This document shows, one piece after another, positions 1 to 64,000 of a stretch of DNA of 64,000 nucleotides (positions within the stretch are counted from its first letter, which is position 1; every line of letters begins with the position of its first letter). This DNA comes from Eutreptiella sp. 'Long Island Sound 2002' (Eukaryota; Protista; Euglenida), in NCBI GenBank assembly GCA_964036045.1, contig OZ038378.1:10168001-10232000 (forward strand), read 5' to 3'. Under the pieces are notes generated by a model that saw only the letters and a program-made list of their open reading frames with translations, was not told the origin of the DNA and did no database searches. The position numbers and the translations under genes are program-made.

Positions 1-3000
1 TCTGGAGCTTCTCGGTGGCTTTCTCCGGCTCCTTGATTTTTGGACTCGGCCACTATGTCCTCTAGCTCGTCCACTCTTTCTGGGTGGCTGGGAGGCTTCG
101 GAACCCCCCCCCCCCCCAGCCGGCTGGCTGGCTGGCGCACCCCCGGAAAACCGCCAAAATACATAGTGCACCACTGTGTGCCTCTTCTCACGCATGGTAT
201 GGGTATGGGTATGGGTTTGCAGGGGTGGGGGGGGATCAGCCACCTGTCAAGAACACCCTTACCTCATACTCCAAGTTGCCTTGCAATCGGAACCTCCCAT
301 GAAGACCAAAAACACAAAACATAGAATCACCGCATCAGACGAATGTTCAACTACAAATGTTCTTGTTACCGATGTAAAGGGGTTGCCTCCAAAACCTCAA
401 AGTACACAATTGTCTTCAATCTGAAATATATACCATCCATATTGCATTATATATCCCAAGGCACCTTTCCAAAGAACACTTACGTCTCCAACTCCTCATT
501 CCGCGACAAGGCAAGTGTGGGTGGTCCGCATCCCATCTTGGGACCCCAACGCGGCTGGGGCTCGGCCGTTCTACATCCCCGGTCCTGTCGACACGTGTGA
601 ATTTGTTGGGCATGCCAACAAATTCACAACCAAAATCACACATTTTGTCCTATTTAAAAAATGCATGCAGTGGGGCATCTCCATGCATGCTTGCCGACGT
701 TAGTTGGACACGGGGACGCTACAACACAATGTGATTGTGCAACTGGACCACTAGGTCCGGATTCCCACACCAGCAAACAACCCACGCATGATGTGCCTTG
801 TTTAAAGGGAAGGAAATGTTATCACACACTCCATGGATCGGTGACATCATCTTGACATCTTGAGAGCAAGGGCGGTGAGGCAAACATGCATGTACAAAGC
901 AATGAAAGAATCCACATTTAATCTTTGAAAAGCAATTGTGGCTCATGTGTGCTAGCTGGCTAGGTGGCTGACTGGGTGGCTGGCTATTAATAGGTGGCTC
1001 GCTAGCTGCTCGCCGCTGGCTGGCTAGCCGGCCGAACCCCCCCCCCCCCCCGGTGACTGGCCCGCCTCCAGAGGCTAAGGAGGGAGGAGAGAGGAAGGAG
1101 ACGGCAATATAAAGAACCACAACCCAAACACCAAAATCACATAAAGATTAACCACAAAAACGGAAATCTACTTTGGTTTGTCAGCGAGGGCACCCCCCCT
1201 TGGTTTGGGGGGTGCAACTGTGTGGTTGGGATGATGCCGCATGGTGTCACACCAGTCACAAGTCCCTTTCCAAAAAGCATGTGATACCTTCTACATGTGC
1301 ATGGTCACAAATGACGAGCATTCAGTGTCGAAAGAATATGGGGCAATAAATATGGCGGAAAATGCACATGCAAAGAAAGTGCTAACTTTCGGGTTCCTCT
1401 CTTGCGACAACTGATGAGAGCACAAGACAAGAACACGTTCTCAAACGGCCATAGCCTGATAGTGCAAAGTGAAGGCGAGCAAACATTGTTTTTTATTGTC
1501 GTGAACGTCATTTGCAGTTGGTGGACTTTCCCTGTGAAAAAGAGAGATTCACCGGATCCGTGTGCGCTGGAACGTGTGTGGGTGTGTGGGTTCAGTCGCT
1601 GTGGTCTGTGGTCTTGTGTGGCTTGTGTTCCATTCCAAATACTCGCAAGTAAACATGCAACAAGTGGCACTAGCATACGGTATTCACCCCAAAAATCAAA
1701 GCCTAAAAATCGAGGTCAGGGAATACCTCTGACCCATCACTTGGCAGCAAAAATTGGCAGGTGCACAGCAATGCTTTTGTGGGGACCTCGAGGAAGCTGA
1801 GATGGAGGCACGAGTCAAGAAGGCTGCACTAAGCGCATACCGTAAGTTGTTGGATCTTCTTGTTCTGTTCATGAATGATCATCTCTTTGCAACATATTGT
1901 TTTTGAGAGTTTGTCCCGTTCCGCTTCGGCGGTGGCCAACTTCAAGTCAAACTAAAATTTAGGGCCAGACAAAGGTTGCATGAGTGCAATTCTGCCGCCG
2001 CTTGACCGCGATTTCAACCGTCAAACAAGTGCTCACATTTCCATTTTAGCGTGCAATTCATGCTGTAGGGATGGGGATGTTTTGCACCTGTTCCCTCATC
2101 GTTGTCCTTTCCTCTTCATGTTTGCACAGGAGCGTTGTTATGGCCGAATCATCATCACCTTCAATGAAATCTTACAATGTAGCAAACAGCAAAGGGACCA
2201 CTTCGTTTACCAATCGTGGCTAGAATCATGCGAAGGGTGCACGTGGACTGATACCTGTTGGGGCCGCGGGGGGTACAGAAGAGGTTCTCGGCTGAGTATA
2301 GCTTTGAAGTGTCCCCAAACACTCACGAATTTGAGATGTGTACTCGTCTGAAAGTTTCGACACAAATTTGGCAGTTTTGCTGAATTGAAATCTTGTCGCG
2401 TATATTCATACGAAAAGTGTCCATCCGTTGTTGTGAGAAATTCTTGGTTTTGGCGTGGGTCTGGGCGTGCGACGGATTGTTGTATGCACATTCTCGCGAT
2501 TGCCGTTCGATCGCAAAACAAAACTTCTGTTTCCGTGTTTTTTTTTTTACCTCCGTGTTTTTCTCAAAGATAAAGTAATGTCAGGGCAAATTTGACTCCT
2601 ACAGGTCAATATTCTGACCTTGGACAAGAATCAAGATGTCCAAGTGGCACCATCCAAGACTGCATTATAACACAACACTCCAAACCCAAATTGAGCGACT
2701 GTTTCTGGGTTCAGTGTCCAATTTTTGAATGGATGGAAATTTGCACCAATAAGATTTCAAAGGCGCCCCATATCATGCACGCGCAACACCAGACTCCACG
2801 TCTCACATTTGCAAAACGCAGCAACAATTGACAAGTTCCAAGTGTTCGTTTTCCAATGGTGATTAATGCTCACTACCAGCCGGCACTATTTTGCACGACT
2901 GACGCACTTCATTCGCACTGTGCCAAAAGTGGTTGTGTATGGGCAAACTGTTTTATTACTCCGCTTGCCTACTGACGAGACCATCACCGCATGCAACATG

Positions 3001-3203
3001 AGGCATCGAGCATCAACTCGGTTCGGCCTACAAGGGCAACTCCATATCACCTGAATTGCCATGGGCGAGAGTGATCAAGAGTGATCAAATCACCCTTATC
3101 ACGTAGTTTTGTTGCGCCCTTTCTATTCTAGCTGAATGCGCTTTTTTGCATGGAGCCCCCTCAACACCCCTTGACAACTTTGTTTATACGAGAGCTTCCT
3201 CTA

Positions 3204-3903
3204 CCTATACACCGTGTGCATGAGAGTGGGAAACTTGGAACTTGGAACTTGGGAGATACTCCTCAAAGGTCATTTGTTAGAAAACATTTGTGACATTTGT
3301 TGGAAAACGAGGCCTAGAAGCATCGAACAACGCATGGAGAGCAAACTTTTGAAACCCAAACGCCGCACAAAAAAATGCGAGAGGACCGAATAGTTCTCAT
3401 TCGAAAATTACGTCGATAACTAGTGGACGAATCCCATGTTGATTGTTGCCACCAATCCACAAAACAATGCCAACACAAGTCACCTTCATCAAACCGAGCA
3501 CATTCTTCCATTGTAGAGTACGTTTGCCACACAACCCGTAACAACGGGTAGCTCCTATACACCGTGTGCATGAGAGTGGGAAACTTGGAACTTGGAACTT
3601 GGGAGATACTCCTCAAAGGTCATTTGTTAGAAAACATTTGTGACATTTGTTGGAAAACGAGGCCTAGAAGCATCGAACAACGCATGGAGAGCAAACTTTT
3701 GAAACCCAAACGCCGCACAAAAAAATGCGAGAGGACCGAATAGTTCTCATTCGAAAATTACGTCGATAACTAGTGGACGAATCCCATGTTGATTGTTGCC
3801 ACCAATCCACAAAACAATGCCAACACAAGTCACCTTCATCAAACCGAGCACATTCTTCCATTGTAGAGTACGTTTGCCACACAACCCGTAACAACGGGTA
3901 GCT
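3204..3903. repeat. Near-perfect head-to-tail tandem duplication, 2 x 350 bp
   Basis: cctatacaccgtgtgcatgagagtggg starts at both 3204 and 3554. Both units end in cgggtagct. The ORF track shows identical peptides 350 nt apart. Confidence 0.95.
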
Positions 3904-5163
3904 ACATGTGCTTCACCGACTACTTTCTTCCACAATTCCGTTTGAAAGGCGGGCACCACCACACCACCAGGACAATTCAAATATCCTAGGCAAATAGCGT
4001 GTAGTGTGAAAATAAATCAAAAATGAAGGCATGAGCGGGGAGTGGGTACTATAAAATTTTTGAAATTTCCCCAAATTTTGAGGGAGCACGTGAGGAGGGG
4101 GGATTTCAAGATTTTTGCCACAAAGAAATTGCATAGTAGTTGAGATCGGCCGCATGCAAGGTTTGACACTTGCAATGGCTCTTTAATCCTTTTAAGCGTG
4201 TTATCGCTGAGTGTTGGTGGAATTGTTGAGAATTTTTCCATTTGTGCTAAAAGTAATGGGCAATGTGAGCGATGCAAGCATTCGTTGGCCTAGTCTTGCC
4301 CATTCTTTGGGCCATGCCCTTATCCCGGCCAGCTATGCATATTTGTCTCTTGCTCTTCGGAAAGTAGGGTTATGCAAATGTGTATGCCGGCTTATCTCGT
4401 TCCAAAGGGCACCCAAAAGAACGAAGCACCAAGTAGCAATATCCTTGTTGGGTGCCGCCCATTTTCGAGTAACACGGGAGATGTTATTAGTTGGTGTGTT
4501 GGTCATTGGTGTAATTGGTGTGTTGTGACGCGGGTGCCTCACACATGTGAAGGAACATTGTACGAAAATTGCGCCTATGCCACGGAAATCTGCGCTCCAT
4601 GTGGTGGCATATGCCACGGATATCCGCCGATTTTCTCGGGCCCATGCCACGGATATAACCGTGCATGCACACAAACGTGATGTACATTTCAATGCAATTG
4701 TTCAACGCAAGGTATGTGAGCATGTGACAACATGTGCCAAAGGCGAAAGTCAAACAGAGACCCACACGTGCACGGACGAGCACATGAGCATGAAAGTGAA
4801 GTTTGTGGGTTGAGGAAGCCACGGCTACACGTGCATTTTGGGCCTTGGGCGAACCGATCCACCAAGGGCGGTGTTAGGACCACGGAGTGGGCGGGCTACG
4901 AGGGAAAAAGTTTTTGCAAAGAATCACCCCTTGAGCGAACATGTTCCATAACATGTTGTATTGAAGAAGGTTTTCTTTGCAACCGCCATCGCAACGGCGG
5001 CGTTCTCAACTACTTTGCACAATGTGCCACAATTGTGTGACGGTTCCTTATGTTGAATGGCGGTGAAACACTCTTTGAACAAGTATGTGAACATGAGGTG
5101 TGGCTCAACTATTGTTTTGGACACTCATCCCCCACGGAATTTGTCGCCTTGCTAACGCGTGCA

Positions 5164-5237
5164 TCCCGCCCCCTGTGTCCGTCCGTCTTGTCCCTAGTTC
5201 TTTTTTTGAGAACCCCCTTTTTTGCTGGAGGCGCAAG
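5164..5237 (+). promoter_or_regulatory. Polypyrimidine tract with several AGs just upstream of the ATG; candidate trans-splice (spliced-leader) or 5'-UTR intron acceptor
   Basis: Pyrimidine runs (tcccgccccctgtgtccgtccgtcttgtccctag, ttctttttttgag, ccccttttttgctggag) with AGs ending at 5197, 5210, 5230 and 5237. Trans-splicing is inferred, not shown. Confidence 0.4.
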
Positions 5238-5247
5238 GCTTTTCACC

Positions 5248-5798
5248 ATGAGTTGGTCGGCCGGTGGGTTCTCGAAGGCCTCAGATGCCACAAGCTCCGC
5301 CTCCAACCGAAGGATGTTGATGGAGCGAGCCAAGTACACGTCCCTATTAGACTGCCTCATGCCCGAGCCTCCCGTGGTCGTTGAGGGTACGTTTTTGTTG
5401 CTTGAGGTCCTGCAGTGGATGGCCTTCCCCTTCGTTGCCGCTATTCCGTGGACGAGTCCATTGCAATGCGTCTTCTTCGTCACACACGTGCCATTGTGGG
5501 ACGAAACAGGCACGTGCCTCCCATACAACGACATGGTCCTGATGATTGTACAGCTTAGTGCAGTTGCACTGGTCTTCATCACCTCCTTCTTCGCGCTGAT
5601 CGCCCACTTGCACCCTCCGAAGGATGACGAGTACTGGGCCCTTGCGATGAAACTGGTGTCGTGGGCCTTGCATTTGCTGGCCCGCCCGCTGTTCCTCCCC
5701 CTCCTCCGCATCATGTTGGAGGCGGGCTGGCGACGAATGTGGGTGGAGGGCATGCTGGGGTTCCTGGGAGCTGTTCTGCTGGTCATGTGGTCGCTTAT
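5248..5798 (+). CDS. Cyclase gene exon 1: N-terminal TmcB-like membrane region
   Basis: MSWSAGG...FLLLEVLQWMAFPF...several hydrophobic helices. Donor AT|GTATGT, phase 2. Confidence 0.8.
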
Positions 5799-6889
5799 GT
5801 ATGTTATTCGCAACGACGTGGTGTTGTTGTTCCCGGCTCCTGCCCAAGCGCTTTAGTGCATGAGCACCTGCCCGAGGCAGCAAACAATCCCCACAACTCC
5901 ACCAATTGCGGCACACCGCAAGCAGCAAGAAAGTTGTCTCTCGGTCGTTAGGCAGACTACCATTGGCACATGCTGGTTGAACTCAAGCGTTTCGTGAATG
6001 GAATTCAGCCAAAACGCACGAGTTCTTTCGCCCCCGATTTATGATTGCAACATTGATATGTGACCTGCGGGGGTGGATATGCCAAAGAGGCAAAACAAGC
6101 ACACTATGCCCACCCTTGGCAGCGCAAAGTGCAAAAACCACTCCCGACCGAAAGATATATCGTCAGTGTGGACGGAGCGTTCGGAAGGCTGGCTCATGTT
6201 TGGCCCTCCATCAGCCGTTCGGCAATAAATGGTATCAGATGCTTGGTATTTTTCTTTGCGGGGGCGCATGCAAATCAAGAAAAGGAGCCCTCGCGCTTGC
6301 GCAAGCATGGCCAAGGTCAGGGACAACAGGGATCCCGTGTTAAGACAAGCCCATGCTTTGCCCACGACAAGCACGTCCCACGCTGAGTGTGGACTCATCG
6401 CCCATGACCCAGCCCCACTCATCTCTGATTCTCAGGAAAACAACGGTCTGACAGGGTCGGGGTGCTCACACAAGGAAGGGCAGGGGGCGTCGTGTATAGT
6501 GTTTGGTGCACGCCAATCTCCAGCCCCCTTGCGCAAGCACGGCCCAGGTCACAGTTCAGCGCTCGCAATGATATACTTGATTTTGTCACACGGTCTCAGT
6601 CGTGGTTTCACAAGGAGTTTGGGTCGGAGGCAGCCGCGGTGAGGAAGGTGGCGTAAATTCCACTCGCAGGTTAGGGTTAGATAGAAAACGACAGCCTCCA
6701 GCAACAAGCATGTCTGGTCGCCGGTTTTACGACACGGTACTGGACCCACCTTTGTGGCACACCGACCTCGCGATTGAATGTTCGCCGTTCCCATGGAATT
6801 TGTTGCCACGTGTCTCCTGGTCATCTGAGACATGTGAGTCTCACTTGTGTACCCCACGGGTCTCATTGTCTGCCCTTCACTTTCGCAAG

Positions 6890-7301
6890 GTACCGCGGCC
6901 TCCTCATCCACTGCCTGCCCTTTGGGAAGTGCCTCTCGCCAATCTCCCAAGGGCGCGTGCACGTGGGGCTGGCGCTCGGGCAGGTGCTGGTCGCCGTACT
7001 GATGGCCTCCACCATCCCCGAAGTGGGCCAGATCTGCCACGTGCTTGTGACGGCGGCCGCGGCTCTCTGCTTCTACTTCTGCCAGCCCTACTACCGGTCT
7101 TTCATCAATGGGACAGTGGTGGGCTGCCTCAGTGCGACCTCCCTGACCTCAGTCCTGGCGTTCTTGGTGCTGGTAATCCCTGTGTCATCCGTCAAGGACC
7201 TGCTGGGATGGCTGTGCATCCCGGTGTTCCTCCTGGTGATTCCCGCCGGCATGTGGGCCAACCAGCTGCGCTTTGTGAAGCTCCGTCCTGTGTCCTCTCG
7301 G
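6890..7301 (+). CDS. Cyclase gene exon 2: TM helices with CQPYYRSFIN (TmcB-family PYY..xN-type motif)
   Basis: Acceptor tttcgcaag|G. Phase-2 join gives M-Y-R-G-L. Donor CGG|GTATGT. Confidence 0.85.
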
Positions 7302-9725
7302 GTATGTCAGGCCCGCCTGCTTCCTGGCCCTAGGGCCCATGTAATCAGCGCACGGGCAAGTGTGGCTGCCGCCTTTAATAAAGCACTACCCCCCCCCCCC
7401 CCTTGCAACCCCCCCCCCCACCCAGGAGACCGTCACTTGGCCCAAAAGGCATACGAAATACGAGGCGCCGAAGAAAATTTTTCTTGAGATTATACTAGAA
7501 TTCGGGGGAGGGAAGGCCGTCACTTCGTGACCGTCTCCCCTCCCCCCCCCCCCCGGGAGACCGTCGCGCACTAGGGGGGGGAGGGTACGTGCAGACCTGC
7601 CACCAGCGTCCGCCATGTCAGACGTGACCAGCAGGAGCTAGGCCCTGAGTCAGACACGGGACGCAGCTTGTTCCTACATGGCATGTCGTTTGACGCCACC
7701 ACCGCAACCGCCGAAGTCCAGGTTCTCCATGGCTCGATTTTGTCAGCCCCTCCGGAGGGGGGGGGGCTAAGCCCTACTTCCCACACCATCAGTCGTGGAG
7801 AGCACCTTCCGAGCTGGACGCTCCTCGGAACCACTGTTCGTGAAGCATCTGCCGGCGCGCCGGCCGGGGGGTGGACGCCACTGCCACCATTCCGTTCTGA
7901 CCCACAACGGTGCACTTTTCGCAGCCCCCACTGCTGAAATGCACGAATGCCCTTGATCAACAAGAGCACACACAAAAGACATGGCACTGGGTCCCATGCT
8001 TTTGTGGAGGCACCGGGGGGGGGCGAGAGGTTGGGGAGCGTGTGTGTACAGCGGGGCAGTGACAATATGACTATTCGTGCTTTTCCTCATGAGGCATGTC
8101 TCCGCCCCTCAACAGGTCAATGAAAAGTCAACGAGCAATGAGGCGTCCTCTTGGGGGGCAATAAGCCGCACAACACACGCCCAATTCTTGTAGTCGCGCC
8201 ATTGGGGACATATCTCCAGTTGGTGCCTTTTGCATCACCGACCCAGTACGTCATCCAAGAGTGGGGGCGGGCCCCAGGATGGCGGCAGCGGCAGCGCTGT
8301 GCCGTGGTGCGTAGTCAGTGGGGATTCAGGCCTGCCTCGTTCGGTGGTCGAACCGCCTCAACCCGCCAGCGTCAGGTAATGCTCCACGGTATGCCAGCGT
8401 GATCCTGCCGCTGGAGCGCAGGTGGCTTCCGTGTAGTTCAGGGGTTGCCCGCCCCGCGCTCCTGTACTGGGACCGCAAAGAATTTTCCCTCTGCTTGACA
8501 CGGGGCTCACACTAACGGGCTCCCCACTTCCTGTGGTACACAAATGTCCCCATCTGATACCAATGAGCTCATGCACCCGGCACAGGCGCTGGCCATCCCC
8601 GGACACCAAAGCCAAGGTTGTGTGAAATGCTGATCGAGGAACCCTCATCATCAATTTGACGCCTGTCATCGAGGCAGCTGCATTGGGAAACAATCCCACT
8701 CAAGAAGGAGCGTCACCGCACTGAGAAGCTGAACCAAGTACATTGTGCACAGGCACGGACAATGTATCAAATGCGGGCATATTTTTTTTGGGGGGGGGGC
8801 ACTGGGAACCTGTGCACCGCAGGCCGTGAAGTATCTGTGCTCGCCTACAAAACTAGATCTCACGCCAACTGCTGACGTCTTCTTCGGACCCACAGCCCGT
8901 ACACGAGTGCAATGGTGCAGAGTCCAAGACACCAGCCCACAACGACAACGCAGTGCCGATCCCCGATGTAACTTTCTGGGGATCTGTGCCAGAGGACACC
9001 GCACTCCCAGCTCAGGGACGTGCGTACGCCATGAAGGCTGGTTCAATACCAGCGACAACATGCGGTGCCACGGGCCAGTCTTTTCCAGAGTGGCGATCCT
9101 CCGTGTTTGGGCACATGGTGTCTTCGTTTTGATAAAATCCTGCATGCGTCCCCCGCTTTCCCCCCTTCTGCAAGCATGGCCTTGTCCAGCACGGCGAGCC
9201 CGTCTGACTGTCGATTTGTTGACCGGTTTGTGGTCAAGAATGTGACATGACATGGTTGTGAGCCGGTTGCAGCAAAGATCAGGGTCATACCTTTTAAGAA
9301 TTGTTCGTTCGCACAGCAACACGTGCTGTTGAGACTGCAAACGTATTTCTGTGTTTTGATGTGATGACCATCGAATGTTGTTGTGTTGGACCCAAAGCAC
9401 CTCGCAACATTTCGTGATCCGGAACGCCCTGGCCCGCTATCCTGCCCACACCAGATGTGGTGGAGAGCGCGCCTCCGACTGTGACGGTCTTGGGAGGGAC
9501 TGCATGTGAAGCCAGCAACCAGGATGCAGTGATGCTGCTGTGGTGAGCAGTGAGATTAACATCCATTTTGTTCCCCGCTCCCGAGAAACACAAATGACGT
9601 TGATGAATAGATCACACGACGAAATAGCTGGACACCGATTGTACGATACGGGACCCGATTAACCTTTACGGCTTACCCCGCTGCAACTGCCTGAAAGAGG
9701 CCACATTCTGCCTTTCGTTCTTAAG

Positions 9726-9983
9726 GCCTACCCTGTCAACGTCAAGTTCCCGTTCGTAGACACCCCTGAGCCCTCGTCTGTGGACGAGGACACCCTGGAG
9801 CATCCCACGACCGTCGCCCTGCGCACGCTCATCGGCCTTCCAATCTACGCGGAGGCCCTGCCCAATGAGCCCAACTCTGCGGTCCTGACTACGGGCATTT
9901 CGATGCTCCGCAGCGGCTCCTACGCGGACTTGGGCATGCGCTTCATGTGGCAGCGCCGCGACCTAAGCGCAGATTTTGCGCAG
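9726..9983 (+). CDS. Cyclase gene exon 3
   Basis: Acceptor ttcgttcttaag|GCC; AYPVNVKFP...DLSADFAQ. Donor CAG|GTGCCC. Confidence 0.75.
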
Positions 9984-11469
9984 GTGCCCCTGCTCCCTTG
10001 TGTGCCCCTTGCGCTCGCCTGCGCCACCCTGTGTACCTCCGATGCTCTCCTCCTCCAAATCTCAGGGTATGGAAATGACTGAATGTGAAGCCTCTGCCAG
10101 CGCCAGCAGGGGAGTGGATGCCACGGGGGCAGTGATGCCGTAATGGTGAACGACGAACATTCCACTCTCACATACACCGCCCCCCCTTGTGTCCAAACAA
10201 GGTTTGGTACACTCAAAGAAAATTGCACATGAGGGTCGGTGCGAAGTGTGTTGTGTCCACCTGCCAGACCTGGCATTCGTCTTTCCCTGCACATGAATCT
10301 GCATCCGATGTTGTTGCTTGTGTACGCTTGTGCACGCTGAGTGTGCCCATTTCTGTGCATATTCAATCATTCATTCAGGTCTGCGAGATAGAGCGACCAG
10401 AAACAAGTGAGCATCCAAATCTCCAGAACAGCACAGGGGACAAAGCAGCAACCAAAAAAGTCTGCACTATCAGGCAGGCACCCAAGCAATACCTTCTAAA
10501 CTGCACATAAATTGAATCATTGAAATGCATTGCAATGCGAACATTTCGCATTGATTCTGGTACTGCAATATCTGTGGTTCAAAAACCCCAGCCAGACGGT
10601 CCGTCTTTGGGCACACCTGTCGTTCGACAAGGCGGGGGGGGGGTTCAGAGCTCTTGTTCCCCTTCATTTAATCCTCTACTGTAATGCCAATGTGCCAATT
10701 TTGTCTTCTGTTTCCCCCCTTATTGTTGATCAAACTCTACAAGTTTTCTCTTGGAAGAGTGGTTCGACCCAACATTCAACAATCGCCTCCAGATCCCCAT
10801 CATTATGATGCAATTTCCATCTACAAAAGGCAAGAGTCAAAATGGGTGAAAACAGGGTAGACATAACCCTTAGTTTGCGGATACCAAACAACAACAATGC
10901 ACCCACTGCCATAAGGAGAAAGTACAACCACCAGGTATGTCCTGTTGGCAAACAAATAGTGCAGAGCCTCCGCAAGACTGACCATGTCTGAGAACAGGCC
11001 CTGTCCCACTTTGCGCCACACACGAAACTCTTGAATATGTCCATAGTCATTTGTGTTAAGAGCACAGAATTGGAAAAAAAATTGGAAATTGGAAATTGAA
11101 CTCTGCTGAGAGGATAATCAAAGGTCACATCTTTGCCACAAGGTTGATGTGTAATTTGAAAGAAATCCGGTCCTTTTTGCAAACATCCGCACTAGATGCT
11201 GTGGCGGTGAGTGTCAGAGTGTCAAATTCCTCCATTTTTCCGTTGGTGATTGCGGTGACTTGATTTTTACGAACGGAACTATGGGGAAGGTCTTCGACCT
11301 CCCAGAAAATGGGGGAAATGGACTAACTAAAAATGGGTATTTCGGGCCCTCCCCCCATTCCCCTCCCATTTTCTGACCATTTCCCCCCATTTTCCTCCCG
11401 TTTTCCCACTTTTTCCACCCATTCTCCTACTTTGGCACCCACTCTGGAAGTCGTTCCTACATGTTCCAT

Positions 11470-11580
11470 CCTTATCTGTTGATGATTCCCCATTTTCCCC
11501 ATTTCCCCCATTTTTCCAGGCTCCAAAATCTGGTTTTGGTGAGTTGGTGTGTTCGGTGGCGGAAGTTTCGTAGGTCAGAG
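11470..11580. repeat. Dispersed repeat copy (intron 3), shared with ~17470-17610
   Basis: ccccattttccccatttcccccatttttccaggctccaaaatc(t/c)gg(t/g)tttggtgagttggtg...ggcggaagttt present at both sites. Confidence 0.8.
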
Positions 11581-12773
11581 TGGAATGGTTGGGGTGTTCC
11601 TGCAAAGCGCATGCACAGTGCACACTTTCCACCGCCAATTTACGATTTTGTTTTTGGAAAAATGTGGGTTTTGTCAACATTGCAGTCCTCAAAAGGTAGA
11701 CAGTCCCTGCAACAACTGCAACCATAACCTCTTGAGTCCATGGCCTTTCCTTGGCTTCCCCTCCGGCACGTTGAACGCGAATAAATTGCATTCTTGCCAT
11801 AAGGTTCCCCAAAGTGGGGAGGAACCACGCCATGTAAAAGAACACCAGAAGCGCCGTTGCTACAAGACGCCCCCCAGCAAGACAAGCAAAATATAGGAAA
11901 AGAGAAGTCAGATTGGGCGTCGGTCTTTGGACAATCCCATAAGCACGTATGCACGTAACTGCTCTCGCACGGCGCGCGCATACAGAATGGATGCATAGGT
12001 TTTGGCACATTGCAGGCACACGTCCCCAGGTGAAAACCCTGCACATCCTGTAAATTGGCAGCAACAAGTATACCTGAGCAAGGGCAGAAAAAGAAGGCTG
12101 ATTGGCTTCAGTGTGCACTGCTGTTCAGTTGTGTGTTCTTGCTGTGTTTTCTTGTGTTTAACAACGCCATCCACCAAGAGTTCGCATGGCTGGTATTCAA
12201 TGAAGTTGTACCGGCTTGTGTTGTGTGTATCTGGCAAAAGCAGGCATCCGCACTGGCCTTTTGCCTCCGAATAGACAACGATCACCTCAATCAAGGAAAG
12301 CAGGTCCTTCAAAAGACAGGGAGCTGGACACCGATTGTGTTACGCAGTCGCCAGCACGCCTTTCTGCACACCACGGCCGTGCTGTCATGGCTGCAGCACC
12401 GCCAATTGCACTTTCGATACATGAAGCCAGACGTGCTTCATGCGGCACCTGTGCCCCACCCACGAAAGCGTGACGTGCAAATGTTCCTGAGAAGTACGGG
12501 AAAGTCGGACTTACCCTGGGGGGCTTCTGGGCCCCAAGCACGCAACATCACATGGCAGTCTTTCATGGATCCGCCAGCCACCGCCCCCTCCCCATCCGCT
12601 CGGAGCCTCCCGACACACCGCAGCTGTAGCCAAGCTTGTACTTCCCGGGCTCTCTGGCCCGCTTTGCCAGATGCTGCCACGGGGGGGGGGGGGGGGGCGC
12701 AGCGAGACCAGATATTTCAGGCCCCCCGTGAGCCGGCGCAGCCACACACCCGCACTTTGTGTCCTGCGCACAG

Positions 12774-13160
12774 AATCTGATCCGCTTTGGCATGGACTAC
12801 TTCGAGGCAGCGCTCCTGCGGTTCCCCTCGGACGCCCTCCTGCGGGTTCACTACGCAGTCTTCCTGATCCACTACGCCAAGCGCACGAACCTGGCCTATG
12901 GGCACCTCCGCGTCGTGCTGCAGCAGGACGTGGTGGCCATCGACGCCTGGTACTTGGCGCACCGTGTGTCCAAGCAGCTGCTGGGCCGGTGCGCGAACAC
13001 GCGCGACGCAGAGGCCAAGGAGATGCTGCAGAAGATCCACAAGCACCACCGCGCCTGCCTCGCGTCGATCGTGTCATTGTGGTCGATGCTGATGAGCGAC
13101 AACTTCGAGATCTCCGCCCTGGACCAACTGACGACCAGCATCAGTAACCAAGCCCACCAG
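12774..13160 (+). CDS. Cyclase gene exon 4: TmcB-type TPR-like domain, first part
   Basis: NLIRFGMDYFEAALLRFPSDALLRVHYAVFLIHY...LWSML. Acceptor cgcacag|AAT, donor CAG|GTCGTC. Confidence 0.85.
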
Positions 13161-14386
13161 GTCGTCCCCTCGGTCCCTGCATCGATTCCCTGCGCTGGGC
13201 TTACACTCCCCCCTCTTAATGCTGCATGCTTTGCCTCTTCCTCCCCGTTCACGCAGTCCCGTTCCCGCTGCTTTTTCGTCGGTGGTGACGGAGTGAGCGA
13301 TTGAAGCAGCGAGGATACGGACGAAATTCTTTAAGCCGACAGTGTGCGCGCGGCTTGTGCGAGGGAAAAACCGTGCGTCCCAACGGGAAAAAAGAGGGCG
13401 AATTGGGGTTGCATGGCTGATGAAGAGGTACAGATGGTCGACCCCACGCACAGGCAATCCTGCGAGCCAGCTGCAAGAAAGGGACCCATGCACCTGTCTG
13501 CAGCGCTGGCGTCAACGCTGTCCGCGGTTGAACTGTACGGCGGGCTTCCAACGATCACGGAATGGGCAGTCATGTGCCGGACGTTGAAGAGCAAGCAGTG
13601 CATCCCATTGCAACACTGTTGCTGTGCAGTGCCGTTCAGGGCTGTTGACGGCTGCTCGGGGTCAGTGACGGCCAATCAGGAGTGAAAGCTGCTATTGAGG
13701 GAATTCGAGGGTTCGCTGAGGGAAATGAGAGCCAATAAGGCGTTGTGGGGATTGTGGATGGAGATGTTTGTGGGTCTGCTGTCCGGTGCCCTCCTCCTTT
13801 TTCGTGTTGAAGAGAGTGCAAAACCTGCTTTATCTGAACTGGCTGTGTTGTTGGAGTCGCCACAACAACGAAGCCAAAAAACAGCCCTGATCTTCGTACC
13901 CCATCTGGAGCTGTGTCTCAGCACCCTCATTGTGCCCGCACGCTGCTGCTGGCACCCTCTCCCTACTCATTGGCTGTGCCTGCCTATGGAGGGCCTCCAG
14001 AGTTGCATGCGGGCACCGTCACCCATGGAGGAGCTGTCCACAACACACTATACGTACCAGAGTCACCCGCCCCCCACTCTCACTGGGTTGCCCGCCCGCC
14101 CGCTCGCTCGCTCACTCACTCGTTCCCTACCCTTCCTCACTCACCCACTCACTCACCCACTCCTCCGCTCGCTCACCAATTCACTCATTTCCTCACTGAC
14201 TCACGAACTGACTCTCGTAGTCCCGTGATTGAGCAGGGTCCCTCCGTATCTGTGTGTTTGCGTATATTTTTCTGTGTAATCCAATATTCAAGCACATCGG
14301 ATGCGTGATTGGACTCAACCGCATGTGATGTGTCTTCATTGTTTTGAGCTCCGCTGTCCCTCTTCGAACGTGCCGGTATTACTCAG

Positions 14387-14676
14387 GCCCTGGCGTTGTT
14401 CCAGCAGCTGGGTGCGAATCCATCACAGCATCGCAATCCGCTGGTCCTCCGCAAGTTCAGTTATTTCCTGAGAACTACCGTTATGGACACTGAAGCTGCG
14501 GATGCCCTTGAGGCCGAGGCCGAGATCATTGAGGCAGAGCAGGTTGCGTTGACTGGCGGAAAGATTGCGCAGGGCAGCGCGGCTGGCAGCCGCAAGAGTG
14601 GCAGCTCTGGCGTGTCGGGCACCAGCGGGCAGTCAACGCACTTGGAGAGCGCAGCAGGAAAGTGGATGAGCAAGGG
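14387..14676 (+). CDS. Cyclase gene exon 5: TPR-like domain end plus Ser/Gly-rich spacer
   Basis: ALALFQQL...PLVLRKFSYFLRTTVMDTEAA. Acceptor tactcag|GCC, donor GG|GTGTGT (phase 2). An alternative phase-2 GT at 14662 is possible. Confidence 0.75.
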
Positions 14677-14780
14677 GTGTGTTGGTGTTGCGCTGCATTG
14701 TGTTGTGTTGCGCCGATCTCAGCTGAGCCGTGCTGTGCTGTCATGCTGCGCTGCAATTGCATCGAGTCTGTTTGGATTTG

Positions 14781-14811
<31 letters not shown>

Positions 14812-15032
14812 TCCATTGCATGATAACATACATTTTTTGCGTTTGCGCATCCATCCCCCCCCTTTTCTGCACCAAAAACACTATTTGGCATGGGGGTCAA
14901 GTCACATAGTGTTTGGGTGGGGATGTGCTGCACGTATGTACGCGGGGTTGGGGGACCCACTGCAGAACCCAAAATTGACTTGGCAGGTTAGGGTTCCCCG
15001 ATCCGGACCACATGAAATGCTGAACTCCCCCC

Positions 15033-15234
<202 letters not shown>

Positions 15235-15367
15235 CCCATCCTGGAGGTTATTGCACCCTTTCTGCGGCAGGTTTCTGCGCCGCACCTCGGTACCGCACCA
15301 CGCCGCATGGTACCATGTCGTGTTGTGTGTGATTCAGCAGTGACACGTCCCTTGCTTTTGTTGCCAG

Positions 15368-15695
15368 GGCAAACACCACCAACGAGTCTACGAGCAAGGC
15401 GAAGCACTGGCTCTCCACCTGCCTGAAGGCGGTTTTCGGGATGCTGTGCCTCCTGTTGTCCCTCTCGGCCAGTCTCTTCATCTACTTCACCATTGGAGTG
15501 GAGGAGCACATGCATCAGATCGCTGCTGCTGCCGCCGTGCGCACCGAGAGTGCGAGGGCCGCCGCTCTCGTCATGGCCTCGCAAACCCCACATTTGGACG
15601 TCTGCGGGCTGGACCTGCCTGGTAATGTGTCCCAGTCGGCGGACGGCATGGAGTTGCACCACCGCTCTATCACATCCGGCGATTTAGTCATGAAG
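15368..15695 (+). CDS. Cyclase gene exon 6: TM helix and start of ectodomain 1
   Basis: Acceptor cttttgttgccag|G (phase 2); AVFGMLCLLLSLSASLFIYF. Donor AAG|GTACCT. Confidence 0.8.
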
Positions 15696-16768
15696 GTACC
15701 TCCCTTGCTGCCTTTCTCATACGGACCCTGCCCTGCACGACCGTTTGAAATCACAGGCTCCTTTTCATATTTTTATTTTTTAAGTGTCTTTTTTTTTTTT
15801 GCTGTCTTTAAGCGTCTGTTTTGTGATTTCGTATCAACCACACAGGTGCCCATGCCACTACATCTACAACCAAAGCGCACTAAAACTGCGTCAGCCATCT
15901 AGTAAAATTCAGTGAAATTGGGTAACACTCAGTGAAATTGAGTAAAAACTGAGTGAGAAAATGTTTCAATCGGTTGAACACAAATTTTGACTTGAAACTG
16001 AGCAGAACTTGTGTTTTTGATGTGTGCTGAAAAACGTTTTTTGCGCACAAATTGTTGTGTTCTGTTACTGCAGCACAAATTGGGGGGTTGGGAGGGAGCA
16101 CAACAGAACCTGCGTGCCACCCATGGTGGGTGGTATTTTGTTCAAGGGCATAGTTCCCCAAAGTCATTTCCCGACCACTCTATACAATGATGCCACCCAG
16201 GCGAAACCATCACGCACATTTTAATACCCGCTTCCGTGAAATAGGACCGCGAAAATCTCCCCAAAATCCACATGAATTCTTACCCTTGCAGGAGTAGTGG
16301 TAGTTGAGGTGCTTCACCCCATTTTGGTGTACTTGCGTTTGCAAATATGTTTGCACTTGTCGTTTTTGTATTTCTTTTTTTGTTTGTGTTTTCATTTTCA
16401 TTTGCAGTTGCATTTGCATTGGTGTCTGTGATTGCATTTGTGAAAGTGTTTGTGTCTGTACACGCACCTGGCATTTGTATTTGCATGGATGCTTGTGTTT
16501 TTTTTGGTAATTTTTGTTTGTATTTGCGCCAACGTTCATGGTATGGTAGGACGCTCAGCTGCCAATGCTGGGTGCCAGTGTTGAACCCCGGGTGAGGAAG
16601 CACCTGGTTCCAGTCGTGGAAGCGTTGAATAGACAATGCGGATTCAGGGTCGCCCATTCGAGCCCTGCCTCATGGAACAATTATATGGCCCCAGATTCTG
16701 TGCGTCCGTTCTCGATCCTCTGACCCTGTGTGACTGGGCTTGAGCCGTCCGTTCTGTTTTCGACCCAG

Positions 16769-17407
16769 GGCGAGATGCTGGATTACTTCCGCACGCCGCG
16801 CGTGCCCATTAAGACGCCCCTAGCCGGCGCTGCGACCGTCACAGAGATCCTCCCGCTGTGGGAGGTGCCGTTCCAGTTGGCGGAGCGCGTGCGGGGCTCC
16901 AGCGTGGTCCTTAGCGAGACCTGGCACCCCTACACTCTCACCGCTACCGAGGCCGCCGGCGGCACCGGTGGCAGCAGCGGCCATGCAAAGCGCATGCGAC
17001 GCACGCACGCCAAGTTCGCGCCCCTCGCAGGCGGTTCCGGCAACGGCACGGCGATTCCGGTGGAATACGTCTTAGTCAATGCCCCTCAGACCGTGGCCCA
17101 TGTTTTGAACGTGTCGGTCGGGCTATTGGTATCGGACACGGACCAGATCATCGCGTCACACACGCTGATACAGTGCATTCTGGCAGGGGCCGCCGTGGTG
17201 CTGGTGCTGGGGGTGTTCCTGCTCTACAACTGGAGCTTCCGGCGCGTGAACATCGAGAAAGCCATCGCCCTGCACCTGTTCACCACCATCCCCTTCGGGA
17301 TGTTGGAGGAGCTGCTCGCCAACGCCGAGAAGACGCTGAAGAAGTTCGACAAGCCGGACGGCGAAGGTCAGCCCGACGAGCGATTGAAGCTGGCGGCGGC
17401 CCTGCAG
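16769..17407 (+). CDS. Cyclase gene exon 7: ectodomain 1 end, TM helix, IALHLFTTIP motif
   Basis: Acceptor ttttcgacccag|GGC, donor CAG|GTCGTG. GC3-rich codon usage. Confidence 0.8.
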
Positions 17408-17469
17408 GTCGTGGGGGTCCCATCAGGCGCTGTTGCAGTGGATTACTGTTGGGGGTGTTGTCTGATCTG

Positions 17470-17612
17470 CTTATGATTCCCTATTTTCCCCCATTTCCCC
17501 CAGTGTTTCCCCCCATTCTCCCTCGTTCCCCCCCATTTTCCCCATTTCCCCCATTTTTCCAGGCTCCAAAATCCGGGTTTGGTGAGTTGGTGAGTTCTTG
17601 GCGGAAGTTTTG
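17470..17612. repeat. Dispersed repeat copy (intron 7), shared with ~11470-11580
   Basis: Same core sequence as the intron 3 copy, same orientation. Confidence 0.8.
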
Positions 17613-18126
17613 TCACAGGGGACCACATTGCGGACCGCGTGCAGCACAACACAGACACAAGCCACGCATACCACAGGCCCCACACAGCGCAGGCCATACG
17701 CAGCACACGCCTCGTACCGCAGCGGGTCACACACAACCCCATGCAGAGTGCACGCGACACACTGCGTAGGCCACACGTAGCACAAGCCACACACACATCG
17801 GCCCCCCAAAAAGGAGACGTGCATTGCAGCCCGCAGCACCGGGTACATACATAGGCACTGACCCACAGGCGACGCACAGAGCACACGCCCTTCCACAACA
17901 AACCCCATGCCACATGCAACACAATACACACAGCATACGCCTCCCGCAGCACAGGCCACACGCAGCACAGGCCACGCATGCACAGTTGACAATTGTGGCC
18001 AGAGATCCAAAGCATCCATCACAGGCTTCTTTCAGGCTGTGTGCCGTTGCTGGCTTGACTTTGTCCCCTGTCCACAACGGTTTTATCGTAGAAGCGGGGG
18101 GGGGGTCGGTCGCAAATCTAACAGGA

Positions 18127-18925
18127 CATGCCACGACACGACAAGGCAAGGCATGGCCTGATATTACACGACGCAACGCAACCATCACCCGACCCGACCT
18201 GACACAGGCCCGGCACTACACGCTACGACACGATAGGAGACAGCACAGCAAGAGACGGCACGAACAACGCGACACGACACAACACGACACAGCATAACAA
18301 CACAACAAGACACAACGGGAAATGAGATGAGACATAACATGACATGACATGCCATGACATGAAATGACATGACATGACATGACGTGACGTGACGTGACGT
18401 GACGTGACGCAATACGATGTGGACGTGAAGGGACATTGTATGATCTGAGATAACATGACATGACGTCACATGATGCGACCGTATGATGCATCATGTGACG
18501 TCATATGATGCAATATCATGTGATGTCGTGCAATGTCATATTAGATGATGCCATGCCACGTCCATGTTGTCCACGTCATGTCACGTCACGTCACGTCACG
18601 TCACGTCACGTCACGTCACGTCACGTCACGTCACGTCACGTCACGTCACGTCACGTCACGTCACGTCACGTCACGTCCTGTCATGTCACGTCGTTTCATG
18701 TCGTGTCATGTCATGTCATGTCATGTCATGTCATGTCATGTCATGTCATGTCATGTCATGTCATGTCATGTCACGACATTCTCAAGACATGAAACGCCAT
18801 GAAATGGCATGGCATGACATGCCATTACGCGACCTGACCTGACAAAATGTGACATGACACGAGACAACACTGCATGACATGCATGCCTCGGTATGGCATG
18901 GCATGGCGTGGCATGGCATGGCACA
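18127..18925. repeat. Pentamer-period satellite (ATGAC/GTGAC and its reverse complement GTCAC/GTCAT) in intron 7
   Basis: (ATGAC)n(GTGAC)n at 18338-18409, (GTCAC)n(GTCAT)n at 18574-18775, with degenerate 5-mer periodicity on both flanks. Confidence 0.92.
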
Positions 18926-19009
18926 GGAGACAGTGGTGTGGCAGGCGCAAGGTGTGTGGTGTGGCTCGGTTTGGCCTTGCCGAAGGTAAACTGGCCCCCT
19001 TCCCTGCAG

Positions 19010-19102
19010 GATGCCGAGAAGTCCGAGGAAGGCAAATTTCAGGGCCAGATTTCGGAGATGACCGAGGGAGACGAGGCCGCCGCGGCGGATTCTGAAACGC
19101 AG
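19010..19102 (+). CDS. Cyclase gene exon 8: short acidic linker
   Basis: Acceptor cccttccctgcag|GAT; DAEKSEEGKF...SETQ. Donor CAG|GTGTCT. Confidence 0.7.
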
Positions 19103-20197
19103 GTGTCTGGATGTTGCCCGTGTCTTTGTGGTTCCATGACGGGTTGACATAGCGGACCCTTTGGCGAGTTGGCCGCGCGCTTTGGGTGCCCTTCGCTGTT
19201 TTGTATTCACATCCCGTGCCCTTCAATCACCGTCCGGGGCCCCGACATCCCCCGTCCCCATGCAATGCCATTCCATCGCCTGCGCGCATGCCCCCGCCTG
19301 CCACATACACGGACACTGCGTCACGCACGTTGGAGCGCTTGACTGTCAACAGCGGCTGATACCCCATTTGGCAACCCCAAACGCGTTGGACATGTCTCCA
19401 GCGTCTACAGACTGTGGGCGGGTAAACGCGATAGCTCAGTCGTCTCCGGACGGTGTGCGGGCACGCGTGTATGTGCGCAGTGTCTGCAGCTCAACCCATG
19501 CTTTTGGTATCGGCGATGGTCGGCAGAGCTGCGTGTGCGGTGCTCTGGAGGGTGTTTGTGCTGCAGGCCCTTGGTCGGCTCTGGCGGTGAGGCCGTGCAT
19601 GCGACGACCAAATGGTCTGTGGAAGGTACCAGTGGAGAGTGCGTCACTGGGTGAGTGGATGATGTTGGGGGCAGCACAGTCTGCACAAAGTACTCGATGG
19701 GCTCACTGCTAAAGGGCTCTAAGGTGGCTGGACCCTGCGTGGGCAATGAATGTGGCCCTGCCGCCAGTGGGCCGTTCATGGGTGTTTGCACAGAGGCCCT
19801 CTTCCGTGTCTGCCAAAAGCGCTGTTGGGCGGCTTCTCCAGTACGATGGCGAATGGCTTGAAGGCGGCAGTGCTTTGATGGGTGCACGGTACGGGGGCCG
19901 ATCCCTTTGGGAAAAGCAAAGGTATTCTGATGTGGGTGGGTGAGTGGGTGAGTCGACCGGCGTCCGGCAGTGCCCCAACATGACCCCCTCCCCCCCGCGC
20001 CAGTGGCTCAGGTCGCAACCTGGTTGTCTTTGAGTGGCCGGATACGCAGATGTGCAGTAAACAGTTAGGGAGATGCCTGCAGCTCTTGGGCAGAGGGTGT
20101 ACGCCAGCCCCCCACCTCCGCTAAACTTGCCAACATTTGATGACAGAAGGGTGTGCCCTGAGCCCTTTCGCCCGAGCCACGTCTGTGGTTGCTTCAG

Positions 20198-20542
20198 GCC
20201 CTTGGGGGCGAGAGGGACGTCGAGAACACTAGACTGCCCCTCGTGATGTTGATCAGCACTTTGGTGCTGCAATTTTTGCTTTCCATCGCCGCCGTCCTCG
20301 TCATTTACATGATCATGACCACGCAGCACAGCATCCCCGAGGCCCTGTACAATCGCGAGGAGGCCCGCTTTCTCGCGGAGCTGACCATTGAAAATTCCAA
20401 CTACTTGACCTCGGAGGTTCGCAACTTCGCGCAGTTCGCGGACCGGTCGCACTATGACAAGTATTGGGAGCTCGTGCACTCGGGGCGCATCGACTCCCCA
20501 TTGGAAAGGCTTGTGGAGCTCGGAGTCACGAAAGCAGAGCAG
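20198..20542 (+). CDS. Cyclase gene exon 9: TM helix and start of sensor-like repeat A
   Basis: Acceptor gcttcag|GCC; NSNYLTSEVRNFAQFADRSHYDKYWELV. Donor CAG|GTGCCC. Confidence 0.85.
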
Positions 20543-21664
20543 GTGCCCGGCCCACGCCCCTGACCCTCGCTGCGGACCCCGTGCACGTGCACACCACACG
20601 CCACACCCATGCCCCTCACTCATACCACTGACAGGCGCCCTGCACCCATTGCCCTCGCTCAAGCCCTGCCCCTGACCAGAGGACCCACTAGTGCCGTTCC
20701 TCAAGCTGTTTTACACTGTTCCAAGGCTATTCCTCAAGTTTCTTGCGTCGTTCCTCCGCCGTACGTCCTCCCCACTGAGCTATCTGGCCCCATGTGATGT
20801 GTTTGTCGGTGTGTTTTGTGCCATTGTGCCCTGCCCTGTGTTCGCAGTGTCCCCAGGGCCCGCACACAGTCTGCCCGCTCTGCTGCTCATGATGCTCATG
20901 ATCATTCATCTGAGGACAAGCAAGGACCCAATCTGTTTTGCCTCCGGACCGTCCTTCTCTAGGCTGGTGGTTGACCGCCTGCAGGCAGCGCCCTTCCTCC
21001 GTTGCCTTGCACTGTTCCTACACCGTTCATCAAGCTTCTTGCAGCGTTCTTGCACTGTTCCCCCCAACCGTGGCACCGAACACAGACGCGTCAGATGATG
21101 TACATATGTTTTTCAAGATGGCAAAGGCCCCTACGGCCCAGCACCCCAGCCAAACTATTTCGTCAGCGAAGAAAGGCCTGGTGAAACCATTTTACAATCG
21201 TATGCCACACAGGGGAGGTCCTGAGATGGGTTATGTGCGAACCTGGAGGGATCACCCAAACCCCACCATTGGGCACCTAACATACAACTGGTAGCTCAGT
21301 GATGACACTAGGCACCAAGTCCTGGGTCCGAACCAGACCGATGAAGCTGTTGGTAAAAAGGTAACCTCCGTGTGAAAGTGTGCTGCAGGGAAGGTAAGCA
21401 CAAGGATTGCTGCGACGGCGTCCGTTGCTCCGCAATATGCAGCCACTGCTGGCGGCCAGCCCAACTGCTGCTGGCAGTTGGGTTGCCAACCGCCAGCAAT
21501 TAAGTTTTGTTCATTCAGCACCAGCCGCTGCTATTGTAGGCTAGGAATGACTGAATGTGACTCTTGCCAGCGCTTCTAAGGGAGTGGCGCCATGGGGGTT
21601 AGAACACTGCAAGTGTGAGCACGGGGATGAAGCAGTCGCCTCACCAAAGCTCCTGTATACGCAG

Positions 21665-22018
21665 GAGCAGATCACAATCGCCAACGACGAGGAACACCAT
21701 GTAATCCTCCTCGAGGAGATCTCTATGGCAATGACAGTGCATGCCCACGGGCTGAATGTTGCTGATTTCCCGGAAATCCAGGGGTACGAATGGGACGTCA
21801 AGCAAGAGCTTGACACCTTCGACTGGACCGATAAGTATGACAACGGCCTGCACTACACCAACCGTTCCCACGACCTGTCGTTGCCAAAAGACCAGCTGCA
21901 GCGCATCGCCCGCAGCGTTGTCTTCGACGCACGATATGAGGAGCTCAAGAGAAGTGTGCACACACCTGCGTTCAAATTCCAAGATCTGCTCGTCGAGCGC
22001 ACGCAGGAGGTGGTGCAG
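21665..22018 (+). CDS. Cyclase gene exon 10: rest of sensor-like repeat A
   Basis: Acceptor tatacgcag|GAG; ARSVVFDARYEELK. Donor CAG|GTGTCC. Confidence 0.8.
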
Positions 22019-23652
22019 GTGTCCACATCCTATGCCCTTCCATCACCTCTGCACATCTTGTGTCCCTATAGCACCGGTGCACAAGATATGCTCTTGCATC
22101 AACTCTCCTCACTACTTTCGTGCACGCCATGCCCTTGCATCGCATCTTATCCCCCCTGTATCAACTCTCCATCTGCAGTGCCCTTACACCACCAGGGCAT
22201 CTCTGATTGCCCCTGCAACAGCTGTGCATCTGCAATGCCCTCGTATGACCTGTACTACGTCACCACACGCTTTTGCCATGTCCCGACATCACCTGCACCC
22301 ACTGTGCCTTGTTCAGCTCTCCATCTCCTTGCAAGAGCTGTGCACATCTTCCTACATCACCTGTGCACGTTCTACGCCGCTGGATCATCTGTGCCTATGT
22401 TTTGCCGACATCGTGGTGCCAATGCAAGGGAAATGCGCAGCCGCAGCCGATGTAGGCATGGAGCATGATGTAGGCATGGGGCATCTCCACAGCCATATGA
22501 GAATGGCTGACAGCTGAAGGAGGAGGTGGGACTCCCCTTGGATCCCCCCCCCCCCCCCCGCGCGCCATCCTCCTCCTCAACCAGTGGATGATCTAGGAAA
22601 AAAAAGTTGTGGACACTAAACATTTGCTTCGTCTTATCATTTGGTTGCCTTCACCTTTGTGTGTTGTCTGTTTCGCCCACGATGTTTCTTTCATGTTGCA
22701 GGCCACACTACGGAGCATTTTCTTGTTGTGAAAAATTCACCTCTCACTGTCACCAACTGACCACTGTCACTGTCACCAACCTGAGGATCCCATCAGGGCT
22801 GTGCTGTATTTTTGCACTGTCTCTGCAAAGCGACATCAGCAGCTTTTAAATGCGGCGCAGGCTGTTTCTTCCCTGCAAAAATTGCCCACATATCGCAGCC
22901 GAAGGGCTGGCTGCTGTGCCATTTTGCCACACACTTGACATGCGTTGAACAGGCGGCAAACTATTTTGCAGTGCTTCCTTGTGATACCTTTCTCCGGTAA
23001 GGAGGCCTGCAGGAACGCTTTTCACAAAAGGTTGATTCGGAAGCAACCGCGGGCCGTCCGACAGCAGCACCAGCAGCACCAGCACCAGCAGCTCTGATCT
23101 GAACTCTGATGACAGTTCAGATTCCAGCCCTGACCCGAAATCTAGCTCCAGTAGCCACTAAACCATGCAACCATGGCACACACTTCCGCACTGTGGGTGG
23201 ATTGTTGGTGCTGCACATTTACCTGAGGAGATTTGGTCTTTGTTGCACCCATAGGACGGTTTTGAGTGTAACTAATGGAAAAGCATAATTCTGTTGTGCT
23301 GTGGATTGACAACCACAGGAGAAGGGGGTGGTCAGCCCAACTCCCCCCCCCCCCCCTGGCCCCCCAACCGACCGACACCCCCCCCCCCCTGCCAAGGCCT
23401 TGTGCCAACCCCCCCCCCCCCCCCCGCTCTCTCCTAACACATCCATGTGCACAGCCCTTGTGGGGGGCACAACATGTGTGTACACTTAATCTGAGGGCCA
23501 GCATGCGCATAGTAACTGTATGGAGCATAGGATGTGCCCAACCGATGGGTTGTGCATTTGCACTCTGGATGTGGGGACATGGGATATGCACAGATGATGT
23601 AGGATGCCCACCTTACAAACCTTACGTCACCTATGTGAATTGTGTGCCCCAG

Positions 23653-23907
23653 GGAGCGGTGAAGCAGGTGACCATGTTCATCAACGTGGCTTTTGCGCTC
23701 TATGCCTCTGTTCTGCTTTGTATCTTCGTGGTGCTGTTTGCCACCAAGCGTCTGGGGCTGCTGCAAAAGTCAAGCTTCTTCATCCTTCTGGTGACTGCTG
23801 TGATGGTGATCACCGTACTGGCCTGCCTCGGCACCATCCTGCTGCTTCAGGATGAACGTTTGGTGCGGGCCTACCGGAAGGAGAACCTGCGCCAGCTTGG
23901 CAACCAG
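23653..23907 (+). CDS. Cyclase gene exon 11: TM hairpin between sensor repeats
   Basis: Acceptor gtgccccag|GGA; two hydrophobic helices. Donor CAG|GTACCA. Confidence 0.85.
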
Positions 23908-24978
23908 GTACCAGCAGCTCCGCATGGGTTGATGTGGCGGCTGGTGGGAGCAGACATTGGTCTCAGGGTCCCACTGGGTGCTGGGGGGCGGGGTGGGTCG
24001 GCTTAGGGCCCGTGGGTGGGCAGGTTGGTCGGACGGCCGACCGACCTCTTGGCTCCATTTTATTTCCCCTGGAGGAAGAGTTTTCTATTGTGGGTGGGTG
24101 CATGGGCGGGCCGACCCGGGACCAACAAGGGCCGCAAAAAAGCGCCCCCGGCCCCTAGTGGCTAAGCAATGATGTGGGTGGGGGTTATCTGGGGTTTCGT
24201 CTGGCTGTCGTTTTGGGACCATGTGGGGCCACCCGCTTCGCATGTGTGACGGCTGCCAGCTGTACGAGTCGTGCGGTGAGCCCTGAAACCTCTGCTAGTA
24301 AAGCCCCAGCTTGTGCGCCAGCCCAGCTGTGCTTGGGTGGTCCTCATTGGGCAGCTCCCCTCTGCACTTACAATCCCCTTTTCCTTCATTCCAATCCTGG
24401 TGGATCAGACAATGGGTGACTATTTAGGGGTTCATATCACGAGTCTCTGCGACACTTGGGTGTGCAGCGGGTGGGCATATGTGTGCAGATTGTGGCTTCT
24501 CTCTTCAATAGCACAAATACCTGAATTCCCTGGGGGTGCATCATTTATGTATGCTCAATAAAGGTTGGATCCCCTGGTGGCTGCCCAAGTAGCAGGCTCC
24601 ACCGCAGTTGTGCTAAACCAGTGGCGCTTGCAGAGTTCTTTAGGCGCTTTCTGCTGGAGCCTTGTGAGATCAAATTCACAGGCGAGTGCTGAGTTCCATG
24701 TCCGCTCTTGCAGCTTTTGCCTGTCACCACTCCTTGTCGTGCCCTAGGCGCTGCCTTGTCCTATCAGACTGTGCCTCATCCATTGTTTTGGTCCATTGGT
24801 CACCCTAGATCTCGCGGATTTCGTCTTGTTGCACTGCTTCCTGAGCACTGCTTCATCCAGTCGCACCCAGGCACTCACAGGCTCACGGACTGCTGTGTCC
24901 AATCACAAAGTGCCTCAGAAACATCACCCCTGCCCCTTCCTTGCTGCCTTGTGCGGTGCCCCTCACCCATGCAACCAG

Positions 24979-25328
24979 GTGCATGAGCAGCGCAGTGAGA
25001 TCCAGGGTGCTGTCCGCAAGTTCGTGCAGTTTGGGGACCCCCGGGCCTACCACCAATACTGGGAACTGGTCTCGCATGCCCAGCTAAACGTCCAGCAGCA
25101 GGGTGCACAACTGGGGCTGCAGCAGCAGCAGATCTCTGACATGCTCACCATTTTCGCACGGGACACCGCACTCGCGCAAACAGAGGAAATTGCGATGCAG
25201 CTGACGGTCTGGTCCTACGGATTGCCAGAGGACTCCTACCCGGAACTCGCCCATCTGCAATGGGACCGGCCGTCCAATTTCCATCGGCTGCAGCTACAGT
25301 TCCCCAACCGCCAGTATTGGCCCCTGAG
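24979..25328 (+). CDS. Cyclase gene exon 12: sensor-like repeat B, first part
   Basis: Acceptor gcaaccag|GTG; EIQGAVRKFVQFGDPRAYHQYWELV. Donor AG|GTGTCC (phase 2). Confidence 0.85.
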
Positions 25329-26799
25329 GTGTCCGCTGTGATTCAAATGTGTCGCTCCCCTTTCTTGGCACTCCCCCTCCGACTCAGTGCTTCGGGCCCG
25401 AGTGGCTCGACGGTCAGTGTGCTTGCGGTGTACTGCGGAACCCCTGGTTGCATTCCCATGGAGGAGCACTGGGTGTACAGTCGGCCGGGGGGCTTATGTG
25501 TTGGGCCAGCACCCCCCCCCCCCCCCCGAACCGCCAATCCGCACCAACGAACGATGGGGAACAACCCACTTTGGCACTAGCGGTGCCCGTAAATCACCTT
25601 GAAGAGGGTTGTTAGATCAAGGACAGGCGCGGGCGCCGTGTACCCCCCCTTTTTTGGGGTCGTTCGTTCCACATACCCCAGGTTGTGGTATCAGATGTCC
25701 AACCCCCTGTAAAACAATCATTTTTGGGCATAAAATGATCCCCCGATGAATTTTTGGATTTTGACTCCCCTAACCCCCCCCCCCCGTACCCGGGTGCCCC
25801 ATTTTTGGCCTTTTCCGGACTTTTCCTGTAATTTCCGTACTTACAAAAATCGTAATCTGTACCGTCCCTGCTTTTGTACATGGTGTTGCTGGCTATTTCT
25901 TTGGCTCACACACATTTTCATAATTGTTTGTTGATGTGCATGTTCAAAGTTTTCGAATCAGAAGTGCCCTTTGATGAAGCCGGCAGGCATGCTTCATTGA
26001 ATCTTGCAGCTGTGTTTTGCATGTATTTGTTCTGGACTGCAACCTCAGAGTTCAACCAACCCACAGTTGTTTGCATGTGTGTCATGGACTGCAACCCCAG
26101 GGCCCATAGGCCCCACAAAATCCTAGTCATGAACAGAAAAAGGGCACCCCCAACATCCATCCCCAGCGGCCCACCTCCTTGGCCCAGTGATGCAACTCTG
26201 CCCCCCCGCCCCCCCCCCCCCCCCGCCTCCCTGGCCTCTGGGCACAGTGACCAAAGGTCACTGAGCTGGGCTAAGTCTGGGCTTGACTTGACCATAGGCG
26301 CCAAAGGCGCACAAATTAAAGTTTTGTCCATGGCTGCAAGTCGCAATTGGGGTAGGGGTTCTGCAGCCTTTTCACTCATTCCCGGTCTGGGGACCCCATA
26401 CGGCACAGGTTATGCTGCCACTTTGTGTCCTCCCAGCTTTGGGGACCCCAATATGGCGGGGGTCGAGTAGCCAGTTCTGTTCCTCACTGCTTTGGTGTCC
26501 CCAATGCGATTGGGGTACGCAGCCATTTGCTGTGCTTACAAAAGAATTTTTGACGGCACATGGAAATTATGGGCTGACCAGCATACTTGCCCCAACTCAC
26601 ATCAGACTCCAACTTAGTTGAAAAAATGCATTTTGCCAAAAACCATTGCAATCTTTGCCCCCCCCGTTTTTAGGTGCTTTTGCAAGAAATTGCCCGCACA
26701 CACACAGCCCCAACCGTCAACAATTATCGAGACCCCCACGATCCTCCAACCACAAGCCACCAAAACCCTCCATAGCGCTTCATCCTTTGGCAGAACTGG

Positions 26800-27080
26800 A
26801 AGTGGTAGGGCAGTGGTGAGGGCAGAAGTGGACTACATGCTTCAATGGGAGGGTGCAGAAGTGGAAAGGGTGGAGGTTGGGGCCGAAAGTGATCTACAAC
26901 TCTTCAAAGCCTGCACCACACTGAATAAGCCCCCAAAATCCTTACTCCCCCCCGCCCTTTCCATTTGGACTTGGCGGCATTTGATGATACTTCTGTGTTC
27001 ACACGCCCAAAGTGACGGTTGCATGGGCAAAGAGCACTGTGTGGAGTGTGGAGTGGAATATGGGGCTTGGCAAATGTTTG
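26800..27080 (+). pseudogene. Possible decayed LINE C-terminal remnant in intron 12
   Basis: GRAVVRAEVDYMLQW and EHCVECG peptides resemble post-RT and zinc-finger segments. Weak evidence. Confidence 0.25.
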
Positions 27081-28031
27081 TTGTGAGCATTCTGCAGCAA
27101 GGGCAGCATGGCCCTAGGAATGCTACGGCTACCCTGATGCCAAATGTGCTTTCAGACCTCCTGCCAGGGGTGCTGCCATACCCTCTGAATGGGCACTGCC
27201 AAGCCTACAGCCAAACCTGGATGTAGCAGACCATGTGGAGCACAATCAACTCATTAATTTTAAGCAGGTGAGCCAAACAAAAAATGGCACGCAGAGCCTG
27301 TTCCTCGGTAGATCAGAACGCCTGAAAAGGTACCACTGGATGGTCATGTAATTGTTACTATCTCTTCCACACCACTAGAGGCTGTAACTGCAGTGGTGTA
27401 ACAGCAAGTAGTCTTGGTGCGTTGTATTGTACATGCCATCTGCAACCTGAGGGCAATACATGTCTCCATGCACGAGGTGGAACACTTGGATTCATGCAGT
27501 ATTTGTCACAGATTTTGGTCACGTTGACATTTGCCTTACTTCCATAATGGGGTCTAGTACTCGTCCGACTAATTCTGATGTGCATTGTTTGACCATTTGA
27601 AACACAATACAACCGCATACTGCAACATTCTTGTTCCATACAAAATGGTTCAGGTGAAAGCCCCCAGCTCCACCCCCCCCCCCCCCCTAGAAAAAACCCA
27701 AGGTATTTTCTACGGGGACTGCTGTCCAGAGGTGGTGGGAGGCTCACCACACACTGCAAACGTGAGAAATTTTTGCGTATGGCGATTTGAATTTTATTCT
27801 CGCAATTTGGGCTCAGGGGTGTGCCGTACTCCCATCACAGTTCCCATGACCTCATCGCTCCCCTTCCCTTTGGCCCTCCCATGCCCTTCTCGTTGCACAT
27901 TTCCTCCCGCTCTGCCTCCAACCTCTCACTCCACCTTCTACCACACCTTCTTCCTCATCCTTCATCTCCAATGTCCACTCCTCAATCCCCCACACCCCTC
28001 GTCCCCTTCCACACCCATCCCACCCCTGCAG

Positions 28032-28341
28032 TCGCCGCAACGACATGAAACTGGACGCCAAAACAAAGGCGACGATGGCGCGGTCGATCTTGTTCGATGG
28101 CAAGTACGACTGGGAGTGGCATCACAGCATGGAACCGGTCGATTCCTTGATTAAGCAGATTGATGATGACGCTCAGTCGAAAATGGTGGACATCCAGAAC
28201 CTTGTGGATACCATGGCATCGGCACTGATAGGCGGCACTGCTGCATTCATGTGTGCCTCTATTGGCATGACCATGTTCCTTATGAGCATAATTCTGGATC
28301 TCCGTGCGGCTGGCATTTCTGGCGACAGCATCAACCAGCAG
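28032..28341 (+). CDS. Cyclase gene exon 13: sensor-like repeat B end and TM helix
   Basis: Acceptor cccctgcag|T completes AGT (Ser); ARSILFDGKY. Donor CAG|GTCTGA. Confidence 0.8.
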
Positions 28342-28670
28342 GTCTGAGAGGATCTGCTGGAGTTGTGGCAGGGGATTGAGACACTGCAGTCCAGGAGGAT
28401 TGCTATAATGCGATGTAGTCATGCAGGAGCTGAAGTCCACACTGCACTGCTTAGAACATAGGCTACAAACAAGAAGTGGTTTGAAAGCAAGCAGCTGCTT
28501 GTGCGCTTGCTCGCTTACCCGCAGAGCAGACCTGACGCCAGTGTCCAGCAGCAATTTGGTTGCATGCGTGTGCAGGCTCTGGCAGGTACAGGTAGGCCCG
28601 CGAGGTGGTCTCTGGCAGGTGGTTGAGTGGCCTCCGACAGCATCTGGAAGGCAAGCACCACCCTTCCAGA

Positions 28671-28994
28671 CAGGGCGGTCCTTAAGGAGCCCAATTTTTT
28701 TTTGTTGCTAAGGACCGCCCTTAAGGACCGCCCCCAGGGACCACGAACCGCCAACCACCAACCGCCACCCACCGCCAACCGCCACCAACCACCAATCCAA
28801 CCGCCGTCAACCGCCAACCGCCGCCAACCCCCAACGGCGACCAACCACTGCCAACCACCAATTACCAACCACCAACCGCCGCCAACCGCCCACCAACCGC
28901 CAACCGCCAACCGCCAATCGCCACCAACCTGTGGGCCTTTGTGCGAAATTGTGTGTAACGGACACCTTTTTTTTCCATCTTAAGGACCGCCCTG
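28671..28994. mobile_element. hAT-type MITE, 324 bp
   Basis: Perfect 16-bp TIR CAGGGCGGTCCTTAAG (28671-28686 / 28979-28994) and 8-bp TSD CTTCCAGA (28663-28670 / 28995-29002). Interior is (AACCGCC)n-like repeats. Confidence 0.9.
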
Positions 28995-29759
28995 CTTCCA
29001 GAAGCACAAACAGACATTGATGGGGCGTGTGTGATGCAAAACTAGGTTGGCGCTGGTACCATGGCGGACAATGCCGTTCTTGCCCTTCTTCTAAAAATCC
29101 GCATCCGGCAGCCTCTACCACAGGCGGTCGCCATCTTGTGTAGCCTCCGCCATGGAGCTGTATCCAGCAGCCTCCGCCACAAGTTGTAGCTGTATTCTGC
29201 ACCCCAGAGGGGGGGCGGCCGGGCCGGTCCTTGTATGCAAAGCCCCCGCCCTGCCAACTGTGCCGGCATTTTCTTTTGTGCCAAGCCCATTGCACTCACT
29301 ACAAGGCCCCTGCCTTCTCGGGGCAGGGAAGAATTAGAGTGGCCACATGACCATTGCCTTCTCGGGGTCTCCAAAGAGGTGGGTCAAAATTTCTCTCCCT
29401 GCTCTAGGACCCGTCCCTTTCAAAGTGTGGGAAAGTGCGCACGGCATAAGCAGGATGAGGGTGAAAAGGAGCTTCTGGGGGAAGCGTAATCAGCTGTCCT
29501 CTGATTGTTCCTTCTCCTCCTTCAAGGGGGAACTTTTTAAGGACCTGTGAGCAAGCAACCTTCTTTCATACTGTAAGTTTGTTTGCAAGAATGTGAGGAT
29601 CATAAATCACTGTCAGGAATTCTTAATTCAACACCCCAGATCTACCCTTCAATCATTTTTCATTCAGTACCATGAATGTAACCCATAGGACTCTTTTGCC
29701 ACAAAAGAGGGTTGGTTGGGGCGCATGCCATGGTGTTATGTGCCACAGAGATAACTTTG

Positions 29760-30000
29760 TGCCGGAGGGATGGTTAAGGAGGGTTTTTTTTTTTCAAGGA
29801 CTCCACCAATCTCCCCCCCATCTCTGTTCGTTCCGACCCATCAACCGCTGTTCGTTAACCGCCAACCGCCGTCGACTAACCGCCACCCCCAGTCGTTAAC
29901 TGCCAACCGCCGATGAAACCCCAGCTGACGTCGATCTGTAGCCAGTCCAGACACCGCGAATCCTGGAGCCAGTTTGTTTTCCCCCTGAAGGACCCCCCTG
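29760..30000. mobile_element. Diverged relative of the hAT-type MITE
   Basis: ttaaggagg...tttttttttt start, AACCGCC-type repeats, end aaggacccccctg. No intact TSD seen. Confidence 0.4.
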
Positions 30001-30250
30001 CCTCAAGGTAGGGGTGGTACATGAATTTTCGGTGACATCGTGCCACCTTACCTGGCTTCTCATGCTACACACCCCGTACCTCACCACAGCATGCACTCCA
30101 CCTGTGCATCCCCACCACTTTAGGAACCCCCGCCCCCCTTGCCAGGGGCAGCAACAGATAGAGGTGTGATGGGATTGAAGCCCCCCACCCCACCCCCCCT
30201 CCAAAGAAATCATGTCCCTCACTACTCCACCCTATTCCCGCACGCCTCAG

Positions 30251-30679
30251 GGACAGAACAGGGGCTGCTTCCAACTCGCCATCGCCGGCATTCTTGCCGC
30301 ACTGCTGGGCGTGCTGGCCTTTGAGCTCGTGCACTTGGTGACCTCCGCCCAATACGCCTCGCAGATCGCCCTCGCGACGGACCGGGAGTGGCTGATGCTT
30401 CGCTCCGTGTACCACGCGCAGGAGATGCACCAGCACAAGAGCTCCGACGGAGTTGTGGAGCCCAGCCGCATTCGGCTGCTCGCTGACCTGGACCGGCTGG
30501 GCCTCAAGCGGGAGCAGCTGTACTACGGCGTCTCAGCGTCGACAGGGCAGGGGCACCTCATCGGGGCTGATGCCCCACAGCCGCTCATGACCTTTGGAGC
30601 CGGGAGGCTCAATGATATCATGAGGGACTGGATGGACAGACTCTTGGCCTTCACCTCCACCGTCTACCCCCCGACCCAG
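30251..30679 (+). CDS. Cyclase gene exon 14: TM helix and ectodomain 4
   Basis: Acceptor gcctcag|GGA; LAIAGILAALLGVLAFELV. Donor CAG|GTCTGC. Confidence 0.8.
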
Positions 30680-31302
30680 GTCTGCAACATCCGGTCCACA
30701 CCACATCAGACCGCGCACAGCACATGCCCCACAACCCACACCCCACGCGGCATATTGCACACCACGCGTTGCACCCCCGCCCCACAAGGCACACACCGCA
30801 CACCGCAGACCGCCACACGTCACACGCCATGCGCTGCACAGCGCACCGCACACCGCACGCAGCACGCAGCACACGCCACACAGGGCAGCAGGAGGGAGGA
30901 AAATTCCGCAGGGGTAGTTTTCCGGCGGGGAAATTCCGTATTTCTAATTGGTGCGGAATTTCCCCCGCAGTTTTCCAGTGTAGGTGCGGAACATTCGAAC
31001 AAACCCCCAGCGGCACCAAGGAAACACATACGGCGAAGTTCAATTCTTTGACAATTCAGACACTTGAAGAATTATTGCTGGCTGCTTTGCTGTGTTGTGT
31101 GTTTTTTGGGGATCGCAATCCCACGATCCTTTTCCTTCCAATGCACTCAAGATTTAGGAGGTGCGGAATTTCCCCCTTAACTTTTTGGGATAGGTGTGGA
31201 ATATTCCCTGTGCAGACATTGCCCAGCCCCTTCACCGCCCACAACACACACCGTATCATACCCCAGCCCTCTCCGGTCTCATCCTCCCGTCCCATTCCCC
31301 AG

Positions 31303-31506
31303 GCTCAGATGAGCAGGACCCTGAAGGCCATCTGGTGCACATACCCCGCGCTCTTCGAGGACTTTGCCCTCTCCACGGACCTGTACGTCAAAGAGGCGGA
31401 GGCCTGGTGCGAGATCGGGCGCATCGTCGTCATCGTGGGCCTCGTGGTCGTGATCCTTCTGTTCATCCTGAACTATTTCGCCTTCGTCATTCCTGTCCTC
31501 AACCAG
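31303..31506 (+). CDS. Cyclase gene exon 15: last TM helix
   Basis: Acceptor attccccag|GCT (an in-frame AG 6 nt later is also possible); IVVIVGLVVVILLFILNYFAFV. Donor CAG|GTATTC. Confidence 0.8.
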
Positions 31507-32067
31507 GTATTCGCGCATCTGGAGGGGCGGGCCGACCGGTACTGAAGGGGGGTCGACCCCCATGGGGGGTGAGTGGTCTGGGGCTGGGCGGGCGGGTTGG
31601 GGGGAGGCCGCAGGTTGGCATCGGCCAACCCTCCCGCTCCCCCCGACGTGCTGAGGCGCCCCATAGGAACACCCTACCCGCCGACACGATGGAGCCTCCG
31701 CCGACTTGTGCATGTCGGGGTGCCCAGGCAGAGGGAGGTCAGAGACCCCCGACACCCCGGAAAGCCAGCGCAACGCCCCCTCCCCGCAGAGCGCCCGCGG
31801 GTAAACCGGGCCAGGCACGGCACTCCCGCGTGACCCGACGTGCCCTGCTCCCCGCACGCGCGCTGACACACACAGGCACGGCGGTGTCTCCCGCCCGCGA
31901 GCGCGACGGGAGTGGACCAATATCTGCTGCGTTTTATGGTGCTGATGGGCACTAATGGTGGCTGTCTGCTGTCGCTGCGTACTCCAGATTAGCACCGCCC
32001 CCGAGTTGTGCAAAGGTGGTTCCAGCCGCGGCGGTGCATGCGCCACCCGTACAACACCCCTCGCCAG

Positions 32068-32448
32068 GTCGTTGAGCTGGAGTTCGAGACCGAATCACTG
32101 CTGCGCCGCATCCCCAAACACGTGGGGTACGCCGTCCCCGCCATCCGGAGCTACCTCCTGACGGGCCACGTATCCGTCAGCGCGTTCGAGGACAAGAAGG
32201 CCCTGCAGGAGACGGACTCCATGCTGGCCACCATGCTGCCCCCGAGCATCGCAGCGCGCCTCAAGGCCGGCGAGAATCCCATCGCCGAGCTGTGCACGGA
32301 CGTGACCATCCTGTTCACGCACGTCGTGGGCTTCACGCACCTGACCACGATCCTGGGCCCCCGCGAGCTGGTGGGGCTGCTGAACTCCGTGTTCTGCGCC
32401 TTCGATAAGATGGTGGAGGCCAAGGGGCTGGAGAAGATCAAGACGGTG
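32068..32448 (+). CDS. Cyclase gene exon 16: signalling helix and start of class III cyclase domain
   Basis: MLATMLPPSIAARLKAGE...VTILFTHVVGFT...LLNSVFCAFD...LEKIKTV. Donor GTG|GTATGT. Confidence 0.92.
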
Positions 32449-34217
32449 GTATGTTCCCGCGTGGTCCACATGGCACGGGCGTCCGCCAGGGCAGATTAAT
32501 TTTGTTTACTTTCTGTAGGGTTAGTGATTATTAATCTTCATGTTCTTCAAAAGGGTCTCGTAACTCTCCAGCTGTTGGACCGAATCCTACATATATTGAA
32601 TAACCAGTTGTGCTAAGAAGAAGACAACTGATAAAAAAAGCAGAAAAAAATGCTGTAGTTTCCATTTAAGTGTATTAAAAATACTTTTTTCTTATTCAAA
32701 ACGATCCATCCTCCTGAGTCGGACAGGCCACGCGGCTGGTGCTCACTGCGGTCCGACTCCGTGGTAGATCGTACTGGGCCGATTCCCCAAAAGCCGTTCC
32801 CCCGTCGGATGGCATGTTTGCATGGCCATGGCAACCTGAGCAGGGGTGATGCGTTGGACGTGGTGGTGAACCCATCGGGCGGTGATGCGGGCACTGCTGT
32901 TGCTGCGCACGATGAGTCGCAGCATGCCTCTGTCCTGTCGATCATACCCCCACCCCCTCCCAGGCCATGTGGAAGACACATAGACGAATCCGGGCCCCAG
33001 GCTTGTTTGAGAACGTGAAAAATGGAAGGAGGAGGGTCACCCCGCCCCTCTGCACCCTCCCCCGGGTCTGACGAACGATTCTTCAGGGGGAAAATCAAAT
33101 TTTTGTACAAGAAGAGATTTTGGGGGCCATTTTTGGTTCACAGACGCTTGGATCTCAGACCCTCCCTCCCCCCTCCCCCCCTTCCAAACACGCCTGCCGG
33201 GCCCTGCATGGTTCTAGGAAGTAGGGGTACAACTGGAGCACGCCCGGCAGTTCCCTGTCCTACTCTTTCCCTCGTAACTGCCTGAGGCCCGACCTCTGGA
33301 GAGACCTCAGCTCCGACGGTACACGAAGGGCGGCGGGCAAACGGTCAGAGTTCTGAACGAACAAAGATGCAAGGGCTTCTAAAGGACCCAATGCTGCAGC
33401 CATGCTGTAGGGCAAAGGCGCGTGTTGCACAAGCGTTGGGCGAGGGGTGACGAGGGGAGGCGGGGGTCAACGGTCAAGAAAAGGATCCGTCTGGTACTTC
33501 CTTGGCAAGGCTTTTGTTCGAGTTTGTGGGCAAAACCCTCCGTACTATTGACCGCTAATGTCCTCCAGCACCGCATAGCGGATGCTGCTTGCAGATCGGG
33601 CCTCGGTTCTCTTCTCTGCGGACAGCACTCGCGGGGAGACATGCTGTTGTCCTGTGTCAGCTCTTGCCCTCTGACCAGTGGAATGGGCATGTGGGCTTGA
33701 GTGGGGCTCGCTTTCCTCATCAGGGGGCAGGATTAAGCCAGAAAGGCAAGGCCAGCAAAGCTGATACACACACACTCGGCGCAAAGAAAAGGTTCGTAAT
33801 TCCGGAAGGTGCGCATGGCTGAACAATTTTTGGTCAGTGTCGCATGAGCCTCCGGAGGGCAAGGGGGCTGTCCACCAAGAACTTCTGGAACTGCTTCACT
33901 CGGAGGCACATAACCGACATCAGTTGCTTTCCGTTCTTCCTCGTTTCTCTACTGTTGGTATCTGCGTCGCTTAACCGTCAATCTCCGTTGTTGGCAGCCC
34001 GTCTAGAGACCACAAAAGCCGGAGGCAGTTCCTTGTTGTTATGGGGCTGCAGTGCCCTGCCTGCCAGTAGCTCTTGTGCGCCGTGTGTGAATGCCCCACA
34101 TAGCACAAAGAGAGGGCAATGCCCTGGAAACGGAGCACCCTCGGTGGGTTGGGGGAGTCATGGGTAGAGGCATGGCCAGACTCATGGGGAGAGCAGGGCG
34201 TTTCCTATTGTGTACAG

Positions 34218-34490
34218 GGGGACGGATACATGATGGCGGGCAACCTGTTGAAGAAGATGAAGAACGGGGCGCGTGCCGTCGTGGAGTGTGGCCTGGAGAT
34301 GCTGGAGGTGCTGAAGGAGATCAACGCCAGCCACGGCTCCCGGCTCTCTCTGGAACAGACCACCGGCGTCAACACCGGCAATGTGGTGGCCGGAGTGTTG
34401 GGGTACACTACCGTGGCCTTCGACATCTGGGGCGACGCTGTGAACTGTGCGAGCCGCATGGAGAGCAACTCCATCCCTAGTGTTGTGCAG
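34218..34490 (+). CDS. Cyclase gene exon 17: cyclase catalytic core
   Basis: GDGYMMAG...GVNTGNVVAGVLG...FDIWGDAVNCASRMES. Acceptor tgtgtacag|GGG, donor CAG|GTTTGC. Confidence 0.93.
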
Positions 34491-36018
34491 GTTTGCTGCT
34501 GCCCCCCCTCTCACACAGACCGTGCACTTCCCACACGTGGGCATTGGGATGATGGACAGCGCGGCACGGGGTAAACTGCCCACCGAGTCTGCTGGCAAGG
34601 TGGCCCCCCCCCCCCCGACTCCCATCCCACCCCCCTCCGGGCGTTCTGTGTCCCCCAACATCCTACGTGCCCAGTAGCCGTGGCACCAGGAGTGGGCAAT
34701 CCCCCTCTGTGTGCCTGCAGACGCCCAGCATGCGGTCTACCACCCTGCACACTCATGCACAGGGCCGCACCCTAGGCTTTGCAGCCGCCCCACTTTTGGT
34801 CCATCACCGGCCTGGTGCCCACTAGCTGCAATGCACCTCATCCATACACATCTACATCCCTCCTCCCAACCACGTGGTGCCTTGAGGACCCTTATGGTGA
34901 TGACCGAAGATGAACAGGATTAATTGGGACGTTTGCAAGCCCATGATACACCAAAAAAGTGCCCCCCCCCGGCCCGTGGCAACAAACTGGGGACGGGAGG
35001 GTAGCCCAGAGCATGGGGCACACCAAACCACCTCCCAGACCCCCTATTGACCCCCCCCCCCTCCCGCCGACCCCCCCCCGCCCTAACTGCCCCCCCCCCC
35101 CAGTTTGGACAGATAGCTGGGGGGGGGTGTCGCATCAGGACCAGTTGTAGTCGCCCCCCCGGGGCGTGACCTCGCCACCATGACGGTACATGCGGAGCGC
35201 TCAAAGCACAAAAATGTACAGTTATGTACACTCCGCTTACCGTGCGGCAAGAGTTAGCGATAGCATGGCACTTGTGGGAGTGCCAGGTACAGTCCCATGT
35301 GTGGCGGCCAGCCTAGCATCACTTCCATGTGTGGCTAGGGACCCATTTGCGACCAAGGCAGTGCCTGTGCTGCACTAGTTGTGGGACTCCGCAGTCTTGG
35401 AACAGTGGGTGGTGGCCACCGCAACGCCATCCCTGCGTGGGGCACACATGGGATTAGTCAGGCCACACGACATGGGGACAGAATTCATTTGGCAAGTGCT
35501 GAATGAGTCCCACGAGGTTTGGCTGGCCCACGCTGGAGCGTGTGCCGGCGTCATCAAGGCCTGAGCAGGGCCTGGAGGAATAATGGCGTGGGCCCGATGA
35601 GAACTTCAACTGCATCAGTAGACACGGCGTCCCCAGGGAGACCCTCAACTGACGTGCCGCCCAGCTTATGAGGGGGTGCCGGCCCCTTGCTGCAAGTGCA
35701 CAGAGCTTACGTCTAGCTTTGCGAGGGTTGTGGTTCAGGGCCCAACTGTTTTGCATTTTCCGGTGTGCAAGACATTCCGGCCTTTGTCTCTTGGTAATAG
35801 CGCCTTCGGCATGCACAGGCCCACACACATGCACACGCACACGCTGTTCTTGTGTGGAACAAAATGTTGGCGTGATTCCCTCAATGCCCCTCACAACCGT
35901 ATTTAGTGCACAATCCTTGGCACAATTAGTTTCTCCGTGCCAACGGATGACACAGGCTGGCACCACCACCACCACCACCACCACCACGACCAGCTATTCC
36001 TTGTGGTGCTTCACACAG

Positions 36019-36471
36019 GTCACCGAGTCCACTTGGGAGTTTATCAAGGACTACTACACTGCAGAGGTGCATGAGGTGCAGGTCAAGGGCAAAGGATTGA
36101 TGACAGCCTACCGGATATTCCCGCCCTATTACCAGCCGCAAATCACCCCCAATCCCCCTGCATATGACAGCGACCACATCAAGGCTGCAGGCGAGTGGAA
36201 GGATAATTTGGTGGTGCACCCCATCCACAAGGGCACAAACCAGGCAGTGGTGGGCACTGTGGATCCACTGTACCCCTTTGACAGCTTCAGTGAGGCCCCA
36301 TACTTGGCGCAGAAAGTGGACAGCATTGTGTCGTACAAGGATCCGTACAACACATCTGATAGCTTCAGGAAGGACCGTGGCAGCAGTTTCCCATTCAGCA
36401 AGCCCCGTGAGGACAGTATATTGAGCTTGGAGAGTATCAAGGACAGGGATCTACTTGTCATGGACCTGCAG
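36019..36471 (+). CDS. Cyclase gene exon 18: cyclase C-terminal end plus tail
   Basis: VTESTWEFIKD...VQVKGKGLMTAY. Acceptor cacacag|GTC, donor CAG|GTATCC. Confidence 0.88.
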
Positions 36472-37340
36472 GTATCCTGAGCAGTAGCCCCGCGCCATGC
36501 CGTGTAGGGGCCATGTGTCAGTGGTTTGCGGCAGGGCTGTTGGACACCGATCCCTATTCCGTGGCGGGTCTGGAAAGGGTATGTGCTGGGTGACCCCCGC
36601 AAGCCGGAAGGGATACAGGGCCAGAGAGGGAAGGCATGATGATAATGGTATGCTGGTGACTGGACATCAGACCATGCCCTCCTGTTCGCCAATTCACAGT
36701 CGCCCCCACACATCCCCACATCCGTTACTCCACTGCAACACCCCCTCCCACAGCCCCACATCCACACGCTATCATACACGCCCACACCACTTTTCACATG
36801 CACACCTACCCTCACTCCCAAAACCCAAACACCTGTACCCATCCCCACACAGCTTTGGTCAGCTGCCCCGCCTTTCCCCAAATTGCACCATTTCGCACTG
36901 CGGCCTCTGGAGTATCCAATGACACTGCGGCAATCCTTAAAGCTCAGTGTGTAAAATTTGACAAAGTCTGTAAAAAGTTTTACAATGTGTAAAATTCGAC
37001 AAAAGGAATTTTGTTCAGAATGTTATTATGAAACTGATTTAAACTTTTTGGTTGAACTCACTGAATTTTTCTTGTTTCTGATAATCTGTCTGATGCAACA
37101 AAATTTTTCGAAAATGGATGAGGTAGACTCCAACCCCGCAAAAGATGCAAAAAAAATTGTTTGCAGTTGTGTCTCCCTTCGAAGACAACATAAATCTACA
37201 CCTTACGAGAAAAACCTGCGAACCGATTCCTATTGCAGAGTTGTTGCAACCGTTCGGGCGTGCAGCAAGGGGTCATATCCATATCCTATCCTTATTCATA
37301 TCACATCTTCACAGACGTACTGTGGATGCACTTGTCACAG

Positions 37341-37889
37341 GAACCGACCCCCGGCGGCCGCATTGCCAGCGATGACGAGATGAAGCCCCCCAGAAAGTGG
37401 TCGTTCCAGGACCTGACCATCAAACCGACACGCGAGCCCATCGCAACGGACCCAGCCCCAGTGCCGGGGGAGCGGCGGGAAGAGGCGTCGGAGGTCCCGC
37501 CACTGGGCCTGGGGCCGGAACGCCGCAGAGCCAGTCTCCCAGCCGGAGGTTCGGAGCGAAGGGAGCCCGAGGAGAAGCCGGGGGGAGAGCCCAAGGGCAT
37601 CCTCAAAAAGGAGAGCAAGTATGCGAACTGGGATGAGACGCAGCAGAGCCGCGTGCGCCGCTTCCCGTCGCCCACACGCGCCGGGTCACAGCATTCCCAG
37701 TCCCCCACCCGCTCCATGTCACCGCCGCGGCGTACCTCGTCCAGATCAATGTCGCCGCAGCGCACGGACACATACCGGGGGATCTCGACGAGGGAGCGGC
37801 CCGGCGCTGAGACCCCCATCTCCCCATTCCAAAAGGAGGACAGTGAGCCGACGACCCCCAACAGCCCTCCGTCCCCGGCCAATTTCAAG
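37341..37889 (+). CDS. Cyclase gene exon 19: Ser/Pro/Arg-rich disordered tail
   Basis: Acceptor cttgtcacag|GAA, donor AAG|GTGTGG. GC-rich coding-like island in frame with exon 18. Confidence 0.7.
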
Positions 37890-38673
37890 GTGTGGCTGTG
37901 TACTTGTGCTGTAGTGAGCCCCCCCCCCCCTCCCCCCGTATCACAAAAAAGGCTTGATCCCAAATACAACACAATGTGCAGCAACGAAGCTCCATTTCCA
38001 AAGTTTGTCGGCCAGGCGCAAGTCAAAAGCGTGTGTGACGGCAGGAGCCTGTTGCGCGCATTTGCACCTTGCCAGCCTCAGAAACACGTCATGCATACAT
38101 ACAGTGTTCAATGCATGTATACAGTTACCCTATCTATGTGCAATGTCCCCATGCTGGTCTACAGCACCTCAACACTCGTGGTGCTTGTTTCAGGTGTCCC
38201 TGTGCTGTTGGTGTGGGTTTTGTGCCGGCTGCAGGGGTATGGGGTACAGCGGGTACAGTGTGGTGTGCGGAGGTGGAGGTGTGCAAGTAGCATGGTGTGC
38301 TGGGGCTTGAGGTACACTGGGTAGCGCACAGTATGCAGGGGCCGAGGCTCGCATGGTTTGAGGGGTGGCAACGGCTGGGGATAGCAGGTGTGTGCGGGGG
38401 CTAGGGGCTGGGAGTGGGGGAATAGCACGGGTCCGTGGTAAAACTTAGTCAAAAATTTTTTTGAAAAATTTTTACTAAGTTTCAAAACCTAGTTAAAGGA
38501 AAATTTTTGTCACTAAGTTTTTCCTTTGCGGGTGGGTTTGTTACTGAGTATTTTAGTAGAAAAAACGTTTTTTTTTGCTATTCAGTCATTTACTTGGTAG
38601 AAAAAATCATTTTTCCTTCTAAGTAAAAAACTTGTGAAAAAAGTTGGGGTTGAGGATTCTTGTTCCCCGTTTG

Positions 38674-38948
38674 GAAGCGTTGGGGACCCCCTAGACAGCA
38701 CGAGTTATATAGCCAATCCGCCCCGTTGTGGGCCACTGTTGATTTTGGCCCCTACTCTGAAGCGTTGGGGCCCAAGACAACAGGGATTATGAAGCCAATC
38801 CATCCTTTTGTGGGCCACTATTGATTTTCTCCTCCGCTCTGAAGCGGTGAGGACCCGTGCACGGCAAGGGTTATGTAGCCAGTCCACCACTTGTGGGCCA
38901 CTGCTGATTTGGTCCCTGCTGTGAAGCGTTGTGCACCCCCTAGACAGC
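38674..38948. repeat. Minisatellite, ~3.3 copies of an 82-85 bp unit (intron 19)
   Basis: gaagcg recurs at 38674, 38759, 38841 and 38923. Shared core: ttat.tagcca.tcc...ttgtgggccact.ttgatttt. Confidence 0.8.
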
Positions 38949-40481
38949 TTTGTACTACCATTGTTCCAAGTCGGCCTGCACACCAAAGGACCCCAACAAT
39001 GCATTGGCAGGTGGCTCGGATGTGCACTGAATCCAAATCTGTGGATCCTGACACATGCTTTTTTTGTGATGGCACACCTCACGTAACGTGCCATGAATGT
39101 AAGGTTCTTCATCGTACCTTCCGTGCCTCTATCTTGTGTCCATTGGAGATATGTGTAGGACTGCGCCAATTTTGGGTGGCCAACCTTGCTGCTGCCGCTG
39201 CTTTTGCTGTTGTTGTTGTTGATGATGATGCCACTGATAACACCCGTCTCGGTGTGTTGATGTGTCACAAATGGTATGCGATGCCGCCTCCTCCTCCTCC
39301 GCCGGGTAGGGTACTACTGACACAAGTGGCCGGGAATTGACCCGGGGGCTTTGTGCCCTCAAACAAAAGTACCACTTACCACCAAAGTGTTGAGTTCCTT
39401 AGTAAATATGGGGGGGGAGTATGGTGAAACTTAACAAAAAAATTTCTATTTTTACTTGGTGAAAATACAAAATTTTAAAGACTTTTGAAAAAAAATTGTT
39501 TACTAAGTTTTTACCATATTTTACTAAGCTTTACCTCATCTGGTACTAAGTCTTACCAGATACCCAGAGGGCGCGGTGTGCAAGGGCAGGGGCTGATATG
39601 GATGGCATGTTTCCTATTCAGGCGTTGGCAGCCTGTTTGGTTGATTTGAGGGGTGCTCTCTTTGTAGTTTTACAAGAAGGGGCCGGACACACGCTGCAAA
39701 GCAAAGCAAAATTGGGGCACATGTTGAAATTGGAAAACCCATGTGGGGAAAAGCATGGCATAATATTATGGCATACCAGTGCGGTAATCATGGTGGTTCA
39801 TGCGTGGCATTGATTGTATGACCACATATTCCTTCCCCATCTCACCTTGGCAAAATGATCTCAAGTTTGCACCATTTTTGCCCCTTTTCTGCAGCCCGCT
39901 GTTGAATATCCCTTTAACGTTCACAAATGGTGTTTGTGTTTTCATGATTCATTGCTGAATCATGCAATCCTACCTCGGTCTCATTATCAAAGGCCATCTC
40001 AGAGAAAAGGAGATGACAAGAAAAGTGATTTTTTGCACAAAAGTCTTGCTTTCATGATTCTCCGATGAAGCCGTTGGAACCGCTACCCTGGAGTGACCCG
40101 TATTCGTGGAGTTGGGTGCAAAGTGGTTGGGGCATGGGGTGTGCAGGGGCAGCGCCGTGTTGGGATGGCATGGTGTTCAACATGGGAGCAGGGATGCAGG
40201 GGCAAGGGTTTGTGCAGATAGCATGGTGTGCACGGGCAGAGGGTACTGTTGATAGCAGGGTTTAGGGGAGGGTGATGGTGGGAATAGCATATTGTGCAGG
40301 GGAGGGGGGTTATTGGGGTGGCCTGGTATGGGGTGCTGGGGTGGAGGCCAGTGGGGATAGCATGAGGCGCAGGTATGCGGGGCAGCGGGTGTGGGTGTGG
40401 GTTTCGGTGTGAGTGTGGGTGTGAGTGTGGGTGTGGGTGTACTACAATATGCACGTTTCACTTGCGCAATCGACTCGTCAG

Positions 40482-40787
40482 GGCCGTCGCCACCCCCTGT
40501 CGTCGCCGCCTGGCTCCGCTTTGCACCTGCCCGCGCGTCAGCTGCTGCGCCGGGGGCCGTCGGACAAGTACAGGCCGATGGATGAGGAGGGCAAGCACGA
40601 GGACTCCGAGAGCGACGCCACCAGCCCCGACCGGCCCTTCATGAGGCTGCATGACTCCACAAGGCATATGCGGCGGGTGGGCAGCGGTCCCAACTGGATG
40701 CAGAGCCGCGCCCGTGAGCCCCAGCAGCCGCAGTCACACCAGATGCAGGATGCAGCAAAGCTGCAGGACATGTCGGATGACGAGTAG
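40482..40787 (+). CDS. Cyclase gene exon 20: terminal exon
   Basis: Acceptor actcgtcag|GGC; ends ...QDMSDDE-TAG. Confidence 0.65.
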   Translation, partial: GRRHPLSSPPGSALHLPARQLLRRGPSDKYRPMDEEGKHEDSESDATSPDRPFMRLHDSTRHMRRVGSGPNWMQSRAREPQQPQSHQMQDAAKLQDMSDDE

Positions 40788-41740
40788 AGCGCGGCGGGAC
40801 GGGGCGGGTGCTGCAGCCACAGGGACTGCAACCCCCCGTGCGTACGGCCTGTCTGACCATCCAAAGCCAATCGGGGCACAGCCTCATCGGGCCTCAGCGG
40901 TGACTGTGAGGGATCAAACCAGACCTGTGACATCTCTGCCAATGCATTGCCCTAAACATTGCTTTTCGCCATGTACTTATACTCCCTCACCCCCTTGTGC
41001 CAGCGCGGCATTGTCTACGCACATCGGCCGTGTATGACCGTCGTCGCTCAGGGATGGAACGCAACATGTTTGTTTGAAGAACCACTGCTGCTCATGACAA
41101 CACTCCGCTGGAAACCGCAGCCCACTTCCGTTTGTTTGGATGTGATTTTCAGTTTTCAGTGGATGTTACTGCACATGCCCCACGGGTGATGGGGTGTGTG
41201 TAATCCCCGTCTTTCTGACGGCCATTCCCCCTGATTGAAGCTGCGCTTGTCCCAAGGCTTGGTGGCGGACTTTGTACCCCTCCCTGGCCCTGTGTCACAC
41301 AGCCAAGCATGTGCAGCCGCAGCATGCCGCAGCATGCCGCAGCACCCGTTTTTTGGAGCTGCACATAGGGGTTTGGAAGCAGCATGCCGTAGCATGCCGC
41401 AGCATGCCGCAGCATCCAATTTTTTGAGTTCATGTGTCTGTCTGCCTGCTCCTGCTCTGTTTGCACGGGAGACATTCTGCCTGCCCCATGTCTCCCCAGT
41501 TTGTTTTTATTTGTCTTGTCATGAGTCAGTCATCTGCACCAACAACATCCAGTCAACAGTCAACACCAAGCACACCACTTTCCCAATCAGAAAATCCTGC
41601 TGGGGAATGGGAACGTCAACCTGGCACACATGCACGCAAGGCTGCACTACAGCCCCCACCCATTTGTGTGGAGGCACCACCACAGCCAAACCCCACGATC
41701 AGTGTCAACGTCCCACAGCCAGAACCAGCTGAACCTGAGT

Positions 41741-41920
41741 GCAGCCAAAAAAGACGATTTTCCTACGTTGAGTAGCATTGCTGTTTTCTTTGTCCGACGA
41801 CCACGCTCTGCTTGCCATGTTGAGCGAATGTTCATTTTGATGGGCCACATCCAGACAAAGGACCGTTTGCATATGGGCAACAACACTTTGCGCCATTTGG
41901 CTATGATGTATGTCAACAAA
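41741..41920 (+). pseudogene. hAT transposase C-terminal dimerisation-domain remnant
   Basis: KKDDFPTLSSIAVFFVRRPRSACHVERMFILMGHIQTKDRLHMGNNTLRHLAMMYVN fits the hAT dimerisation pattern FPxLxxIA...S...ERxFS..G...T..R..L...L..L. Flanked by (GCATGCCGCA)n repeats at ~41310-41415 and ~42036-42058. Confidence 0.65.
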
Positions 41921-43422
41921 CCCACTACAGACGATCCGGATGGTGAAAGTGATTAATTCGGCCCAACAACGTTGTCTCTTGTTTGTGAGTTCAATTTCCC
42001 ACAGATGCGTAGGTACCCACATGTGCAGGTAGAAGCATGCCGCAGCATGCCGCAGCATAAGAAATTTTTCCGAGGGACCGCACATGCTTGCACACAGCCT
42101 CGCAGCCCTGAGTTGGGCTCAGGGTGAGGCCTGCTTCCCGCCGGCAGAGCGGCAGATGCCACAAAGGCAGAAGGGCTGCAGATGTGCGCGGCAGTACTGC
42201 CGCGCCACTCTCCCCCACACCACTCAATCCTCGACCCCCCCCCCCACCCCCACCCCCCCCTCCGATGCTTCGTGCATACGCATGACACGGCAGGGGCCTA
42301 CACGCTCCGTTGCGAAGCCGCCTCCTTCTCCCGTGAAGGACAACGCCAACGGGGCAATCTGATGAGTCCAATGGCACCCGTTTCGACAGGACATTGGCCG
42401 TGGTGTTGCTGTCAGCGGGTATCCGCTGGTGGGGGGGGGGGGGCGGTCCACCAGCGTTCGTGGTGCTGCATGTCATGAGACGATTGGTTTCGCTTTGATG
42501 TGGTTTGGCCGGCGGTCCATTGCAACCCGGGGGAGGGGGCCCTCCAAGCCTGTCCGAATAAAGGGGTGGGGGGTGTAGCAAATAGGCTCGAAGGGGCAAG
42601 CTTTCAGGTCTTCCATAATGATGTATTCCCGCAAGGTCTGGATGAGGGCAAAGGCACCGAACACACAGAATTCTTTTTTTAGGGTGCAGCGGAAAGGGGC
42701 AGTGCCCTCCCCCAATTAGGGGTGGGGGTTTGGAACCAGTCCCAACTAGGGGGCACTACTGATTTGAGGTATGATCCGTCAGATCCCTGTGGAATGTGGA
42801 TTGGCAGCGTGTGGGGTCATTTTGGTGGGCCCAGCCCCGGGGGGCGTTGTTGGGAAATAGGCTTGGAGCCCCCCCCCCCCCCCCCGAGTTGCAAAGGATC
42901 CCGGGCCTTGTAAATTAAGAAAGAGTCAAGCGCCATGAGGCACGGGGCAACGACATCCTACAGCACCCACATTCCATGGCAACACGGGTGCGCACACATG
43001 GGCACTGAAGGCGCCAACCAGTCCCAATTGTCAGCTGCTTTGGAAAAGTGTCGGGGAGAGGGAGGCAGGGGGGGGGGTCCTCCTTCCACATTTTCTAGAG
43101 AGAATTGTGGCAATGACCATATGCCTGTGACACGGGGGTATATGCGAGCTCTGTATCCGTTGCTTCATGGCTATGTGCACAAGCACGGACACATTTGTTG
43201 TTGTTCTTGTTCTTGTTGTTTAGCATACCCACGTACTCGGCAGCGTCCGAATGAGGTACGTGTTAGCACCACGGTTTAGAATGGCGTGGTTTGCAGTTGT
43301 CAATAGGGTTTCAGTGATGAGCTGGTTCGGATTGCGGGTTCGTGTTGGTGAAGTAGAGGACCAATCGTTGTCGGGTTTCCCGCTTAGAGCTCTGGCGATA
43401 TGGATGCGGGGTAGCGTTAGGG

Positions 43423-43952
43423 CACCGTAAACCTCCCCCCTGAAAGTAAGACCGGGGGTCTTACTTTCAGTCCGGCTGGTCCTGGGTCCCAAGAGGGGTC
43501 TTACTTTTGGGGGGGGTCTTACTTTTGGGTTCATCCACTTTGCTGTCACTTCACCTTTCCCGACACAGAAAATGTCTGAGCCCATGCTTTTAGACGACCT
43601 GCAGCTGGAGGAAACTGACACCATTGACGAGGTAGAGTCATCTGATGACTCAGAATTTGAAGTTGTTGAGGCTCCTGTGAATGATGAAGAGCCTGAACAG
43701 CCTGAGGAATCACCTAGTGTGATGGAGTGTGATGCAGAAACCTATCACCTCGTGGTTCAAATCTCAGTAAATATGTGACGGATGATTGTGGATTGTATGA
43801 GTGGTAGACCAAAATGTGTTGCTGCCGTGCATGTGCCACTAAGGGGGTCTTACTTTTGGGACGGCTGGTCCTGAGCCTGCAAGGGGGTCTTACTTTTGGG
43901 GGGGTCTTACTTTTGGGGCGGGGTCTTACTTTCGGGGGGGAGGTTTAAGCTG
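43423..43952. mobile_element. TIR-bounded non-autonomous DNA transposon relic (Tc2/pogo-like termini), ~530 bp
   Basis: 31-bp inverted termini matching at 28/31 (caccgtaaacctcccccctgaaagtaagacc vs reverse complement of 43922-43952). Multiple subterminal GGGGTCTTACTTT repeats. Internal acidic ORF remnant 43572-43778. Superfamily is inferred; no TA TSD is intact. Confidence 0.7.
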
Positions 43953-46900
43953 TGTGCACTTCGTCCCCTCGACCGGAACCTCCCTCCCCACATCCCCTGA
44001 GACAACCGATGTGTCCTTAAATGCAATTACACCGAGTCGCATCTCCGCTTCCTCATCCTTCGTTCCTGACGTGTAGGTGTCAGGGGAGAGGCAGTGCCTC
44101 CCTCTTTGTTGCTGATAGACGTTCGCTTCATTGTCTCTCCACAGTGTTGTGGTGGCGATGGCTTCCAATTGATGGTTGATGATAGAGTCCGACGTGGACC
44201 AGGGGCCAGGGGATGTAGTGCGCTCTGATGGATCTTGTGGAGGGACTGCATGCCCTGCATCAGCCATGTGTGCTCGGCTGCAGTGGTCGCCAATGTTTGT
44301 GTGGGGCAGGGACCGCAGTGCAAGTGCATCACATCTGCAGCTCTTGGGTACGAAAGCCCGGGTCGGTTTGGTTTGCCTGCTGCTCTGCAACAGCACACGT
44401 GATGGAGGGGCAGGGCGTAGGACTCGCTCCTCCCGCCACCCCGCGGTGCCCGGACAGGGATGAGGATACAGCACCCTGGCTTTGATCCAGACCTGGGCCT
44501 GTCGCTGATCCTTGACCTACTTTGTGAACGCTCAGCGGACACTTGGTGGAACTTTGGCCACGAGTTAAAAAACAAAGGCAGCACAGGTGACACCATCAGA
44601 ATGTGTTTCCCATGCGTTATTTTGGCGTGTTCAAAAAAGTGCTGGACGAGAAGAGAGAGGCGGTCAACCAACACCCGCCGTCGATGCACTGCTATCTGCG
44701 GATGATCAATCGCCTATCGGCAATCGGTTAATCGTCAACTGCCTCTCGTAAAACGCCAAATGCTGCCTAATCAAATGCCAAACAGTCAAACCATCTCTTT
44801 TTGCTGTTTCTTCTTCAAAGCTGTTGCACCGCCCGTGCGGTTGCGCAACTGGCGGTGCACTTTTTTTTTTTTGGCGCGACACGCTGCGCGCGTCTGCTGC
44901 CTATGTAGAGGGTAGGGTCTGGAGAGTGGTCTGCATCGTCTCATCCAGCGGTGCGGAGGGCGTGGGTAGAAGGTGGAGGGAGATGGAGGGTGTGGTACAG
45001 CAGGTCTGGTGCTGTGGCAACAGGTCCTGCGGTGTGGCTGGCTGGGGTTTTGTGAAGAGACCCAAGTGTCCAGTATGATCCCCTTCGAGCCCCTCCCCTG
45101 TCCCAGCCCTTCCCGTTGTGCCCCCCCCCCCCTCCCCTTGCACAGACCCCGCGCGGGAGGGGTGGGGGGGGGGGCGTCACTTGCACATTTCCCCCAAACA
45201 ACCAGCACCCTAAAGCCTGTAGGCCACAACAGCAAGCACCCAGGAGAACGGTGCCAAGCCTCGTGGGGCCGGGGGGCCACCGTCATTTGGTGACAGTTCC
45301 CCACGGGGATGGGGGAAACCTTCCCGCATACTGGAGGGGATTATTCAAGGGGCTGAGGAGGTTGGGGAGTGCGTGCCCCACCCTTCTCCTTACCCCCCCC
45401 CACACCCCCCTCCTATGTCCAAGCCACCAGGGGACACTCGCCTTGATACTTTTGGACACACTGCTCGCCTCGGCAAACCCCCCAGTTTTTTCCATTGACC
45501 ATCAACATCCCGCAAAATGGTCTGCCCAACATCCACCACACTGACTGGCGCATGGAACGTGCATGTGGAAAGTGTGAAGTCGCACATGGTACAGCTTTCT
45601 CGTCCACAACGACAATAGACGCCCATGTTTCTGTGCATCTGCCTTGATGCCTTGGTTCACCAAGTCTTTAATACACTCAAGTGCACCAAAAAAACACCAG
45701 ACTAGGGCCGGCGCTCTGGCCCATGTACGTCAATGGAGAAAATGCTGTAGACACCAACAGTGAGGACAGCGAGTGACACTAGCGCTTCTACTTCAGTTCC
45801 TCCTCGGTGTCCAGCTCATCTTCTGATTTGTCCACAAGCTCCGTTGGCATTTCCGTTGTAGGAACAGGACACACCGAGAAGTATAGCAAGATTGCAAGTC
45901 CCCCCCCCCTTTTTTTATGCATGGGGGTCGCCCCCCGGCAAGCATTACTCAAAGTGGTCCCTTTTTCCCAAGTCCCAAAGGTGTCATCTTCTCCCCCCTC
46001 TGATTTTTTTTTGACCCCCCAAAATGAGGTGAAACAGCAGTGTGTTGGAAATTACCAAAGTGAATGTCGCCTGCAAGCCACCACACGTGTGAGCCCACTG
46101 TGCTCAAGGGGCGGTATGGCTTTGGTGCTTCATGTGCTTTGGTACCTTGTGAGGTCAAGGCCAAAGATTTGTGTGCGGTGATCTTTTGACACACGTCGTG
46201 CAATGGTCTGCATTATGCACAGCCAAAGCGCCCCATTGGAGAATGTTTTGAGGGCCCCGCTACCCCCTCCCCGGCAAACAACTGCACAGCTCCCCTTTCC
46301 CAGAGCGGAAGCCCCACTACCCACTGTCTTGATTGGGTACCTGCGGTGGGCTTGGGGGGGGGGGGTACTACCTTCAGTCCTGTAGTGTTTCTGTTCAGTC
46401 AGGCGTCAGTGTTCAACAAGAAATGGGGCGGTTTTCAATGAACAGCTCCGAATTTGTGCCCGTTCAACCGACATGACCTGGCCTACCATCCATTCCCTCG
46501 GAAACTTTTGTTCGGCCCTGTGAACTGGCGACCGGATGTCCCTCGTTTCCATTTCCCTCCCTCTATCCCTGCTCCTGCCTTTTCCCTATCTCACCCGTGT
46601 GCCCCTACCCCTGACTGATGCTGGGTCAATGGTGGGCTTGTCGGCATCCTGTGTGTCCCCTCCGTGGGTATGTGGGGTCGCAGTGACATCACCAAAAGGC
46701 CCGCGTCTGCCCCGAAACCGATCTTCCGTGTTGCTGTGCGCTTTCGCCATCCCAGTGCCCTGGGGCGTGGCCCTTGCATCGGACGCCTGTGTCCCCTACT
46801 GGAGGGTCTGCACTGCTGGAACTGCTGGAAGAGCACTCCAGACCTCGCGCCCATCGGCCTAGTGCTTCATGGCGGCCCGACCCAGTCCCTTCCAGGGGAT

Positions 46901-48702
46901 GCTGGATTGAGCTGACAGGGGGATTGGAACATAGCATATGGCCTGGTGCTTCAGGGCACTGTGCTGATGGATGGCAGGGGGTCACCCAAAAGCCTCCAGG
47001 GGACAGGGACATGGCGAATAAAGCAAAACCCGAATGTTTCCGTGACAACAAATCTGTGGTAAACCCTGGTGAAAAACGTGGGCTAATCTTGAGGTTGGAA
47101 CAACAACAAACCTTGACACCAGCAACCCTCTGAGGTGCCATAGCACACTCCACAAGTGCCAATTATACCCTGCTCCAAAAGATCTCCAGGGGACACCATG
47201 TTGAGGGCGTCTGAGAGGAGACCATTGGGCTTGGTTTTTAGTCCAAAGCCGGGCACAGTGCATGCGCTGTGCGCCGTGTGGATGCACCCTCCAAAGGCAT
47301 TTGCTCGTGTAAAGTCACAAAACCAAGAAGCCAGTGACAAACCTGTGGTAGTGATGCAGTTGGGACTGGGACCTGCACACTGCCTGCCTGCCCTCCTGCC
47401 TTGTATCCATGCGCATGCTGTGCAGAGGTGACTACTGCAGGCCAAGTAGGGCATCCAAAGGCACAGTGCAGGGATCCTCAAGCTCCCACACCACCCAGGT
47501 GGCGTCCACTGTGCAGTACGGTGCTGTGCCTGACATTCTGGTATTGTACCAACATTGTAGCAATGCTGTCTGAGTAATGGACCAGCATGCTGCGGTTTGT
47601 AGTAGTGCTGCATTAGTGCCATGCAAGTCGTGTACTATTTCGACCCTGGCACTGTAGGGGGCGCAGGTCCCAGCAAAGTCGCACCAACTGAATAGGGCTG
47701 TGGGCAAACAGCCCCTTGGTTCCTTTGCAAACACCCACTTGGTTCCTTTGAGCCACCACCTGATTGCTTCCAACAACTCCGCCCATAAAACTGGTTTGAC
47801 GCTGCACGTCCCCTAAGGCATCAGATGTCGTCACTCTGAGTACCACGTTCTATGTTGTATGTGTGCTGTTGTCCCATGTAAACAGAGCAACTGGCATCGG
47901 TGCTTGCTTGTGGCAATTTCTGGGCATTCACCGTTGCTTGGACGGGCGGGGGGGGTGCCAGCCTCCCCTGCAAAGCAGAACTGGTGTGATGCTCCAAAAC
48001 ACCAGTATTGCTGGATGCCATTGCTCGACCGCTCTGGGGACCGTATGTTCTCTCGTGTGTATGTCATTGTTCCTCATCCTCATCCTCAAACGGACCTGAC
48101 AAAAGGGTGTCGCTGACATCCAGAGCCACCTCATGCCGATCAGCATGTCCCAGTGGAGACATGACCTGCCCTCTGTGGGCTCACTAGTTCATCAGGACCA
48201 CCGAGGGCCGAAGCATCTGCAGAGCTTCCCAACTGCTTGCCGCAGTTCAACTGGCTGTAAGGCGTGGCGTGCATATGCCATTGCTACTGTAGATACTGTA
48301 GATAGCCAGGGTCAAGCCCCGCGGCTTGCGTGGACACACCCTGTGAGGCTGCTCTACCACACCGTCTGAACTGACATTTGATCCAGGACTATCTCGAGGG
48401 CACCCTTGGGCACAGGATGCGCCAGATTGAAGCTCAAAAACGTATCGCAGGTTGGACGAATGTGCTCGTCCATCCCCCCCCCCCAACAATCCCCTTCTCT
48501 TATGCCATGCCAAATGCTGGGTTACCTTGGGCAGTGGGTCACGTTCATTTCGAAGTATACATTTGAGATGTTTTCTTTGGGAATTGGCCCATGTCCCTGG
48601 GAGCCTGGCACGCCGGGCCTTGAGAGGGAGGGTTTCTCCCCGCTTCGCCTTCTCACACTGGGCTCCCTGCTCAACACGCTGTTCACGCGCATGCAGTGTT
48701 GA

Positions 48703-49465
48703 GTAGGCCAGGGCAATTCTCGCCATCTCCGGCATGGTCGCCGGCGGTGACTTCCAGTTGGCACTCAGTGCGGCACGTGTCCCCAGAGCATTGGTCGCCC
48801 GCATGCACACCAGGGGGGGGGTCTGACCGACAGCAGGATTCACCTCACCTGCCCCCCGTCCTGCTGGCGCCCCTATTTGAGAGCGCCATGTCTACCCCGC
48901 GAAGGGACAGCACTCAGAGTGCGTCTGATGAGGACGTGCAACAATATGCCGTCCGGTGTTCTACCCCCCCCGATCTGCCCCCCACCCTGCTGGCGCCACT
49001 TTTTGAGAGCGTGATGTCTGCCTCACGAGCGGGCAGCACTCATCGTGAGTGCGATGAGGACGTGGGTCAGTACGAAGTCCAGTACTCTACCCCACCCTCC
49101 GTGGGGGAGTGGCCCCCTAACCCCTTTACCTTTCCCTCTCTTCGCGGAGCACAGCGTCTCTGCACGGAATTGCCTGGCATGGCCCGACAGGGCCAGGGAT
49201 GGGTTCGTGACCCCCATGCACGACACTCCACCATGCTGTACAGCATGCAGGAGGGTGCTCTGTCTTCCAACAGCGCGGAGGGGCTCATGAAGCATGGACG
49301 GGCCTCACGTGAGGCAACCTAAAGGACGGAGGGGGGAGCCTCTTGTCATACAGGGCGGCAGCTCTCCAGAAACCCGCGCAATTTGCCCCTTGGGTGAGTT
49401 TGGGGGCTGGAATGGGTAGAAGCCCCATGGACTATTGCTCCTTAATATGATTTCCTTCCTTCCTT
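48703..49465 (+). mobile_element. 5'-truncated copy A of the non-LTR retrotransposon (~760 bp of 3' end)
   Basis: Matches ~61056-61817 with about a dozen substitutions counted by eye. Ends in (TTCC)n. Flanked by a 37-bp perfect direct repeat (48666-48702 / 49466-49502). Confidence 0.95.
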
Positions 49466-50637
49466 CCTGCTCAACACGCTGTTCACGCGCATGCAGTGTT
49501 GACCGCACCTGTTCAACCCATCCCAATCCTGCTCGTCGCGCAGACACACGCAGAGCATGTGCCATCAACAGCCATCAGGTGTGTGTCTCGGACTGACGGC
49601 GAGGGCGGCTGCAAAGTATGGGCCGGGGAACAGTATGGCAAAGCATGGGCCGTAACCCTGCTTGTGTTCTTCCTTCCTCCCCCGTCTTCTTTTGTATGTC
49701 ACCATCCCCACTCAGCCTAAGGTGGAATTGGACTAGCAGTGCTCTCAGTCCCATATGGAATAGTGACCAGCTATGCACCCCTCTCTGGTACTGATATTGT
49801 ATACAATGCAACCCGCTGATTCATCTCAGCCTTCGGTCTTCACACCGCTCTCTTTTTCAGCCTACAGCCATTGTGCCTCCTGCACACTGGGAAGCCTACG
49901 GGCGTGGCAGTCTTCCACTGCATAACCTGGTTTCAGACTCAGCTGATCCTCACTACATGTCAGATCCGCTACCACAGCCATTGTGGGGTCATCGTAGCAC
50001 TGGACAGCTCTGAACCTTGATTCCGAGTCCCGTAAAGTGAGCAGGCTACGCCAGCTCATCTTGGTCTGAGCCAACAAACAAATGTGGGCCAGGGAACAGC
50101 ACACGCCACAAAGCTGCGTTGGGATGATGCCTCCGAAATCGCCACGGCTGGCCGCAGCTGGGCCAAAAATTTCGGAACCAAAAACGATTTTTTTTGGCTC
50201 GAAATCCAAAAATTCCAAAAGTTTCATGCTTTTGAGCAAAAATGAAGAGGACAAATTTTTTCTGGCGCGCAGGCACCCAAAGAAGCAACCGGTTGCGCAT
50301 GCAGCCCCCACATTGGCATTCTTCTTGCACAGACACACACTGTGCACCATGCAGCTGTCCCTCAGCCAAGCACTGCGCTGTCAGCATTCCGGCACGCCTT
50401 GAGACTCTGACAGCCGGGAGCACCCAACCCAGTCGAGTCGCACAGGGACAATTGCGCTGACCGTGGGTCTGGGCGTCCGGGGGAGGGTCGACCCAAACCC
50501 AAACCCAAACCGAAACCCCCCCCCCCTGCTCCCAAGGACCATTGTTCCCCCCTGCTCCCAAAGGATGCCTCCAGCCAACAGTCATTCGTCTCTCTTTGAG
50601 GCGCCTTGCCAAAGGCAATAGAATTTATTGGGGTGCA

Positions 50638-51350
50638 GTCACGTCCAACACGTTCAAGTACAAGCGCGGCGTGGCTCTCACTCAGATGATGACAGGATCT
50701 TTCAGCCCTCGACTGTTCCCCCCCGTTGCATGTGTCGAGAAATGTCCCTCAGGGACTGCGGCCATCTCATTGGTTCAACATGTGTGCGAGTGTGGTGGGT
50801 GTGTGGCATAGAAAGGAAGTCTCTCACCGCATCAATTGCATTGCATTGGGATCTCCCAGGGTTGATGATGTAACTGTTGCATTGCCTCACAATCTGCACG
50901 TCCAAGTACAGGCTCTTGCTCAGGTGACCTTGTCAGGCTGACCACAGCACATCACGGCTCAAGTGACTTTTGCGTCAAGGGCCTATGAGCCTGGCAGGCA
51001 AAAAGTGAGGGGCGGATTGCATGCTGCTGGTGTGGCGGCGCCCAAGAGTACTGGTGGCGCGCAGGGTCGGTTTCTCTGAGAGGCATTGGACACCCCCCCC
51101 CCCCCCCCAAACCTCCACAGAGGGTACAGCGATCCGGTATGTCTAGTGGATCTGAAGGAATCGGTGTTGTCGACAGCACCTGGAGGCTCTGCTGGATCTG
51201 CTGGACCTCGAGAATTGCCCACTGTATGGGCCCCTTTATATAAAGCCTCATCGCCTGCTGTGCACAGCTGCACACTGCTGCTGGGCAAGGCAATGGAAGG
51301 TCGGGCTGCTGGACTGCTGATGCCCTTCACCACTGCTACTCTGATCTATG
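50638..51350 (+). pseudogene. Highly decayed LINE RT remnant (older family)
   Basis: Scattered motif-like peptides in different frames: VTSNTFKYKRGV (like F...RGVxQG), VDDVTVAL (like YADD), EGRAAGLL...TLIYV (like post-RT GRxxL...Y). Motif resemblance only. Confidence 0.35.
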
Positions 51351-52800
51351 TTCAATGTGACAGCCGCGTGTCCAGGCGGCAGCGGTGGTCATTGCTGAGC
51401 CCACCGCTTTCCCTGTGCCTTTCCAATGGGTCGCAGTCGAAATGATGAATCGCACCGAAAATGGGGAAAAGAAGTAATGAAGCGAAGCAACAGGGCAGTA
51501 GTGTGCTGCTGCGTGCAGTGTGACCAGTGCCCGATGCTCCAAAAGATGCGACATTCTTCCAGGACTTGGGTACTTGGTACTTGGGAGCACTGAGTCAGCC
51601 CCCCCCCCCCCCCAAAAAAAATTGAAAGAAATGAAAATGGCCAAACAAAATGCTGTGTCTTCGGCCCCAATGTGAGACATTGGATGGCTTCAGTGTCCCA
51701 GCGGTTTGTGCAATTTTCGCACTTTGGGGTTTGTGATGCCCCTGACAGATCACCATTTCCTGATAGCTGCTGGGTTTTGCTCTGTCTTGGCGTTGAACAA
51801 AACTGCAGTGAATTGCCTGCCTTCAGTGTGTACAGCGTTTTGTTGGCATGTCACCCCCTCTTGTTTTGCGCAATTTGAGTGCTCCACAAGAGCCCCAAGG
51901 TCACGATGCTGGTTTTTGAGCACGGAAAGGTCGTAGATGACACAGTGAATGCCCTCTCTGTCGTCCCTGCGGTAGTGTAGCCATACTACATTTCTTTATG
52001 ACATCTGTTGCATCAGTCTTGTGTTGTTTATTGTGTCTCATTTGTTGTGCCGTGCCATGCACATAGCACTCCTGTGCCTGGCACCAGCAGGGGACACCGG
52101 TGCTGCGGTGATGAGGAAATATTCTACTCTAATCTACAAAAGGGCACCCTGCACCCAGCCACAAAGCGCAGGGGGTACTCAGGTGGTGGATGGTCTCTTT
52201 TAAATTTTGGATTTAGTTGCTGTTTCAACAATTTTGAGAGCACGGAAAACAAAAAAGGGTGTGTGTGTGGGGGGGGGGGGGGGGGGCGTTCCACAACTGC
52301 TGGTCGGGTGCAGTTGGGTGTTGTGTAGTACAAACTGTGTCCAGTGCCATATCTTTTGTGTGAGGATACCAATACAACATTCACAATTCGAAGTATCAAA
52401 TGGCACTGCCAACACCGGACCAAATACCGTGTCCGTGTGTACCTGGTGCAGCCAGCCCCCGAAACATTCAATTCATGCACATTTCGAAATGCCTAAGTGG
52501 GCGCGGTGTGCGTAGGGTGCGTGCAGTGCTTAACCCCCCTAAGTGGACTGCATGTACCCTTGATTGGCACAACAATCGTGAGCAGACCTTTGCAACAGTG
52601 TGCTCCTCGTGATGAAGCCAGCAGGGTGAGCAGAGCATCAGTGCATGGTGCTGGCACATGCCAATTTCCAAGACGGGCTTGGGTCCTCACTGTGGCTGGC
52701 ACCCTGGAGGCACAGTAACGATCGGCCTATTGGGGCTTCTGGGTGACTGCACAGTGTAGGGGTCCATGATCAGCAAAATCTTGGCAATGCTTGGTGATAG

Positions 52801-53068
52801 GGCCAGGGATGGGTTCGTGACCCCCATGCACGACACTCCACCATGCTGTACAGCATGCAGGAAGGTGCTCTGTCTTCCAACAGCGCGGAGGGGCTCATGA
52901 AGCATGGACGGGCCTCACGTGAGGCAACCTAAAGGACGGAGGGGGGAGCCTCTTGTCATACAGGGCGGCAGCTCTCCAGAAACCCGCGCGACTTGCCCCT
53001 TGGGTGAGTCTGGGGGCTGGAATGGGTAGAAGCCCCATGGACTATTGCTCCTTAATATGATTTCCTTC
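52801..53068 (+). mobile_element. 5'-truncated copy B of the non-LTR retrotransposon (~270 bp of 3' end)
   Basis: Near-identical to the 3' end of the full-length copy (1 difference seen). (TTCC)n tail. 21-bp direct repeat CTTGGCAATGCTTGGTGATAG (52780-52800 / 53069-53089). Confidence 0.95.
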
Positions 53069-53115
53069 CTTGGCAATGCTTGGTGATAGAGGTTCGTTGG
53101 TGTGCGCATTCAAGG

Positions 53116-56100
53116 CGGTGGAGGCGGTGCGTGTCGCACAAACTCCGACCAGCAGCGGAAAGAGTTGGACGCCAAGAGAGGCTACGTCTAGCCACACGGG
53201 CAGACGACGACCCAGAGACTACCTCTTTGCAAGACGTCGTGGAGGACAACCACGACATGGAGTTAGGACAATAATGCTGACCGTTCGGGCAGTGGCATTG
53301 CTGCGTCCAAGGGCATGCACGAGTCGGTACAAACAGCCGCCGTGCTACGCGAGCCGGACACGTCCGCCGCGCGGGAAATCTTCAGGATTCCTCTTGTGCA
53401 TGCTGTGCCTTCTGCCACGGTGCTCTAACCGTAGACAATGTTGCCATACACCAGCCTTGAGTGCACGCAGGTGCCCCCCCACTGAGCTGACGAGAGAGGA
53501 CGCAATGAGAACCGCTCGGGCACGCAGCCCTGAAATGATGCTCCCCCTACCAGGGCTCTTACCACCCAGGACATGCGACTGCCGCCTGGACTGCCTATTC
53601 CTGATGACAGGTACTATGTTTTATTCCATGGGACGGTCGCACAAAAGGCGAAGGTCGGACTCCAGCAGCGAGGAGGGTGAACGCCAACATCGAAGGCGGC
53701 AGCAGCCGCAACAACACACCCACATCCATGTCCACGTCCACCAGCCCCAACAGCGACACCCAGATCGGTCGAAACGCCGCAGTGCACACCGAGAACGATG
53801 CAGGATTCAAGGCGAGACCAGACGGATGGAAAGCGCGCTGCGAGAGCTCGATGCCCAACAGGCAACTGAAGTCCAAGCAGCTCGGGAGGAGCAGCAGTCG
53901 GCCGCGCAGTACTCTGACAGGGCCCCTCTGATCCCGTTCCAGGCCAACCTGCCGAGACAAAGGCCACGGACACCCGGCTACGAGCAGGTGATGGCCCGCC
54001 CACCTCTACCCGGCTATGATGAGGTAGTGGGGATGACAGCAGACGAGGAAGAAGCAGAGCATGGCCCCAGCAGATCCGGACTCGCCAACCCGTACTCCCT
54101 GGAACAGCTGAGGGACATCTCGGCAGCGGTGCAGATGCAACCGGAACGGCCCACGGTGATCACCGATGTCCTGTACAAAACAGGCTCATACATAGCCTTG
54201 GCGCCGGAGCCCCATCTTGCGCTGCATCATCGCGATGATTGGGTCAGAGACTGGGCCACGGATGTCGGACACCAGCTGGGCTTTGACGACGCGCCAGAGC
54301 CCGACACGGTCAAGCAAGGGACCCATGCGGCGCCACGAAACTGGAGGCTGCGGCTGCGGGGAAGGAAACCCCAGGGACTTACTTTCGGCATCAGCTCCAA
54401 CGCCAAATATGGAGTGTCCCAGTACGCATGGGCCTCGGGCGCGGAATGGCTGATCAGCCGCATCCAAGCCCAAACAACAGCAGTGAGGCCGCCGTCACCG
54501 CCACCGGAGGACGAAGATGCCCAGCCGCCGGCATACGCGCCACGCCAAGAGTTTGTGGACCAGGTATGTGCAGACCTTGCTTGGCAGGTGCCTGAACGTG
54601 CGGTCCTCTCAGCAAGCGCTGATACATGCAGATACAGTACCCCCCTGCTCACACAAACTTGTCTTCTCACTTCCAGTGGCTCGACCCGGAATGGAAGCTG
54701 CAGCGAGGCTACCGAGACGGCAGATGACCGTGACCTGAAAATCCGTCAAGGCGCACCATCACCGCGGCCCATGCACACTCTCAACCCTGCCAGTGACGAG
54801 CAGGCCAGCATAGCTAAGACGGAGAGCTCCGCTAACCACCCAGCTAAGCCGTGCGCGAGATGGGAACGCCCGCCGCGTCACAGTGCCGAGAGACGGTCTG
54901 TGATGGCGAGAGCCGCCAGACTATTATGGACGAGTCGGGTAAGCCCGCCGTCCTCAGCAGCGGTGCCTGATGCACACCGCAATGCCAGTATTCACTGTCA
55001 CTGTTACCTCAGAGCTTCTCTTCCTGACCCCTCCAGCATGCCTAACCGCCTGGCCTGCCTTGTTCCTTTTCGCCCCCTGCCCCTGCTCCTGGATCAGTCA
55101 GATCAGAATCCCGCCCCAACGCAGTCGGCCCACAACTTGGCACAGCTGGCGCCACCTGACCAGTGGGCCGCGCTGCGTGTGCGCGCACACACACGCGCAC
55201 ACACGCATCCACACTGGAAGCGTGACCAGATCCTACGCTGTGGTGACGTGCACCCCAACCCAGGACCCACCTCTCTGGCACTCATCAACGTGACGGCCTT
55301 GCGAGCACACCACCATGAAGTGCTGGATTTGCAAGAGGACATCGTAGCACTCACGGAAACACGGCTCACGCAAGGGGCCCAGAATGCAATGGCCTTCATG
55401 GCAAGACAGAAGGGGTGGCAACCCTTTTGGGGAGCCCCCCTACTATCCAAGACAGGTGGCATTTGGGGAGCTGCCCCAGGAGGGGCGGCCCTTCTGGTAC
55501 GGGAAAAGTGGCCGGCAAAGCAAGCTCAGCGGGACCCGGGATGCACACTAAGTGAGGAACTGTGGAATTCAGGCAGGTGGCTGCACGTTATCGTGACCCC
55601 AGCGGATGGTAAACGCCCCCTAAACGTGATTGTGGTGTATGGGATCCCAGGAGACCACAAGCTAAATGGCAAGCTATGGGAGGCAGTGCTGACCCAAGTT
55701 GCAAAGCTGGGGAACTCCCCCTTTCTGATAGCCACGGATGCCAATGTCCAACTAGATCACTACCGCTGCATGCCCAACCTCATGATGACGGAGCTGCTGT
55801 CGGGGCGCATTGTGGATGTCGACCTCTTACATGCACGGACCACGGGACAGGACTGCCAGTGCTCGTACCACAATGGCTCCATCAAACAGAAACCAACCAG
55901 AATTGATGGTATTTTGGCAGATGCCAAGACGGCCAGTGCCATCATGAAAGTCTTGCCAACCGAAAGATGTTCCGTGCCTGGACACAAGCCGGTCACCTTC
56001 ACCTTCAATTTCAAGCAGTCTGCCCAGCGGGTTCTGAAGTTTGTGCGGTTACCACCCATGATACTAGCCCACCTGCAGAAACGCAAGCGGGACCAAATAG

Positions 56101-59100
56101 TGAAAGACGTCACCGAACCATACGTGGCGATATGGGAGAAAGTCCTAGACAATGAGGCGTCCACGGCAGATCAACTGTGGGACCTCTGGACATGGCTGGC
56201 TGAAGAAACCATGCTGGTCCTGACCATGGCACCGCCGCCAGCGGTCAGGACAGGAATATGCCAACTACCACTGGCTCCCCAAGAGTTGCCGAGAGGACGG
56301 GGAACCAAGAAGATGCTCAAGACGGTGGAGCTCACGCCGAAGCGCATGACGTCGTCAGGACTCCCGTGCACTGCACCAACCAAGGAGATGTCCGCCCTGC
56401 TGAGCGCCCTAGTGCCAGTGATGAAGTGGGCGGCAAGCAGGGAACAAGCCGTGGTCCCTGGTATGGGCCCCGTACCGCGAGAGGTCCTCAACAATTGGAA
56501 GGCGATACGCAGGAGGGCCCACCGCATTCTTCAGCTCATCTCCAAAGGGCAATGTGTAGCAGAGCACCAAGAACTACTGCGCACGGTGATGGAGGCTCCA
56601 GAAAGTGCACCCATGACCATCACCGACTTGGTCCGGCTCAGTGATAAGATTAAAATGCCGAGTAGGCGGCAACTGGCTCAAGAAGAGAAGAAGAGGCACC
56701 AAGATTGGAGAGAATGGATTGAGGAGACCTGGACCACATCACCTGGGAACGTGTACCAATGGATCAAAGAGGACAAGTACACGCCCACGGTCCTGATCCA
56801 GAAAGAGGACGGCACCTTGACTGGCAATGTGCCCGAAATGGACCTCGTGATACACCAGAAATGGGACCCGATAATGAGGCAGCACGCGGATCCGACGCTG
56901 CCGGAGCCGGAAACTGAACCCTTCTGGCGCAAGTTCGGCAAATATGTGGAGCATCACCAGATGGAATGTCAGCCCATCACCGCGGAGCGCCTCTGCCGTC
57001 AATTCAAGGACATGAAACGCGGCCGGGCCACAGGTCTAGACGGATGGACTGTTGTAGACATGCGGAACATGCCATGGCCGCTACTGCACATGCTGGCTCA
57101 GCTGTTAAACTGGGTTGAATCCCATGGCGTATGGCCTGAGCAACTTGCCACAGGGTACATTCCGCTGATCCCCAAAGGCGAGGGCAGTGAGCCGCTACAG
57201 CTCAGGCCGCTGTCGGTGCTGTCTGCGATTTATGGCGCCTAGTCCGGTATCCGACTCCGTGACTGCCTCATCTGGCAGGAGAAGTGGGTGCACCGAAATG
57301 CATTTGCCTTCAGGCCGCAGAAGAGCGCCCTGGACGCAGCAACTCTGCTGGCCGCCCTCATTGAGCGAGCACACCTACTGAAGCAGGCATTATCTGGCGC
57401 TGGCACTGACTATGTGAAGTGTTTTGATTTGATACCACAACAAATCTCCTTCCGGATGGCACGAGAGTTCGGCCTGGACCCCAAACCGCAGGCGGCATTG
57501 GAGGCCATGTATCAACAACTACACAGGGCGTTCAAAATAAACGGGGCGCTGGGCTCCTTTTTTCACGCCACGAACGGCGTACTGCAAGGGTGCGCCATGA
57601 GCGTACTCATGATCAACATGCTCACCACAGTTTGGATGCGTGCCGTGGACGAGCTGGAAGGAGCTATCTCAGTGACGGTACACAGCCTGCCGCCCATACC
57701 GCCCAAGCTGGAAGAGCCCAAGGAGCTGAGATACAGACGTAAACCCTCCCCGTCCACCGCGGTGTCCCGCTTTCGGCCATCACCGGCCCTGAGCAGGTGC
57801 GTTATGAAGACCTTCGGCTCGGGGATTGACCAGTTTGAATATTGGGAACACTCCAACCCCTGCACATGTGGCCATGGACCTCCACCTCCGCCTCAGCAAT
57901 CGCAGCCGCCACACCCCTCCTCCGCACCTGAGCCCGAACGCCATGGGCTGGTGGAAGAAGAAATGGCAGCATCGGGGGAGTCCCCGCCCCGCAGCCCAGT
58001 GAAGCTCAGGGGTGCTCAACCCCAGCCACAAGAGGCGGGCACGATCCAGGTCGGGTCCATGGGCTACGCAGATGACACGTATCCGCTGCGATCTGAGGGC
58101 CAATACATGGCGCCGGTGATGCAGCTCACTGATGAGTGGCTGGCTCTCACCCTGCAAAAAGTGAACCCCAAGAAGTCACTGTCCATACAAGTACGACAAT
58201 CCAAGGAAATTGCCCGCAAACACACGGTACTCCAAGGGATCTCACTCCCCCTCCAAGCTGAATTCCGCTCGCTGGGGGTGGGTATTCGTACCAGCCTGAC
58301 CAGGGGGACTGGCCCGCTCCTGAAAAAGAGGACATCCAAGGGGATACACCTGCTGTCCAGAGTGAGGGGTGCACAAGGGGGCTTCAGCCGGCGAACGCAC
58401 GTCATTGCCACTCTAGTACAAGCCGCAGCCCTATGGGGGACCCCGGGGGCGGAGGTATCCCGGAGGGATTTACAGAGTCTGGAGACGGCAGTGCTCCACA
58501 GTTTGTGGGGCACCTCGAGGCCAGGTAGGGCGAAGGAGATCATCTTCGTGCTGCTAGTACAGGGACACCGGGTGTCTCCTCACATGAAAACCACGTATGA
58601 CAGGGTATGTTGGCTCCTCGCGGTGGCGCGCACGCCAGGCACCCTTCAGGTTGTGGTGCAGTCGTGCATTGAAGCTCGGCAAGCACAGGTACGACCCACT
58701 ACATCAGGACCGGTTCAACGAGCCCTCCTGGAGTTGGAGAGCCTTGGCTGGAGGCAGGCGGATCATTGGTGGGTCTGGAATGTGCCCGGGGTGCCCGAAG
58801 AAATAGACATGACGCTCATAAATGAGGACAAATTCAAGCATATCCTGCGGGACTCCATCAGGCGGCGGGCCCTGCTCTCGCTGGAAGATCGTCGACCGCG
58901 ACAATTTCAAGGCATCTTAGGGGCCCTCGACAGGGAGGCATGTCAAGTCCTTCTATCAGAGGGCACAGAATTTGATAAGGCGCTGCTGCGGGGCTGGCTC
59001 ACAGGGGCGTTATGGACGGCTGCCAGGGCGCATGCGAGGGGCCTCAGGGCGACACCGCTATGCCCATACTGCTCGCGGCAACAAGAAGAAGACGACGAAC

Positions 59101-61817
59101 ACATCTTGTGGGCCTGCCCAGCCTGGGGCATACATCGATCCGGTGCCTGGCGCTCGCTTATGAGAACGGCGAGGGCCCTGGGGCTATCAGACCAGATCAG
59201 TAGTTGGCCCACGTGCTTACGGATCTGTGGCTTGATGCCGGAACACCTGTCGCACGGCATCCCCAAAGGTCAGGTGCACGACTTCATGTACGGTTTTCAT
59301 AGTATGGTGCTGCAAATTCTGCGGGCGCGGGCACACCGGGAAGATGTGCAGCTCTTTGACCAGCCTAAGACGAAACAAGGCAGAGGGTACCCATTCTGGC
59401 AGTTCATCGGGCCGCTACCGCGGCCGGAGCACAGGGAGAAGCTGCGGATTCGCCAACCCACAGCTCAAGAGTGGCGGTGGGACTCCGACTTTCGTGACGA
59501 TCTGCTACGATGGGTCAACGAGCTGGTCTGGATACCAAGGAAAGGGCAAGTCTCCTTCATGGAGCTGGCAATGGACTTTGAGTGCTTCGCGGCGCGCACC
59601 CTGCCGGCCTCACCCCTGGCTGTGTATCGGGCGACTGCCCTCCTGCTACCAGAAAGGGCAAGGGTCCTAAAGCTTGCCCTAGCGACCCTGCAAAAGCTGA
59701 GCGTGGCTGGGGCCGTGCTACCAGGTGGTGTGCTTACCAAATGCTCCTCCCTAGTCCCACTGGGGGCCCCCACAGTAGTGGGTGTGTCTGCGAGACCATA
59801 CTTCACACGGCGCCTGGACATGCTGAAACTCCTACAAAACCTGCAAGAGTACTGTGAGCTGCGCTGGACGGCTGTGCTACAGGCACCGCCCCCCTCACCG
59901 GACACGAGACGGAGAAATGCCCAGCGGGCCAAGGAACGGCGGGAAGCGATGGAGTCCAGCCCCAGCATCAGGGAGCGCATTCCCAAGCTCAAGTACACAT
60001 CGTCTCTGCTGCCTGCTATGCACACCCCCAGGCATCTCACCGGCAGAGGAGGAGGTAAGAAGAGCACCACTTTGTTTGCGGCTGACTACTTTCCAGCACA
60101 CCGCAACCCTGGAGCTCCCCCTACGCGGCCCTACCGGTTGCTCCGACCTGCCAAGCAGGCGGTCCCGCCTCCACCTGATGTAGCTGCAGTGGGCTCGAGT
60201 CCACAAGCGGCACTGCCGGCGGGGCGAGCGGCAGCGCCCAGCGATTTGTCTCAGCGCGTAGATGCGCTAACTCTCCCGGATGCACCTCTAGGATGGGCTC
60301 CGCCGTCGCCGTCGCCCCCGGTGCAGATGGAATACACCTCGGAGGAAGGGCCCTCTACCCCGGAGGTCTTCTCCTCGTCGTCCTCGTGGGAATCTGAGCC
60401 CATCAACACCGGGGGAAGCTACCGACGAGCGACAGCGGGGCCCAGAAGCGGCCCAGCGCGGTCCTCACCGCCACACGCAGTGCACCGCACACGCGCTCCC
60501 AGGGCCCGATCCGTTCACCGGTCAGGGAACCCGGCGCTGAGGAAGTCACGGCGTAGGGCACCACCTGCGCGGGTGCCCCGAGGGGTCAAAAGGCGGCAGT
60601 CGATCACAGAACAGCCGGGGAGCCCACAGCGCAAGCGACCCCAGCTACAGCAAGGGGATGCGCGGTCGCACACGGCCCTGGAGGCCCCAGACCGCCACGG
60701 GAGCCCAGCCGGAGCCCCCCTCCCCATGTCCAGGCATGCGCTCTCATACCTACAGCTCACAGGAGCTATCACTCCTGAGCGTGCGTCACGCATAGTGGTG
60801 GTAAGCACCCCAGAGGGGCAGCGCACCCCACTACCGACACGCAGCTCGGAGCAGCCTCCACACGAAAAGGGACGCGACATCCCCCCGGGGATAGCAAGGA
60901 TGTTGCAGCAGATCCGGATGCCCCCAGCAAGGCCACAACCGCTACAACCCCGAAAGGAACCACGGCCCAACGAGCGGACTTCACGCACCGCCGTCCTGCC
61001 CCCCGGCCCTCCGATGGGGTTCAACGTAACCAGCACCCCGTCTCCGCGGGTGCTGAGCAGGCCAGGGCAATTCTCGCCATCTCCGGCATGGTCGCCGGCG
61101 GTGACTTCCAGTTGGCACTCCGTGCGGCACGTGACCCCGGAGCATTGGTCGCCCGCATGCACACCAGGGGGGGGGTCTAACCGACAGCAGGATTCACCTC
61201 ACCTGCCCCCCGTCCTGCTGGCGCCCCTATTTGAGAGCGCAATGTCTACCCCGCGAAGGGACAGCACTCAGAGTGCGTCTGATGAGGACGTGCAATAGTA
61301 TGCCGTCCGGTGTTCTACCCCCCCCGATCTGCCCCCCACCCTGCTGGCGCCACTTTTTGAGAGCGTGATGTCTGCCTCACGAGCGGGCAGCACTCATCGT
61401 GAGTGCGATGAGGACATGGGTCAGTATGAAGTCCAGTACTCTACCCCACCCTCCGTGGGGGAGTGGCCCCCTAACCCCTTTACCTTTCCCTCTCTTCGCG
61501 GAGCACAGCGTCTCTGCACGGAATTGCCTGGCATGGCCCGACAGGGCCAGGGATGGGTTCGTGACCCCCATGCACGACACTCCACCATGCTGTACAGCAT
61601 GCAGGAAGGTGCTCTGTCTTCCAACAGCGCGGAGGGGCTCATGAAGCATGGACGGGCCTCACGTGAGGCAACCTAAAGGACGGAGGGGGGAGCCTCTTGT
61701 CATACAGGGCGGCAGCTCTCCAGAAACCCGCGCGATTTGCCCCTTGGGTGAGTCTGGGGGCTGGAATGGGTAGAAGCCCCATGGACTATTGCTCCTTAAT
61801 ATGATTTCCTTCCTTCC
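53116..61817 (+). mobile_element. Full-length APE-type non-LTR retrotransposon (LINE), ~8.7 kb
   Basis: 19-bp TSD TTGGTGTGCGCATTCAAGG (53097-53115 / 61818-61836). 3' (TTCC)n tail. APE, RT and CCHC motifs in one frame. Confidence 0.95.
53616..61676 (+). pseudogene. Retrotransposon polyprotein: unknown N-terminal domain, 2A-like peptide, APE endonuclease, reverse transcriptase, CCHC zinc finger, long C-tail; two in-frame TAGs
   Basis: APE: INVTAL, ALTETRL, GGAALLV, VYGIPG, ATDAN, RIDGIL, GHKPV. RT: ATGLDGW, LIPK, LRPLSVL, AFAFRP, TDYVKCFD, LQGCAMS, GYADD. Zinc finger: CPYC-x8-H-x4-C (CPYCSRQQEEDDEHILWAC). ORF-track pieces 53070-57242, 57288-61298 and 61365-61676 share one frame. The start codon is uncertain (ATG 53616 or 53628). 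Confidence 0.9.
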
Positions 61818-63131
61818 TTGGTGTGCGCATTCAAGGAGTGTTTTTTTTTTCAATAGGGAGCAAAGAGGAAATGGTCTGCAATTGGGCTTTGGCGAGCAAA
61901 ATAGGGAAAAGCGGGGGAACACAGGGGAATGGGGGAAAACAGGGGAAAACAGGGAAAAGCGCAAGAAAGACAAGGCGGGCGGGAATGGCCTAAAACTGCA
62001 TCCGTATGAACTGCAAGTGGTCCATAAATAATTTTTGGGGGAAAATCATTTTGGACCACCTTTTGACCAATATGTGACCCCGCTAATCCACCCAAGCACA
62101 TGCATGGCGTACCACCTCCTCGGTGCCAATGGGGCATTGAAGGGTGTTGGTGGTGTGGAAATAGCCTGCAAAAGTGCCCATTCATCATTGTTTATCACTA
62201 CAAGGGTGCCCAAGGCAATACATGGTTGATTTTGGCCATTTTTGATATCCAAAAGTGGTTCTTGAGATTGCTAGTCGGGTGTGAAAGCTATCAGACGGTG
62301 CCCTAAGGTGTTTCGTCATCATCTAGGTTGGTTCTAATGCAAATGGCTCCCTCCACAAACATCATTGACACCCAAAACAACCAAAAAAAAGCCTTTTTTT
62401 GCATTTTTTGAGAGATTTTGGAACCTAGATTTGCCACTTGCAACGCCCGTTGCTAGCCGCCATTGTTAAATTTCTGACTGAAACTTTGTGTGATTGTACT
62501 CCATACTCATTTATACTCCATACTCATTGCCCATTACTGAGATCCCCCTTCTAGTGAACCTTGCACAGGGTTCGGAGACTCGGGGCGGGGCCGCGCGCTC
62601 CCGCCCGTCAGATGGTTGTTCGACTTATACTGTGCCTGTGTCTTGAGGGCAGGGAGGATCAAGAGAACCAGCCAAACCTTGCACAGGGTTCGGAGACTCA
62701 ACACACTGCTCAACACAAGCTGAGATGAAAGTTACAAAGTGCCGATGATACCTCTAGAAAGTGTGCTGCGCGCAGCGGCACACCACCCCCAACCTCCCCG
62801 CCCCTAATGGGGATGAGGCTGCACTCTCACAAACCAGTCCGGGACTGCCAAGCTGTGCCCGGGCTGGCAGGGGTGAATGGACACCCGCCCTTCCTGATGC
62901 AGCAAGGCTTGCCCTTCCAACACTACACCATGGTGTACACCGTGCAATCTAACCGGCAGCAGCTGCGTGAGCACATAGGGCATGGCCAGGCAACCTCTGA
63001 GCAAACATAACCAAGGACAGCCGTGGTGCCTCTTGTTCTGTCGGCACTGAAGGCACTCTGCCACGTGTCCCTAGAGGAAGCAGCGGTGGGAATAAGTGCA
63101 CTTCAAGCCCAAGGGGTATGCTCCTAAATAT

Positions 63132-63172
63132 GCACACACACACACACACACACACACTCTCTCTCTCTCTCT
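63132..63172. repeat. (CA)n(CT)n microsatellite
   Basis: Directly visible. Confidence 0.9.
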
Positions 63173-64000
63173 GACAGTACCCCAAACTCACAGTATGTAT
63201 TCACCAAAATTTTGGCCAAATTCCAACCACCACGACGGATATCTAATTTGCACCCATTTCCTGCTTGCTTGCTGCTTACAGGGATAGCTCCACCCTACAT
63301 CCTAAAGAGGGTTATAAATTCTAACTGCTTCCACTAGCTCGTTGACCCTATCCCTAACATTAGGTATATATCTACCAACATACTGCATTCGGATTGAACT
63401 GAAGCAGACTAGCATGGGGTCATGACCATGCTGAATAACTCAAATTGTGCTGTCTTCCTAGTGTAGTTCCTCACCAAGCATTGTGTTGTTTCTGCCTTCT
63501 TCATGAAAATCTCTGCATTATTCATGCATAGTTCCTATCCTGTTGCACTTGCTGACTGAATTTGGGTCTCCTATATTGTATCTCCCCTGCTTTGTAGGCC
63601 TTTTGGAAAACATTCACTCATTCTTCGAAAGGATGCAAGCTCAGTCTGTCCAACAGTCTTGCATAAACCCAAGGTACCAATACAATTGACATTCAAGCAT
63701 AAGGCAGCACCAACCATCCCACCAGTGTGCTGCATTTCTTCACAGTGCGATGTGTTATCCGTGGGTCCAAGATGTGTTTCTTTGTTCATTATCTCTGCAA
63801 TGAAACAGATTTCTTTCTTCTTCACTGAGTGTTGCACAAACCTATCCATAACCTATGCGTAGTTCCAGTCTGATTTCTGAAAATCGTTACAGTTCGGAAT
63901 TACACCAATCCGACAGCTGCCACCCTCCCTCTGTGCCACTCCCTCCCATCCTCTCCCCCTCGCCCCCTTCCTGTCCAAAGTGCTCCTGCTTTTCAGGTGC

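Follow-up and report, generated by a model that had tools for sequence, protein, structure and literature searches.

In the 64-kb stretch of DNA analysed here (the window), 372 nt lying between motif B and motif C in the reverse transcriptase (RT) of a LINE are very probably ordinary RT coding sequence and represent a palm loop, at the tip of a β-hairpin, that has expanded in particular lineages. This insert, 124 codons as first bounded (57678..58049; all coordinates are on the plus strand), is fixed in a young family with at least 167 copies, whose RT has to be functional. It would begin with a Pro-rich linker, continue with a Cys/His/Trp module of ∼26 aa (a β-hairpin and then [H/C]-x3-C-x-C, possibly metal-binding) and pass through a disordered Pro/acidic linker that contains a conserved SP motif into the strand carrying YADD.

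The host element

The element is encoded by a single long ORF (53070..61298) in one frame, consisting of two open pieces (53070-57239 and 57243-61295) separated by a single in-frame TAG. Its parts follow each other as an N-terminal region, a 2A-like motif, an APE-like region, the RT, a CCHC motif and a long C-terminal tail. The second piece matches Pfam zf-RVT (E 3.7e-4) and RVT_1 (E 1.2e-9), and the latter match stops exactly at the start of the insert. The RT, with fingers, palm, thumb and the helices that follow, spans 56976..58790 according to an AlphaFold model of the intact copy L002. Its motif B (QGCAMS, 57585..57602) aligns to QGCPLS of L1 ORF2p, and motif C (YADD, TACGCAGATGAC) was read directly at 58065..58076; D458 and D459 of YADD are nearly invariant in an alignment of 56 RT rows. 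The order of the RT motifs, the YADD box and a fold like that of L1 and R2 (Pfam, PDB phmmer, Foldseek) place the element among LINEs, as does its occurrence as a dispersed multi-copy family in which several of 30 loci lose similarity upstream (5'-truncated). The TAG at 57240..57242, the sole stop of the 2.7-kaa ORF, breaks the RT of the window copy. The same codon is TGG in the other 29 of 29 fetched copies, and the window copy was thus inactivated very recently.

Immediately 5' of the APE-like region lies a 2A/StopGo-like motif, ILRCGDVHPNPGP (55230..55268), at whose place the relative P0010 carries CGDIHPHPGP. Non-LTR retrotransposons with 2A-like peptides are documented in the literature. 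A putative APE-type endonuclease-like region (55269..56012) is suggested by its alignment to P0005, P0006, P0010 and P0011, and P0010, aligned over this region, carries PF03372; the window's own N-terminal piece gave no APE Pfam match at E ≤ 0.01. In P0011, a ubiquitin-like domain (PF00240) ending in ...LRLRGG is found just 5' of the APE region, where others have the 2A-like motif, and may be an alternative route for releasing the N-terminal product. The CCHC motif, CPYC...H....C (59061..59117), stands 3' of the RT, is covered by Pfam zf-RVT and is kept in relatives. Pfam returned nothing for the ∼720 codons before the 2A-like site (53070-55229) or the ∼700 after the CCHC motif (59200-61298), and no Rfam family reached its gathering score in the whole 64-kb window. 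Among relatives, conservation of the C-terminal region reaches as far as a second Cys-rich patch, C..H....C...C....G.R.CC..GH (P0003, P0006, P0008 and P0010), which the window family seemingly lacks.

Borders and fixation of the insert

A preliminary description of this DNA had counted 160 codons between QG and YADD, and the positions of CAAGGG (QG, 57585) and YADD (58065) agree with that count. It had called the insert stop-free and Pro-rich, with the string WEHSNPCTCGH. The insert indeed has no stop in the ORF frame and four in each other frame, 25 of its 124 residues are Pro (20%), and the string is present. The letters also permit the phase-0 GT...AG bounding given there (ACG/GTACAC ... 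ATCCAG/GTC), and with it the ordinary join upon excision, where ...AISVT would meet VGSMGYADD. As a structural unit, the loop-out occupies 57696..58040, from the conserved LPP anchor to the strand leading to YADD. It begins after LPP and stops before the strand TIQVGSMGYADD, and the earlier left border is therefore about six codons early, as judged from AlphaFold strands and from short-spacing relatives, in which LPP-GDQP aligns straight onto the strand leading to YADD.

Full-length copies had been suggested as a means of deciding whether the insert is fixed or polymorphic. In the 2.28-Gb assembly to which the window belongs (2317 contigs), a 1.2-kb query across the insert has full-length matches at no fewer than 40 places, 98-99% identical and spread over many contigs. 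All 372 nt are in frame in each of the 30 fetched copies that were aligned (98-99% identical), so that the insert is fixed among 30 of 30 young copies; its frame is open in 28 of them, and 18 are stop-free across 2.1 kb. The left junction with the insert retained (30 nt, at most 3 mismatches) occurs 167 times in the genome. The idea that the insert is peculiar to one dead copy was rejected on these counts.

Two of the related proteins, P0003 and P0004, match the window's genome at 100% and hence represent sister families within it. Several related LINE families coexist there with many young open copies (L031-L050). Copies of the P0004-like family are 93-97% identical, with a further 73% sub-family, and the P0003-like lineages are 50-75% identical. 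First-look candidate counts for the sister-family queries were 8940 and 37814, so that this LINE group is far commoner than the LINE content of 1.5% reported for a published Euglena assembly.

Relatives and the distance from QG to YADD

A word search yielded 11 related proteins, and phmmer with the RT of L002 yielded 6851 at E ≤ 0.001. Most of the best 150 of these 6851 match in two stretches, interrupted at query residue ∼318, shortly ahead of the insert, whose first residue is 327. The preliminary description had considered the spacing exceptional for LINE RTs, and it is: QG and YADD are 29-33 residues apart in ∼75 homologous RTs, including P0024, a transcript of the diplonemid Flectonema neradi, and ∼41 apart in human L1 ORF2p. 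Closer relatives of the element are graded in length, with 41 residues in P0010, 53 in the P0004/P0005 family, 60 in P0008, 76 in P0006, 88 in P0013, 147 in P0125, 160 in the window family, 186 in P0007 and 199-201 in L043 and P0003. A wide spacing as a routine trait of homologous RTs, which the preliminary description had named as a refuting condition, thus describes a narrow sub-group and does not extend to the wider clade (29-33).

In the long and intermediate forms, the extra sequence always starts after the conserved LPP. P0125 is 55% identical to the window family, P0003 and P0007 are 34-37% identical, and all three carry the insert. Two lineages of the 41-201 sub-group possess a long insert (147-201), and both share the module and the SP motif. 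A tree made without the insert columns unites the whole 41-201 group in a starred clade (100*), inside which the 53-residue family and both long-insert lineages meet in a polytomy. A tree constrained to unite the insert bearers is worse by 3.2 log-likelihood units (AU p 0.233); their monophyly is not rejected, and a single origin is allowed but not demonstrated. In P0120, P0130, P0109 and P0013, Pro-rich sequence has expanded independently behind this LPP anchor, and the Cys/Trp module is absent. The loop after the LPP anchor is a recurrent expansion hotspot.

Predicted structure

The RT of L002 (710 aa) was modelled with AlphaFold2 on the 56-row alignment (pLDDT 87, pTM 0.85). The insert sits between strands 323-326 and 448-456; pLDDT drops below 50 at residues 343-361 and 393-433, and the module forms a hairpin at 368-383 (strands 368-372 and 379-383; pLDDT 66-75). 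The model of the L043 RT (pLDDT 85) resembles it, with a hairpin at 347-364 (pLDDT 55-62) and a disordered tail; the module scores a pLDDT of 55-75 across the two models, where the alignment is very shallow, and the remainder of the insert stays below 50. Both models let the insert leave the palm between two paired strands. The best Foldseek matches were human L1 ORF2p (8uw3, TMq 0.65) and R2, at E values of ∼1e-20 and down to 4e-21. A structure prediction had been proposed to see whether the insert loops out of an intact palm; in the AlphaFold models it does so, from the tip of a palm β-hairpin and with an L1-ORF2p-like RT left intact. The insert itself is predicted to be a short, modestly confident hairpin module with disordered Pro/acidic linkers.

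Two conserved islands and their constraint

The Cys/His/Trp module, CVMKTFGSGIDQFEYWEHSNPCTCGH (57798..57875), is a predicted β-hairpin followed by H..PC.C and is delimited by identity to P0125, hhalign, BLASTP and the model. A second conserved island, SPPRSPVKL (57981..58007), contains an (E/S)PxSP(V/L) motif and was located by alignment to P0125, P0003 and P0007. Between the window family and P0125, 20 of 28 module residues are identical (71%), against 28-33% in the linkers, and the SP motif (SPPxSPVK) is identical at 7 of 8 positions (88%). SPPRSPVKL is aligned with EPISPLYPR in P0003 and EPLSPVRPR in P0007. In the P0003 lineage, a module (SCYW.S.G.G.DQ.WVWRCVQPCCCWEQGW) and an EPxSP(L/V) island follow each other in the same order, and the two long lineages have in common the pattern C..G.G.DQ..W..[H/C]..PC.C. 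Comparison of the two modules gave an E value of 4.4e-4 and a probability of 33% over 26 columns with hhalign, and E 0.001 with BLASTP; together with the same anchor and the same island order, homology of the window- and P0003-lineage modules appears moderately supported.

The other long lineage has a Cys where the window family has H384, and [H/C]-x3-C-x-C is thus shared by every form that appears intact. The putative ligands are not all conserved, the first (upstream) Cys being absent from P0007 and two ligand positions being occupied by Arg in P0154, and the module is possibly metal-binding. The insert has no match to a known domain in Pfam at E ≤ 10 and no usable match in the Atlas, and a word search for further insert bearers with the insert of P0003 returned P0003 alone. 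A WW domain, suggested by the Trp/Pro pattern, was dropped on account of the unfit Trp spacing and the silence of Pfam.

Constraint was estimated between L041 and L043, which represent two diverged insert-bearing families with proteins ∼71% identical. Their synonymous sites are saturated (pS 0.62-0.75), which makes the dN/dS values (0.1-0.26) rough. Over the whole insert pN is 0.255 and pS 0.66; pN is 0.155 in the module (pS ∼0.65), 0.214 in mid-insert and 0.391 in the tail (pS 0.70), compared with 0.089 and 0.15 in the RT flanks. Within the window family, variants shared by at least two copies have synonymous to nonsynonymous ratios of 7:4 in the insert and 15:12 and 19:17 in the flanks, all small numbers. 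GC3 is 0.669 in the insert and 0.681 and 0.666 in the flanks. The pN and pS values, the shared variants and a GC3 equal to that of the flanks indicate that the insert is read as protein and is under constraint, most strongly in the module; its translation is deduced from selection and fixation. The insert-bearing sequences may all come from a single species, and the insert alignment is shallow.

Alternative readings and origin of the insert

Of the three explanations put forward in the preliminary description, an intron inside a retrotransposon is not supported. Euglenids are known for unusual introns, and a conventional GT-AG or euglenid non-conventional intron could be removed from the mRNA to leave an RT with ordinary spacing: a phase-0 GT stands at 57678 and an AG at 58048-58049, and excision yields the tidy ...AISVT-VGSMGYADD. 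A LINE copied from spliced RNA should, however, leave intron-less copies, and the junction that loss of the 372 nt would create (a 30-nt pattern) occurs 0 times in the 2.28-Gb genome, against 167 retained junctions. The GT...AG bounding is no better than chance, since 17 in-frame GT...AG pairs lie within ∼50 nt of both edges, and the sister lineages L041 and L043 have no GT at the corresponding position. The sequence further behaves as coding, with a frame open in 28 of 30 copies and with amino acids conserved in the sister families while synonymous sites are saturated, and AlphaFold pairs the flanking strands and draws the insert as a loop. An intron is therefore hardly credible here, and a tempting but wrong reading is removed in an organism known for odd introns.

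Capture from a host exon or another element by template switching, with later domestication in the RT, would account for the domain-like Cys/Trp pattern of the module, which is unlike the Pro-rich sequence around it, and LINE RTs do switch templates (PMC10830420). Yet no donor was found with Pfam (E ≤ 10), the Atlas or the word search with the P0003 insert, which recovered only itself; the GC content by codon position equals that of the flanks, and the intermediate loop lengths in relatives fit gradual growth. The captured insertion of the preliminary description thus survives only as a remote origin, and a very improbable one, while the graded loop lengths (41, 53, 60, 76, 88 and 147-201) favour in-situ expansion. 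A somewhat less improbable, though still unlikely, reading takes the insert for functionless filler, a permissive loop grown by Pro-codon slippage and tolerated, its islands constrained only for folding. Much of the insert would suit such filler: most of it is predicted to be disordered, the linkers diverge fast (28-33% identity), loop length varies continuously among relatives, the short-loop family thrives, and neither Pfam nor the Atlas has a match. Against it, pN in the module (0.155) is at the low level of the RT core and stays at 0.39 in the tail, where pS is 0.70, and two collinear islands are retained across lineages just 34-55% identical. Slippage as the origin was rejected, as Tandem Repeats Finder reported no repeats over 57500-58200.

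The remaining explanation of the preliminary description, a family-specific domain grafted into the RT, is supported by the presence of the insert in 30 of 30 copies, its sharing by the P0125, P0003 and P0007 lineages and the purifying selection in the sister families. The expanded palm loop may have arisen by stepwise growth at a permissive site, inside a set of LINEs encountered in this euglenid-type genome, from 29-33 residues to 41-60, then 76-88 and finally 147-201.

Possible function and significance

The 53-residue sister family is young and abundant, and the insert is accordingly not needed for reverse transcription itself. Since the strand leading to YADD heads for the active site, the tip of the hairpin should face away from that site, on the outside of the palm; this placement relative to the substrates is taken from polymerase topology. 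An appendage on the outside is unlikely to take part in catalysis and is likelier to be a contact surface. It could serve for docking through a possibly metal-binding knuckle and Pro-rich, acidic, SP-containing disordered segments; candidate partners are target DNA, a host protein and, from the element itself, its RNA or RNP or the N-terminal product that the 2A-like site would release. For L1, a bending of the target DNA around the positively charged back face has been proposed (PMC10830420). A role for the insert as a docking or nucleic-acid-contact appendage, and not in catalysis, is put forward tentatively. With similar reserve, the insert might be a new accessory subdomain, in which a metal-binding Cys/His/Trp knuckle and a proline-directed SP motif on a disordered tether at the outer side of the palm provide these euglenid LINEs with a function located elsewhere in other LINEs, for example docking to target DNA or host factors or regulated RNP assembly.

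Few protein cores are as conserved as RT palms, and the described repertoire of insertions (0, 2a, 3a and 6a) includes no large one between motifs B and C. That active LINE families tolerate 115-165 extra residues at this point, kept under selection, marks it as a permissive engineering site in LINE-type RTs.

Comparison with known systems

Trypanosome L1Tc/ingi and metazoan 2A-bearing APE-type LINEs carry D(V/I)xxNPGP before the enzymatic part, as the window LINE does, a likeness by motif. No report of a motif B-C insert in 2A-bearing APE-type LINEs was found in the literature, and none is known to us for L1Tc/ingi-type or metazoan 2A LINEs.

Among solved structures, human L1 ORF2p (8C8J, 8SXT and 8UW3) is the top sequence match (PDB phmmer, E 1.8e-8). 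It agrees with the window RT in the order of the motifs, the small hairpin before F/YADD and the CCHC motif after the RT, but has ∼41 residues from QG to FADD (FADD at 700-703) where the window family has 160. In contrast to the window LINE, L1 lacks a 2A peptide and does not consist of one giant ORF. The insertions described for ORF2p are motifs 0, 2a, 3a and 6a (PMC10830420), none of which lies between motif B and motif C, and the site of the insert (motif B/4 to motif C/5) corresponds to no known RT insertion motif of this set.

The insertions NTE/RT0, RT2a and RT3a of non-LTR and group II intron RTs add contacts and leave catalysis unchanged (10.1101/2021.05.13.443781). Like the insert, they are lineage-specific segments set between conserved RT blocks. 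They differ in lying between other blocks and in being short, structured and present in all non-LTR RTs, whereas the present insert lies between blocks 4 and 5, is 115-165 aa long, is mostly disordered and is confined to a few families.

The closest systems are the sister families (P0004/L031-L040, P0003/L041 and L042-L050), which are 43-45% identical to the window family over aligned columns; over the flanks alone, the short-loop families reach ∼50%. All have the same LPP anchor, CCHC motif and C-terminal region and fall in the one starred clade (100*). At the site of the insert, the P0004 family holds only LPP-GDQPVQ (spacing 53), and the P0003/L043 families hold a longer version (199-201) with CCC, additional Trp residues and a Ser-rich, acidic tail. 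One genome offers spacings of 53, 160 and 200 residues in sister families, a natural set for asking what the appendage does.
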